Assembly: GCA_965112155.1 (NCBI GenBank)
Contig: OZ218101.1
Direction: 5' to 3' (one strand)
Source of the DNA: Podarcis liolepis
Taxonomy: Eukaryota
DNA length: 64,000 nucleotides
Made by a program: the position numbers and the translations under genes. The notes under the pieces are model-generated. The model was not told the DNA's origin. It worked only from the letters and a program-made list of their open reading frames with translations, and made no database searches. Below, in pieces: positions 1 to 64,000 of the stretch (within the stretch, counting starts at the first letter, position 1; every line of letters begins with the position of its first letter).

Positions 1-996
1 ATAAGTAAAATGTATTTCCGTGTCTGTGATATCAAATACTGAACACATGCAACATATTTAATGGAACTAGTTTAGTGATAATTTCCCCCCACAAGCACAG
101 AAAGTCACACAATCTACTATTTTAACAAGGATAAAATCAAACTACACTACTTACTGGTTTGGGACAACATTTTCTGCAATGTCAACAACAAACAAAGCCC
201 CCCATAGTGTCTGCAAAATGCACCTTGTCCTTTAACTCACTCTCAGCTGGCTTTGCTCACTATCAGTGATATCATTTCATACCAATGTCCGACTGGCTAC
301 ACAATATTTGGTGCCACCCAGTTCACTGTGTTGAAATCTTGGTTGAAATCCTCATCATTATATCTAATCCAGACACATGCAGAGAAAAAATGCTGCTTTG
401 GAGCCATAATGGAATACAAGGTCACTGAAAAAGTTATTCACCATCATCACATTTATTTTTTTTAATTTTGCAGAAAATATTTCTGCACATACCCATACCC
501 TGAAACCCAAATTGAAATAGAGTATTTTGGGCAGATCTGCTTTTATGTGTGTTTATATTCACACTAAATATATTACTGATCACTTACACAGATGAACACC
601 TTAATTGTTGTCCATCTTCAAGTAACAGTGACCTCATTCACACATCAAAGTAAGCAAACTATAGCTTACCAGGACTGTACAAACCTGCAGCCTCCAATAG
701 AGGAGATCACAGCGGCTTGGCTTCTCCCCAGTCTGATTTACTCCCCAGCTAAGCTAAATCCAAGTTGACTTTTTATTTTAAAGCATTTCTGAACTGCTTC
801 ATACTTTAAATATTAAGTGGTGTACACTATGTACAATATAACAACAATGTCCATTAAAACAAAACAGCAGCCTAAAATCAATTAAACAATACAAAGACGT
901 AAAAGCAAATTAAATAGATTCAGGGTCTTCATACACCTAAATCAGGGGCCATTGTTATGCATCAGATAAAGATAAGACTGAATCAACATCATCATC

Positions 997-1049
<53 letters not shown>

Positions 1050-1080
1050 CGCCCATCGGACTGAGTTGCGGCTTCCAACA
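997..1080 (-). repeat. (ATT)n microsatellite as the tail of a retroposon 3' fragment (L2-type)
   Basis: (ATT)n at 997-1048 followed by cccgcccatc...gcggcttccaaca. A related tail in the opposite orientation is at about 47172-47236. Confidence 0.65.
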
Positions 1081-4000
1081 AATTATTAAGAGAAGCATTG
1101 GTTCTCTGTGGGACTATCTCCTTCTTATCTACACCTCAATTTATAATTTTGAAGCAAGGAAATGTGTTACAAGCCTGCAATTAATGTATTCTCAAGGAAA
1201 CTGACCCTGTTAAGCTTCTGGAATTTTCTACCACTTAGGGAAATGGAATGTGCAAAACCCTAATGTCCCTCTTTGAGATACTTTAAGCTGTTAAGAACAT
1301 TCATCTCCTGACTTACAGAAGCTTCATATGGAAGGTGTTATATTTTTGCTATGTGGTTCATTGAGCAATAACAGAATGCATATAAATTAGTCTTTGAAAC
1401 AGTAGCTGGGTTTAAGCTAAGGAGCGACATGCTCATAGTTCTATGAAACAGAAGAGATGTGAAGTCTCTGTATTAGCAATCTTCCCTCTGTGTCTGAATA
1501 TAGCTACCATTACAGAAAATGAGAAATATATAAGATGACAATGCATAGGATTATAAAATTCAGACCATAATGCACAATTATTCTTGATTCACTGCTTTAT
1601 GTTTTTCCTCTGTATAATCAATAGCTGAAATCAGAAATAAAAAGTGAACTTGAATTGAACTCATTTCCCATTATTCCTTAATTTTTCTGCCCTGGAAAAA
1701 GTCAGATGATTTCATGTCTCAGTTTCACAGAATTTCCCCCCAACCCTCACAAGTATCACCACTATCAAGTTATCCACACTTTTCCAAGGTCAAACATTCT
1801 AACAGATGGATAATAATTAACAGCTTCAGGCACATACAAAGATCATATTTAGCTTAAAATGACATTATTTAAAATATAGTAAATTTTCTGGACAAAAAAA
1901 GATAGTCATGAGCCACAAATTCACGCTAAGAAGCTAAACCAATCTATCTGAATTACAAATATCACTGTTCATAAAATACTGCATTACTGTAGCTAAAGGT
2001 AACCAGCTATTCAGTTTGTTCTTATATGAACTTATCGTATACCTCTGAGAAGTGACCAGTGTGCCATGTAGCATTTTCCTGATCCTAATTGCTGTTTCCT
2101 GTCACTGCAACTTCAAAGCAGAAGCTAATTAGCTTCTCTTCCTCTTAAGCCTGATTTCCTGCTAGACAACCCTAAGGATGTTTCTGCCAAATGAAAAATG
2201 CCTTGACAAACGTCTTCTTGCATTCTACATGTGATGACATACTACATCCCCTATGTCCTACATGGCAGTATATGACACCTGGAAAGAAGGGTGGTATATA
2301 AATAACACCACCACCACCACCACATTGAGGTTTCTGGGGAGATGTTGTTTCTTCCTGCCCTTTGATTTGTTTAACTGGAGATGCAGCACTCAACACTCAC
2401 TGAACTTTCTCAACATTCAAAATGTACCTTCTGGTCCAAAAAGGTTGGTTGCCCCAGGCTTAACACAGTGAAAGCAGGGGTTTTTAAAAGGCTTAACTGT
2501 GGGCGGGGTATACTAAAATCCCTCTTGTATAATCACAGAAGTATCTATTTCCTATCTATTTGCATTAATTTTAAAAAAGTTGTCTCATAGGATAATTTCC
2601 CCATTTGAGGGATGATATAGGGCTTATCGGCCAGCAGATATTTTCCCCATGTACAGATATCTGTGCAGAAGAATCTGTTACATATATGCCTGTCATCCAA
2701 GCCAATTTCCAATAATGGAAAAGGAGCTTCCAGCATGATCATCATCTTTTTTTTAATGTGCAACATAACACGGCAATTTCTGAATGGCCAAGACAACATA
2801 ATAAGTAACATCTCTTGATGCATTGTGATACTGTGCTTGAAAAACAAGCAAATATTTCCTTCATTAAAAATGTACAGAACTTCACTTGTTATCCCAATGA
2901 GAAGATGCACTTGTATTATATAGACAGACTGTAACTCAGAAGCATATGGAATAAATTGTTCTTGCAAAATCTTGTGACGCACAAAGAATTTAAGCAAAAC
3001 AAACCCCTCTTTATTTCAAACAGTTCATTAGCTTAAAACATTTGGTTCTAAAAAAATGGATTCAGTTTTTATGCAAGGAAGCTAACCCTTTACTAAAACT
3101 TATATATTCTTGAAAATTGGAATTACTAAACAAGCCTGCAGCTACAGTTTTCATGTTAAAAATTTTGAACAGTAAATATTTCCAATTACACCTAGCTATT
3201 GTATGGATCAATATTAATAATTTAGCAGTAATTAAGATATTATGTGATGAAATAGTGTCAGTTTAAAATGTGGATTGAACCAAAATTAAGATTTAGGGCA
3301 ATGAGCAAGGCTATATATAGTGAATTAATTCTGTTCGTTAATCTGCATTCTTCACTCAAAGCATTCTGAAGCCATCCCACTAATGTTAAATGTCTCATAC
3401 AGCCTCTGCTCTACAACCAGATGACATTCTGTTATGCCTTTCTGTCTTTCATTACCTCCCTGAAAATAGCTTCCAGTTGCAAATAAAACCACTTCAGCTT
3501 GGTTACCCAAACCCTGAAACCGTATAAATTGTGACAGAAAGTATCTAGTTTTTTGCCTAGTGCTGCAAAGCAGTTTTGGAAGAAGTCCAACATCTTGTAT
3601 GTCGGTTCGGTGCTTTTGCACATGCTTGCTATCTGTACTTGGCACAATCCTGAGAAGAGGTAATTGCAACTCTGTTCAGTGGAGGAAACCAAAGACCTGA
3701 AACAAATATTATTTTTGAAGTTCTGTGCTTTGAATTACACTTTTCATAGGACCAGAAGTTGTATAGGAACTTCAGAAATGCAAAGCTATCCATAGTGGAA
3801 TGCAAAATAAGCAAAATGTGAAATGACTAGACTGAAAGAAAATAAAATGTATCAAAGAAATCTAAACAAGGATACACTAATCATTCACATCTGTTTCCAA
3901 GCTCCACGCAAGAGAACCTCTTTCCCCCTAAAATATTGTGCAACTTCCCTCCCTGCTTTGAGAGAATGCAATGAATGAAGATCAAGAGTGGTATTTTTAA

Positions 4001-4251
4001 AACAGTTTTATTATGTCCCTTGTTGTTTACAGATGCAAAAAGAAGCAGCTTAGCTACAAATATATCTAGATAGGTAGAATATTTTTTACCCCCATCATTC
4101 TGGTGCCCATCCACTACCCAGGGAAGCCTTGAACGATTTAAAATCACAATAAAAAATTAAACAATTTAAACACATACATTACACAACGCTAAAATCAGTT
4201 AAAAGCCACAGCAACAAAGATAATCAGTAATATGACTTTAATAGTCTAAGC

Positions 4252-4387
4252 CAGGCTTCCTCAACCTCGGTCCTCCAGATGTTTTTGGCCTACAACTCCC
4301 ATGATCCCTAGCTAGCAGGCCCAGTGGTCAGGGATGATGGGAATTGTAGTCTCAAAACATCTGGAGGGCTGAGGCTGAGGAAGCCTG
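4252..4387. mobile_element. 136-bp palindromic hAT (Charlie-type) MITE
   Basis: TIRs CAGGCTTCCTCA...TGAGGAAGCCTG. Perfect 8-bp TSD GTCTAAGC (4244-4251 and 4388-4395). Confidence 0.93.
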
Positions 4388-5224
4388 GTCTAAGCCTCTT
4401 AGAATATAAATGTTAGTATCTCAAACAGATTATATAAATAAAAGAATGTGGTCCTTCCTATCAGCCAAGATCAGACCCTCATCGGAGATGTACAGCACAA
4501 TCATACGCAGATTTACTCAGGAAGAAAGTCCCAATATGTTCAATGAAGTTTATTCCCTAGAAAGTGTGTTTAGGATAGACCACCTTAGCTTTGAAGAGTG
4601 GCCGAAATTCAAGAGGACTGGGGCAGAATTTTTGGCCAAAGGTAAGCTAGTCTTAGTGGGTTGGGGGCTCCGTCAGATTAATTTTGTAAACAGGCAACAG
4701 TCACAGGTCATCCTGCAACGTTTTATGAGAATGCTGCCTATTACCGTAATCACTCTTCACATAAATGCAGATGTTAATCTTAATATTTAAAATGTGGTGC
4801 TTGTGCCGTGACTTAATCCTGTGTCTTTAAAAGGGGCACAGCTTTAAATATTTTGCCACTGGCTATATATAGCCCCAACTCTGGAAGGAAACTTCTACTC
4901 CCCAAAAGCCGACAAGGTAACTACTGAAATAGATTGCCTGAGGCTGCAAAGCCATTCAGTTTAAGCAACCTCTAATGGAGAAAAAAATGGGGGCTGCAAC
5001 TTTCATCCTTCCATTAAGGTTTTCTAGCTCTTTGAGGGAAGAACTGCATGGCAGATGCTACCCTATTCTGCTGGCCTGGGCACCAGCTCTGCTCTGGGAT
5101 ATAACCTAGGGTGGGGGAAGAGGGCTTCCCGGGAGAGGCTGCTCTTTGTCAAGCGCAAGGATGTCACTGGCAGTGGTGGAGTTTCTCTTGTTCTACATAG
5201 CCAGAATCTACATTGATAGAACTA

Positions 5225-5291
5225 TGTAACTGCAATGTAAGAACTGTAACTGCAATGTAAGAACTGTAACTGCAATGTGAGAACTGTAACT
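5225..5291. repeat. 20-bp minisatellite, about 3.3 copies
   Basis: Unit TGTAACTGCAATGTAAGAAC in tandem. Confidence 0.9.
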
Positions 5292-5672
5292 TGTGTTTGA
5301 ACTTGCTTGAACTTGCTTTTCCCTCTTCCCTCCCACTTCCCTTTCCTCATATGTCATGTATTTAGATTCTGTGTGTCTCAGTACTGATCTTTGAAAGATG
5401 CTCAGAGCCTAAATGGTAGGGTATGAATGAAATGAAAAATACCAGGATTAATAGCCATTCCTCAACCCATTTCTAACAACCAAAATCATTTTCTTTCTTT
5501 TAGCAATTCAGTTTTGAAAATTCTAGACAGCACAAGTAGCTAAAGCTCAAAAGAGGTACCAGATTTCTTCTAATTTATTTAAAAGGTACAGTTTGTAGTC
5601 TCTCTCATTTTACTACTGTAAGTAGTCCTTGAAATTCAAAAATCTAGCAAGAATGCCCAAATATTTTCAGTT

Positions 5673-5840
5673 ACAGATAGGTAGCCGTGTTGGTCTGCCA
5701 TAGTCAAAATAAAAAAATTCCTTCCAGTAGCACCTTAAAGACCAACTAAGTTAGTTCTTGGTATGAGCTTTCGTGTGCATGCAGACGAAAGTGTATCTGA
5801 AGAAGTGTGCATGCACACGAAAGCTCATACCAAGAACTAA
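5673..5840. mobile_element. Penelope-like element (PLE) remnant made of two inverted partial pseudo-LTRs
   Basis: 15-bp TSD CAAATATTTTCAGTT (5658-5672 and 5841-5855). Contains the reptile PLE terminal sequence (gtagccgtgttggtctg...gcaccttaaagaccaac) and a perfect 34-bp inverted repeat (5750-5783 / 5808-5841). Confidence 0.85.
5793..5830 (+). ncRNA. Minimal type I hammerhead ribozyme motif (PLE-associated)
   Basis: Stem I GTAT (5793-96) pairs with ATAC (5827-30). Core CTGAAGA (5797-5803) plus one extra A. Stem II GTGTG-catg-CACAC (5805-5818). GAAA (5819-22). Palindromic AGCT in place of stem III. Predicted UC cleavage after 5826. Confidence 0.8.
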
Positions 5841-7194
5841 CAAATATTTTCAGTTTCCAGTCTGATGGCAGTTTCAAAACAGTCGTTTTAAGTAATACAT
5901 ATCTGCTCCATATTTGTTCCATTTAGGACAAAAGACAACAGAAATATGTACAGAACATTAATAAATGTAGTTTCCCCAACTTAGCAGATTAATTTCAATG
6001 ACAAATCATGTTACATCATATAACTGGACAAAATAAATATTTGGTTGCATGCGTTTAAGCATAGTACAGGATAACTTTTGTTGTTGACTTTCTCAAACTT
6101 CAATTATTTTAAAAGTCTGAAAAATTTATAGTTTATCTAAATATTCATACTGCAATGGTGTTCCAGCTGAATATCATTTTTAGTTGGCCAACTCACTCAT
6201 ACATATAATGTGATTTTCAGCTCCCATAGGCTGTGATATTACAGATACAATGAATATTTGTAAATTTTGTTTCATGAATATTCATAACAGATGTGTTCCA
6301 AATAAGGCAATAGGTTAACAGTTACTACGGATCCATGAAAAGGAAACATTACTTGTGTCCAATATTTCACAATTTATTTCATAGAATAGGGATGAGAAAA
6401 ATAGCTGGATACGAAGCACAATAGCAAACAGGTCTGTCAGGGTCCTATATAAGAAATAATGTGGTGGAAAAGTCTGGAACACTACTAAATATTAATCCAT
6501 TTTTTAAAAATTGCTGCACCAAAGAAAGGATGAGCACACAGAACCCCCACCTTTTAAAACACAACTATGTGAGATCTGCCTGCATTTAAATGTGATATGT
6601 TACCACATTTGGCTGAAACACTTCAAAAATCCCAATCTCACAGAAATATGTATCTGTCCGTGTGTATCAAACATGCCATGACAGTTAGAAACTGGATCTA
6701 TTTGGAAATAGTACATACCTAATATCTGTAAATACCTAATAAAGAGTTGTTAAAACTTGTAGTTGTTCATGTATCTGTGGGTGCCAATTCTAATATCTAT
6801 AAAAGACTCCTTACAATGAATTTGTTTAGATCCCCTCAGTTCCTCTGTGACAATCAACAACTATGGCAAAAGGAGACACCATGATAGGTTTGCCCTCAAA
6901 GTTCCAATGTGGCAGTGGAATAAAGACTGTAAAAGCAGAGAGAACAGAGTTATAAGGAGATGGGAAGCACATGAAAAGGAAACTGGGAGCATCTTTGATG
7001 TGACAAAATGCAAATGTTCTCCTGAAAGAGAAGATGCACAAATTTTCTCCTTTTCCTGTGGAATTCAAGCATCACTCATGAATGAAGATGCTCTCCCAGT
7101 CAATGTTATCAAGGACAAGGTAAACTCATTGGAAAAGGACCTGCCCTTTTTGTGGTGCCATGCTCATGGACAAAATAATAATAATAATTATGAT

Positions 7195-7687
7195 TGAATT
7201 ATGAAGGAGTGGAAAGAACGCCCAGGCTCAGCTTGTCCAACCTCCTGCAATGCAGGAATCTTAAATAGATAATACATAAAAGATGGCCATCAAATCTCTG
7301 CTTAAAAAGGAGAGTCTACCACTTCCCCGCTGATGAACATCTCTTAGTTCGACACTTGAATTATGTGTTCTAGGACCTTTCCTGCTGTCAATGTCAAGCT
7401 CACTTGTCAGCAGTTACCTGCCTCTTCTCTCCACCCCTTTTGAAGATGGGGGCAACATTTGCCCGCCTCCAGTCCACAGGGACCACCCCTGTTCTCCAAG
7501 AATGGTCCAAGATTATAGACAGAGGCTCTGAGATTACATCTGCAAGCTCCTTTAATACACTTGAGTGGAGCTCATCAGGCCCTGGAGATTTGAATTCATT
7601 TAAAGTAGCTAGGTGTTCCCTTACAACCTCTTTTCCTATCTTAGGCTACAGCTCCTCCTATGCATTGATAACTCTCTTGTCACCAGG
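7195..7687 (-). mobile_element. CR1 LINE relic: ORF2 segment (7359-7687) joined to a decayed 3' end (about 7195-7330)
   Basis: Reverse strand translates KIGKEVVREHLATLNEFKSPGPDELHSSVLKELADVISEPLSIILDHSWRTGVVPVDWRRANVAPIFK, typical of CR1 ORF2 just before the RT domain. A CR1-type 3' sequence (ttgtccaacctcctgcaatgcagg) lies adjacent. Confidence 0.88.
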
Positions 7688-9720
7688 TGGGTGCTGCTTT
7701 CTATGTGGATGTAAATAATTTGATGTTACCATCTCTCATAAGGTATAAAGTGACTCTTGGGAACTTTGCACTGCTAGCTAACTAGGGGAGACGTGAGCAT
7801 TTTGTTCGCCAAAGTATGTCGAGCCTAATCCAAAATAAATTATTTCAGTTTTGCCACATGATTTACAAAAAAGCTGTAGGCTCTTAGCTAGCTGAGTTAA
7901 GGCAATCTCCTTTAACAGACTGTAGACAAATTTATTTCCACCCACTCAAAGATTTAACTAGTATAATTAACTAGTATAATTATAGTAACTTTTTTCCTGA
8001 ACGACCTGGACAAAAAGACTAAGATATCCATACGGGGCCCAGTATGTCTGAACTCAATACAGTTAAAAACCCAAAGATGACAATGTTTACGAAAGAAAAA
8101 GAGAGAGTACACAATATAATATGCTGAGAATTTTGTGAAAATGTACCTAAAAGAAACACTGAGGGGTTAAACCTATTGCATCCAGACAAAGCCAAACTCA
8201 TAGTTTTTAATCTCCTGTTTGACCCTTCCTCTATCACAGCAATTCATCTTTCAAAGAGAAAGTAGCCTCCTTGGGATGGAGATTAATTTGGTGCTAGTTT
8301 CTTCTTTCATCTATTACACATAGATCCTTTTTGGCTGATATACATAATGACTTTTTCAATTTCTTTTACCCTTTGTCATCTAACTACTTAAGATATTTCA
8401 CTTTGAAATGAAGAAAAATAGAACTTTAAAAACTCTACAGGAAGATTGAATTGTGTCTTGGAATAATTTACTACTGCTACCAATACGGAAACAAATAATT
8501 GCTGATTGAACAAAAACTTTGAATGTCATTCTTTCCACGGTGCAATTGTACAGTAATTTTCCAGCTCATTTTCAATATTGTTTTCCCAAAGAAAATTGTG
8601 TCCATAAACTTAATTTGGCAATACATACAAAACATTTCAAATTCCTGATGTGCTATTTAGGGGATCAAGCAAAATAGAAATGGAGCTACAACTTATCTGA
8701 ACCATTCAAAATCTGAACTATACATGCAACTGAGATGAACAGTTCCATGCTTTTAAAAGCCAAGAATCACAATGATAAAAAAAATTACTTATCAAGGTTT
8801 TCTTTTTAAAATGAGCATGATATATAAATGGCAAAGAAGTGAAGAAATGAAAAACAAGTGTTATTGCAAAAGGGGCGAAATTGGATTCACAGTATTTAAC
8901 TCAGCTTCCTAGGCCAAACCCTTCATTCTTGAAGCCAACTGAAAGTCATCTCTTTGTATCTTGATGCTTTTAATGTATGTGTAAAGTATTTTGCTTATTA
9001 TACATTTATGCACATCATCCGCTACACTTAAATGGTGCAGTTAATTAACATCTCAATTAAATGTGTTTTTAAAAGAATGTAGATGTTCATGGAACATACT
9101 GCAAAATAGGATATGGTTCTTTCTAATACTGATTCTGACTCCTCAGTTTTCACATCCTTAGTTGATAAAATAGGAGACTATATTAACATGTGAGCACTGC
9201 AGTACTTAAGCTTTATAACAAGAAAGTTCCCAATTTAGTAAATAATTGAAGGAAAATGTTGAAGCTGCTTAAAATTTCTATATTTATTAGCACCCACCCA
9301 AATCTTAGGCATGTTTTCTCATAAGTAAGTCCCACTATGTTTAGGGCTTGATCTTCTTTTGCAGTATCTCATATCCATTTTGGATATGTCTCTTCAAGTT
9401 CTCTCCATCATTATCTGCTGTTTGCTTCTTGCTTCCACAAAAGTCCTGCTGTGAGTTTTAGATCATCAGCCCATCACATAGATGATTATCCCCTTAGCCT
9501 TTTGAAATTGTAAGGTTTCCATACTAACACTGCTTTATTTAGATAAATTCTAATCTCAGATAAATTCTAATAGTGCTTACTTCCTAATAAAGTAATGTCT
9601 GATTCTAGCTCAGGTTTGCCTATTCTTAACAGCTCCTTGTTGAAACAAAATTGTGTCACCATTCCAGTACATTAATAAAAACCATCCTGCTTTTGTTGGG
9701 AAGTTAACTCAAAAAGGACT

Positions 9721-9794
9721 TGGTCTTTAAGGTGCCACTGGAAGGATTTTTTTTATTTTGACTATGGCAGACCAACACGGCTACCTATCTGTAA
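9721..9794 (+). mobile_element. 5'-truncated Penelope-like pLTR fragment
   Basis: Near-identical reverse complement of 5673-5745. TSD TCAAAAAGGACT / TCACAAAGGACT (9709-9720 and 9795-9806, 1 mismatch). Confidence 0.85.
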
Positions 9795-10187
9795 TCACAA
9801 AGGACTAGTAAGACATTTTGCTGCCTAAGGAGAAGGACAAAATATCCCCACCCCATTCCACAGACAGAAGCTGACTGAACTGGCAGTTAAACTCAGCTTT
9901 ATTATCCACACCATAGGGTAAACACATGCGAGACACATTTGGAAAGAGGCTGGTTATATGTTTCAAATGTTTACATGGTAATGCTAGAAGTCTCCAAGTC
10001 AAAATGCTTGCAAAATGCTTCAGTGAGCTGAAATGCTTAGTTTTAAAGGAGAACAACATATTGACACCTGGTGGAATGAAGGGAACTGGTGTAACACTCA
10101 TCTCTGAATACAAACTGTAGTAGGGGTAGGAAGCCTGTGGCCTTCTCATCATGCCTAATCATTGGGCCAGGCTGGTTGGGATTGAAG

Positions 10188-10328
10188 GAATCACAGAATT
10201 GTAGATTTGGAAGGGACCACAAGGACAATATTTCAACCCCCTGCAATGCAGAAATATTTTCACTAACGTGGGTCTCAAATCCACTACCTTAATTTTAAAA
10301 GTCTCATGCTCTACTGACTGAGCTATCT
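10188..10328 (-). mobile_element. tRNA-headed SINE with CR1-derived tail (Squam2-like)
   Basis: Reverse strand begins gatagctcagtcagtagagcatgagactttt (tRNA-Lys-like head) and ends ggtcccttccaaatctacaattctgtgattc (CR1 3' end). Confidence 0.78.
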
Positions 10329-10473
10329 CTAGAGACATCTGGAGGACCACTCTATTGGAAAGACAGAGGCTTTGCCTAGACGCTAGATGAAATTGTTGTG
10401 GGAAACCAATGGCGGCTGCCTCCAGATGATAACTCTGGCATCTTTAGTAAATTATAGAGATAAGCATTGATTA

Positions 10474-10699
10474 CAGTGGTACCTCGGGTTAAGCACTTAA
10501 TTCGTTCTGGAGGTCCATTCTTAACCTGAAACTGTTCTTAACCTGAAGCACCACTTTAGCTAATGGGGCCTCCTGCTGCCGCTGCACCGCCACCACGCGA
10601 TTTCTGTTCTCATCCTGAAGCAAATTTCTTAACCCGAGGTACTATTTCTGGGTTAGCGGAGTCTGTAACCTGAAGCGTCTGTAACCCAAGGTACCACTG
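10474..10699. mobile_element. Tc1/mariner (Tigger/pogo-like) MITE, 226 bp
   Basis: TA|CAGTGGTACCTCGGGTTA...TAACCCAAGGTACCACTG|TA. A sister copy is at 28791-29021. Confidence 0.92.
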
Positions 10700-12300
10700 T
10701 ACTTAAGAAAAGGCCTGTTACTTACATAATCTCCAAGCTCCTAATAGTTAGTTGACGGTCTTTGATTTAAAATTTCAGTGTGTTATTATATATTGATACT
10801 GTTGTAAACCACTTTGATTTTTTTATAATATAGCGGTACATATTTTTATAAATAAGTAAATGTTTAGATACAGCATGCAAATTATCTCAGACATGTGTCC
10901 CAATATAAATGTCAGTTTTCCAAAACAGAAGTCATATACATGGAAGGTTCATGAGAATCGCATGAAAATCAGCCATCATACCATGAGCACTTGATGAGTT
11001 ATATATGACAAGTACCCTGTGCCTAGCTCCCAAAGATGTAAGAAAGCAAACATGCCATATGTCTCCTTGTATTTAATTCTTACTGAAGAGCAGAATTATA
11101 ATGCAAATATCTTTTCATGCACCCAATTTATAGGAGCACCTGATTTTCTCTTTTAATGAACAGTCTTGCATTAAACGACTAGTGGAAGATCTGTTCCAGT
11201 CAAATCTATTAATTAATTTCTCATCCTTTGTTCATCATGGTTGCTTCCAGCAAACTGTTAAATTGGCTATGCTTACAGCAGAATGGAGTGGGATTTAAGT
11301 TGTAGAGTTCTGAAATGGCAGAACAGATAGTGCTACTTTAGAATACGTACAAGAGAAGGGACATACTTTTTTAAGCTCTCCCTTACACAATACACTTCCT
11401 CTTGCACAGCAAGAACATGATACACATCCCTCATGATGAACTGGGTGTTTCTTAGCAGACACTTTTTTTTTTTAAGGTTGAAAGCATTAAAAAATTTTAT
11501 TTGTACACCTTCAGTCTAAAATGATATAGCCCACTCTAGTAAATTTAATGGTCCTGCTTCTCGTTACTTTTTTTGCTAACTTTTCTTATCACTTATCCAT
11601 CAGTTGGCAAAACTTTTAAAAAGGCAAAAGGGTTTGTTTCATTGTAACACTGCAAAATCAAGTTCAGGAGAGCATCTTCTTTTTTTTTTTAGTTCAAAAC
11701 TCTACAGCGAGGTCAAAACCCTGCACGCTTAGTTGTTTTTTTTCCTGCAACAGAATTGCTGCGGTTATCCTATGTATCACTGCGAATGGAAACAATTAAC
11801 CACAGGACCATAATAGTTGAGCCTGTCCATAACTGGCTGCAAAGATTTAAAGGAAAAAGAAACATCCCTGTAAAGAATTAACAAATTGCATGTTGGATCT
11901 AGACTTCCAGTGAGTGGAGTTCAACTCATGTGGCACTGGAGGAAGAGATTATTTTTCTGACTTCTCCTTCCCCCACAGTACTCTGCATCCCCTGAAAACT
12001 GCTCTGATGGTGCTGGGAGATGCAGGAGGGGAAATTGGCAAAAATTACCTCCTTCTGTTTTGTCCAAGAAGAGCTTACACTGCATTGCAGTTCACTCTAT
12101 AGTCTGGATGCGACAACTATGTGTGTACTTGTTTTCTCTAGATATACTTGCAGGAACAGGGGAAACCCCCAAAATCAGAGTTCCTGCAACATCAGGTGCC
12201 TAACTGCAGATACCCTAATTATTTGTATGCATGCTCCACTTGCCCCATTATAATGTGCACAGCCAAGTGTGAGATTCTATTTTCAGCTTTTGTTCTTTTA

Positions 12301-12534
<234 letters not shown>

Positions 12535-12683
12535 TTAAACATCAAGTACTCTGAATGAGAAGAATCATTTTGTTAAAGAGGGCAATGGAAGGTTGAACTA
12601 CAGATACTTCCACAGCTCCTTCCTGAGGGTTTATTTCCAGGACATGAAGAAGAATATATATTTGATTGATATACGATTATTTA

Positions 12684-12851
12684 CGTATTTTTCACTCTAT
12701 AACACGCACCCGACCATAACACGCACATAGTTTTTAGAGGAGGAAAATCCGTAGGCATGCCACCCGTAGGCATTCCCTCCATAACACGCTCAGACATTTC
12801 CCCTTACTTTTTAGGAGGAAAAAAGTGAGTGTTATGGTGCAAAAAATACGG
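12684..12851. mobile_element. Tc1/mariner-type MITE, about 168 bp
   Basis: TA|CGTATTTTTCACTCTATAACAC...GTGTTATGGTGCAAAAAATACGG|TA, with internal repeats of ATAACACGC. Confidence 0.85.
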
Positions 12852-15800
12852 TAAGCTCCTTAAATTTATTTTATTTTTTAAACATGTAAATATCACCTGT
12901 CATGTGAAACACATCAAGGCATACCAAAATAAAGACAGCAAAACAGTACAAGTATACAGTATTCTAAAAAGAAGGGAATAACGGATAATTATTAGACATA
13001 CAGAAAAAAAACCATACAGGGCGTGAAAGCCCCTCACAGGCTTTTCAAAATCTCGGAAAATAGTGTGATGAGAATAGTACAAAGAGAAATAAACCTAATT
13101 TTGCAAACTAAAGTTCATAGGGACACTATTATTTTATGTTTTATATCTTTACTGTGGCGTTTCAGCCTCTTATCTGCCTGCAGTTCCAATACTGGATGTG
13201 AAAAAGTGACAAAGACAGACACAGACAATGTGTCACCCCAAGAGAAAAGCATGCCAGGTCACAAATGATCCTTTAGACTGCAAAGGTAAGTGGCCCCTCA
13301 CAACTTGGGAATACACCAGGGAAAACAAAAGACTACAAAACAAAACAAAACAAAACAAAACAAAACCCAGCAATGTAATATTTACTGCATTAAAATGTGC
13401 TCTTATATCATTTCAGAGTTGTTTGGAGTCAGGAACAGAGCTGTACGTAAGGACAGTCTTATTAAGTTAAGATTATATCAGAAGTTTAAAGTGAAGACAT
13501 ATTTTGAAAGGATCTCACCATAAAGGGATTTTTAAAAAAATCTAATTAAATGTTTTTACAAATCTCAAGGGCCTTTCATGTCTGGGGAAGCTCATAAAAC
13601 CTAAGATGAAAACTCCTCAAATATCTGCTTGGATTTTTACTTTTTTTTAGCACCTTTGAAGCAACAAAGAATTTCAATACCAGCTTAATAAGAGCAAATT
13701 ACTTGAGTAATTTTTCTACTTGTTAGGATAAAGTCTATCTTACAAGTGTATTACCTTGTCTGTAAACTGAGAACATTTTACCAGTTAACCAGCCTTAAGA
13801 GGACATCAAAGGACTTGGAATAGATAAAGCAATTCCCCCTCCCCCATTTACTATTAATTATTTTGGCTCTAACATTACATAATGAAAAGTTAACAGAATG
13901 TAATCCACTAGAGATTACTCCAAGATAGCAGTCATGGAATTATTTCTACACTGTAAAAGGGATACATAGTTTGGGATTGCTTCGGGCCCTGGCAATCGAA
14001 CATAAAGCTATAAATTTAAGGATTGCTTCTCTTGCTGAAAAAGCAATTTTCTTCCCTGTCCTTTATACATTGAGTCTCAAAAGTAATCTGAGCATGCATT
14101 TCCTTTTGAAAATGTATTAGTAGCATACTTCATAATCCAGTACAGTATGTTCCTTTAGTTATCCAAGGCTAAATTTTCAGCATGTGTCTCTCATTTGGTA
14201 AATGAAAAATTGTTTGGAAAGCAAGAAACTAAAATATGAAAAAAACAAGTGACTATTTCAGTCTGAAGTGCTCCTGCTTAGAGCTCTAGCCAGTAAGGCC
14301 TATTTTCAGTTAAATCAGACAAATTATAGCTGGAAAAAGTAGAGATGGAGAATTTCCTTGCATTGCCAAAACAGCTAATTTCAATCCATTGGCTTCCATT
14401 GGCAAGTCTTTAAGAGGCCACCTACACTTAAGTTTTTAAGTCTAAAATGTATGACATTTTTTAAAACAGCTCTTACTGATGGCATTGGAAGTTACCATAG
14501 CTCAATGATCCCACACCACAATAAATTATGAAGTTAGAATCAGATGTGACATTATGTAATTCACCCAAAAACATTTTGATTGTGCATTATGCTTGCTAGA
14601 ATGGAAACAGAAGCAGAAATAGAAGTACACTGAAATCAAAGAAGGAAATGCCAGATTTTTAGGACCCAGAGATTCCCCTCTATTACTTGGTGTCCAAACA
14701 CAATACCTTCTAAGTTTTCTGATTTTCCAGGAACAGTCCTGGAATTACAAAAGCTATCCCAGCTTCTGATTTGATCCCAGACTATCTCTATTTCCCCTGC
14801 CAGTGCTGTCACATGGTGGAAGCTGCGGCAGTTGTGGCTACGAGGGAGCAGCCCATTGCCTCTCCATGGCCACTGCTGCAGCAGTGGCTCATAGTGGCTA
14901 CAGGAGAACGGAAAAGGAGCAGGAGACGCTGCCATAAGAAGCTGATGCAATACAAGGCGGCATCTTATGTTGCACCTTTCTGCATCTTTTCCATGGTGAG
15001 GCATGGTGACCAGAACTGCACACAGTATTTCAGAAAACTCTGATATTCCAGATATTGGACCCCCATTCTCATCAGTTCCAACCAGCATGACCATTGGTCA
15101 GGGATTATGGGAGTTGTGATCCAACAACACTGGCGGGTAGCATATCCTCCATCCTATTTTCACTTCCTTCTCAGCATACACCTTCCTTCATTAGCTGCTA
15201 AACATTGGCTCAAATATTTCATTGAGCCATCCACCACAATCATAGTATATCTTCCTGGTCAGTCACTTCCACCAACATCTTCAGTCCAACAGCACCTGGA
15301 AGGCCACAGGCTACTTACCCATGTCTTATAGCAGGATTTCCTTTTTGCTGGAAAGTTATCCATACCTTATTCTATATCAATGTATAGAATATATCAATGT
15401 TTCACTTTACAAAGTGATCAAGCAAGCATAAGAACATCATATTACTATGCCAATTTATTGTAGCATTCCTTTCTAAAAGGCACCCTCCTTTCAAAGTTTG
15501 TTTAAATGTATTTTAGATCACTTAAAATCTTGATGGGATTTGACATGAACAATTTTCTTCATTAAAATTCTAGGACACTCCCTTTACTCTTCATTTTGAA
15601 AAGAAACAGAGCTCGGTGAATAACTAGGTTTCCTTAGATAAGAATGAGGCAACATCAATTTCCACTTAAAAAGGGGAAAGTGCATACAACTGGAGGGGGG
15701 ATGCCTCATTATGTCATTTAAACAGTATGGAAGCTGCAGCAATTTCCTGCATCACTCTGGAAGAGTGCCTGATACAATTCCTTCTCGTGCCATAGGATAG

Positions 15801-17851
15801 CTGGCCACAGCTCTGACATCACAAAGGTGGCATCAGAACTGGCTATCAGGCATTTTAAAGAGCTTTATTTATGAGGTTAGAATGGTTTGCTTACATTGCT
15901 TATACTAGTAAATTTTTGTTTGCCCTCTGACTTATTTAGGATAGTTTGAAATTACATTAAAACATCCATTCAAGATTTAAACACCAATAATTATAAGCAA
16001 CAACCTCACAAAATCCAGGCACAGAATGCTGAGATGTACTTGACTATTAACAACCCAACCTAATATAATGTGTGTTCAAAACTGTTGGACCACAGGATCA
16101 ATTCCACCCGCTGACAGATGCCATCTGGACCCCCTGCCTCCAGCCCTCTTTCCCCCTCCCTCCCCCCTGTTTTTATAACAGCTCAGAGGCAGGGGATGAG
16201 AGTGAGAGAACAAACCTTACTGTCATACCTCAACCTCATTAGCATTCCCATGCCTTCACCAGCAGAACGATACAAAGGAAGGTAGACAGACTGCACAATG
16301 CTAATGACATAAAGCTCCATGCTGCAGTCTCAATTGCAGTTCTTACTGTTCTCCCTGGAGGGAAGATGTGAAACAAGAAAAAAGAAATCCTTCTTTCACT
16401 GATCTACAGTCATTGTCAGCTAGCCAGCATCTTATTGGTCAAGTACAGCTATGTCCTATGAGGCACCAAATGCTGGTGCCCAAAAAAGTAGCATTTCCTA
16501 ATTTGTGCTTGGCTCTGCTCCCAAGTCATTGGATTATTTTCCTTACTCTGAGATCTAATATTTGGAATCAAAAGGTCCTTGCAACTTTTGATCAATTTGG
16601 CCTCAACATCCATACTTCTGGCTGTGCCATTTTCCTATCAAAATATTTCTACCAAAGTTCTCATTATTATCACAAGCAATCACAAACCACTGTATTTCTT
16701 GTCCCCCTTCTACTATAATCTGAGGTCAATTCTTTTTGGGCAGCTGCTGTGAGCAGAACTGAGAAATGATGCCATTGTAGAAGAAATTATCGGTCAACAG
16801 GCGCAAAAATAATTTTTGAATGACGTTTTCAACTCATATAGCCTATAAACCTTATGTTTAAAAAAACAGCTCTTTCTCCACTGTGGTACTGTATATAACT
16901 TAAGTGGAACAATTTAATTTTTAAAGTTTAAATTGTGCCATGTAAAATGTTGACATAGAAAAATCATTGCTTTCTTTAACGCAAGTAACTTTTGATGGCT
17001 GTTTGGGAGAACTTCAGCTCTATGCTCTTCTGTGACTATCATTTTAAGATTCTGTACAATTTAGAAGAAATTGGTCAAATTTTTAATCAATTTATGGAGA
17101 TAAATACCCACAATTGCAAAGCAATGCGTTTTCGGAACACTGTAAATATTTTATTTTATAAAAATATATACCGCCATTTCACAAAATATATCAAAGCCAT
17201 TTGCAACAAAAGTACATAAAACCATAAAATTAAAACCATATAAAAAAGACTGAAACCAGACATCCATTAACCATTGTGGAAAGATGTATTCTTATTTGGC
17301 TACATAGGCCTGGCAGAATAGAAAAGTTTTCAGCTGGTATTTAATGGCTGAAGCAGAAGGCAGAAATAGAAGAGTAAGAAAAGGCAAAAGCAAAGAGCAA
17401 ATCCAACATTAGATATAAAAGAAAACATAGTGATCAATCAAGGTAGTCAATCTTGTGGACATGCACCTGATTTCCTTCTGTCTTTTAGGCAGAAATGGAG
17501 AATATTTTTATTCGAACAGTTGCTCTGTAATTGCAGGGCTGAAGGGCACATCATTCTAGCCTTTGCCATGGTTTAAGGGACACTGGAAAGTTGTTCCTCC
17601 TATGGCAAGGAGGAAACCAAGTGGCCCCATCTGCCAGCCAAAGAAGGAACAGCTGCAGAGGGCTTGCTTATCCCTCCCTGCCAAAAGAACTAGAGAAAAG
17701 CACCTGAATTTGCTTTAACCCTCTCTTCCTTTTGTATTGTGTCTTTTGGACTGGAAGCCTGAGGGCAAAAATAGTCTGCTTATTGATCACTGTAAGCTGC
17801 TCTGGGAGCCTTTTTCAGCTGACAAGCAGGGTAACCATACTTTACAAATAG

Positions 17852-18808
17852 TGTTATAGCTGGAGTACCAGAGTCTGTTAGTGAATATCAGAAACTAATA
17901 AATATTTGGAGTATTGAAGGGAGGATTTCAAGCCAGTGGGAATACACATTCCAAGCTACATTTGGGATAGAGATCATTAAAATGACAAAAGGATGACCCA
18001 TCATAGAGATATTCCTGGGTCTGTGCAGAGTTGTCATGGTTACCATGGACACAGAAAGGTTGAGGATTGAAAATGTGGAGAAACTGTGCTCAAATGAAAA
18101 TTTGTGCCTTTTTAAAAACTAGGCCTGGTGTGGCAGATGGATGGGGAGGAGTTGCTTGGAGCGAGGTTTCTCTGGGAACAAGCAAGTAGGAAGAACGCCA
18201 TGTGGTGGCTGAAGGGCACCAGCCCTTAGAGCTGGCTGGGAAGCAGGAACAAAGGGATGGTACTTATAATGGCTGTATCTGCAATGCTGGGCTGCTATGA
18301 AGCAGCCTATGCTACGAAGGGAGCCAGTGTGGTGTAGTGGTTAAGAGTGGTAGTCTCGTAATCTGCTGAACCAGGTTTGCTTCCCCGCTCCTCCACATGC
18401 AGCTGCTGGGTGACCTTGGGCCAGTCACACTTCTTTGAAGTCTCTCAGCCCCACTCACCTCACAGAGTGTTTGTTGTGGGGGAGGAAGGGAAAGGAGATT
18501 GTTAGCCGCTTTGAGACTCCTTAAGGGGAGTGAAAGGCGGGATATCAAGTCTAAACTCCTCCTCCTCTTCTTCTTCTATGAAGAGCAAGCTGTTCTTGAA
18601 ATGACAGTGCTGTAGGATCTGCACCCCCTTCATTTATACTAAGGTGTAAATACGTGTTATTAAGCCATATTTCTTAAAGACACTACTGCCTCCACCATGT
18701 ATTGATTCTCAATGGAAACACAACAGTGGGTTAACACCTGGAACCCTCTAGAATCTTGTGCACCACTCGGCAGCGATGGGGTGTGTGTGGCAAGCAGCCT
18801 TTGTAACA
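17852..18808. mobile_element. Solo LTR (Gypsy or ERV1-like), about 690 bp, interrupted by a SINE
   Basis: Termini TGTTATA...TGTAACA (inverted, 1 mismatch). 4-bp TSD ATAG at 17848-17851 and 18809-18812. Confidence 0.72.
18319..18575 (+). mobile_element. Full-length tRNA-derived SINE (Squam3-like)
   Basis: GGGAGCCAGTGTGGTGTAGTGGTTAAG head (A box), B-box-like GGTTTGCTTCC, (CCT/CTT)n tail. TSD CTACGAA / CTATGAA (18312-18318 and 18576-18582). Confidence 0.9.
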
Positions 18809-20643
18809 ATAGTTTGCTAATGATGTTAATGCTTGCTGCTTCAAACTATTATTTGTTTTACTCTGTTGTTTTCACATTTTAATTGTTATTTACCATATTG
18901 CTATTTCCATTTTTGTAAGATGCTCTTGGTGGCATTGAGTAGAAATATTAAGACAACAGCGGGAACCACCATTTTCCTGTTTTTTGCTGAATAAAAATGT
19001 GCAGATTTCAGGAACAGAAGCCTCTTAGGATGTTCACAAGACATCTATCACAGAACCCTAAAATCAATTTCTGTGCACCGAGGTTCAGTTTCAGCTGCAA
19101 TGTTTAACAACCATTGATACTGCTTCTTAAATTTCTCTAAACCTTACTTAAATTTCTTATTTTTTCCTAATCCTTTTAAAATGTGTATTAAGCTTTACAG
19201 GACTAGCTTGCATCCAGCTATTGGCTACAGAATGAACATCAATTATTCTGTTATCACCAGGTTGGATACTGTTCCAACTACATTGCTCTGTGACCATAAA
19301 AATGAGGGAAGAAAGCCTTATGAAGGGCCAATCTTACCTCCAGCCTAGCAGAAAAACCAGGAAGGCAAGACTAGCTTGGTCCAACGCAAATATCTGATTT
19401 AATGTTCACAATGCTTATTGGCATGCAAAGAACAGGATATATATTTTAGGAGTGAATCAGCTCACTTTTTCTTACAGCACTGTCAAACTGATCTCACTCC
19501 TTTACAGTTTCTCTTTACTCACCTTTCCTTGTATGTCATTACTTATTTGTTTGTAAACCTAACGGCAGGATCAGTATCCTAATTTTATTTATGTGCAAGT
19601 CTGCATCAGTTCTGTGTATTAAATCTTAACTGCTGCGAGCAGCTTTAGGGGATTCCATCCCTCCTGAAAAGTAGGATATAAATATAATAAATGAATAAAT
19701 AGTACAAGTTGGTTTATAGTGCTGTATTAAAAATAAGCATTACAACACTATTAGAATGTATACAGGGCAGTATTCAATGGAATATTTGTGCAATCCAAGG
19801 ATTAGTGGTAGTGCAACAAAATATCCTCCTTCTCTTCACCCTGTCCCATTCCCAAACCTGCTCTGGATGATTGGGGGAAACCCCCAGAGCAGGTATGGGG
19901 GGGTCATAGGGGGAGATGTTCAATTGATGGAACATTGGATACAACTCTCAGCTTAGAAATCTGGGTATCGTCTCATTTTGATGAGAGATATTTTTACTTA
20001 AACTACTTTCTTTAAAAAGTAAAAATGAATGAATTAAAAATAATAATAAGTAACTATGGAATCTACAGTATTTACTACTGTAATGATATAAACAAAATGA
20101 TGACCAACATTCAAATACACTAAAGAGCTTCTGACTACAACTGTGTGTCCAAAAGAAGTACTGATTTGAGTCCTGCTGAAAGACCACAGAGCAATCTCAT
20201 CTCATCATTTCCACTGACAATGGAGCAGAACACACAAAGAACATATAAATGAGGTGGTACATGCAAGAAACACAACAGGGGATATTGTAATAGTTTGAAA
20301 TTATAGTTTGAAATTATAGCCAAAGAAATATTTTACAGGGAGCTTGTGGTAGCGGATTCCTCCCCCCCCCCCCCCCGTTACACACAGATCTATTCAGTTT
20401 CAGCTTACAGAATGAATCCATTCACTGTACCAAGGAAAATATATTGTCTGTTTTTCAAAATAAATATACAGCTAAATGATTCAAAGCATAAAATACGTCT
20501 GTATGCAGCATTCAGTAGCACAGGACAGTTTCAATAAAGGCAGAGTGACCAAAATATTGAATATGATTGCACTATTTCAAACTACTATCTGGAATATTGA
20601 TTCCAGATGGCTCACATCTATTGCAGTATAGAACATACAGAAT

Positions 20644-20975
20644 CCTGGTGATATCAAAATAAACCATGCAAGGAGGGAGATGCAGCCCAAGATAGGAAAA
20701 GAGGTGGTAAGGGAACACCTAGCTACTTTTAATTCAAATCTCCAGGGGCTGATGAGCTGCACCCAAGCATACTAATGGAGCTTGCATATGTAATCTCAAA
20801 GCCTCTATATAATCTTTGAGAATTCTTGAACAGAGAACAGAGGAGGTCCCTGCAGACTGGAGACGGGCAAATATTGTCCCCATCATCAAAAAAGGGGGAA
20901 AAAGAAGACCCAGGGTAACTACCAAAGTGTAAGCTGGACATCAATATCAGGAAACGTGCCAGAACAGATAATTAA
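20644..20975 (+). mobile_element. CR1 LINE ORF2 fragment
   Basis: Frameshifted KIGKEVVREHLAT...SPGADELHP...VPADWRRANIVPIIKKG. Homologous to 7359-7687 in the opposite orientation. Confidence 0.88.
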
Positions 20976-22329
20976 ATGTGTTAAGTATTTATTATTGTCT
21001 TTTTATCCATTTCTGTGAAATTCTTACAATAAATAAAAAATTGCATATTCTTATATGAAAGGATGAAATTTTGTATTGCGTAGGACTGAAAAAAATTAAA
21101 TTTTATCTAATGCTTTGTACATTTTTTTGGCAGAATATTTTCTCTTTGTCTCAAAGGTTACACTATAGCAGATCTCATAGCAGATACACTATTGTACATC
21201 AGCAACCCATTGTAGCATTCAAGCATTTTGGATAAAGTCCCACAGGAGATTATCATTTTTATCCTATTTTTTGTTTGTACCAATGAAAGAAAATCAGCTG
21301 AGAGATTTATTCACTACTTTCTTAGATGACAAAATTATTGCAGCCTGCTTCTTTCACTCTATTGCAATTTGTTTCCTTTACAGACGGCAAAATGACCACA
21401 ATTCTATTTATATTATCCATTAATAAACCAAATCTTATGATGGAAAGTCAAATCATTCTTAATCGGTAATAGACAAATCCAGTCATCAACAGAAGCAACT
21501 GAATGTTTATGTGCACATATCATGAAAGCATAGGTCACATTAAAGTATCTGGAGATTTAATTAAAAGAAAGATGAAGCATCTTAATGAGAAGCACCACTG
21601 CCATAAACAATGGAAATGCACGTTATTCCCTAATAGTATAAATAATTTAAGAATTCTACAATGGAAATTAATCTACATATCATGTAACACACACAACTAT
21701 GCCTGTTCCAACTGAATAACGAGCTAAGAAAAAACTCAGGTAGACAATAAAAAATTAGACTGAATAAGAAAGGCAGAGGGGAAAGGGCAAAATGGACTAT
21801 TAATATTCTTCTGGACTGGAAGATTGGAAATGCTAATAATAAGTAATTAAATGTTAGGCACTAATTTTTCTTATTAATTAAGGAGAGAAATATCAGTGCG
21901 AAAGCTCTATTTCATCCAGTACTACCAATGTGAAAACACTATTTTACAGTGCCATCCTATACTTACCTATTCAGAAACAGTCCCTATTAAATTCTAGGTG
22001 ATTTATTCCCAGACAGTGTGCATAGCAGGGGTGTGAAACCCACAGCCCTCAGTTTCATACTATGTGGCTTCCTATGCCCCCAGGAATCTCACATTAGTTC
22101 AGGCACTTGATTGCATAGCTGGTAACTGTGATGCAGCTGCAGCTGCCACTAATGCAAAGAAAAAGTAACTCAACAGAGACTAGCCATTGAATGTGAGCTC
22201 AGAGAGACCTAGTCACAGAGCTTGCTGGGTAGAGGTCCAGAGCATTCCTTGCTATTACACCCTAGGCATCGTTCTCTGTTGTTTGGACTCACACATTTCC
22301 CTGTTGTTCTTTTTTTCAGTATTTCCTGG

Positions 22330-22600
22330 TGGTGGTGGTTAGATTGCAGCTGGCAGGTATCTTATCAAGAAATGGAGACAATTTTAATTGGACAAAATAA
22401 GTCTGCTGCTACTTCTTGGACTGAAAAATGGCGTTGGAGGTGATAAGAGTTAAAGAGATCAGTGGCTGAATTGGGTGTTGGAAGAGTGATCAGGAAAATT
22501 AAGCACTGATGTGTACGGAGACAAGGGCAACAGGTGCAAAATGAAATCAAGTGAATGAATAGAGGGGTCAGGGACAGCAGAGTTACAAAATAACCGATGA
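22330..22600 (-). mobile_element. Old L2-like LINE fragment
   Basis: Reverse-strand peptide ...PNSATDLFNS... resembles the L2 ORF2 region after the endonuclease. Boundaries are approximate. Confidence 0.45.
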
Positions 22601-23974
22601 GATGCATGGAAGTGTGCTGACTGAATGAGTGAAAAACAACCAGTGGAGCATGTTGGAAACGCACTCAGCAAGACTTACACATGCTACTGACATTTGTGCA
22701 ACTGGATGAGTGGTGTGAAAGAATATGTGCATGTGTGTAAGAGACAATGTGAATGGGGGGAAATGGGGGGAAAGAGAGGGGAAAAGGGAGTGTTTCCAGC
22801 CATTGTTATAGATCACCTAGGCCACTTGTGCTGAGTGATTGTGGTCCTCAACTTCAAAAAGGCTGCCCATACCTGGTGTACAGGATTGCAGCCTCAGTTT
22901 TTCAATAACTGTTCTTAGCGGCCTAGCCATTTGTATCTCTGCATTCTGGTAAGGCGGTATTTTTACAAACAGCATGAAGTAAAAAAGATTAGCTGCCATA
23001 GGAGTTTTTCTTTCCATGCCTATTTCCACAACCTTTGTTCCCAAGATGAGATCTCAACAACCTAGTTCAAAGAGAAAAGATATCCATGGTAACTTAACCT
23101 TTCCTTTGAAACTGAAGCTCTAAGTTCAGTATCATCTAGCAAGACAAATTACATGTTATTCAAGTGAATTATTATTATTTAAATCTGAGTTACCATGGAG
23201 AGAGAGAGAAATGAAAAGGTGAAACATGTTTATTTCTAACAACTAACATTAGCAAAGTTATCACCAGGATGTTGTAGAAACCTTACCATTCTAATATGTA
23301 AATACTAACATCTGCTACTTTGTTCTTGGAGAACAATACAAATGAGTTGCAATAGGTGGTATCCAATTTCGTAGTTAAGAGTCACAATGTATCTCTCAAG
23401 ATTTGTTAAAGATTATTAATTTTTTAAAACACAGCCCTATTTCACATAAGTGAAGAAGTCCAACTGAATTCAATAGGGCTTACTGCAACCTTAGTGGCCT
23501 TAAATTTAAGGCATCTAGGACTACTTAAATTTAAGGCATCAACTATCCTGTCAGAATACCTACATCAAAATGTCTCTGCATGTGAGTATCCCTTACTTCT
23601 TGGGGAAGGCAAAGCTCTCCCCCTTGCACATTATTACAGTATATCCTGCCTTTCCCCCTGATAGGCATCAAGGCGGTTTACCAGGGGGTGGGGGGAGAAC
23701 TGCTAAAAACACAGATAATAATTTCAAAACAATTAAACATTAACAAAAGTAAACAATATACATATTTAAAATCTATTAAGCTTTCTGTGTATATATTTTG
23801 ATGTAGGGAATGCAGAAACTATTGATCCCCCATGAACATTATGCTGTGGTACATGAGATTTCTGCTTCAAAAAGGGGCCTAATCTAATATCTCCATTAAA
23901 GAAAGCTGCTTGGTATTCAAGGTGATGTAAAGTACAGAAAACAATTGACGAATGATAAGCAGCAGCTACATATT

Positions 23975-24283
23975 AGAAAGAAGAAGAAGAAGAAGAAGAA
24001 GAAGAAGAAGAAGAAGAAGAGGAGGAGGAGGAGGAGGAGGAAGAGGAGGAGTTTGGATTTGATATCCCGCTTTATCACTACCCGAAGGAGTCTCAAAGCA
24101 GCTAAAATTCTCCTTTCCCTTCCTCCCCCACAACAAACACTCTGTGAGGTGAGTGGGGCTGAGAGACTTCAAAGAAGTGTGACTGGCCCAAGGTCACCCA
24201 GCAGCTGCATGTGGAGGAGCGGAGACGCGAACCTGGTTCACCAGATTATGAGTCTACCGCTCTTAACCACTACACCACACTGG
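23975..24283 (-). mobile_element. Squam3-like SINE with expanded (CCT)n(CTT)n tail
   Basis: Close reverse-complement match to 18319-18575. The tail appears as (GAA)n(GAG)n at about 23975-24050. Confidence 0.9.
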
Positions 24284-24289
24284 TGTAGA

Positions 24290-24612
24290 TAGCTACTCTA
24301 TCCCATTATATCCCCATTCATAACTACCATTCCTCCAACCTACCTCCAGCTCAGATATCCAAAGGTTCTTTGGTCTCCAACACAACTATTCTTTTTCCCT
24401 TGTGCTCTCCAATGCATGGAACACTGTCTTAGAATATGGACATGAGCCTCCTTCCTGTCTCCCCATGAAAATGCATCCACAAACCAGTTTTTCCCTGAAG
24501 TTCTTTAATTTGCATTCTCAGTTGTAACCAAGTTTACATAAGAAGTAACCAAGTTTACATAAGAAGTTTAAGTGAAGCTTCATTTGCTTATTTCTATTCC
24601 TTGCTACCCTCA

Positions 24613-24660
<48 letters not shown>

Positions 24661-24790
24661 CTAGTCTTCTGTAATGTCAGTTTTACACCGTAAACTCCCT
24701 TGGGGCCAGGATCCTATTTGTTTTCTTTGCAAAACTATTTAAAGCACACTGTACACTGTCAGCTGTATCTTAACGATAACAATAATTGGA
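24290..24790 (+). mobile_element. L2-like LINE 3' end with embedded (CT)n at 24615-24656
   Basis: Decayed ...AWNT...KTSFFPEVL C-terminal motif, followed by a typical L2 3' tail (gtaaactcccttggggccagg...gcacactgtacact). Confidence 0.55.
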
Positions 24791-26294
24791 TGGAAATTAA
24801 CTGCACTAGGGACAGCCCTAAAAATGGAAACATGAAGAACACTGGAATATTAAATTTAGTGGATTGAGGTCAGAATATCCAGTGGGGCCTATTTCCTGTG
24901 ATTCTGTTCCTAAATGGCTCAATATTAAAAGCTAAGACGTTAAAATTTGGACTAATCTAGACTGATATGATAGAATGAGCCCTGGTTGACCATTCTGATG
25001 TTGTGGATTGTAGTCCAATAGCTTTTCCCTTACATTAAAATATAGCATGGATGATTTATTGAAGCAATGCAAAGTCCATTCCCATTTCATTAATGTGATT
25101 CCTAGCTTTGAATGGATCCTTAAGCCTATTTCTTCCAAACCCTTGCAGTTGGGACGTAGTGGGCTGTTGGCAAAGGACATGGCATCACAATACATTTCAA
25201 ATGAGCATAAAAGCAATTAAGAGATCTCTCTGATTCTCACCTACATAAATAACATATACATATGCATGAGTGTATATACCATTACAAACATTTCCTTCAT
25301 CTTAGCAGCAGATTGAAGTGAATAAAAAGGTTTGTTACTTTGCAGTGCTGACCTACATTGGCAGCATTTATTTCAGCCACTATTTAAAAAAACACACGTT
25401 AAAAAGAACACGCCTGACCATGTAACAGTAGAAATGTCACAAAGGGCAAGTAAAATAAGGTTCCTTTTAATTAAACCCAGCAATTAATATGAAGCACACT
25501 GTATTCTGCTATTAATGTGACATTTGGAAATATCAGCAAGATAAATATATGGCTAAGCGTTAAAAGGACGTAGCCTTATTTTATTATATATTTTAATAGA
25601 GGGCAAATCTAGTTAAACAGATGGCACTCAGGATTTCTCAATGAATTCAGCATCTGTGTGTACATGTTGCACAAACGCCAATTAAAATGTGTCAGAGTAA
25701 ATTTAAATCCCTTGCTGATAGAGTGTAAGCCAATCTAGCTGGTGGAGGAGCAAGGTTAAACCTAATCATCCTCTGAACTGGCTGCAAGTTGCTTTCGGGT
25801 TGTACATAAATTCCCAGTTAAATAATAAAAACAGAGTTCCTATTGATTAGTATTTATTTACATTCATAACTCTGTTTAAGCTCAAAGAAAAATAAATGGT
25901 AATGTGTATGGTACAATAAATACCTACTGAATTAAAAAGTCTTCAGCAAAAATGTTTCTGAAGCTGCCTGCAAATGCTTCTTCATTGTGGGTAAAAATAG
26001 TCTTAATTGGGGAGTTATACCAACAATATCACATTGTATATTCACACATTCGTATATTGTTCATTGAAACAATTATATTAAGATATTTATTTACCAACAG
26101 AACTGGAAACCAAGTGAACATACAAAGAAACTGGAAGTTTACAAGCTGAGTAAGAATTCTATGGAAAGGAAGGCACAAGACATTTTCAGGTGCTTAATTC
26201 AGAGATGATGTATGTGTAGATGATATGGCAGGCTTCCCAAACTATGGTAATTCAGTCATTTGTTTAAAAACAACAACCCCTGTGTACAGAAATA

Positions 26295-27360
26295 TATTTA
26301 TTTATTCAGAATAGTTATAGGCTGCTTAATGATAAAAATATATTGAGTGGTGTGCATAATAAAAGAATTATCAATAACATAGAAATACAATCAGCAAAAC
26401 TTGTAAAAAAACAAATATATCTAACTAAATCCTATGTCTGGGTAGGCTTTCTGAAATAAAAATGGTTCTCAGAAAGGCTCTAAAACAATATAGCCTGCTT
26501 AATGCCAAAGCATAGGTGCTGCTGTACTAAAAGACTAACCCTCACAAATATGGAATGAACATTATATGACACTTTCAAATTATGTCGACCAAAGCAGTCA
26601 AGCAGGTATGTATGGAGACAAGGAGATCCCTCAAGTAAACCATTCCCAAGCTGTTAAGGGCTTCATATAAAAATAGAAAATCATTGAATTTGGTACAATA
26701 ACAAATCAGCAGTTGATGCAGATCTTTGAACAGAAGATCTCACTGTTGATAGCTATTGTGTTTTGGTATTCTGCACTAACTTCAGTTTCCAGACCAGCAC
26801 AAGGGAAGACTCACATAAAGTGTATCACAGTAACCTACTATTGAAAGTTACAGATGCCTGGACTACTGTGGTCAAGCTATCCCTGGTCCAGGAATGGTCA
26901 CAATTATCCACAGGTAAAACTGATAAAAAGTGTTTCTAGCTACCGAGGCCTCCAGTGATGAAGCTGGATCTAGTAGCACCCACAGAATGCATGCCTGCTA
27001 CTTCAGAGAGAGTGCAACCCTATCCAGAGAAGGCAACTGACTGATTTGTCAGACTATTCACTCACATAAATTTGTCTTGCCAGGATTCAAGCTCCATTTA
27101 TTCTCTCTCATCCAGCCATCTACCACAGCATCCAGGCACTGTTCTATGATGTGCTTAGCCTTGCCTGATATTTAAGATGTTATGGAAAAATAGAGTTGAG
27201 TGTCATCAGAATACTGACAACTTGCCTCAACTTTCTCAATGGTCACTCTCAAGGCTTCATATAGCATGGCACTCCATAGCATAACTACCAGGGGAGCTGA
27301 AAAGCACTCCCCCAAAGCTATTCTTTGGACTTGGCCTCATAGATAGGATCAATAATATTG
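26295..27360 (-). mobile_element. L2 LINE 3' relic
   Basis: Reverse strand at 27187-27220 reads CQYSDDTQLYF (L2 RT YADDTQLY motif). A (TAAA)n-type tail is near 26295. Confidence 0.8.
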
Positions 27361-28790
27361 TACACTGCGTGTGTGCATGTGTGCGTGTCACATATATGTT
27401 TAGTTAAAGGCAATGTGCCACATTGTCAAGAACACCTAACATCAATCTGACTGAGACAACACTACGAAAACAATTACAGTATTTTCAAGTGTGAATGTGC
27501 TAAAAATATTTTTTTAATGGGCAGCTAGACAATACATTTCTCAAAAATCCTTCAACATGTTGCTAATTTTTTTGCATTCATCTGCACAGAAAAATACATC
27601 ATGCTAACATGTTTTTTATTAAAAAATCAGTTAAAATTTCTTAACAATATATTTGGTAACATATTTTTATGTGCACAATATATTATTTTTGACAAAATAA
27701 AAACCCCAGGTGAATCATCTAAAACACTCTTTGGCAAATTTTGCCTAATCAGGGCTTTTCCACTAAATTACCTACCTCAACAGAAACTCGGCTGAATTTT
27801 ATCCTGGTATCTAACACTGCACATGATCTTTGCTCATGTGAATAATTGCTAGGGTGGAAAATTGCAGTAAATATGATGGTACAGATGTTCTTTTTCAGTG
27901 GACCAAACAGAATGAAAGGAAACAGTATTTTATGGTTCATTGCTGATTTTATTTAAGATCTGATGTTTAGTTACCAAAATGTTTTGCATGTACCTACTTT
28001 CTTTGCAGATAGTTTAGTATAACACTGTAATAATTTGAAATAATATTCATAATAGTGAAGAAAGATAATTAAAGGGTAGCAAGTAAATGATGTCTGGGTT
28101 GTTTTATGGTGATTTCTTGTAATATTTTAAAATTACTAGCAAGCGTTTCAAAGCAGAGTATGCATGTGAAAATATAACAGACAAAATAAAATTCAATTAT
28201 AGATAACACACAGCAGACATGGTTTGTTAAACCAAACAGTAACCAAACATGAATTTTGATTTATAATGGCACAATGGCCGCTGGGAAGAGCACAGAAAGA
28301 AAAAATGCCATGGTGCATCTGCAGCAGCACAACCGGATGGCTTCATCCGCCCCGGCTGCAACAAAACATGTCTATCCCATACCAGTCTCTACAGTTACAA
28401 CTGTAACTCTCCAATGGTTTGACTTTACCCCTAAAGGCACATTCCTCTATTGTCTCCCAAGACAGACAGGTGCCAGCAACCAACAAATGGCACAATCAAA
28501 ACGTTTCCCATCAGATTTCAATGGCAGTTAAATTAAGCCCTCTTTGTTCATTCTCCTTCATATGTGGAGGAAATTAGTCTACACCTGCTGAATCCAACCA
28601 CTATGTGATGCACCCAATCAGCCTCACATGGCAATGTATGTGCATTCAGCTTGATGTTTACTATGCATATGGGCTTCCACACAATAGTCAACCATGTGTG
28701 ATTGGGGTTCTAAATTGCTTTTTATTTTGTTTTCTGAACTATGTGCTGAACTATGTATTAGGGGATATGACACCAAGCTAATCCTGTATA

Positions 28791-29021
28791 CAGTGGTACC
28801 TCTGGTTACGAACTTAATTCATTTCGGAGGTCTGTTCTTAACCTGAAACTGTTCTTAATCTGAGGTACCGCTTTAGCTAATGGGGCCTCCCGCTGCTGCC
28901 GCACGATTTCTGTTCTCATCCTGAGGTAAAGTTCTTAACCTGAGGTACTACTTCCGGGTTAGTGGAGTCTGTAACCTGAAGGGTTTGTAACCCGAAGCGT
29001 TTGTAACCCGAGGTACCACTG
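28791..29021. mobile_element. Tc1/mariner (Tigger-like) MITE, 231 bp
   Basis: TA|CAGTGGTACCTCTGGTTAC...GTAACCCGAGGTACCACTG|TA. Same family and orientation as 10474-10699. Confidence 0.92.
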
Positions 29022-29359
29022 TACTTCTTTGCTGATATCTTACATCGTAGCAGGCAACAGGATAATGATAAGGAGCTCTACCACCTCCCATTGCACAAGC
29101 AGTGCTTCTCTTGCACAAACCTTGGTCAAAGTCTATGGTAGTTTCAGGCACCTTCATACTTTTTTTTTGCCATAAATTTATGGCAATCTACCAAGAATCC
29201 TGCTCAGTGAGCAAGAGGGAGACCCAATCTGAAAATGCAGGTTAGCCCCAGTGACAAGTAACAAACTTAGGCAGCTGTGCAAGGAGAAGGTAAGTACCTA
29301 ATATTTAAAAGGAAGTCCAGTCTACTGCAACTTAAACTCCTTAAATCTTGTCCTCTCCT

Positions 29360-29517
29360 ATGTGCAAGGTCTTCAAGTAATTAAAGAGAGCTCTTGTGTA
29401 TCCCTTCAAACTTCTTCTCTCTGTGTTAAGCATACACAATTCCTTCAACCTTTCCTAATAAAACCTGTTTCCCATGCCTCTGAACACATCTTCATCCTCC
29501 TGTGAACCCATTTCAGT
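29360..29517 (-). mobile_element. CR1 ORF2 C-terminal fragment
   Basis: Reverse strand resembles the CR1 motif YEERLKELxxxxLEKRRLRGDxxxxFKYLK. Confidence 0.6.
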
Positions 29518-29867
29518 AAATATATTAGGAAACAGTTGGTTTTCATCTTGAAAATGGCTGATCAGATGGCTGATCATACTGGTACAACAAATGGCTCAGA
29601 AGATCTGTTTTATAAGAGACTTTGGAAAGCACATATTTCAGTTAATGAATGAATGAATGTATGCATGCCTTGTTTGTCTGGTATCACATGCTGTTAGGAC
29701 CTCTCACCACAGGGTTTGTTCCACACTATTTTGAGTAAGAACAGAATGTATAAATTAGTAAGAGATAAAATAAACAGGCAAGTTTGCTCTCTATCTCTAA
29801 GTCAGTTCTTAAAAAGATAGAGATGTTTTAGTAGCTACTTTATTGCCAAAATTCTGGTTGCTTTACA

Positions 29868-30076
29868 TAGGGTTGCCATATTTTGAACTTTTTAGAAACC
29901 CACCAGCTCATTTTGGGAACAAACCCCAAATAGTAATTTTAAGGTTTTGGAGCAGTTTCTGCTGCGTTGCCATACATCTGGGTTTTCCCTGACATTTTGC
30001 AGAATCGTCAAAACTCCACCCTGACACCATTTTCACACCCAAAAACCAGGACATGTCAAGACGTATGACAAGCCTA
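29868..30076. mobile_element. hAT (Blackjack-like) MITE, decayed
   Basis: TIRs TAGGGTTGCCATA...TATGACAAGCCTA. TSD is not clean. Confidence 0.65.
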
Positions 30077-30334
30077 AGCATACAAACCAAGAAGGGGAGC
30101 CTAGGTGACAAGAGAAAATGCTAGTTCTGTTTACCTTTCTGTGCTCCTCTCGTTCCATTCTAAAGTTCATTGAGTTGTGAAACTGACCAGGAGTGGCAAG
30201 GAATCTATGAGGAAATGTATTCAAGACAAAGACCTAAACACAATTGCTTCTTGGAGGCATAGGTGCTCAGCAGCAGCATATCTGTGTTTGTATCAGACTT
30301 TTTAAACAACACTGTCGGATTATTTCCCAAGGGC

Positions 30335-30409
30335 TAGTCTGCTGCAGGAAAACAACAGAATCCTTTGGGCACCTTAAAGACTAAGATGCTAAAGGACTCT
30401 GTTGTTTTT
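30335..30409. mobile_element. Degenerate fold-back Penelope-like pLTR end
   Basis: aaaacaacagaatcctttgggcaccttaaagactaa followed by its inverted counterpart taagatgctaaaggactctgttgtttt. Shares gcaccttaaagac with the element at 5673-5840. Confidence 0.6.
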
Positions 30410-30656
30410 ATTGTCAAGTGAGGATTTCTTTTGATACTTTGCAGATGACTGAGTATTGGTGGTCCCCATAAATGACCTTGTCAGAATAAGGCTTGCTTAC
30501 TGATCAATGTACTGTCACATTGCAAGGGCAATGTGTAAACTAGCCATAAAGAAAAGGTATGTATGTGTGCCTCATTCCTGAATGTACACAACTACTGTGA
30601 ACTATTGGACAAATGAGATGATTAGAGTTCTATTCCCGTCTCTATTCAGACATCTA

Positions 30657-30904
30657 CAGTCGTACCTTGGTTTTCGAACAGCTTAGTTCTTGAATGTTTC
30701 AACTCCCAAAAGTTGCAACCCCGGAAGTGACTGTTCCGGTTTGAAAACTATTTTTGGAAGCCAAACATCCACCGGGACTTCCGCGGCTTCCAATTGGCTG
30801 CAGGAGCTTCCTGTAGCCAATCAGAAGCCGCACTGGTTTTTGAATGTTTTGGAATTCAAACGGACATCCAGAACGGATTCCATTCGACTTCCAAGGTACG
30901 ACTG
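30657..30904. mobile_element. Tc1/mariner (Tigger-like) MITE, 248 bp
   Basis: TA|CAGTCGTACCTTGG...CCAAGGTACGACTG|TA, a perfect 14-bp TIR. Confidence 0.92.
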
Positions 30905-32939
30905 TATTAGGCTTTTGAGAAAAGTGCAAACCGTGTATATTTTTAGAATGCAAAGCCCAGGTACCCAGTCCTATTTTGGAGTCACATGTTAATCCCATAT
31001 ATTAAATAGTAGTGATTACACTATACTAAAAAACATGAAAGACATCAATGTCCTGCTAAAGGGATGGGCATAATATAACATACAAACAAACAAACAAACA
31101 AACAAACAAACCAAAAGCAGTATATCACTTTGTATTCTCATCTAAATTCAGAAAAAACTGCTGAATTCCATGCTAAAATTAAGATCTGAGGAATATTTTA
31201 TTCCTGACTGAGGCTAGAACAAAAAGACCAACATGCTGCCTATCCTCCTTTATTTACAGAATTTGAACTAAATGCTGAACTTCATTTCAAATGCATGGTT
31301 ATTGATATAAGCAGGTCAGTGTATAAGACTGCACAGAACCAAGCCTAACAAAGTCATTACTTGATAGTGTATCCCTAGGTAAAGAATGAAAAAGGGTAAA
31401 CTGCCATTAATCCGTTCTGTGCCCTAAAAAGGGTTGCTATTCCAATTCCCTCATGCCATTCAACTTCAATAGATTCATTCATTCAATGTATATACCACTA
31501 AACTACAATTGTCTCTAAGTGGTGTATGGAAAATAAAAAAGGTAAAATCAATTAAAACTTTAAATTCACAGTTTAAAAATGCCTGCTGGAATAAAAAAAG
31601 TCTTCAGCAGGCAACAAAGTTATCGTTTTGACATATTCCTGCTTTCCTTCAATTTATTATAAACTATTAAAAGTCTGGTCTTGATTTTTATCTGATTCAC
31701 TGCTACACTTAACTCTTCTTAAAACTGACTAGACGTACAAATGTCCCACTCTGGGCTGTTCTGACCCCACTGCAGCGTAAGGCAGAGTACTGTATATGGA
31801 TTAGTTTTACAAACCGCTCTTCATCATTTCAGTAATCCCAGCGTAGTTTCCAACATATAAAATATCTCATCTAAAAATACATTTAAATAAAACAACCAAT
31901 ATTATTGTAATATGAGGACCAATAACAACGGCAACTAATTAATTAACTAATGCTTGAAATAGTTCATAGGATCATACTTGAGACAATACATTCAGTGTTT
32001 GTCAGTCTTGTAATATAGAATGAAAACATTATTTAGCCATACTGGTTTGTAAAACTAGTTTTTAATCTGATCTTAGTGCAGTTCTTGACATTTTGTCATA
32101 ACAGGCTTTTAGCTTTGAACCTTTCACCACAGCTGTTAATATCCATGGTATTTAAGTGGGTGTGTGGGTGTTATTTTTAAAATACTTTTTTTTCGCCTCA
32201 TGAGATGTAATGTATGGTGGTACAAATATATAGCAAAGCTGCTTAAGTATTCAGTAAGGATATCCTGCCTTCTGTATTATTAGAGGGGTTTTTTTATTAA
32301 AAAATGCAGTATTTTTTGAGAATCACTTTTATTTGTCATGTTCAGTAATTATCGTTTATGTGAAAAGATGGGAGAGGGAATTGCCATAAGCACTTAGGAG
32401 GCTGTAAGGCCCATAATCATGCCATGTTTCTGGCTGTACCTATGCTAAGACGACATATCACATCTTCAAAGACTATTCTGTAGACATCAAACATGTTCAA
32501 AGCTTAATACAATTATAATGTATCTTAAGAAAATAACCACAGAATCTGCAGAACCTGTTTGACTAGGGAATAATGGAGCCAATTTGGCCTCTAGAGACTT
32601 TTAAGTTAAGCACATTACCAACTGGACCATATAAGAAAGTAAACATTGGCTGCTCCAAAAGTAAATGATGAGGCATTTCTGAAATTAATTTTAACAGCGC
32701 TCTATGTTGGCATTTTCTTTAAATGGAAAATAAGCAAAAATGCTAGTATAAAGATATTTTATTGCACAGGGCAACATTAAATAAATGCACAAACAAATGC
32801 TAATATGTATCACAAGCCACATCCAATCATGCAAAATTAGAGTAATCTGAGATAAAAGAAGATCCCAAACTCAGAAGTGCTTGCTTTTCTCCACTTACTA
32901 CTGGTGACTTGCATCTTATACTTATTATACTTACTCAAT

Positions 32940-32943
<4 letters not shown>

Positions 32944-32975
<32 letters not shown>

Positions 32976-32981
32976 GTATAA

Positions 32982-33018
<37 letters not shown>
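32944..33018. repeat. Compound microsatellite (GT)n + (AAAT)n
   Basis: Read directly from the sequence. Confidence 0.95.
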
Positions 33019-33021
<3 letters not shown>

Positions 33022-33734
33022 TCTCCATTTATTCATTCACCACCACCATATGCACAGCTTCGATCCCAGGCATATTCAGCTTTTGAAAGACAGCACAAGG
33101 ACTCTGGCAGTGCCTCAGAGCCCTCATGTCTCCTTCCAAAAGCCGGGCAAGTGCTTACCAGGCATTGGGAAAGTGCAATGAAGGCTCTAGGATCCTGCCA
33201 GGGCCTTCATACTGCCTTTTCAAAGCCAAGTAAGCAGCCCTCCACCTTGAGGTGGTCCCAGTTCCAGAGGTTCCTGCTTTATGCATTTGTTGCATTTATG
33301 CATGGACCCCCAGAACTGAACCCTCATGTAAGGTGCGAATTACCCATACCAAAAATTGAATAAAATATTCGCTATCTATTAAAGATCTGAGATACATATT
33401 GTTCTTCATATATATATATATGTATGTTCCTTCAAATGTGGCTTCCCTCTACAAAAAGTATTGTAATTCTTATTTAATTTAATCAAAAATCACTATCAAT
33501 ACAGTTTCATGTATTTATATCCAATTGAATTTAGCTGTGCTAAGCTGCACAACACTGTAGCTCATGCACTACTATAGCTATACTGGACCAATTCCCACAA
33601 TCTACTTGTTTTCAGTTCACTGTATTAAGTGTACATAGTTCCTTCAGCCTCCAGCACTTGCACAATCTCATCTGATTCAGATGGCTTAGAGAAAGAGCGA
33701 GCGCTTGAGTGAGTGAGAGAAGCTTATTGCCACG

Positions 33735-34230
33735 GCTTAGGGCCCAAACAATGTTTGGAGTGCTGCTGCCAATATGAACCTAACTGGACCCTTCTCCAGG
33801 TTCCACCTCAAGGAAAAGGGTCTTTTCAGCTGTGGCTACCAATCTACAGAATGCGGTCTGCCTGCCCCCATCCTGAAATCCTTTCAGCACCAGGTTAAAA
33901 CTTCACTGTTTCCCAGATGTTTGAAGAAGAACTGTCAATTGCCTATTGTGAGGGTTGGCCAATGTCATACCCTCTGTCGTTGGACTGTAACTCTCATAAT
34001 CCCAGTGAACTGGTCACAGTAGCCGAGAATGAGGAGAGCTGTAGCTCTACAAAGACTTGATGCTGGCTACCCCTGATCTAGTGGATAAAATGTCCTTCCT
34101 TTTGATGTTTTTCTGCTAGATTCATTCATAAATTATATTGGAACAATCTTATGGAATTGTATTGTTTTAGTTTTATATGCTATGCCTTTTTGTAAGTTGC
34201 TTAGAGACTTCTATGTGGTAAGCAATTAAT
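33735..34230 (+). mobile_element. L2-like 3' fragment, probably interrupted by a decayed hAT MITE (about 33930-34075)
   Basis: ...agggtcttttcagctgtggct...tcctttcagcaccaggttaaaacttcactgttt... resembles the L2 C-terminus. The tail tgtaagttgcttagagac...aagcaattaataa is at about 34190-34230. Confidence 0.5.
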
Positions 34231-36694
34231 AAGTCAAGCACTAATACTAATATTTGTATCCTGAAAGGGAGAATATAAACAACTGTAATAAATATGTAAT
34301 AAATGAATGGTTCATGTCCAAAGTGTATGAAGACATATACAGAATACATAAAGAAACTTGACTTGTGTCTTTCCAGGAGCAAAGAAACTCTGAACTAAAA
34401 ATACACAAGACAAACTACTAGTCTCCATTTTTTCTTGTCTACATGGCGATACACACATATTCCTATGCTATGCATTCTTCCTAAAATGATTACCAACTGC
34501 CAAATAAACATTTACAGATGTTTTTCAGTGGAGATCAAAAGCAATTTAATATGCCTGCTTGGATCTATTACTTGCCAAACACAGAAATAGAGAGGAAGAA
34601 TCAACTCAGTAATATAACCAGTTTATTTTCCTGAAAGTAGGATATCCATGACTGTGCTGAAGGGTTTTAAATTAAGTTCTCCTGCCACACCTTCAATTGT
34701 ATACAGATAAACAAATATGAAACTATGGGTTGCTGAGCTCTGTTCCAAACAAAATATACTTTATTTTATCCCCTATTTTGGTATTTCCAACTGTCTTGCA
34801 ATCTATATGTAGAAGAAATTCTGTCAGATGAAGGTTTGTGTACAGAATAAATATACATATATAACTGGTGAAGGATTCTTCCCCCGTTCTTCAGACAGAC
34901 TGTCTTTACACAATTCAGGCTCATCTAGAATTTGGGTTTGCAAATGGTCAGTCTTCATTCTTAGATGAGGGTGCTAGCATATAAATTAGAAGTTATGGTC
35001 ATGTAGATATACCATTTATGCAGAAGTCCATTTGAAATAAAAGTGATAAAGATTCTTAGGATGACTGTTATACTTTTTGTGGGGGTGGGATGGGCAGGGA
35101 TGCAGAGAAACTGGAAAGTTCAATGGGAAAAGTTTCCAGAAACAACAGACAGGAATGTCAAAAGTATTAGGAGCCTAAGAGTGTATACTGTGAGCTGAAA
35201 AAATGAGAAATGAATCTAGTTGTTCTGGGGTAAAGGAAGCAGAGTAAATAAGGGGCAAGTTAAAACAGGGAAAGGAAGGAATCTTCGAATGAGTTCCAGG
35301 GATGCAATTTGTGGGGAATGGTTGGAGCAGTAAGGAAAGCTGCATTTCTGATTTGTTCTTTGTTTTGTCCGAAGCATTTTCACCACATTTCTGTGGCAGT
35401 TATAGTTAAGAGGGAAACTGAGATCTATTTGGAAGAATGCCACAGTAGGAGCTCATGCTGATAGAGAAGAATGGAGATGATTAGAAAGCAATTAAAATAA
35501 ACTTTTGCCTGGATTTTCCTTCCCCTTGTAATAGTCATAAAACAAATGTTTGCATAGAAGCCTGACCGAGGTCCCTGCCTAGACGAGTAATATACAAAAA
35601 CAACACAGAAGGCCTTAACCCTGACTATTTTTCCATGGCTGGAAGCCAACACTAGCTCAAGTATTGAGTAAGGATGAGGTCACTCATGATGCTATTTGCA
35701 ATTGCAACTGTCACCTGCATACTTTCCCAACAGGGCAGTTGTATCTGCTAATCATTCCTGATTGTTTCAACACTAGAATGTTGTCTTTAGTTGTTTTCTG
35801 GCTACTTTTACTTAAGAATATTTAAAGAGAAACACGGGAAATGGAATCAAGATTAAGTTACTATAGCAAAACAGCACAAACACTTTAGAAAAATACCCAG
35901 GAATGGGAGGCAAGTAGCAAGGGACCACTATTGTAGTTAAGGAAGTGAGCGGAGACAGGTCATAGCCAACTATTGCCATTGGGTGACCTTAAGCAAATCA
36001 CATTTGTCCAGCCTCAGACCCCAATATGGTGGTAACAACAACAAATGGAGAAGCAGAGTGGCTAAAAGACTAGCGTTGCAAGCTAGGAAGTCGCATCTGG
36101 CCTGTGCTGCTATGTGGCTTTACACAAACAGACCACTATCTTCCAAACCTATTTCTCAGAAAAGGGAGGAAGATAGATAAGGGAGGAAATATGTGTCTCC
36201 ACTATAACCCCACTTCAGACTAGAGAGGCTGAGTGTTTCTCCATACAAAACAATCAACCCTCGTATACAACTTGCAGAACATACTGCCAGAAGAATAACA
36301 AATAGTTCATCTGACTACTCCCCGCTCCATTCGCCTATTACTACGAATGAAAAGATTGATCTGTTTGGCTATCCCATGAAAAACATTTTGATTTGACTAA
36401 AATGTGCCCCTGATTAATTGGGTAGCAGATTTTTTTAAGTGCTTACGTGTTTTTAAAGAACTAGTTTTTATTTGCAAATTTATTCAAATCTAATGTAACC
36501 ATTTTGCAACCAATTTTGCAATTAATATTTCTTTAGGGGGGAAATTGTTCTATTTGTTACACATGGCACAACGTACACAGATATATGGCAAGGCCACACT
36601 GACTAATTCATAAGACAAACACATTTGTTACCTAAAATTGTTACACTTGAGAACATGATTTTTATATATTCAAACTATTGGTCAGTTTAACTCA

Positions 36695-36822
36695 GTACCC
36701 TGACTGGCAGCAGCTTGCCAGAGTTTCAGGCAACAGCCTTTCCCAGACATACTTGACTATGCCAGAAACTGAACCTGGGACCCTATGCATGCAAAGTATG
36801 TACTGTACCATGAGCTGTACCC
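36695..36822 (-). mobile_element. Old tRNA-derived SINE
   Basis: Reverse strand: ...tttgcatgcatagggtcccaggttcagtttctggcat...cctgaaactctggcaagctgctgccagtcag. A related + strand copy is at about 42245-42375. Confidence 0.6.
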
Positions 36823-37269
36823 TTCCTTAGTTCTCTGTTTCACAGCTGAAGAGCAGTTACACATGGCCGATAAGTTTAATCATATGAATTAACAGGATCA
36901 GATGACAGTAACAAAGCTCATAAAAGAGAATACTTTTAAAATGCACTAAAAGTAGTTTTGATACCATCAGGTGCAAATGATTAAAAAACAACAACACTTT
37001 CTTCTTTAATGAAGGCAAGCATCACACAAGTCTTCTACAACAACAGAGTTAGTACTAGTAAGTTTTAGGCTAACAAAACTCACAGAATTGTTGTGTTGAT
37101 TGCAAAGAAATTGCGACCTTGCAAGTCTGAGATGCTTAGAGCAAGACCTTTACATACACGACTACAATAAATAAAATGAAATGTGACATATGCCAGATTT
37201 ACTTTCAAGCAGTTGACATTATTTTTTAAGTTAGCTACAGGTTTCATGTCAGCCAAGACAATTCCAACA

Positions 37270-37400
37270 CAAGCCATTTCCTTATCTCTCCCAAAGTATG
37301 CAACAAAAACCAAAGGAAAACACTCAGTGTGTGATGAAAAGGAGCTGAAGAGCTGCATGTCATCAGCATACTGATGGCACAATCACTCAAACCTTCACTT
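37270..37400 (-). mobile_element. L2 RT fragment
   Basis: CHQYADDMQLFSSF in ORF 37080-37382, then LGEIRKWL in another frame. Confidence 0.75.
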
Positions 37401-37564
37401 CCTGTACTGTCAACACAGATGACAAAAACGGAAGTTTCAGGAATTCTAATAAACAGTGGGCTATGGATGCTACTGCCAGAGCCCACTCAGGCTGTCAGCA
37501 GCTGTTTATTGCATTGCACTTCAACACTTGTCTCTTTTTTCCTATAGTTCCTCTGCAATACTTT

Positions 37565-38750
37565 TGCTGCAAATCCCAGGTGGGGAACCTATGTTGCACT
37601 GGAGGGGACAGATGTGTTGCTCCTCAAAGGAAACACGGGAGGAATGGCTGAGTTGACATAAGCCAATCCAGGTCTTTGAAGAGGATAGATTAAAGTGCTG
37701 AGGTCTGACAGCACAAGGTGTTGGGCTTGAGGCCTAGAGATAAGCCTTCCAGCAGAAAGTGGAGGTCCAAACCTGTTGCTCGTCTTGGGAAAAAAATCAT
37801 TTGACACCCAGGAACAGACACATTGTCAGGTCCTCTGCTATAGGCATACTGTGGATGATCTTCTGGGTGCTAGAATATTGTCTTGCCACCGATGTTTGGA
37901 AGTCCAGCCTTTGAGGAGCTTCTTCCTTTCAACTTCCATAAATGCAGGTGGTACCAATGTGGCCCTTATAAAGAAGGTCTTCCCTGATAGGCAGAGGTTA
38001 GGGTCAGGAAACTGTTAGGTTGGTTAAGGTCAGAAGCCAAGATCTTCATGGCCAGTGGGGCCAGGAGTACCATTGCCCTTTCTTGTTGAATCTTCCTCAG
38101 TACCTATGTTATCAGAGGTAACACAGGAAAGGTGTGCAATAGCCCCTGTGGCCATGATGCTGTGGGGGCATCTGTTGCATCTGCTGACTGGCAGTAAAAT
38201 TGGGAGAAAGTTTTCCTGACTTATTGGTTGTCTTATCATGGCAAATAACTTGATTTCTGCTTTCCCAAAGCATCTGGTTATCAGACAGAATATCTCTGGA
38301 TGGAGTTTCCATTCACCATGGTTAAGACGTTCACTGCTCAGCCAGTATGCCTGTATGTTGTCTACTCCTCTGAGGTGTTCTGCTCTAAGGAGTCTGGAGG
38401 CCTCCTGCTGCAGGCATGTGATTTTGTACCCTCCTTGCCTTGGCTATTTCAAGGCTTCTTTAGCTTTTCACAAGAGAGAAAAAGGATGAGAGTGCTGGAA
38501 AACTCTGTAAGAATCAGACTCCTCTGCTTCTGATTCACCATCCCATTCATTATCATTATCATTATCACCATCATTCTCTGATTGTTGATCTGAGGTATTC
38601 AGGGAAGCAGATACCTGGGACTGAGTTCCCCACTCATGAAGTGCAGGGGAAGTGGAATGCCCTAGGTTGGGACTGAGGATCCCTGTGTGAAGGTCATGTT
38701 CTAGATTGCCTCTTGGAGGTGGAGGCAACAGACAGACGAAGAACATTTGG
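37565..38750 (-). mobile_element. Decayed DIRS1-like (tyrosine recombinase) retrotransposon with internal deletion
   Basis: Manual reverse-strand translation across stops and frameshifts gives four segments in order. Acidic ORF1-like stretch (NEWDGESEAEESDSYRVF). RNase H end (LRAEHLRGVDNIQAYWLS...EWKLHPEIF...LFA). MT-like region (GLLHTFPVLPLIT*VLRKIQQERAMVLLAP-HWP...PIREDLL). YR N-terminus (ILAPRRSSTV...LHFLLEGLSLGLKPNTL...FL*GATHLSPPVQHRFPTWDL). Confidence 0.85.
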
Positions 38751-40986
38751 AGACTGAGAGATAGTTACAGGCAAAACTACTTCCTAAGCCAGATCTACAG
38801 GCAGAGCCTGTCACATATTTTCCCTAGTCCTTCCCTTTTCTACCCATCAGAGCAGGTAGGGGCAGTGATAAGATAAAATAATACAGAAGCTACCAAGATT
38901 TGTTATCCCTTCCACTTCATAAATTTAAGATTTTTGTGCAAGTGCAATACCTAGTACTTCACATTTTAATATATTCAAACAAAAGTAGAGTTAAATGTAG
39001 ACTCATTGAATATTGGCATCTTATTTTAAGCCTCAACAGAGAGTAATGTTAATGAACCATGATGTGTACTAGCTTCAAGAGACTGCTCCCAGCATTCCAA
39101 TATACCGAATGTTCTGTTCTTAATAATTTCACAATATATTTGCACATTCCAGATTTGTTTCATTTCATCAGAGTTCTATATACTATTCAAAAGAGCCAGG
39201 AAATGCTCAATAAGAACTGTGTGGTGGAAAATGTGTGTGATGCATACACAAGGTTCTAGATTGTTGCCTTTAATTACTGCTTTAATTTTAGTTTTAAAAG
39301 AATTGTAATCAACCATAAAGAAGAAAAAGCACTCTACTGTCTAAACATGGACTGGGAAGACGTGACTGGCTGTGGTTTTATATGACATGTGACAATCTAC
39401 ATACAGAGTTGCCAGCCAATTTATTCATGGAAGCGATTAGCATGTAGGAATATTGCCATACTTAAAGAGTATTTTTTGTTTTCCACACACAAGCTGTTTG
39501 ATTACACACTTGCTCATGAGGCTAAAAACAATGCAACAGTTTGGGAACACTATTCACTGAGGAACATTTGGGCTCATACATGACATTTAAGGAAGGCTGC
39601 CAGATCTTTTGTTCATACAGTATTGCACACCATCCTGAAGTCTTAAAAATATCAGCTGCATGAAATTTCTTGTGTGCACTATTTTGCACCTGGATGAAAC
39701 AAACAGATTGGATCTTGTCATAATTTGCATACCTGTTTGACAAAAAAACCCTTTGTCCGATAATGCAACATCAAAATTGAAACTCAGTCCTAAACTTAAT
39801 ATCGTATGATAATCATTCACACAAGCACACACACTAAAATAGAACTAATAATTAACTTGCAAATACAGTTTCCAAAGGCAGTACAGGGAACAACCATTTT
39901 GTGCGCGACAAAGGTGTGTGCACGACTTTCAGGTCTGGACTTTCAGGAGCAGAACGGGCTTACATATGACCGCTGGCATGCAAGATGACTTGGAATGCAA
40001 CCCCCACACCAACAGGGAGTACTGTAACAGTTTTACAAATTTATAGTTTTGCCAAACTGGATTTGATTACTAGTGCATGGAAGATAGATGATTGCAGATC
40101 ACTGCTAGACTACCAAATGGACCACAAGTGAATTTATAGTGGACTACCCTGTGTGGTATGGTTGCTAGGACGCTTGTAATGAAATTCCAGACTTGGTGAA
40201 ACTTTGTTAGATGCAGAAAGGTGCTTCCCCCATGGATCACTCAGCATTTATGCTTTAACTGTTAAAATAACCTCATTCTTGCTATGCAAATACAATATAT
40301 CATTGGAGCACTGGGATTTTAAATTTAAAGATTTTAGAAAAAAATGATACTAGCACACTCTCACTAGAATTTGGTACAATTCCAGTATAAGCATTACCAT
40401 GGGTAATATACTATGGATATGTCCCCCCCTCCCCACTTAAAGAAGTTTTTCCTCCAACTTGTTTTATCTACATCCTCTTAACAAAGTCCAGGAGATGGAT
40501 TGTTTTGAAATAAAATAAAGATAAGCCTGAAGAAATAATAGATATTGCAATTATTGAGAGAACTTATCTTTAGTAATTTGGAGAATATTGATCTAATTCC
40601 AATTTTCCTTGCAAAGGAATAGTTTCTCAACTCCAGACCATATGATTTTGTATTTTGCTTATTTAGTTTGGCAGTACCATTTATACTGGGTTATAACAGG
40701 AAGGCTTAGATACTGCACAGGGATGTTTGTTTTCCTGGCCATTTACACGGGAGAACGGCTGTGCTACATAAACTTTAACAGCTTCCTTGGCTGGTCAACT
40801 TGCTGAGAAGCAACCCTAATGAGAATACTGAAGGGAGTAAGAGAACCAGCTTCTACAAGGAGGAAAAACATGGTATTCTTACGGCCCCCAAGATATGACA
40901 CAACAGAAAACAAATGTTTCCAACTGAAAGTATCAACATCTGCATCACCAAAAGCCATGGGATTGTTTTGTCATATCTGTTACACC

Positions 40987-41120
40987 TAGGGTGGCCATCT
41001 TTTGAACAGCAAAAAAGAGGAAACAATTGCAGACGTCTACTTTTAACCATGAATCACTATGATGACTCTACCCATAAAAAAAGGATGTGTCCTGGAAAAA
41101 GAGGACATATGGCAACCCTG
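40987..41120. mobile_element. hAT (Blackjack-like) MITE, decayed
   Basis: TAGGGTGGCCAT...ATGGCAACCCTG termini with internal aaaagagga motifs. Confidence 0.65.
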
Positions 41121-41979
41121 CACATCCTATAATATATATAGAATGACAACAAGAGGGCTATCAGTGAGGGCAGGGAAACCTCAGGATCAAACCTATTCCC
41201 CAAATCTTTAGAAAAATGCAGTACAGTATAATTGTCCTTGCCAGAGGACAGAGGAGTGGCAAAGAATGCTCCTACCCTGGGCCAGAGGTTTACAATCAGT
41301 AGTGGCTGGTGGGGCTCCATTGCGCTCTTGGCTTCCATCGGTTAGCAACAGTGACCCGTTGTGTGGGAAAGCCAAGACAGCAGTGGAGCCCCACCACCAA
41401 CACCCCACTGGCTGCCACTGTTTATAACACTAAAAGAAGTCTATGTAGAGGCCAATGATATTATAAGTGGAAAGCTCTGGAAAGCAGCCGGAACAAATTT
41501 TCAGACTGGAAGCTTAAATAATTTTATGCCTTTGGATATCAGCAAGACTAAAAACTGTGGAAGAGAATCTCTCATGTGACAGATGTTCTTCAGAACACCT
41601 GGAGTTATCCAAGTTAGGGCTAAACCAAAACCACTGATTTTTTTACACTGCCATTTTTTTGCTCAAAACTCATTATCTTGGCAATTTCTTAATGGTTCCT
41701 GAGAAAACGTTCATTTAACCGTTACATTGCCTTCGCTTTAAATTGCCCTCAGGGAAACCATCACATAGTCAAATATGAATGAAGCAGAAAGATAAGAGTG
41801 GTGGTTGCTGAGGTCACACTAATCACTGGAAATGTATGTATTCATCCAACAAATTTATTGGCTTTTTTCCCTAATGCAAGACACATGATAAAAGCAACCT
41901 ATTAAAATACTACAATAACTGGGATATTTCCTTAATTCTTTGCTGAAATCTTTGTTGGTATCAAGAACATGCTCTGACC

Positions 41980-42115
41980 CTGGCATAGGCAAACTCGGCC
42001 CTCCAGATGTTTTTGGCCTACAACTCCCATGATCCCTAGCTAACAGGACCAGTAGTCAGGGGTGATGGGAATTGTAGTCTCAAAACATCTGGAGGGCCGA
42101 GACTGAGCAAGCCTG
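41980..42115. mobile_element. hAT MITE of the 4252-4387 family with non-matching termini
   Basis: The body is nearly identical to 4252-4387. Left end is CTGGCATAGGCAAACTCGG and right end is CCGAGACTGAGCAAGCCTG. Confidence 0.85.
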
Positions 42116-43985
42116 GCTTAGATTATTAAATCTCTTTAAAGCAAATTAATGGAAAAGTAAATTTCAATGGCTATTAGCTATATGCAAAATAAAATCAAGC
42201 TCTCGAAGAAAACAACAGGATATAACTAGCAGAAGCAGCTCACCACCATGGCTTGCATACAAAAGGTGCCATGTTAAATCCCTGGGCTCCTCCATATATG
42301 ACTTTAAAAACACTTTCTGAAATCCTGGAGAGCCACTGGTATGTGGTGTAACACTGAGCTGGATGGATCAACCACCTGACATAATATAAGGGGATCCTAC
42401 AAGAAGTACTTCCACTTGCCCACACATTTGTTGAGCCAAATGGGGATTCTGTCCTGGGAGACTGACACTGGCATCACTCCACTTTGTTGGAGAGACTCCT
42501 TGGCCCAATCCATACCCCCACCCTTGGCCTGGTGCAAAGGGGATGTACCGGTAGATTGTAGCCATAGACAGCAAAATACTTTGTGGTGTTTTCAACAGTT
42601 TTCCTTTACAATGCATGCATGAAGATCAAAATAATGTATGACTTCTTTTTTATTTTTGGCAGGGAAAGACTACTTGTTAACTACACATTAATAACACTAG
42701 TATTCTTTTTTTACACGTCTCAATAATTCAGTATTTAACTATCCTTTAAAAATGTTACAAGACTTGTCTTTCATAGCAGTATCATGCTAACTATTTCAGT
42801 CTGCAGCAACTGTTGCCTGCCAGTTCTCAATGTTTCATATTAGTGAGCATAATAGAATATTATGGAAGCCTAATTGGCAGAAGTGAGCAATCTGATTGGC
42901 TGAGTCATACAGCTTTCTAATTTTTTTAGCATAATATATATTTCAGCATGGGCATTTTACAGCCATTATGAAACTATAAGGTCAACCAGGCCTCTGAAAG
43001 CCTGACCAAAAACTAAGATGCAAGAGAACTTACGTATTCAGGGATAAAATCTCAAGCAAGCAAATGCATCTGTTGTAGAAATTAGTATTTAATATATATT
43101 GTAAAATATGCTTTCTGTACAGCTAGTTTCATAATTCAGCACTTATGTTACCCTGCATTGCTCCAAAATCCATGTGGGATACAGTGAAATTTGGATCAAG
43201 GAATGTTGTACATATGGTCTTAATTGCATTTTGCAATAAAGCCAGGGTCCAACATAAAGAATTTTTCCCCAAAAAAGCCAGCTTGCAAACTGGGGCTTTC
43301 ATGTCAAGCTTTCCAATAAAAAAGCAGCAGCAGATGTGGCTTTGGCGATTAACTTGGTTAGGACATTTCCCCTCTCCAATCTGCCCACACCCAGCAAATG
43401 CCACATATCTCTATGAAAACATCAGTTTCTGTTGGGGAAACATGTAGAGACCTTCTTAATTGTCTCTAAGAAGCTGATGAAGGACACATGTTAATTACTG
43501 TTATCTTAAAGGTTTGGTGATCATTTAGTTTATCCTGTGCCTGAAATACTGTTCTACGGTAAATGCTAGCCTTTGCTTCAGAATATTAAGGTTTAGTACA
43601 GCGGAAACACTTTGAATAAGATAACCATTCTGGCTATTAACCATTTATCAAAACATTGTAATAGAGTTACTACTGTCTGGAGTGTATCCTATGATATATT
43701 TTTATTTTAGATATTTATTAAATTTATATACCAACCTTCAGCAAAAGATCTCAGGGCAGTTCACAGAATGATGTGAGTGAAAAGCAGTTTGCTTAACCAA
43801 ACTCTCTCTCTTTCCTTTCTCCTCATGTGCACACACCACCCCCAGAAGTCATGCCCAGAAATTTGGAGTGCCTTTCTGAGCAGTGTGCTTTCACGAGCAT
43901 AAATGGGGGGAGAGGGGAGATAACTGAATTTGGGTGTAAGTTTCTTGAACCACTTAAATTCCATTCATGCCAGGTTGTTCTAATT

Positions 43986-44122
43986 CAGGCTTCCTCAACC
44001 TCAGCCCTCCAGATGTTTTTGGCCTACAACTCCCATGATCCCTAGGCTAGCAGGACCAGTGGTTGGGGATCATGGGAATTGTAGTCTAAAAACATCTGCA
44101 TGGCCGAGGTTGAGGAAGCCTG
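43986..44122. mobile_element. 137-bp palindromic hAT MITE
   Basis: CAGGCTTCCTCAACCTC...GAGGTTGAGGAAGCCTG. TSD TTCTAATT / TTCTTATT. Confidence 0.92.
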
Positions 44123-44959
44123 TTCTTATTTCAGTTTATTTCTAGCAAACACAGTAGTAACCTGCAACACAGTCCACACTGTTCATAACCCCCTTTTCCC
44201 TCAACTCTTTGGTGAGGTTTGTTAGAAGTGGAGGAAAGATGAAAAAGCCTTCCAATCATCAGATACAACCATATGTAAATATTTTACCCTCCACATTTCA
44301 TTCATGGGATCCAAATACACAAGATCATTTGCTAAAAGATTTAATGCAATAAGCACAAAAAAGAATAATCTTGTGCAGAGAAAGATTCTATAGAATTTTC
44401 CACAGAAGGGATCCTCAAGACAGGAACAGGGAGCGAGACATGACTCTTTGTACCCTAGGATGCCACTACCTATTCTTTACATATGAAAACTATATCTAAA
44501 CACATAAGAATCTCCAACCCATTCCTGAACATACAAATAGATGTATACAAAAAGAAGATTGCTAACAGTCTTTACAAATGTATGCTCTTGGCTCAAGACA
44601 ATGGCCTATACCTCTGAAGACTGAAGTCATACAAAAGTTTACTCCCAAGCAATGATATTCTTGACGGAGGAAATACAATATGCACTTAAATAAAGCTACT
44701 AGAAACCATGATTGTAAACAGATCATAAAAATAATCCATGCTTGATAAGAACTCCACCTTCAGAACATTTTTTAAAGATTGTAATCACATGGCAAATACA
44801 CAAATCTACTCAATAAGATATTTATGTAAAATAAGGGAAACCACAATTTCTGAGCTCATGAGTTATTGCCTATTACTTATTAATCACAGAAGTTTGTTAC
44901 ATATTTTTAGCATCTGGAACTGTTTGTAATTTATTACTTAAATCTTATATTCTAGTTAC

Positions 44960-44966
44960 AGAGAGA

Positions 44967-45008
<42 letters not shown>
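44960..45008. repeat. (GA)n microsatellite
   Basis: Read directly from the sequence. Confidence 0.95.
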
Positions 45009-45012
<4 letters not shown>

Positions 45013-46145
45013 AAGTCTAATGGTAACTTTACTAGGCCTGCTATTTTTAAACAAAAAGGAGGAACTATTAATTTTGACCTAAAACTACTATCAAGCCTAG
45101 TACATTTTATACCAGAAATTAAGAGAACTTGTACTTTCATTTTGTTTGGTCACTTTATTAGATTTGACAGCGACAAACAGGAAGAGAAAGCTAATAAACT
45201 ACCCTTTATGCTTCTCCAACATGTAGAAGCATTGTTTCCTACTGAGATATCAGTGGTCAGTTCTGATCACCAACAATGCATATCCAAATACATATAACAT
45301 TCCATTCTTATGAACTGGCATTTCTACCCATTTTAGACTTCATATAGTATCAGCATAGAAAACACAATCTTTATTATTCAATTTACACTATAATAAAACC
45401 AGACCTGGCAACTTCTAATTCTTCCTATTTATTATTCATTGGGGCAATTTCTCTCTTTCTGACTGATTACTTTCAGAAACCATGGGTTGTATGCAATGAT
45501 AGTCTTACTTGAGTATCTTAGGCACATTAATTTCAATAGTTAGATTCAACCCAATACAACAAGTAAAAAGTAACCTTTACCAAGGTATAATTCAGAATAT
45601 TAGTGTTTCACCCACAGAAGGCTTTGTTGAATACTTTAAACCAGTTTTGTGGACTAGATTGGCAATAAGATTTCACACATAAAATTTTAGCATGGTATAA
45701 TAAAGGATTGCCCTCAAATTTCACTTCTAAGCTAATGTTAGAATCAGTATCAGTGAAACTAAACAAGAACAGAAAAGTGAAAAAACAGGTCTCTGGCAAA
45801 CAAATATGTACTTATCTCTGCTTCCTAAACTTCTGTATTTTGTTTTATTACACTAGTATTCTGTTCTTTGTTCAAGCATATTGAAGCAGCAAACTCATAG
45901 TCTTGGATCCACTCACTTAACTGAATGCCATTCACAGATGGGCTTTCTGTGCCTCTCCAGAAATCTAGTACTTCTGAGGATTGGTATATTGTCCCAGACA
46001 AAATGGTATGTTGGGCAGTAGGATGGAGTGGGCATTGGTTGCTTTATAATATATTTGTAGGTGCTGTTCAATTTTCAAGCTTTTTCTCAGCCCATTTCCT
46101 AAGAGGATGTTTCCATCTCTCAAAAGACTTCTGTACCTTTAAGGC

Positions 46146-46510
46146 TGTTGTAGCCCTGTCAGAGTCCTGTTGCCTAGCAAGCAGGGGCTAGGAGTCTCTA
46201 AAGAACACTTGCCTGAGAGCAGAATCCACATATGAAGTCAGACAGTCCAGAGGTTTGGGAATCCAGATGATCATAGAGCCAAGAGTCCCAATGGAGAGCA
46301 GGAAGCAGCAAGATAGACCCAGGAACCACAAGTGTTATTTCCAGCATCTGACTGCTGCTGAAAGCTCTGTTTAAGAAGTCTGAAGCCAGCTGGTTCTCAT
46401 CAGTGCCTTCTCCTGTCCTTGAAGGCTGATTAGCTACAGGTGGAGTTATTCTGCTTTCTCCCCTTTCAGGCTGCTGTTTTGCAGGTGAAGTTGACTCCTA
46501 GCCCATGACA
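46146..46510. mobile_element. Possible Gypsy-like solo LTR, 365 bp
   Basis: TGTTGTAG...CCATGACA termini and a GC-richer block than the flanks. Flanks AAGGC / CTGGC match only 3 of 5. Confidence 0.45.
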
Positions 46511-47591
46511 CTGGCTTCCAAGGTATGTAGGTAGGTTAGGTTTTTTTACATCAGTCCATTCTCAGTGTGTAGAAGGTTGGATAAATGGAAATTCTGTTAG
46601 TATTTGAATATAAATGTAGCTGCTTTAAAATCCTCTGCATGTTATTATATGTCTTTGGCTATGTGGTAATATGTAGTCACCACTGCCAAATAGAAGAGTT
46701 CTTTGTACTCTATCCCAAATACTCTGTAACATGCCAATTTTCTAGTCTTGTAGTTGGCATTGGCATAAAACCATCTGCTCACATACAGGAAGCCATTACG
46801 CACATAAACATACATATATAGTCAATATTTAAGTGGTGTCCATGTGTCAAACGATCATGCAAAAGTTATGAACGACATAAATATTTTATTTTACATTTTG
46901 TAAGATAAATTATCAGAGATCAGCAACTTGCCCCCATATCCCACCCCATCATCTTGTTACTTGCATCTCAGTTTTGTCTGGAAATGATAGCTAGCAAAGG
47001 CTAACAAATCTGAACATTAGCAGCTCGTTCCTAATTTTAAAGAGAATGTTCCAACCCTCTATTCAAGCTAAGTCCACTTCAAAATGTCAAGCCAAATATC
47101 TTTTTGCTACCAAATACTCTATTTATAAGAGCTACAGTGATGCTTTATTATATCAAGAGCCATGAATAATGGCCCCAGAGTGGTTGGGGTAACCCAGTCA
47201 AATGGGCAGGATATAAAATTTATTATTATTATTATTACTACTACTACCAATTAAAATCAAAACAAAGCTACTCTACAGTCCCTGTATTAAAAAAAATACA
47301 TTCATCTTTCCCTTTTGTGCCACCTTAGCATTTGTCTTTCTGAGACTATTACTAATGGTTTTGGAGGCCTGAACTCAATTGGAAATTCAGAAGAACGTCT
47401 TTGCTGGCATATACTCAGTCTGATTCACACTTGGAACTCCTTTCTATGTACCCTATCATCCGGCAGGCTTTGCCTGGTAAAATTATGTTGCGATCAAGCA
47501 ATGGTTTCTCTTCCAGTTACTCTTGACATCTTTTTGGACAGATTGCATAGGTGTACCACCAATATTCCATTTTCTCTTGATTTCTTCTTTA

Positions 47592-47878
47592 CAGTGGTAC
47601 CTCGCAAGACGAATGCCTCGCAAGACGAAAAACACGCAAGTCGAAAGAGTTTTCCATTTTTTGAGTCATTCCGCAAGACAAATTTCCCTATGGGCTTGCT
47701 TCGCAAGACGAAACGTCTTGCGAGTTCTTGCGAGTTTGTTTCCTTTTTCTTAAAGTCGCTAAGCCGCTAAGCCGTTAATAGCCGCTAAGCCGCTAAGAGC
47801 CGTGCTTCGCAAGACGAAAAAACCGCAAGACGAAGAGACTCGCGGAACGGATTAATTTCGTCTTGCGAGGCACCACTG
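47592..47878. mobile_element. Young CpG-rich Tc1/mariner (Tigger-like) MITE, 287 bp
   Basis: TA|CAGTGGTACCTCGCAAGACGAA...TTCGTCTTGCGAGGCACCACTG|TA, with many internal CGCAAGACGAA motifs. Confidence 0.93.
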
Positions 47879-50292
47879 TATTTTCCTCTAGTATTCTACC
47901 CATAAAGTATCACTATACAGGCACAGTTGACAGTGCCAGATTAACAAATAGGCAGAACAGGGCACCGGCCCATAGGCTCCATGCTTTTTAGGGGCTTTGC
48001 AATAATGGATCAAAATAATATTGATTTGATCTTGAAAGAAAATTACAAGCATTCTTAGTTCAATGTTACCCCACAAGTGGGGCGGGGGGTTTGAATGCTG
48101 AGGGGCCTCCACAGGCGTTAATCTAGTACTGGCTTTTGATTCAGTGTCCAATCATTCCCCTCTCTTTATATCGCTCCCCTTTTCTTCGTTTCTCATAATT
48201 TAACTGTACCAACAAAACTCTCCTTTTCTGGAAAAGCTGTGTCCTTCCCTCTGTTACTCCCACCTGGTTATCCTATGAAGATACTTTGCTACATATTAAC
48301 AACACGATGCTCTTCTGCATTTTTGTAAAAAGTGCTAGTTTCTAGGCTAGCTCTACTAGACCATCTGTCTTATGAGCAAAGAGGTTCCCCCATCACAAGT
48401 CATTAGTGCATGGCTTATTTCCATTACAGAAAAACGTAGTTCTCAGTATTACAGCTTAATTGATTGCTCTGACACTATTTAAACTTAAACTTAAATCATG
48501 CAGTATTTAAACTCCAAACCACTGTTTCCAAAGAAATGTCGTGCTAATTTATAGGACTTTCCCCCCACTTTTCTTATTTCCAACAAAATAAAAACGGGAC
48601 AATGTGTTTCAGATGGATCCAATGGTACTTACTGTAATCCCATATATTTTGTGTCCCTATGCATGCGTGCACACATAGAGACAATTCTATTGGATAAAAT
48701 ACAATGAAAGGCTGCGAAAATGCTAAGGTTCATATGCATTCTGTTCACTTTCTACTTACTTTCATTTAGGAAACATTTAACAATCAGAAAATAATATATA
48801 CCCTGTGTATGAGAGACAATGCATTTAGCGCATTAATTACTGGAGCTTAAGAATTTAAATCTGTATGCATGTGAAATGGATGATTCAGCTTCTAAGTGCT
48901 GCATTAATTCTACACATTACAATGTGGTAAGACAGTCAAATTAAATCTTTTGGAAACAACCCATTCTATTTGCTTACTTTGTGTAGAAACCTCACTATGA
49001 ACAGCTTTAGAATGGAAAGTAAATACTAATTCTTTAAAAGTAAAAATAGGCAGATATTTTATGCATTAGATTTCTTATGTTTCAGTTTTCTAAAAGGAAC
49101 TGTAATATAATCAACATAAAACACATAGTTTCTGTTTTGTTTGCATTGCTTAAAGTAAGCATCCAGTGAACAAGCCACATTCCCCTTAAGGACAATTAGC
49201 TATGAAGGAATTGAGGTGTTCAAAGTTTCTAAGTGTTGAATGAATTATGTACTATTACAAGTCAATTACTTTTCCAGCCTGGTAGCCTTACTGCTTTGGG
49301 TGTGGCTAACAGTCACTTTATTCTGCTTATAGAGACCATCTTCTCTTAGCCAAACAGAACAATTTATTGTTTACTCTGTGGAGCTGACTATTTAAAACAT
49401 GGAGATAAAAAACCATTCAGGCCTTGCTTTTCCATCCTTGTGTCTTTCATATACTAGGGAGGAAACTGAGAAAAGGAGCCAAGCAGAAAAGGTTTGGTAA
49501 AGCTGAAATTATCCAATACACAAAACTGGCAAGGTGCCCCGAAGCAAGCTTCCTCAGTGAAATTCAAATTATAGACTCACATATTTGGTGCATTTTCTCC
49601 CTCCATAGTACAAGTAAGAAGGGGAAAATAATGTAAGAAATTATTGCATAAGATGCAAACTAAGTTGGAGAAAAATAAGCTGCATCACTTACAGGTCTTC
49701 AATATTTTCAGGGGGGAAACATAGGGAAAAACTGAATATTACTTTGGCCAGCTGAGTTTTCACCTCTAACTTTGCAAAAGTAACTTTAAGAATGAAAATT
49801 TGTGAGGAACAATTGGTAAGCAGAAAAGCGCCTGCTAATTCTCTTCATAAAAAGCACCTGTCATGCACACACAGCTTCCATTTCCACCCGAACTGGGCTT
49901 ATTTTATGTGTGAGTCCCACTTGGTGGATAAATTGGTTATAGATACATCTGTAGGAAGGAATCACTGGACAGGAAAAGGTAACACTATATTCTGCTAATC
50001 TATTTTCTCCTATACCAAGGCAAAACATTATTTATCACTATCAGACTTTCTCAGCCTTCCAATGGTCAGAGATTATGGGAATTGTAATCAAAACGTCTGG
50101 CGAGAACCTGATTGGGGAAGGATGTCCATATACTGATACTTTTCCAAGGCCAAGTGCTTCATAATATGAAAACAGCAAAAAATGAAATTATCGAAAAAGA
50201 TGTATAAACAGATACCAAATTATTTATTACAAAAAATTAAACATATATGCAAATTGTCCAGCAGTAAAACCCTAATAGGGTAAATCCTATAC

Positions 50293-50600
50293 CAGGGGTC
50301 AGCAAACATTTTCAACAGGGGGCCAGTCCACTGTCCCTCAGACCTTTTGGGGGGCCGGACTATATTTGGGGGGGGGTGTTGAACAAATTCTTATGCCCCA
50401 CAAATAACCCAGAGATGCATTTTAAATAAAAGCACACATTCTACTCATGTAAAAACACCAGGCAGGCCCCACAAATATTTTAAATAAAAGGGCACATTCT
50501 ACTCATGTAAAAACATGCTGATTCCTGGACCGTCCATGGGCTGGATTTAGAAGGCGAATGGGCCAGATCCGGCCCCCGGGCCTTAGTTTGCCTACCCATG
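50293..50600. mobile_element. Non-autonomous hAT (Charlie group) transposon, 308 bp
   Basis: CAGGGGTCAGCAAAC...GTTTGCCTACCCATG termini. Perfect TSD TCCTATAC (50285-50292 and 50601-50608). Contains an internal tandem duplication. Confidence 0.93.
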
Positions 50601-52283
50601 TCCTATACAATGAATTTCAGCATAATGCTTTTCACTTTAAGCTGAATGTGGTTTGATCTCATCAGTGCCTATATAACATTAAAAATAGAACATATCAAAT
50701 CTGTAAGAATCCATCAATCAAAGGTCAGCACTCTTCTACCTAAAAAGGCCATGTATAAAAAGTAATGCAAATCTATTAAAACAAAACAATAAAAATAAAT
50801 TAATCAAATACATAGTTAAATGGAAAAAAGTCATGACAGCCAGAGAAAACATATTGAAATCAACAGGTTTCTTAGGGGGCCTGTTGAGAGGGTTTCAGAG
50901 ACATACAGTGAGAGGAACAGAGGAAGTGCTTTCCACAGTGCATTCCTCCTTCCAAGACATGGTTAATTCCAAGACTCACTCATCTACACAATGTTCCTTG
51001 TGACAATTCTTTCCCCCTAATATTGAGACTGTTCTTTAGCAGATGGAACTCTTGAGATTAGGTAAAAGTGAATATTATCACAGCCGTGTGTAAAAACATT
51101 GGTTTCTGCCAGTGACTGCAGAGCTCCCTCCCAACTGCTTCTGCTGCTGGAAGATCCCGAAATCAGAGGCTGTGTGATTCATTGAGAATATTCCACTTGA
51201 GAGCTACTGTTGTGCAACCACAAGACTTTTCTGACCTTCTAATGCAATCTATAAAGCTGTAACCACATCTTGTATTTAATGGTAATGGTTTGATGTGATT
51301 CACATGCTGTAAAACATTTGAAGATTCACAGAACAAAGGAAATTAAAATGAGATAAGAGGGGTCCTCGTACCTTTCAGTACAATTATACAAAGACATGTC
51401 ATAATAATTGTTAGCCTAGTAAAATTTTGCATTCTTTATAATTAAAACCTGCAAATCAAATCAGTTTATTGTCAAGCTACCGGTATGTTGTCTTATTCTG
51501 TAGAACATGCTTTGACATATTAGCAAAACATCTTAAGCATCAATTTAGAAACAAGACCTTTAAAAGAGCGTAATTTGCTATAGATCCAATTTCAGTTGCA
51601 CTTCATCTCCTAGTAATAAATGTCTAAGGATGAAACCACACTTCCAGCCAAGTACTTTTATCTTAAGAGTTTATCCAGTAGATCTGTAGCCTATTCATAT
51701 TATATGTGTTGCTATAGTCCTTAAGATACCATTCAAGTCAACAAAATGAAATAACATACCTCACAAAGCCTCAATCTAATTTATTAAATCAAACTTGCTT
51801 CACAGCATAATCGTCAAGAGATCTACTCAGAAGCAAGTCCCACTGAGTACAATGAAAAGTGAATATAGGACTGCTGTCTCAGTTGTTTAATCATTTTAAC
51901 ATACTGTGTTTGGTTATTGATTAAAAATTCCTTTTGTTCAATGTTATGTAACTACTTATGCCTACATGGCGGTCTGCAACAAAACGTATTTCAGTTCAAG
52001 ACTCAGGATACTCCATTACATTCTCCCTCCTCACTCACAAATTTCCATTTGCTCCCACCACTTGTAAGTTAGCATTATGATTGACTGTCAATTATGGGTT
52101 GTTTTAGGACATTCCCCCCAGATGTTTCCTTTCCAAGGCTTTTTGGGGGTGCTGGGTGCACTTTTTTGTACTTTTTGCAAATCATGTACCCAAATCCTAC
52201 ATTACAATGAAAGCATCGTTTAAGGCGGGCAGAGTATTTATATAAAGGGCACCAATTGCTGAGCAAATGTGATATCCCTACAA

Positions 52284-52318
52284 CAGAATCATAGAACTGT
52301 AGAATTGGAAGGGACCAG
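52284..52318 (-). mobile_element. CR1 or CR1-tailed SINE extreme 3' end
   Basis: Reverse strand ggtcccttccaattctacagttctatgattctg. Confidence 0.65.
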
Positions 52319-52524
52319 AAATAGCATTGTCCCAGTCTTGTTTAAAGATCTGTGGGGGAAGCTGTGTTCACTGCCCCCACACCCAATTAAATCTGCAGGG
52401 GTTGGGGACCATGGGCTGCGCTTTCTTTATAGTGTCCATTTGCCTCTGAAGTGAACTTCACTATAGCCCTGCTGCCATTTTATCACCAGGTGTACTTTGG
52501 GGGGAAGGGTGACACACGAGGTAA

Positions 52525-52614
<90 letters not shown>
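52525..52614. repeat. (GT)n/(TA)n compound microsatellite
   Basis: Read directly from the sequence. Confidence 0.95.
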
Positions 52615-52615
<1 letters not shown>

Positions 52616-52721
52616 GCTGTTGTTTTATTTGTATGGAATTTGTCCTGCTTTAATATTATTGTTTGGTTTTGGTTTCAATTATATTTTATGAAACCTCTCT
52701 GCAGCACTCTATTACTTTGCC

Positions 52722-52790
52722 AAACAAAACAAAACAAAACAAAACAAAACAAAACAAAACAAAACAAAACAAAACAAAACAAAACAAAAC
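52722..52790. repeat. (AAAAC)n microsatellite
   Basis: Read directly from the sequence. A shorter array is at about 13337-13366. Confidence 0.95.
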
Positions 52791-54527
52791 ATGGAAGCCA
52801 TATTAACACTCTGTAGGACAAAGAGAAGGCCATTTAGTGAATTTAGATGCTCTGCAGCCTCCAGTCACCGACTTCTTCCTTCACTACCAAAGGAAGGAAT
52901 TAGGCCTAGTTCCTCTGAATAATAGGTCCATCTGGATGCTAAAGTTCAAGATGTGAAATAGCACCAAATAAATTTTTCAGCTTGAAATTTGGTACGGTCA
53001 GCACCAGAAATTCTCTTTATGGAATATCCCACATTCCATTTTGTCCAGGAAGTGTACCAACATTACAGGGGGAAATATAGTCCACCACAGTGGCCATCAT
53101 TGCTTTCCCAGAATGTGCTAGAATTATGGTATATCCAGTGCAATGTGGCAGCCATCAAAGGAATGTCACTGCCACCAGGGATAAGTTTAATTCTCACTTC
53201 TGAAATTCTCCCCAAGATGCCAACAATTCTTTGAAATGTCCTCCTTATTTCACTGCCTGGAAGTGGTGCAGTGAAAGGAGGGAGCCATTTCAGTCATCCC
53301 TAAAGGCAAGCCATAATTCCAGAATACATAGTAATCTACTACCTACAATTCTTTAAGTAACAGATTGGTTTCTATTTATTAGGTATATGCTTACATTTTC
53401 TAGATGCTATCTTCTATTTTCCTCAAAATATTTATAAAATTCGCTATTCTGTATTTTAAATCATTTGTATAAATTTCCTTTTCATTAATGATACTGTAGT
53501 ACTCATAAGCTCAATAGTTCTTCCAAAGATCAGATTCAAAGCGCTCTCTGAACGCTATAATGCCTAAAAGGAAATTAAACCCTGTAACCAACAAGTGTAT
53601 GGGTTGGTGTGTTTTTTTAGTACATACAGAATAAAAGGAAAGTAAACTTGACCAGCAGGTCAAATAGCAAGGGAGTATCTACAACACTAAAATTCCCAGG
53701 TGTTTTTCTTTTCATAAATTATGTATGCTGATGTATCTAAACAGAAGGGCAATTTTATATTTGACATTTTTAGTCTGAAGAAAAAGGAGATACAGAACCC
53801 AGCTCTCATACATGTTAACAGGGGCCAGGCCCATAATGCCAAGCAACAGCACAGTCCCTGAAAACCCAGTAAATGGCACAAACACACACCCACCCAGCAA
53901 AAATGCACCCCTCATCCTAATTCTGTTCTGCTTTTTCTACCAGAAAATTCTGTTAAAAGGTAAATATCAGAAAAAGATACCTGGATTCCTGGTTAATGGC
54001 ACTTTCTCCAGTGGGCAAAATCCAATATAGAAATTATTTTTTAAAAAACCGTCTCATGCATTAAACCTTTAATCCATGATTATTTGTCCTCCAAGGTGGC
54101 AGATGGCAAGTCTACGGCTGTTATTAAGACCTCTGCCATGGGCATATGTTTTCCCTGGGGCAACCACAACTCAGATCTTGGTATATTAAAACAGCTAAGT
54201 CCTTAACCAAACACAGAAAGTAGATACTCTACCTGGGAACCATAAATTTACCTTGGATGCTATTTTCCCCTGAATATTTATTTCAAATGATATTATCGTA
54301 AAACAAACATACATTTCTGTGTAATTTTATGTAGATCTAAGAAGATGCTTCTTTACAGATAAAAATTAGCTTTTAAAGAATATTTTTTATAGAATATACT
54401 TGTACCATACATACGTTCCAGCATAAAATAGCACAGATTAACTAGTCTAAAGAGAAGAATATGATACACCAGACTAGGTATTATGAGCCAAGCTTCCTAA
54501 AATTCTACCTCTTGGATCAAGTATTAG

Positions 54528-54727
54528 NNNNNNNNNNNNNNNNNNNNNNNNNNNNNNNNNNNNNNNNNNNNNNNNNNNNNNNNNNNNNNNNNNNNNNNNN
54601 NNNNNNNNNNNNNNNNNNNNNNNNNNNNNNNNNNNNNNNNNNNNNNNNNNNNNNNNNNNNNNNNNNNNNNNNNNNNNNNNNNNNNNNNNNNNNNNNNNNN
54701 NNNNNNNNNNNNNNNNNNNNNNNNNNN
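54528..54727. other. Assembly gap, exactly 200 N
   Basis: Run of N. Confidence 0.99.
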
Positions 54728-55573
54728 TACTTTCTCCATAATCAGTGCAAAAAAATTCACACATTGTCATGTGTGTTTTTTAATTTTTACTAAAAAGTCT
54801 CCACAAGGAATTTGTCAGTATCTTAAGTGACCTTTCGTTATGTGTGTTTCATTTTCACCTTTTGTCTAACTTGTTTAACTGACTGGTGGGTACACAAAAT
54901 TAATCTTCTGGCCTTTTATGTACCAAAGTCTCATTAGATACTGTGACCCTGATATCTAACAATATTTTTTTTGCAACAGTTAAAAGGTTAAAGGGTCTGT
55001 GATTAGAAATGACAGGTTTGGAGATCAGTAAATCAATACTAGGCTTTGAGTTGACCACAGTGATAGCTTTATGTACAAAGGTCAAAGCATTTAAAAGGTT
55101 CAGAAAATGGTAATGAAAACTCTTCTTTCAACTCCTTTATATTCTCTTTTTTCCAAAGAACACCTGCATACCATAGTAGATTTAGTCAATAGAAAAATTA
55201 AAATCATGATTAGAGAAGCATGATGGAGAAGATGGAGAAGGTAAATATTTCAGTAGTAAATTGAAATAAATTTGACTGTTTCCAACAAAACATTTGTTTG
55301 AACATGGTAACAGTTCCAATCATACCAAGCCTGCACATGTGATATTAAAGAACTCAAATGTGAAACTGCTCATCATATAACAAAACACAAAACGTGTCTC
55401 TAAGATCAATCTCTGTACCTGTGGACTGGAAAATGGCCAACATAATACCAATTTTTAAAAAGGGATCCAGGGGAGATGATCTTAACATCTCTTGCAGGAA
55501 GGCAGATTAGCTTAATGTCTCTTGCATAATGTCTCTGGTGGAAAGCATTGTTAAAGATAGAACTAACAAACAG

Positions 55574-55693
55574 AGAATCATAGAATCATAGTTGGAAGGC
55601 ATCACGAGTGTCATCCAGTCCAACTCCCTGCAATGCAGGAATTCTTTTGTCCAACGTGGGACTTGAATTCACAACTGAGATTCTTCTACTGAC
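55574..55693 (-). mobile_element. Squam2-like SINE nested in CR1
   Basis: Homologous to 10188-10328, with a (TTCTATGA)n CR1-type tail. Confidence 0.72.
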
Positions 55694-55786
55694 AGAAGAA
55701 TAAGTCTTGCTGAGGAAGAATCAGCCTCATTTCTGCAACCATACATCCTAACTTTTTATATTTAAAGTTCTCAAGGGTGTCATTAA

Positions 55787-55918
55787 CAGTGGCGGAGCAG
55801 AGAGCAGGCGGGGGCGGGGTGTGCCACCTGTGGGGGTGGGGCAGCTGCGCTGGAACCCACCGGGATCGCGCTACTGGGGGTGGTGCGCTCCCCCCACACT
55901 CCTCTTCCTCCGCCAGTG
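55787..55918. mobile_element. GC-rich 132-bp hAT MITE nested in CR1
   Basis: TIR CAGTGGCGGAG...CTCCGCCAGTG. Perfect TSD GTCATTAA (55779-55786 and 55919-55926). Confidence 0.9.
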
Positions 55919-58154
55919 GTCATTAAGCACATAGATAAGGGGATACAATGTGAAGATATTGTGTACTTTTACTTTTTAAAAGTTTTTGATTTCGTTGATC
56001 ATTAACTAGTTAAAGAACAGGAAGAAAAGAGTAGGGAGGGGGAATGTTAAATGCAGTTCAGTGTAAGCATGTGTAACATGATGCATGCTGGAAGAAAAAA
56101 TCTGTAACTTCACCTAAACACGAAAGGATAAAAACTGGCAGTCACTGACTAGGAAATAGATTTTGGGGTCATGGTGGATAACTAGATGAAGATGTAAACC
56201 CAGTATCTGGCAGCTGTGAAAAAGGTGACTTTCATGTTAGGAACCATTAGGGGAAGGATTTAAAATAAAACTGTAAATATCATTCTGCTGTAATACAAAT
56301 GTAAAGTGTGACTGTACTTGGAATACTGTTAACAGTTCAGGTAGTTATGCCACAAAAAGAATATCCAACATGCTACTGGGTTTTCGGTTCCATTTTTATA
56401 TATTGTGATTTTACCTTCAGATGGATTGTAATAGCTAGCATATAAGTGCTTTCATGAATAAAAATAAGTTAAATATAACATAGCTGGGTAAGGTTCTTTT
56501 AGAAAAAGAATATGTTCAATAAATTCATTACTTTTTAAGCATATTTCGTTGGCAAGGTCACCTTCCCCTTGTCGCACCATGTTACTTTATTAAACAAGGA
56601 ATATTAATAAAAGGGCTTTTCCTACTTTATTGACATCATGTGCATAAAAACTAAAAATGGAAAAAGAAAATTTTAAATAGATAGGCACCATTCGCTTTTT
56701 GAAAAACCCTACCTTCCTGTGGTTTTCCAAAAGCATTCCAAAGAGGTTACTTACATTGCTTTGAAATGGTGAGTTATGGGAAGGCCATAGCTTGAGACTA
56801 GCAGCTGAGACAGCAACAGAGATGAAAGTTATTTAGTTCTGTGATTCAAGGGGAAACACAGCTGCTACAGCTGGCCTTCTCAGATCTCAACACTTACTAC
56901 AATGATCTAGAAGGCGATAATGTGTTCTGTCTCAGTTTGAAAAATGCATTCATAAAAATAGTCTCTAAAAGGGACAAAAAATCTATTAATCACACTTCAG
57001 ACTGCGTTTTGAGCACTGAAGCAGGGCTAGGTTTACCCAAAGGGTATCTGATACATTTTGTGAGCTATCTATTATCTTTGGTCAAACATTTCAATCTAAT
57101 TTGAACTGTTCCTTTCACATGTGCTCTTATGGAGACAAGACTTGTTTACTATATATGCTTTTGATGCCAAAATAAATAGGTCACAATGAAATTGATAAAT
57201 TTAAAATTAGACTCAATAAATGCCAATAGGATCGCAACTGAAACGAGAATGTTTTGGAAAGCACAACAGTATGGCACAAGGAAGATACAATCACTTTACA
57301 ATGGCTTCTGAAAACCCTTGTATTATAATACTCAAGACAACTGGCTGGATATTTTTCTCACATTTATTTGTCTATTAACTGAAAAATAGTATATTTTATT
57401 GGAAATATGACATGCTATATAGAAACTGTAACACTTACTTAAAATAGTTTAAGACAAAGACTGATCTACCTTTAGGTTAGCTAATGAAGCTTGCCTCATT
57501 GGGGATATAATTTAAATGGTAGCAAATGCTCAATTATACATGTAGTCATATTTTAAACAATTTTGGGGTGCTGTTTTCTGCCTTGGGGAATAAAACGTAT
57601 TGTTATGTTTCTTTATAAGTCACGAAATACAAAATAAGTAAGTGAATTACACATTTATCATCAATTTAACAAGGGGGGAGTTTATAGATTATTATTTATT
57701 CATTTCTATGTTCAGTGTTAGTCTGTGAAGTACCATTTATATAGGCACATGTGGAAAGAAAAAACCCAAGCTTTCAACAAATGGAAGCCTGCATGCACAT
57801 GTATCTGCATATTAAACAGAGGCCACAGAGATCATGAATCTGCACACAAACCAGAGTATTAGGGTAAATTGAGCTGACACTATACACATACAGATATTTA
57901 AGTTATTTTCCATTCCAAGGTACTGAAGTTACATCATGCACTTAAGATCTTTGAACTGTACTTAGTGACTGTCATTGTTGATCTTTAGGTCTCAGCTTCT
58001 TGCTCCAGGAAATCTTGGAAAAAGAGTAATAGTTTTAGCTCTCTAGTTGTATATAGGTTATACAGTCTGCAAACTATATAAATAAAGGCTATTCTGTACA
58101 AGTAACTCTGTTCATTGTTTTATTTTTTTTTACTTCAAGGTGTTCTAGTTCAAA

Positions 58155-58216
58155 GAAGGAAGGAAGGAAGGAAGGAAGGAAGGAAGGAAGGAAGGAAGGA
58201 AGGAAGGAAGGAAGGA
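58155..58216. repeat. (GGAA)n microsatellite
   Basis: Read directly from the sequence. Confidence 0.95.
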
Positions 58217-60099
58217 TGGCCATGGGTTAAAATGGGTATAATGTAATGGGTTTTAAAAGATTTTATATCCAGAAAACAAATTTCATTTATTACTAAGAAT
58301 ATCCATCTATTTTTTAAAATGACAGCCACCATTATATAAGTAACTGGTATAATGTAGTTTGCATTGTTTAACAGCCCATTCACCATGTCTTCAGTCTTGG
58401 CAATCTCTGAATTCACACATTGTTAAACAACTAATTTGACAGACTTTATGGACACAGGTTTTCTTCTAAAAAGAAAGTGGCTAGAAGTAAAAAGCTACTA
58501 ATAAGGTGGTTAGTGCTCTATTTGTTAAAGCTAAATTGGGCAGCTGTAACCCCTGTAAATAGCTACAAGCATTCAGGTTCAGCAAAATGAAACTTTCCTC
58601 TAACTTTTTTGACAGTAATTTAATCTGTAAACATTATAAGCCATTAATCAAAACATAAATGTCAAGATGATTTTAAACTGACATCAAGTAAAGTCCAGTC
58701 AACAAATGCAATATTTTTTCCCTTTAATTTACACCATGAACATCCCATGACAAAGATTCTCTCGTGTTTTGTTTTTGTGGGATGTTTTATCTCTAATAAA
58801 GTGACACATTAAAGTTGCTTTTTGGCAAGTCAAAAATGTCTATCAGCGTAAACAACAACACTTTCAAATTTTAGGACATACCAAAGACATATTGTACATA
58901 TTTTAATAATCTTTGAACAGACTTGCAAACAATCACTTGCCTGGTCACCTGTGGAAAGTACGAATTGCCTGTTTACAAGAAGGTGAGTTAGCTGGCCCTG
59001 GAAGAAATGTTTCCCTTCCCCTTTTCTAGGATGTCCCCTCCACATCACAAGCTTGTGTTAAATATGGCTATCCTTCCACTATGGCACACTACATATAGTA
59101 GAGCTATATTATTGCTGAGAAGACAGAAGATATAGCTACACCAACTGTCTAGAACATTGCCCAGTTAATGTAAAGCTGTACTCTGAAAGCTTAGTACCAG
59201 AATCTATCTTCCTATCAGACCTAGAATGGAGTGGCTGAGTTTTCTCCAACTAAATACCTATTGTAAACAAAAATATGTTTCATACATCACAAAGTAATGT
59301 ATTTTCAAAGTTATATGTATCAAAACCAGAAAGCAAAACTTATTGTAAAAATGCATTCAGAGGCATCTCCTTAAGGTAATAAAAAGACAACTCATATACT
59401 TGTAATTAATCTTTTAACTCTTTCTGTGGAGACAGTTAAAATTTTTCTATGATTATGCTAGTCTATCATTCTATAGCTAATTATTCTGCTTTGACTGGTG
59501 TGTGTATGAGAGAGAAGGGTGACAGGAAAGCACACACTCACTGAAAGAGATACAAGAGCAAGAAAGAGACAAAAATATTTACATCTAGCAGGATTCAGAT
59601 AATTAGCTCTTGGAATAGTAACGCTAAACAATTCACCTAGATGAAAATGGCACTTTAAAATATACCAACATTTTAAAGGCAACTTGAAAATAAGACTCTC
59701 TTGAAGCAATTAAAACATGTTATATGATAATCAACAAATGACTCAATCTCCCCACCCCTGGAGGGCCAAATAACATCCCTGCACTGTTTCTTAAACCTTT
59801 GAAATCAAAAGAAAACTGCTTCCCTGTTCCTTGAACAATGAGCTCCCACATTCCTTGCTTCAGCAAAAGCAAATTTGTAAGCTCACTTTAAGCTCCTGAT
59901 AGTTCCTTTGGAACCCTTCCCTTCCCATGGCTTCCCAAAATGGCCTCACTGTCTAAATGGGGAGGCCTGGCAGGCCGAGTGTGGCCTATAGACTGGAGGC
60001 TCTCCACATCTGTGTTAGTTTCCCTGTATTTCACTTGCAGTCCTCTGCATGGATCCACAGACCTGTTCATCATGGTGAACATGGTTCCACGACTTGCAG

Positions 60100-60438
60100 T
60101 TTTCACTTGGAGTTGTAGACAATGAGGAAGCAGACCCTCTCAATGATAGCACCCACCCTCTGGAATGTCATCCTTCAGATAACTTGCAACACAGATACTG
60201 TTATGACCTTTAAGTACCTCTTAAAAAATGTATTTTTAACACCAAGTTTCCTGGACTCTGACTTTTAAATGTTCAATTCTCTGTTTTATACACAGCTCAG
60301 GTTTCTATGTGATACATATTTAACTTTTGGGGTTTGTATTATTTTTATTTAGCTTTCAGGAAAACATACTGACTGTTTTTATATATTTTTAATGTTCTTT
60401 TATGCAAACCACTTACAGAAGTTTACTAATAAATAAAA
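60100..60438 (+). mobile_element. L2-like 3' fragment
   Basis: ...APTLWNVIL...TFKYLLKN-like C-terminus, T-rich 3' UTR and aataaataaa tail. Confidence 0.5.
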
Positions 60439-62607
60439 TTATCTCTCTCCTCTGGCAACTGCCTTCGAAGCTTGGTGCAACAGGTGGAAACTATCACAGA
60501 GAAAGGAGGTTTTGAGGAGGGATTTGAGGGAAAGACTTCCAATTACAAACAACAAAACTAATAAACAGGGGAGGAGCTGCCAAAGCCCAATTACCCTCAC
60601 AGCAGTTACATCCTTTCACTTACAGAGAAAGCAAGGAAACAGCCATACCACTCAGTTCTGTGAACTTGAATTGAATATCTGCAGCTCTTGTCTGCAGATA
60701 AGATAGGAAGAACAAGGAAAAAACTCTGGAGGAGAAAAATGGCATGTGAAATCTGACGAGATGTATTTCACTAAATCGAATGGATGTGTGCCAGAGAACT
60801 GTGGCTAATCATGGCTCCCCAGCTGGTTTCACACCGTGTTTCCACATGTTTGGAAATTCCCCTTAACATTTTATATGCAGCAAGCATGAGATCCATAAAA
60901 ATGTGAATCATCCATAAATCTGAAACGGAACTAGTTGTCTTCTATCGCCACAAGCAGAGAGGATTAGACAACACATCCTCGTAAGCCAATCAAAAGTGGG
61001 TAGAGAAAAATATTTATTTTTAAAACAAGTAAATATTTATATGAACAAAACTTAGAATGAATCAAATATACTGAAGAAGGTAAGCAAAAGAAAATATAAA
61101 AAATTAACATGCCGGCTGGGATATCCAGACTTCTATGTGTCTGTCAATGCCTACTGTTGAAATTTTTTTTTTATATGATAAGCAGTTTGAAGGTGGGCTG
61201 TTGTTGGGTTTTGACAGCAACAATTCTCCTCTCAAGCAACCTTTTTATTGTGATCAATGACTAGTATTAACCATTCTCCTCTACAAGGCTTCTTGACCTA
61301 CTAACTGGATTCTTGAATGCCCTTGTTGAGTTTTCCAAGTTGTATGGCTGATGTTGCTGCTGAAATCTGTTGTCACAGTAGAAGACAAGATCGAATCAGC
61401 TGTTCATATGACTGTCCCCATGCACCCTCTCTCACAATGTATAGCTTGGTTGGCTGCTTAGTTGACATGAGAGATGTGAACAATGAAGCAAGTTGGACTA
61501 CCCATTAATTTATATCATGGGCACACCTTTAAATATAGTTCAATCACCTTTTATCATTTTTAAAGTATACTACGGCTTTCTTTTCTGAATAAACTTTCAA
61601 GAATGAAGTATATATGCCTCACAGGTCAAACATTATATTCTATAACAGCTCTAGCAATTATAAAAACAATGCTGACAGCTCTATCAGGGGGGAAAATTAA
61701 GAAACAAATGACAGAAACCAACAAGGTTATAAAATATTTGCCAATGGGCTGTCTGTTAAACATTGACTACTGATTTCATGCACCAGTAACTAAACAGGCT
61801 AATTAAGAAGTGTGAATATACAGCTACTTTTAAAGATGCCAAGTTCCTAATGTAGGTCTACAACAGGTTTTTCCCTAGCCCAAGAGAAATGGCAAGAAGA
61901 GAAGCATAAGGTTGAGGTGTTTTTCCAGAAACAATGCATAGTCAATTCATTGTGCTTGAATATACTGCAGTGGAGTATATATCGACAATTTAGAGCCTGG
62001 AAGTACACATAAGACTATGAACTGGCAGTCATCCATTACCTTTAGTATTAGTCTGTTCCCCTTTTCATCACACTGACTGTAAATATTGAATATTAAAATG
62101 TATCTAATGATAAAGTTAATTAATATATCAAGTGCTTTTTAGTTTGTACCCTTTGTTATTTAGCTTGTACCTCCTTGGTATTAACCCTTGGAATATGTAG
62201 TGAAATCACCTTTTAATCTCTATTGGATTGGTCAATAACAAAGAGGATGTAGGCCATCAGAGCAGGATTCTGACTAGATACTGCCCTAGATCTATTTTTC
62301 TGGTGTAGCAGGAGAGGATGGCAAGATTCAGGGACATTTAAACATTTCAATTACAATACATTTTTTAAATTTGCAGAATATGAACATATATCTTCTCAAA
62401 ATCAAGCACTGCCAGGATTTGATTCTTTTTGTTTCATGATGTATTTCTTATCAATAAAAAATTTGGTGTGTTGCAAGCAAATCTTTATTCTGAAAGTATG
62501 GGCTGGAGAAGAAAAATGGAGAAACACTGCTGTATTCTAATAATAAATGCATTATCTGAGTGTAAATTCTTATGTAGCTAAGATGGCACCACTCACATGG
62601 TTTACAG

Positions 62608-62636
62608 ACGTGTGTGTGTGCGTGTGCGTGTGCGTG

Positions 62637-62668
<32 letters not shown>

Positions 62669-62669
62669 T
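62608..62669. repeat. Fold-back alternating purine-pyrimidine tract (TG)n(CG)n(CA)n
   Basis: Read directly from the sequence. Confidence 0.92.
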
Positions 62670-62973
62670 TTGGGGCTCCTGGATAACCCCACTGCTACAT
62701 CAATATTACAAGTATCATAAAGCCACAGTAGACCCTTTCTTAGCTAGCATGGAAGAGCAAGTGAGTTTGAAAAACCTTTTTTTTAAACAATCTACTTTCG
62801 CTTTGCACTTTGTGTTTCTCTTTATTCTAAGAGCAACCCCCCCTACATTTCAGTGATAATTCATGTTTTGTTTCTGTTGACCACATTCAACAAATTTATT
62901 ACATTCCTTTTTATGGAATCTGATTTTAACTTCAGGATTTTAACTTCAAGGATTATCCTGATGTAGGATTCTT

Positions 62974-63285
62974 AAAGGTAAAGGTAAAGGTACCCCTGAC
63001 TGTTAGGTCCAGTCGTGGAGGGAGCCAGCGTTTGTCTGCAGACAGCTTCCAGGTCATGAGGCCAGCATGAATAAGCTGCTTCTGGCGAACCAGAGCAGCA
63101 CACGGAAACGCCGTTTACCTTCCCGCAGGAGCAGTACCCATTTATCTACTTGCACTTCGACGTGCATTCGAACGGCTAGGTGGGCAGGAGCTGGGACCAA
63201 ACAACAGGAACTCACCCCGTCGTGGGGATTTGAACCGCTGACCTTCTGATCGGCAAGCCCTAGGCTCAGTGGTTTAGACCACAGC
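62974..63285 (-). mobile_element. Sauria SINE (Squam1), slightly 5'-truncated
   Basis: Reverse strand GCTGTGGTCTAAACCACTGAGCCTAGGGCTTGCCGATCAGAAGGTCAGCGGTTCAAATCCC..., ending in the diagnostic (ACCTTT)n tail. Confidence 0.92.
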
Positions 63286-63682
63286 AATGGTAACTCCCAC
63301 TGCTGTCAGAAAAAGCTGTTTGTAATTAGATATTTACTGAAGTCATCAAATTGAAACTTAGTTTAAATTTAGGTAGCCTCCTGGAGGCTTGCTAATGAAA
63401 GCCAGTTGGAATCAGTCAGGTTGAAGGACTTAAATTAGTTGCTTTGGGAATGCAGAAAACGCCTTTCCAATTATTATTTTTTTATTTTTGTCATTTATTA
63501 GATTTCTTATGCAACCTTCACTATGAGGGCAAATTATAATGTTAAAATATTAAAACAAAATGTACTACAATCACGATAATAGGGTGGGTCCTAAAATATA
63601 TGTGTCAGGTGTCAGACTAGGACAGACATTTAAATTATCCTCTTAAAACTTTTGACTTCTTCATCTATCTCTTTCTTTCACA

Positions 63683-63710
63683 TGTGTGTGTGTGCGCGCA
63701 CACACACACA
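63683..63710. repeat. Perfect 28-bp palindrome (TG)6 CGCG (CA)6
   Basis: Read directly from the sequence. Confidence 0.92.
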
Positions 63711-64000
63711 CATATCCCTATGTGTTAACAATCCATATGAGTTGACATGTCGCTGCGCACATTAAGAATTGTATGACTATTGTGTACTACATGAAGCATA
63801 TTAAGGAGAGCAGGCAAGTTGCACACAACTCAGCTCTATTACTACATATCAGTAGGCACCTGAGGTGGAAGTTCCACTTAAGTAATACATTGTTGATAAT
63901 TATCAGATGATATATCCTTGCAATCAACAGACTTCAAACCCAACTGTTGTTTAAGTAAATCCACATGTCCCACATGTGATCATCTACAAATATTTCAAAT

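Follow-up and report, generated by a model that had tools for sequence, protein, structure and literature searches.

Penelope-like elements (PLEs) carry minimal type I hammerhead ribozymes in their pseudo-LTRs (pLTRs), and these motifs are described as having the hammerhead core boxes, a 4-bp helix I, one nucleotide ahead of stem II, a G10.1–C11.1 pair and a palindromic helix III (PMC4209133; this and the other papers cited here were available in part). Such motifs in reptiles, and paired motifs 100–700 bp apart on opposite strands, were noted by Cervera and de la Pena 2014 (PMC4209133). Single minimal PLE motifs did not cleave according to the available text of that work, and dimer formation or protein help has been published for relatives of the element treated below (PMC4209133, PMC11167929). 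EN+ PLEs are known to leave inverted-pLTR insertions, which have head-to-head 5′-truncated copies, a target duplication, a tail of 30–40 nt at one end and a pLTR with a TATA box and an initiator-like motif (PMC3846280; PMC8557442, Fig. 2 legend). For the Anolis Poseidon element PAc (Frangieh et al. 2024, PMC11167929), both target strands were cut and extended, two internal reverse transcription starts bounded the tail, uncut RNA was the main template, ribozyme cleavage was dispensable for insertion, and the hammerhead required the element's protein. The origin of PLE inverted copies with a one-sided tail is left unsettled in the available text of these papers (PMC11167929, PMC8557442, PMC3846280). 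Finally, non-LTR retrozymes are short, non-coding, pLTR-derived and equipped with a type I hammerhead, and form head-to-tail tandem arrays with at least two complete ribozymes (bioRxiv 10.64898/2026.07.22.740005).

We analysed a stretch of 64,000 nucleotides of Podarcis liolepis DNA (contig OZ218101.1; hereafter the window) that holds a hammerhead motif in an intron of ROBO1. We consider it probable that the motif is an intact passenger of a recent and likely dead-end fold-back of 168 bp, derived from a Neptune-type PLE, in which a predicted 34-bp lock likely keeps it from cleaving. The locus has the features of the PLE hammerheads and of the inverted-pLTR insertions listed above, and inverted arms, tail and hammerhead are already published. 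It differs from the described hammerheads in its stem II, which has 5 bp versus 7–8 in Schistosoma families, and in lying inside a fold-back that it forms with an antisense copy of itself. Unlike the described EN+ insertions, it contains the leader only, and target duplications in its family are mostly 12–13 bp compared to 8–10 bp in Adineta. PAc belongs to the Poseidon clade and has its start codon in stem II, whereas the parent here is Neptune-like; furthermore, no difference between strands in reverse transcription start is described for PAc, whereas insertions here pair one long and one short end. A non-LTR retrozyme identity was rejected, as the locus has one complete motif in an inverted arrangement and not tandem units.

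The hammerhead motif and its parent element

The original prediction described a complete minimal hammerhead with stem III reduced to a palindrome, of the class known from PLE pLTRs. We found all of its parts in place (Table 1), with helices I and II, the CUGANGA, GAAA and UH boxes, and the helix III palindrome AGCT at 5822–5825. The class assignment also held: A5804, the G5805–C5818 pair and the palindromic helix III are those of the published pLTR motif (PMC4209133). Stem II is itself a perfect 14-nt palindrome. An exact search of the 1.57-Gb genome returned 9,879 copies of the 38-nt motif, while the reversed sequence, used as a control in the same search, returned 0, indicating that the motif is not a product of chance. 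The strand split (4,999 forward and 4,880 reverse) is uninformative on orientation bias in introns, since fold-backs face both ways. A covariance-model search had been suggested as a check, and it failed to recover the motif: an Rfam scan of positions 1–15,000 returned no hammerhead family at E ≤ 10. Two other readings of the sequence were rejected. The microRNA precursors MIR1222 and mir-466 scored 38 and 33 bits against gathering thresholds of 90 and 85, and the matches corresponded to the hairpin itself. A type III hammerhead cut at UUC^A (−4/−3; the hammerhead's first base is numbered 0 throughout) was dropped by eye, with at most 1–2 pairs in helix I.

The suggested comparison of core and stems was more favourable. 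Three PLE families of the genome have the same hammerhead core with different stems, and their helix III palindromes are AGCU, ACGU and a 12-nt sequence; the comparison was made by eye on three sequences, and two of the helices are weak, helix I in family 2 and stem II in family 3. That the core is kept in two further families indicates functional conservation of the motif class, in line with the literature. These further families are young and are represented by L191 and L192 (915-codon frame) and by L279–L281 (746-codon frame), each with its own hammerhead. In one of them the ATG lies where stem II begins, as it does in the Anolis element; the other has the 12-nt palindrome.

Judged by its coding features, the parent is a young Neptune-type PLE. 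The unit measures 3,008 bp, with a 910-aa ORF that combines a reverse transcriptase (RT) with a GIY-YIG endonuclease at the C terminus, and its ATG lies at +96, 62 nt beyond the cut. When the genome was searched with the RT region, many intact frames of 926 codons were found, and those fetched were partial tandems of 3,008 bp, frequently accompanied by an inverted copy. The RT domain (Pfam PF00078) was found on P0002, which is 98% identical to the parent protein. The GIY-YIG domain scored above its cut-off, and copies chosen by position extend upstream into the GIY-YIG frame. Ahead of the endonuclease we found a C-x4-C-x2-C linker, which corresponds to the CX2-5CxxC criterion (PMC8557442). This linker is common to the Neptune and Nematis clades (PMC8557442); it points to Neptune here, in an assignment made from the linker and not from a tree.

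Two side observations concern the same element. Annotated lacertid proteins (P0003–P0011) contain its endonuclease region at 86–89% identity, most of them together with PF00619, and these would be either exonisations or annotation artefacts. In two single-cell RNA runs (7 and 12 reads) we found a joint that leads 192 nt back from inside the ORF to the leader at −3 (L187:3220-3411), which would reflect either a circular RNA or a tandem stub in the genome.

Structure of the 168-bp insertion

The hammerhead forms the right arm of a 168-bp head-to-head fold-back insertion (Table 1). The 34-bp inverted repeat and the 15-bp target duplication were both absent from the original prediction. All the hallmarks of EN+ PLE insertions, namely partial tandems, an inverted 5′-truncated copy, a one-sided tail and a target duplication, were found for this element and its insertions. 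The long arm is truncated and begins inside stem II; it includes the GAAA box and the cut site as well as the T tract, the start codon of the ORF and the tail, and the last 5 nt of the left duplication also fit the element tail (microhomology). The junction between the arms was apparently templated from the 3′ side of stem II. The short arm starts at an initiator-like A located 30 nt downstream of the parent's TATA box, which was not copied, and it ends outside the T tract, which is unusual among family copies.

Table 1. Features of the hammerhead, the surrounding insertion and the host gene in the window
Feature	Position	Strand	Remark
Minimal type I hammerhead motif	5793..5830	+	38 nt; predicted cut after 5826
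Stem I, 5′ strand GTAT	5793-5796	+	read from sequence
Core box CTGAAGA	5797-5803	+	read from sequence
Extra nucleotide A ahead of stem II	5804	+	read from sequence
Stem II	5805-5818	+	5 bp with 4-nt loop; G5805-C5818 = G10.1-C11.1
GAAA box	5819-5822	+	read from sequence
GC	5823-5824	+	read from sequence
TC (UH site)	5825-5826	+	read from sequence
Stem I, 3′ strand ATAC	5827-5830	+	read from sequence
Target-site duplication, left copy	5658..5672		15 bp; exact repeat of 5841-5855
Long arm, pLTR +15 to about +130	5673..5783	-	116/116 identical to a young copy (L100)
Junction between arms	5784..5789		6 nt; from sequence and alignments
Short arm, pLTR -3 to about +48	5790..5840	+	52/52 identical to a young copy
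Fold-back hairpin	5750..5841		inverted repeat; 34 perfect bp (5750-5783 / 5808-5841)
Target-site duplication, right copy	5841..5855		15 bp; exact repeat of 5658-5672
ROBO1 exon (first half of Ig2), upstream of host intron	12310..12467	-	approximate boundaries

With both arms 100% identical to a young family copy, the insertion is, on this alignment, recent. The undecayed core that had been put forward is indeed intact, but a further significance of this for the copy is not supported; it means that the insertion is recent. An empty site was found in run X17, which comes from a relative (5 substitutions in about 680 aligned letters): a 1,755-nt contig joins 5657 straight to 5841 and has one copy of the duplication. 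Run X15 contained the left junction with 17 element letters only and thus does not bridge the insertion; flanks at half depth may weakly suggest heterozygosity.

Ends of family copies and proposed origin of the fold-back

We examined how the arms of family copies end. Of 134 arms, 65 had their 3′ end within +120 to +139, the tail, and 66 had it within +82 to +99, the T tract. Among 44 head-to-head pairs, 41 combined a long and a short end, 2 were long–long and 1 was long–other; leaving the last one out, the excess of long/short pairing was significant (41/43, binomial test, P = 2e-10). Three of the 44 pairings look spurious (a duplication of 4 nt; two more than 1.1 kb apart). The duplication measured 12–13 bp in 29 of the 44 pairs.

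The 5′ ends were tabulated for 105 arms anchored by an exact match downstream; the first 100 matches on contig C1 supplied nearly all of these, and two extra stretches a few. We found 41 starts at −4 to +3, 37 further upstream, 18 at +5 to +24, none at +25 to +35 and 9 at +36 to +47; some of the far-upstream starts are indels that halted the ungapped extension and not true ends. Genome-wide, the 9,879 exact motifs include 3,997 that retain the native 7 nt upstream, and a break at −2 occurs in 2,441 copies. Full copies have a TATA box 30 nt before the A at −3, and from this spacing transcription likely starts at −3. Few arms start at the cut itself, at most 110 (711 non-C copies minus 601 substitutions). 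For comparison, +33 has at most 61 starts and +35 about 62, the latter an estimate from 89 copies and from 21 truncations among 30 inspected. This weak excess, less than twofold, may mean that a small share of templates was cut. Set against the pile-up at the initiator-like site, the few starts at the cut indicate that the templates were mostly uncut. In raw RNA reads of a related organism, which are mostly host transcripts running through stubs, the transitions out of the element fall at the same four boundaries (−2/0/+1, the T tract and the tail). Molecule starts did not accumulate at the cut or at the presumed start in these reads, which come from libraries that are poor for starts.

A different account of the pile-up at −4 to +3, as a splice acceptor or an RT pause in place of a transcription start, is in our view unlikely. 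The most frequent start is −2 and not −3 (16 versus 1 of the 105); it adjoins a CAG that could be a splice acceptor. The TTTCAG ending at −2 is acceptor-like, and in D. virilis the Penelope intron runs up to the 5′ end of helix I (PMC4209133). However, the inspected junctions had no common upstream exon, a structural stall would be expected on the 3′ side of the ribozyme, and a TATA box is located 30 nt upstream of −3.

The two arms of an insertion also share variants. Substitutions at C17 occur in 601 copies versus 61 and 89 at neighbouring positions, about twenty times the background of the next position, and nearly all of those in the first 100 listed copies are U. The NUH rule permits C17-to-U. 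When these first 100 variant copies were counted by eye, 56 fell into 28 head-to-head pairs; among the remaining 44, 4 were clearly concordant, 1 was doubtful and 5 were discordant for T. The rare variant was therefore present in both arms of 32 of 37 informative insertions, compared to about 4% expected from its frequency, a count that leaves out the doubtful L257, four A/G variants, 26 T loci without a second arm and 4 with an arm missing the site. The C17-to-U class is probably one active subfamily and weak evidence of selection. The shared variants show that both arms come from a common source element, not necessarily from one RNA molecule, and copying of one arm from the other would equally yield them.

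Together, the end pairing, the shared variants and the starts at the initiator site fit twin priming on uncut leader RNA. For this copy, the RT-endonuclease would have cut both target strands about 12 nt apart, and each 3′ end would then have primed reverse transcription within the RNA leader. One end would have been primed at the tail (+123 to +136), and the other at about +48 instead of in the T tract (+82 to +99) that is normally used. Both cDNAs would have run toward the 5′ end of ribozyme-uncut RNA from one source element, one of them reaching the likely transcription start at −3 and the other stopping in stem II, and the two would have been joined head to head via palindromic stem II. 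The general form of this proposal is one on which we stand evenly divided: the thousands of hairpins would record an insertion in which an RT-endonuclease dimer starts synthesis from both strands of a 12-nt stagger, with the leader of one and the same uncut, capped RNA source as template and with one active site at the tail and the other at the T tract. Asymmetry, inversion and duplication would all result from one twin-primed event, and the ribozyme would cut only about 1% of templates.

The main rival is self-priming or fold-back copying on an antisense template (PMC3846280), by which the inverted arm would not derive from a second target-primed event. We give it a modest chance, well below that of twin priming. 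The palindromes at the junction, here stem II, are what it would lead one to expect, and the shared variants fit it equally well, as arm-from-arm copying. The long/short pairing and the sense-strand start fit it less. Both arms very often begin near −2 with unrelated letters at the junction, and in many pairs, this copy included, the arm with the short end extends further 5′ than its long-ended partner. Furthermore, the 3′ ends lie in two fixed zones adjoining the 12–13 bp duplication, and the 5′ ends track the sense-strand TATA box and initiator. The counts thus favour a sense template over the antisense self-priming of PMC3846280.

We did not find twin priming stated for PLEs in the literature searched, which comprised titles and abstract openings, with older papers on PLE structure and promoters out of reach. 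Twin priming as proposed here would join the Anolis in vitro results (PMC11167929) to the genomic pattern of inverted copies and one-sided tails (PMC8557442, PMC3846280). Fig. S2 of PMC11167929, which maps the ends of genomic copies, may already show the 5′ pile-up. The family is of some value as a data set on PLE inverted copies with a one-sided tail, more so than the locus. The end statistics yield sharp predictions that are testable in the existing in vitro Anolis system.

Predicted behaviour of the copy in the ROBO1 intron

The placement of the motif antisense within a ROBO1 intron was borne out. ROBO1 runs on the minus strand with exons on both sides, so the hammerhead is intronic and antisense. 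On the right, the reading frame at 12,298–12,534 matches ROBO1 Ig2, and on the left the next exon lies about 4.3 kb outside the window (G000:C4:61,809,733). The upstream exon lies 6.5 kb away from the insertion, and the downstream exon about 10 kb. The original prediction also held that the ROBO1 pre-mRNA would be spared. Its strand indeed lacks CUGAAGA, yet it carries the 3′ half of the motif (GAAA-GC-UC-AUAC), and it folds into the same hairpin. Acting as double-stranded RNA, this hairpin could affect ROBO1 RNA independently of the ribozyme, through A-to-I editing, small RNAs or a cryptic T-tract acceptor. The perfect 34-bp stem is available for this on the pre-mRNA strand too, but the distance from both exons, the absence of the insertion in a close relative and its being one of thousands make such an effect improbable. 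On the ROBO1 strand, the long arm has a T tract with CAG within 10 nt (5695–5715, minus), an unscored possible cryptic splice acceptor. One RNA run of a relative, compared with 5300–6200, gave reads on the repeat only and 0 on the flanks, and is uninformative on expression of the locus.

We examined by folding prediction whether this copy can cleave. The isolated motif, or the motif in the parent leader RNA, adopts the hammerhead fold within 0.8 kcal/mol of the predicted ground state. At the locus (5740–5860 or 5600–5950), the active fold lies 34 kcal/mol above the predicted ground state, and the pair probability of stems I and II is about 0. The hairpin energy for 5740–5850 is about −66 kcal/mol on the plus strand and about −62 on the minus strand. 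On either strand, stem II, GAAA, the cut site and the 3′ strand of stem I are predicted to be paired with the left arm. On the plus strand this antisense arm is transcribed ahead of the motif. When two isolated motifs were co-folded, pairing of the palindromic stem II was preferred over the double hammerhead (−32.6 versus −12.7).

These results bear on the claim that the ribozyme is active here, as monomer or dimer, and would cut antisense transcripts through the ROBO1 intron. We regard this as very improbable, even with an intact core that folds at little cost in isolation and that is retained in three PLE families. Because the left arm is predicted to lock the motif and the TATA box is missing, cleavage of antisense RNA at the locus is unlikely, and the claim is unsupported. 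The stem II dimer would outcompete the double hammerhead, single minimal motifs were uncleaved (PMC4209133), and the Anolis motif needs protein (PMC11167929). According to the models, the hammerhead at this locus is likely inert on both strands, although an RNA whose start falls between 5784 and 5792 would avoid the hairpin. The fragment 5785–5845 that had been suggested for cleavage assays is free of the blocking arm, and so reports on the family and not on this locus. Since its fold is predicted to be nearly the ground state in the parent leader RNA, the family motif is probably functional there, helped by protein or as a dimer, in line with published relatives. The locus is of little import for ROBO1 or ribozyme biology, being one member of a set of some 10,000 identical young copies and predicted to stay closed.

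Least probable of all is that the hairpin is a non-autonomous MITE- or retrozyme-like element spreading as a unit: similar short hairpins number in the hundreds (604 candidates, 40 scored), but the best 30, picked by likeness and excluded from the counts above, vary at the central junction or at the end of the short arm and are each flanked by a duplication of their own, none of them has the short-arm end of this copy, and there are no tandem units. A MITE-like fixed palindrome was largely ruled out by the variable ends and internal junctions among copies.

The window contains further repeats. At 9720–9794 on the plus strand, in the same intron and 4 kb away from the long arm, lies another stub of the Neptune-type element, which spans about +51 to +127 and lacks the hammerhead; it is 97% like that arm and inverted to it, and is flanked by an 8-bp repeat at 9713 and 9799. 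A different hairpin element of 100 bp at 4270–4369 (−59.6 kcal/mol) recurs at 41,990–42,122 and 43,979–44,126 with 88–93% identity and is likely a MITE. We also found two dispersed repeat pairs, one at 18,324–18,576 and 24,031–24,283 (92% alike) and the other at 7,352–7,687 and 20,644–20,981 (79% alike), the latter reading like a LINE RT fragment. A run of N lies at about 54,530–54,730, and a 20-bp tandem repeat of 3.3 copies at 5225–5291.
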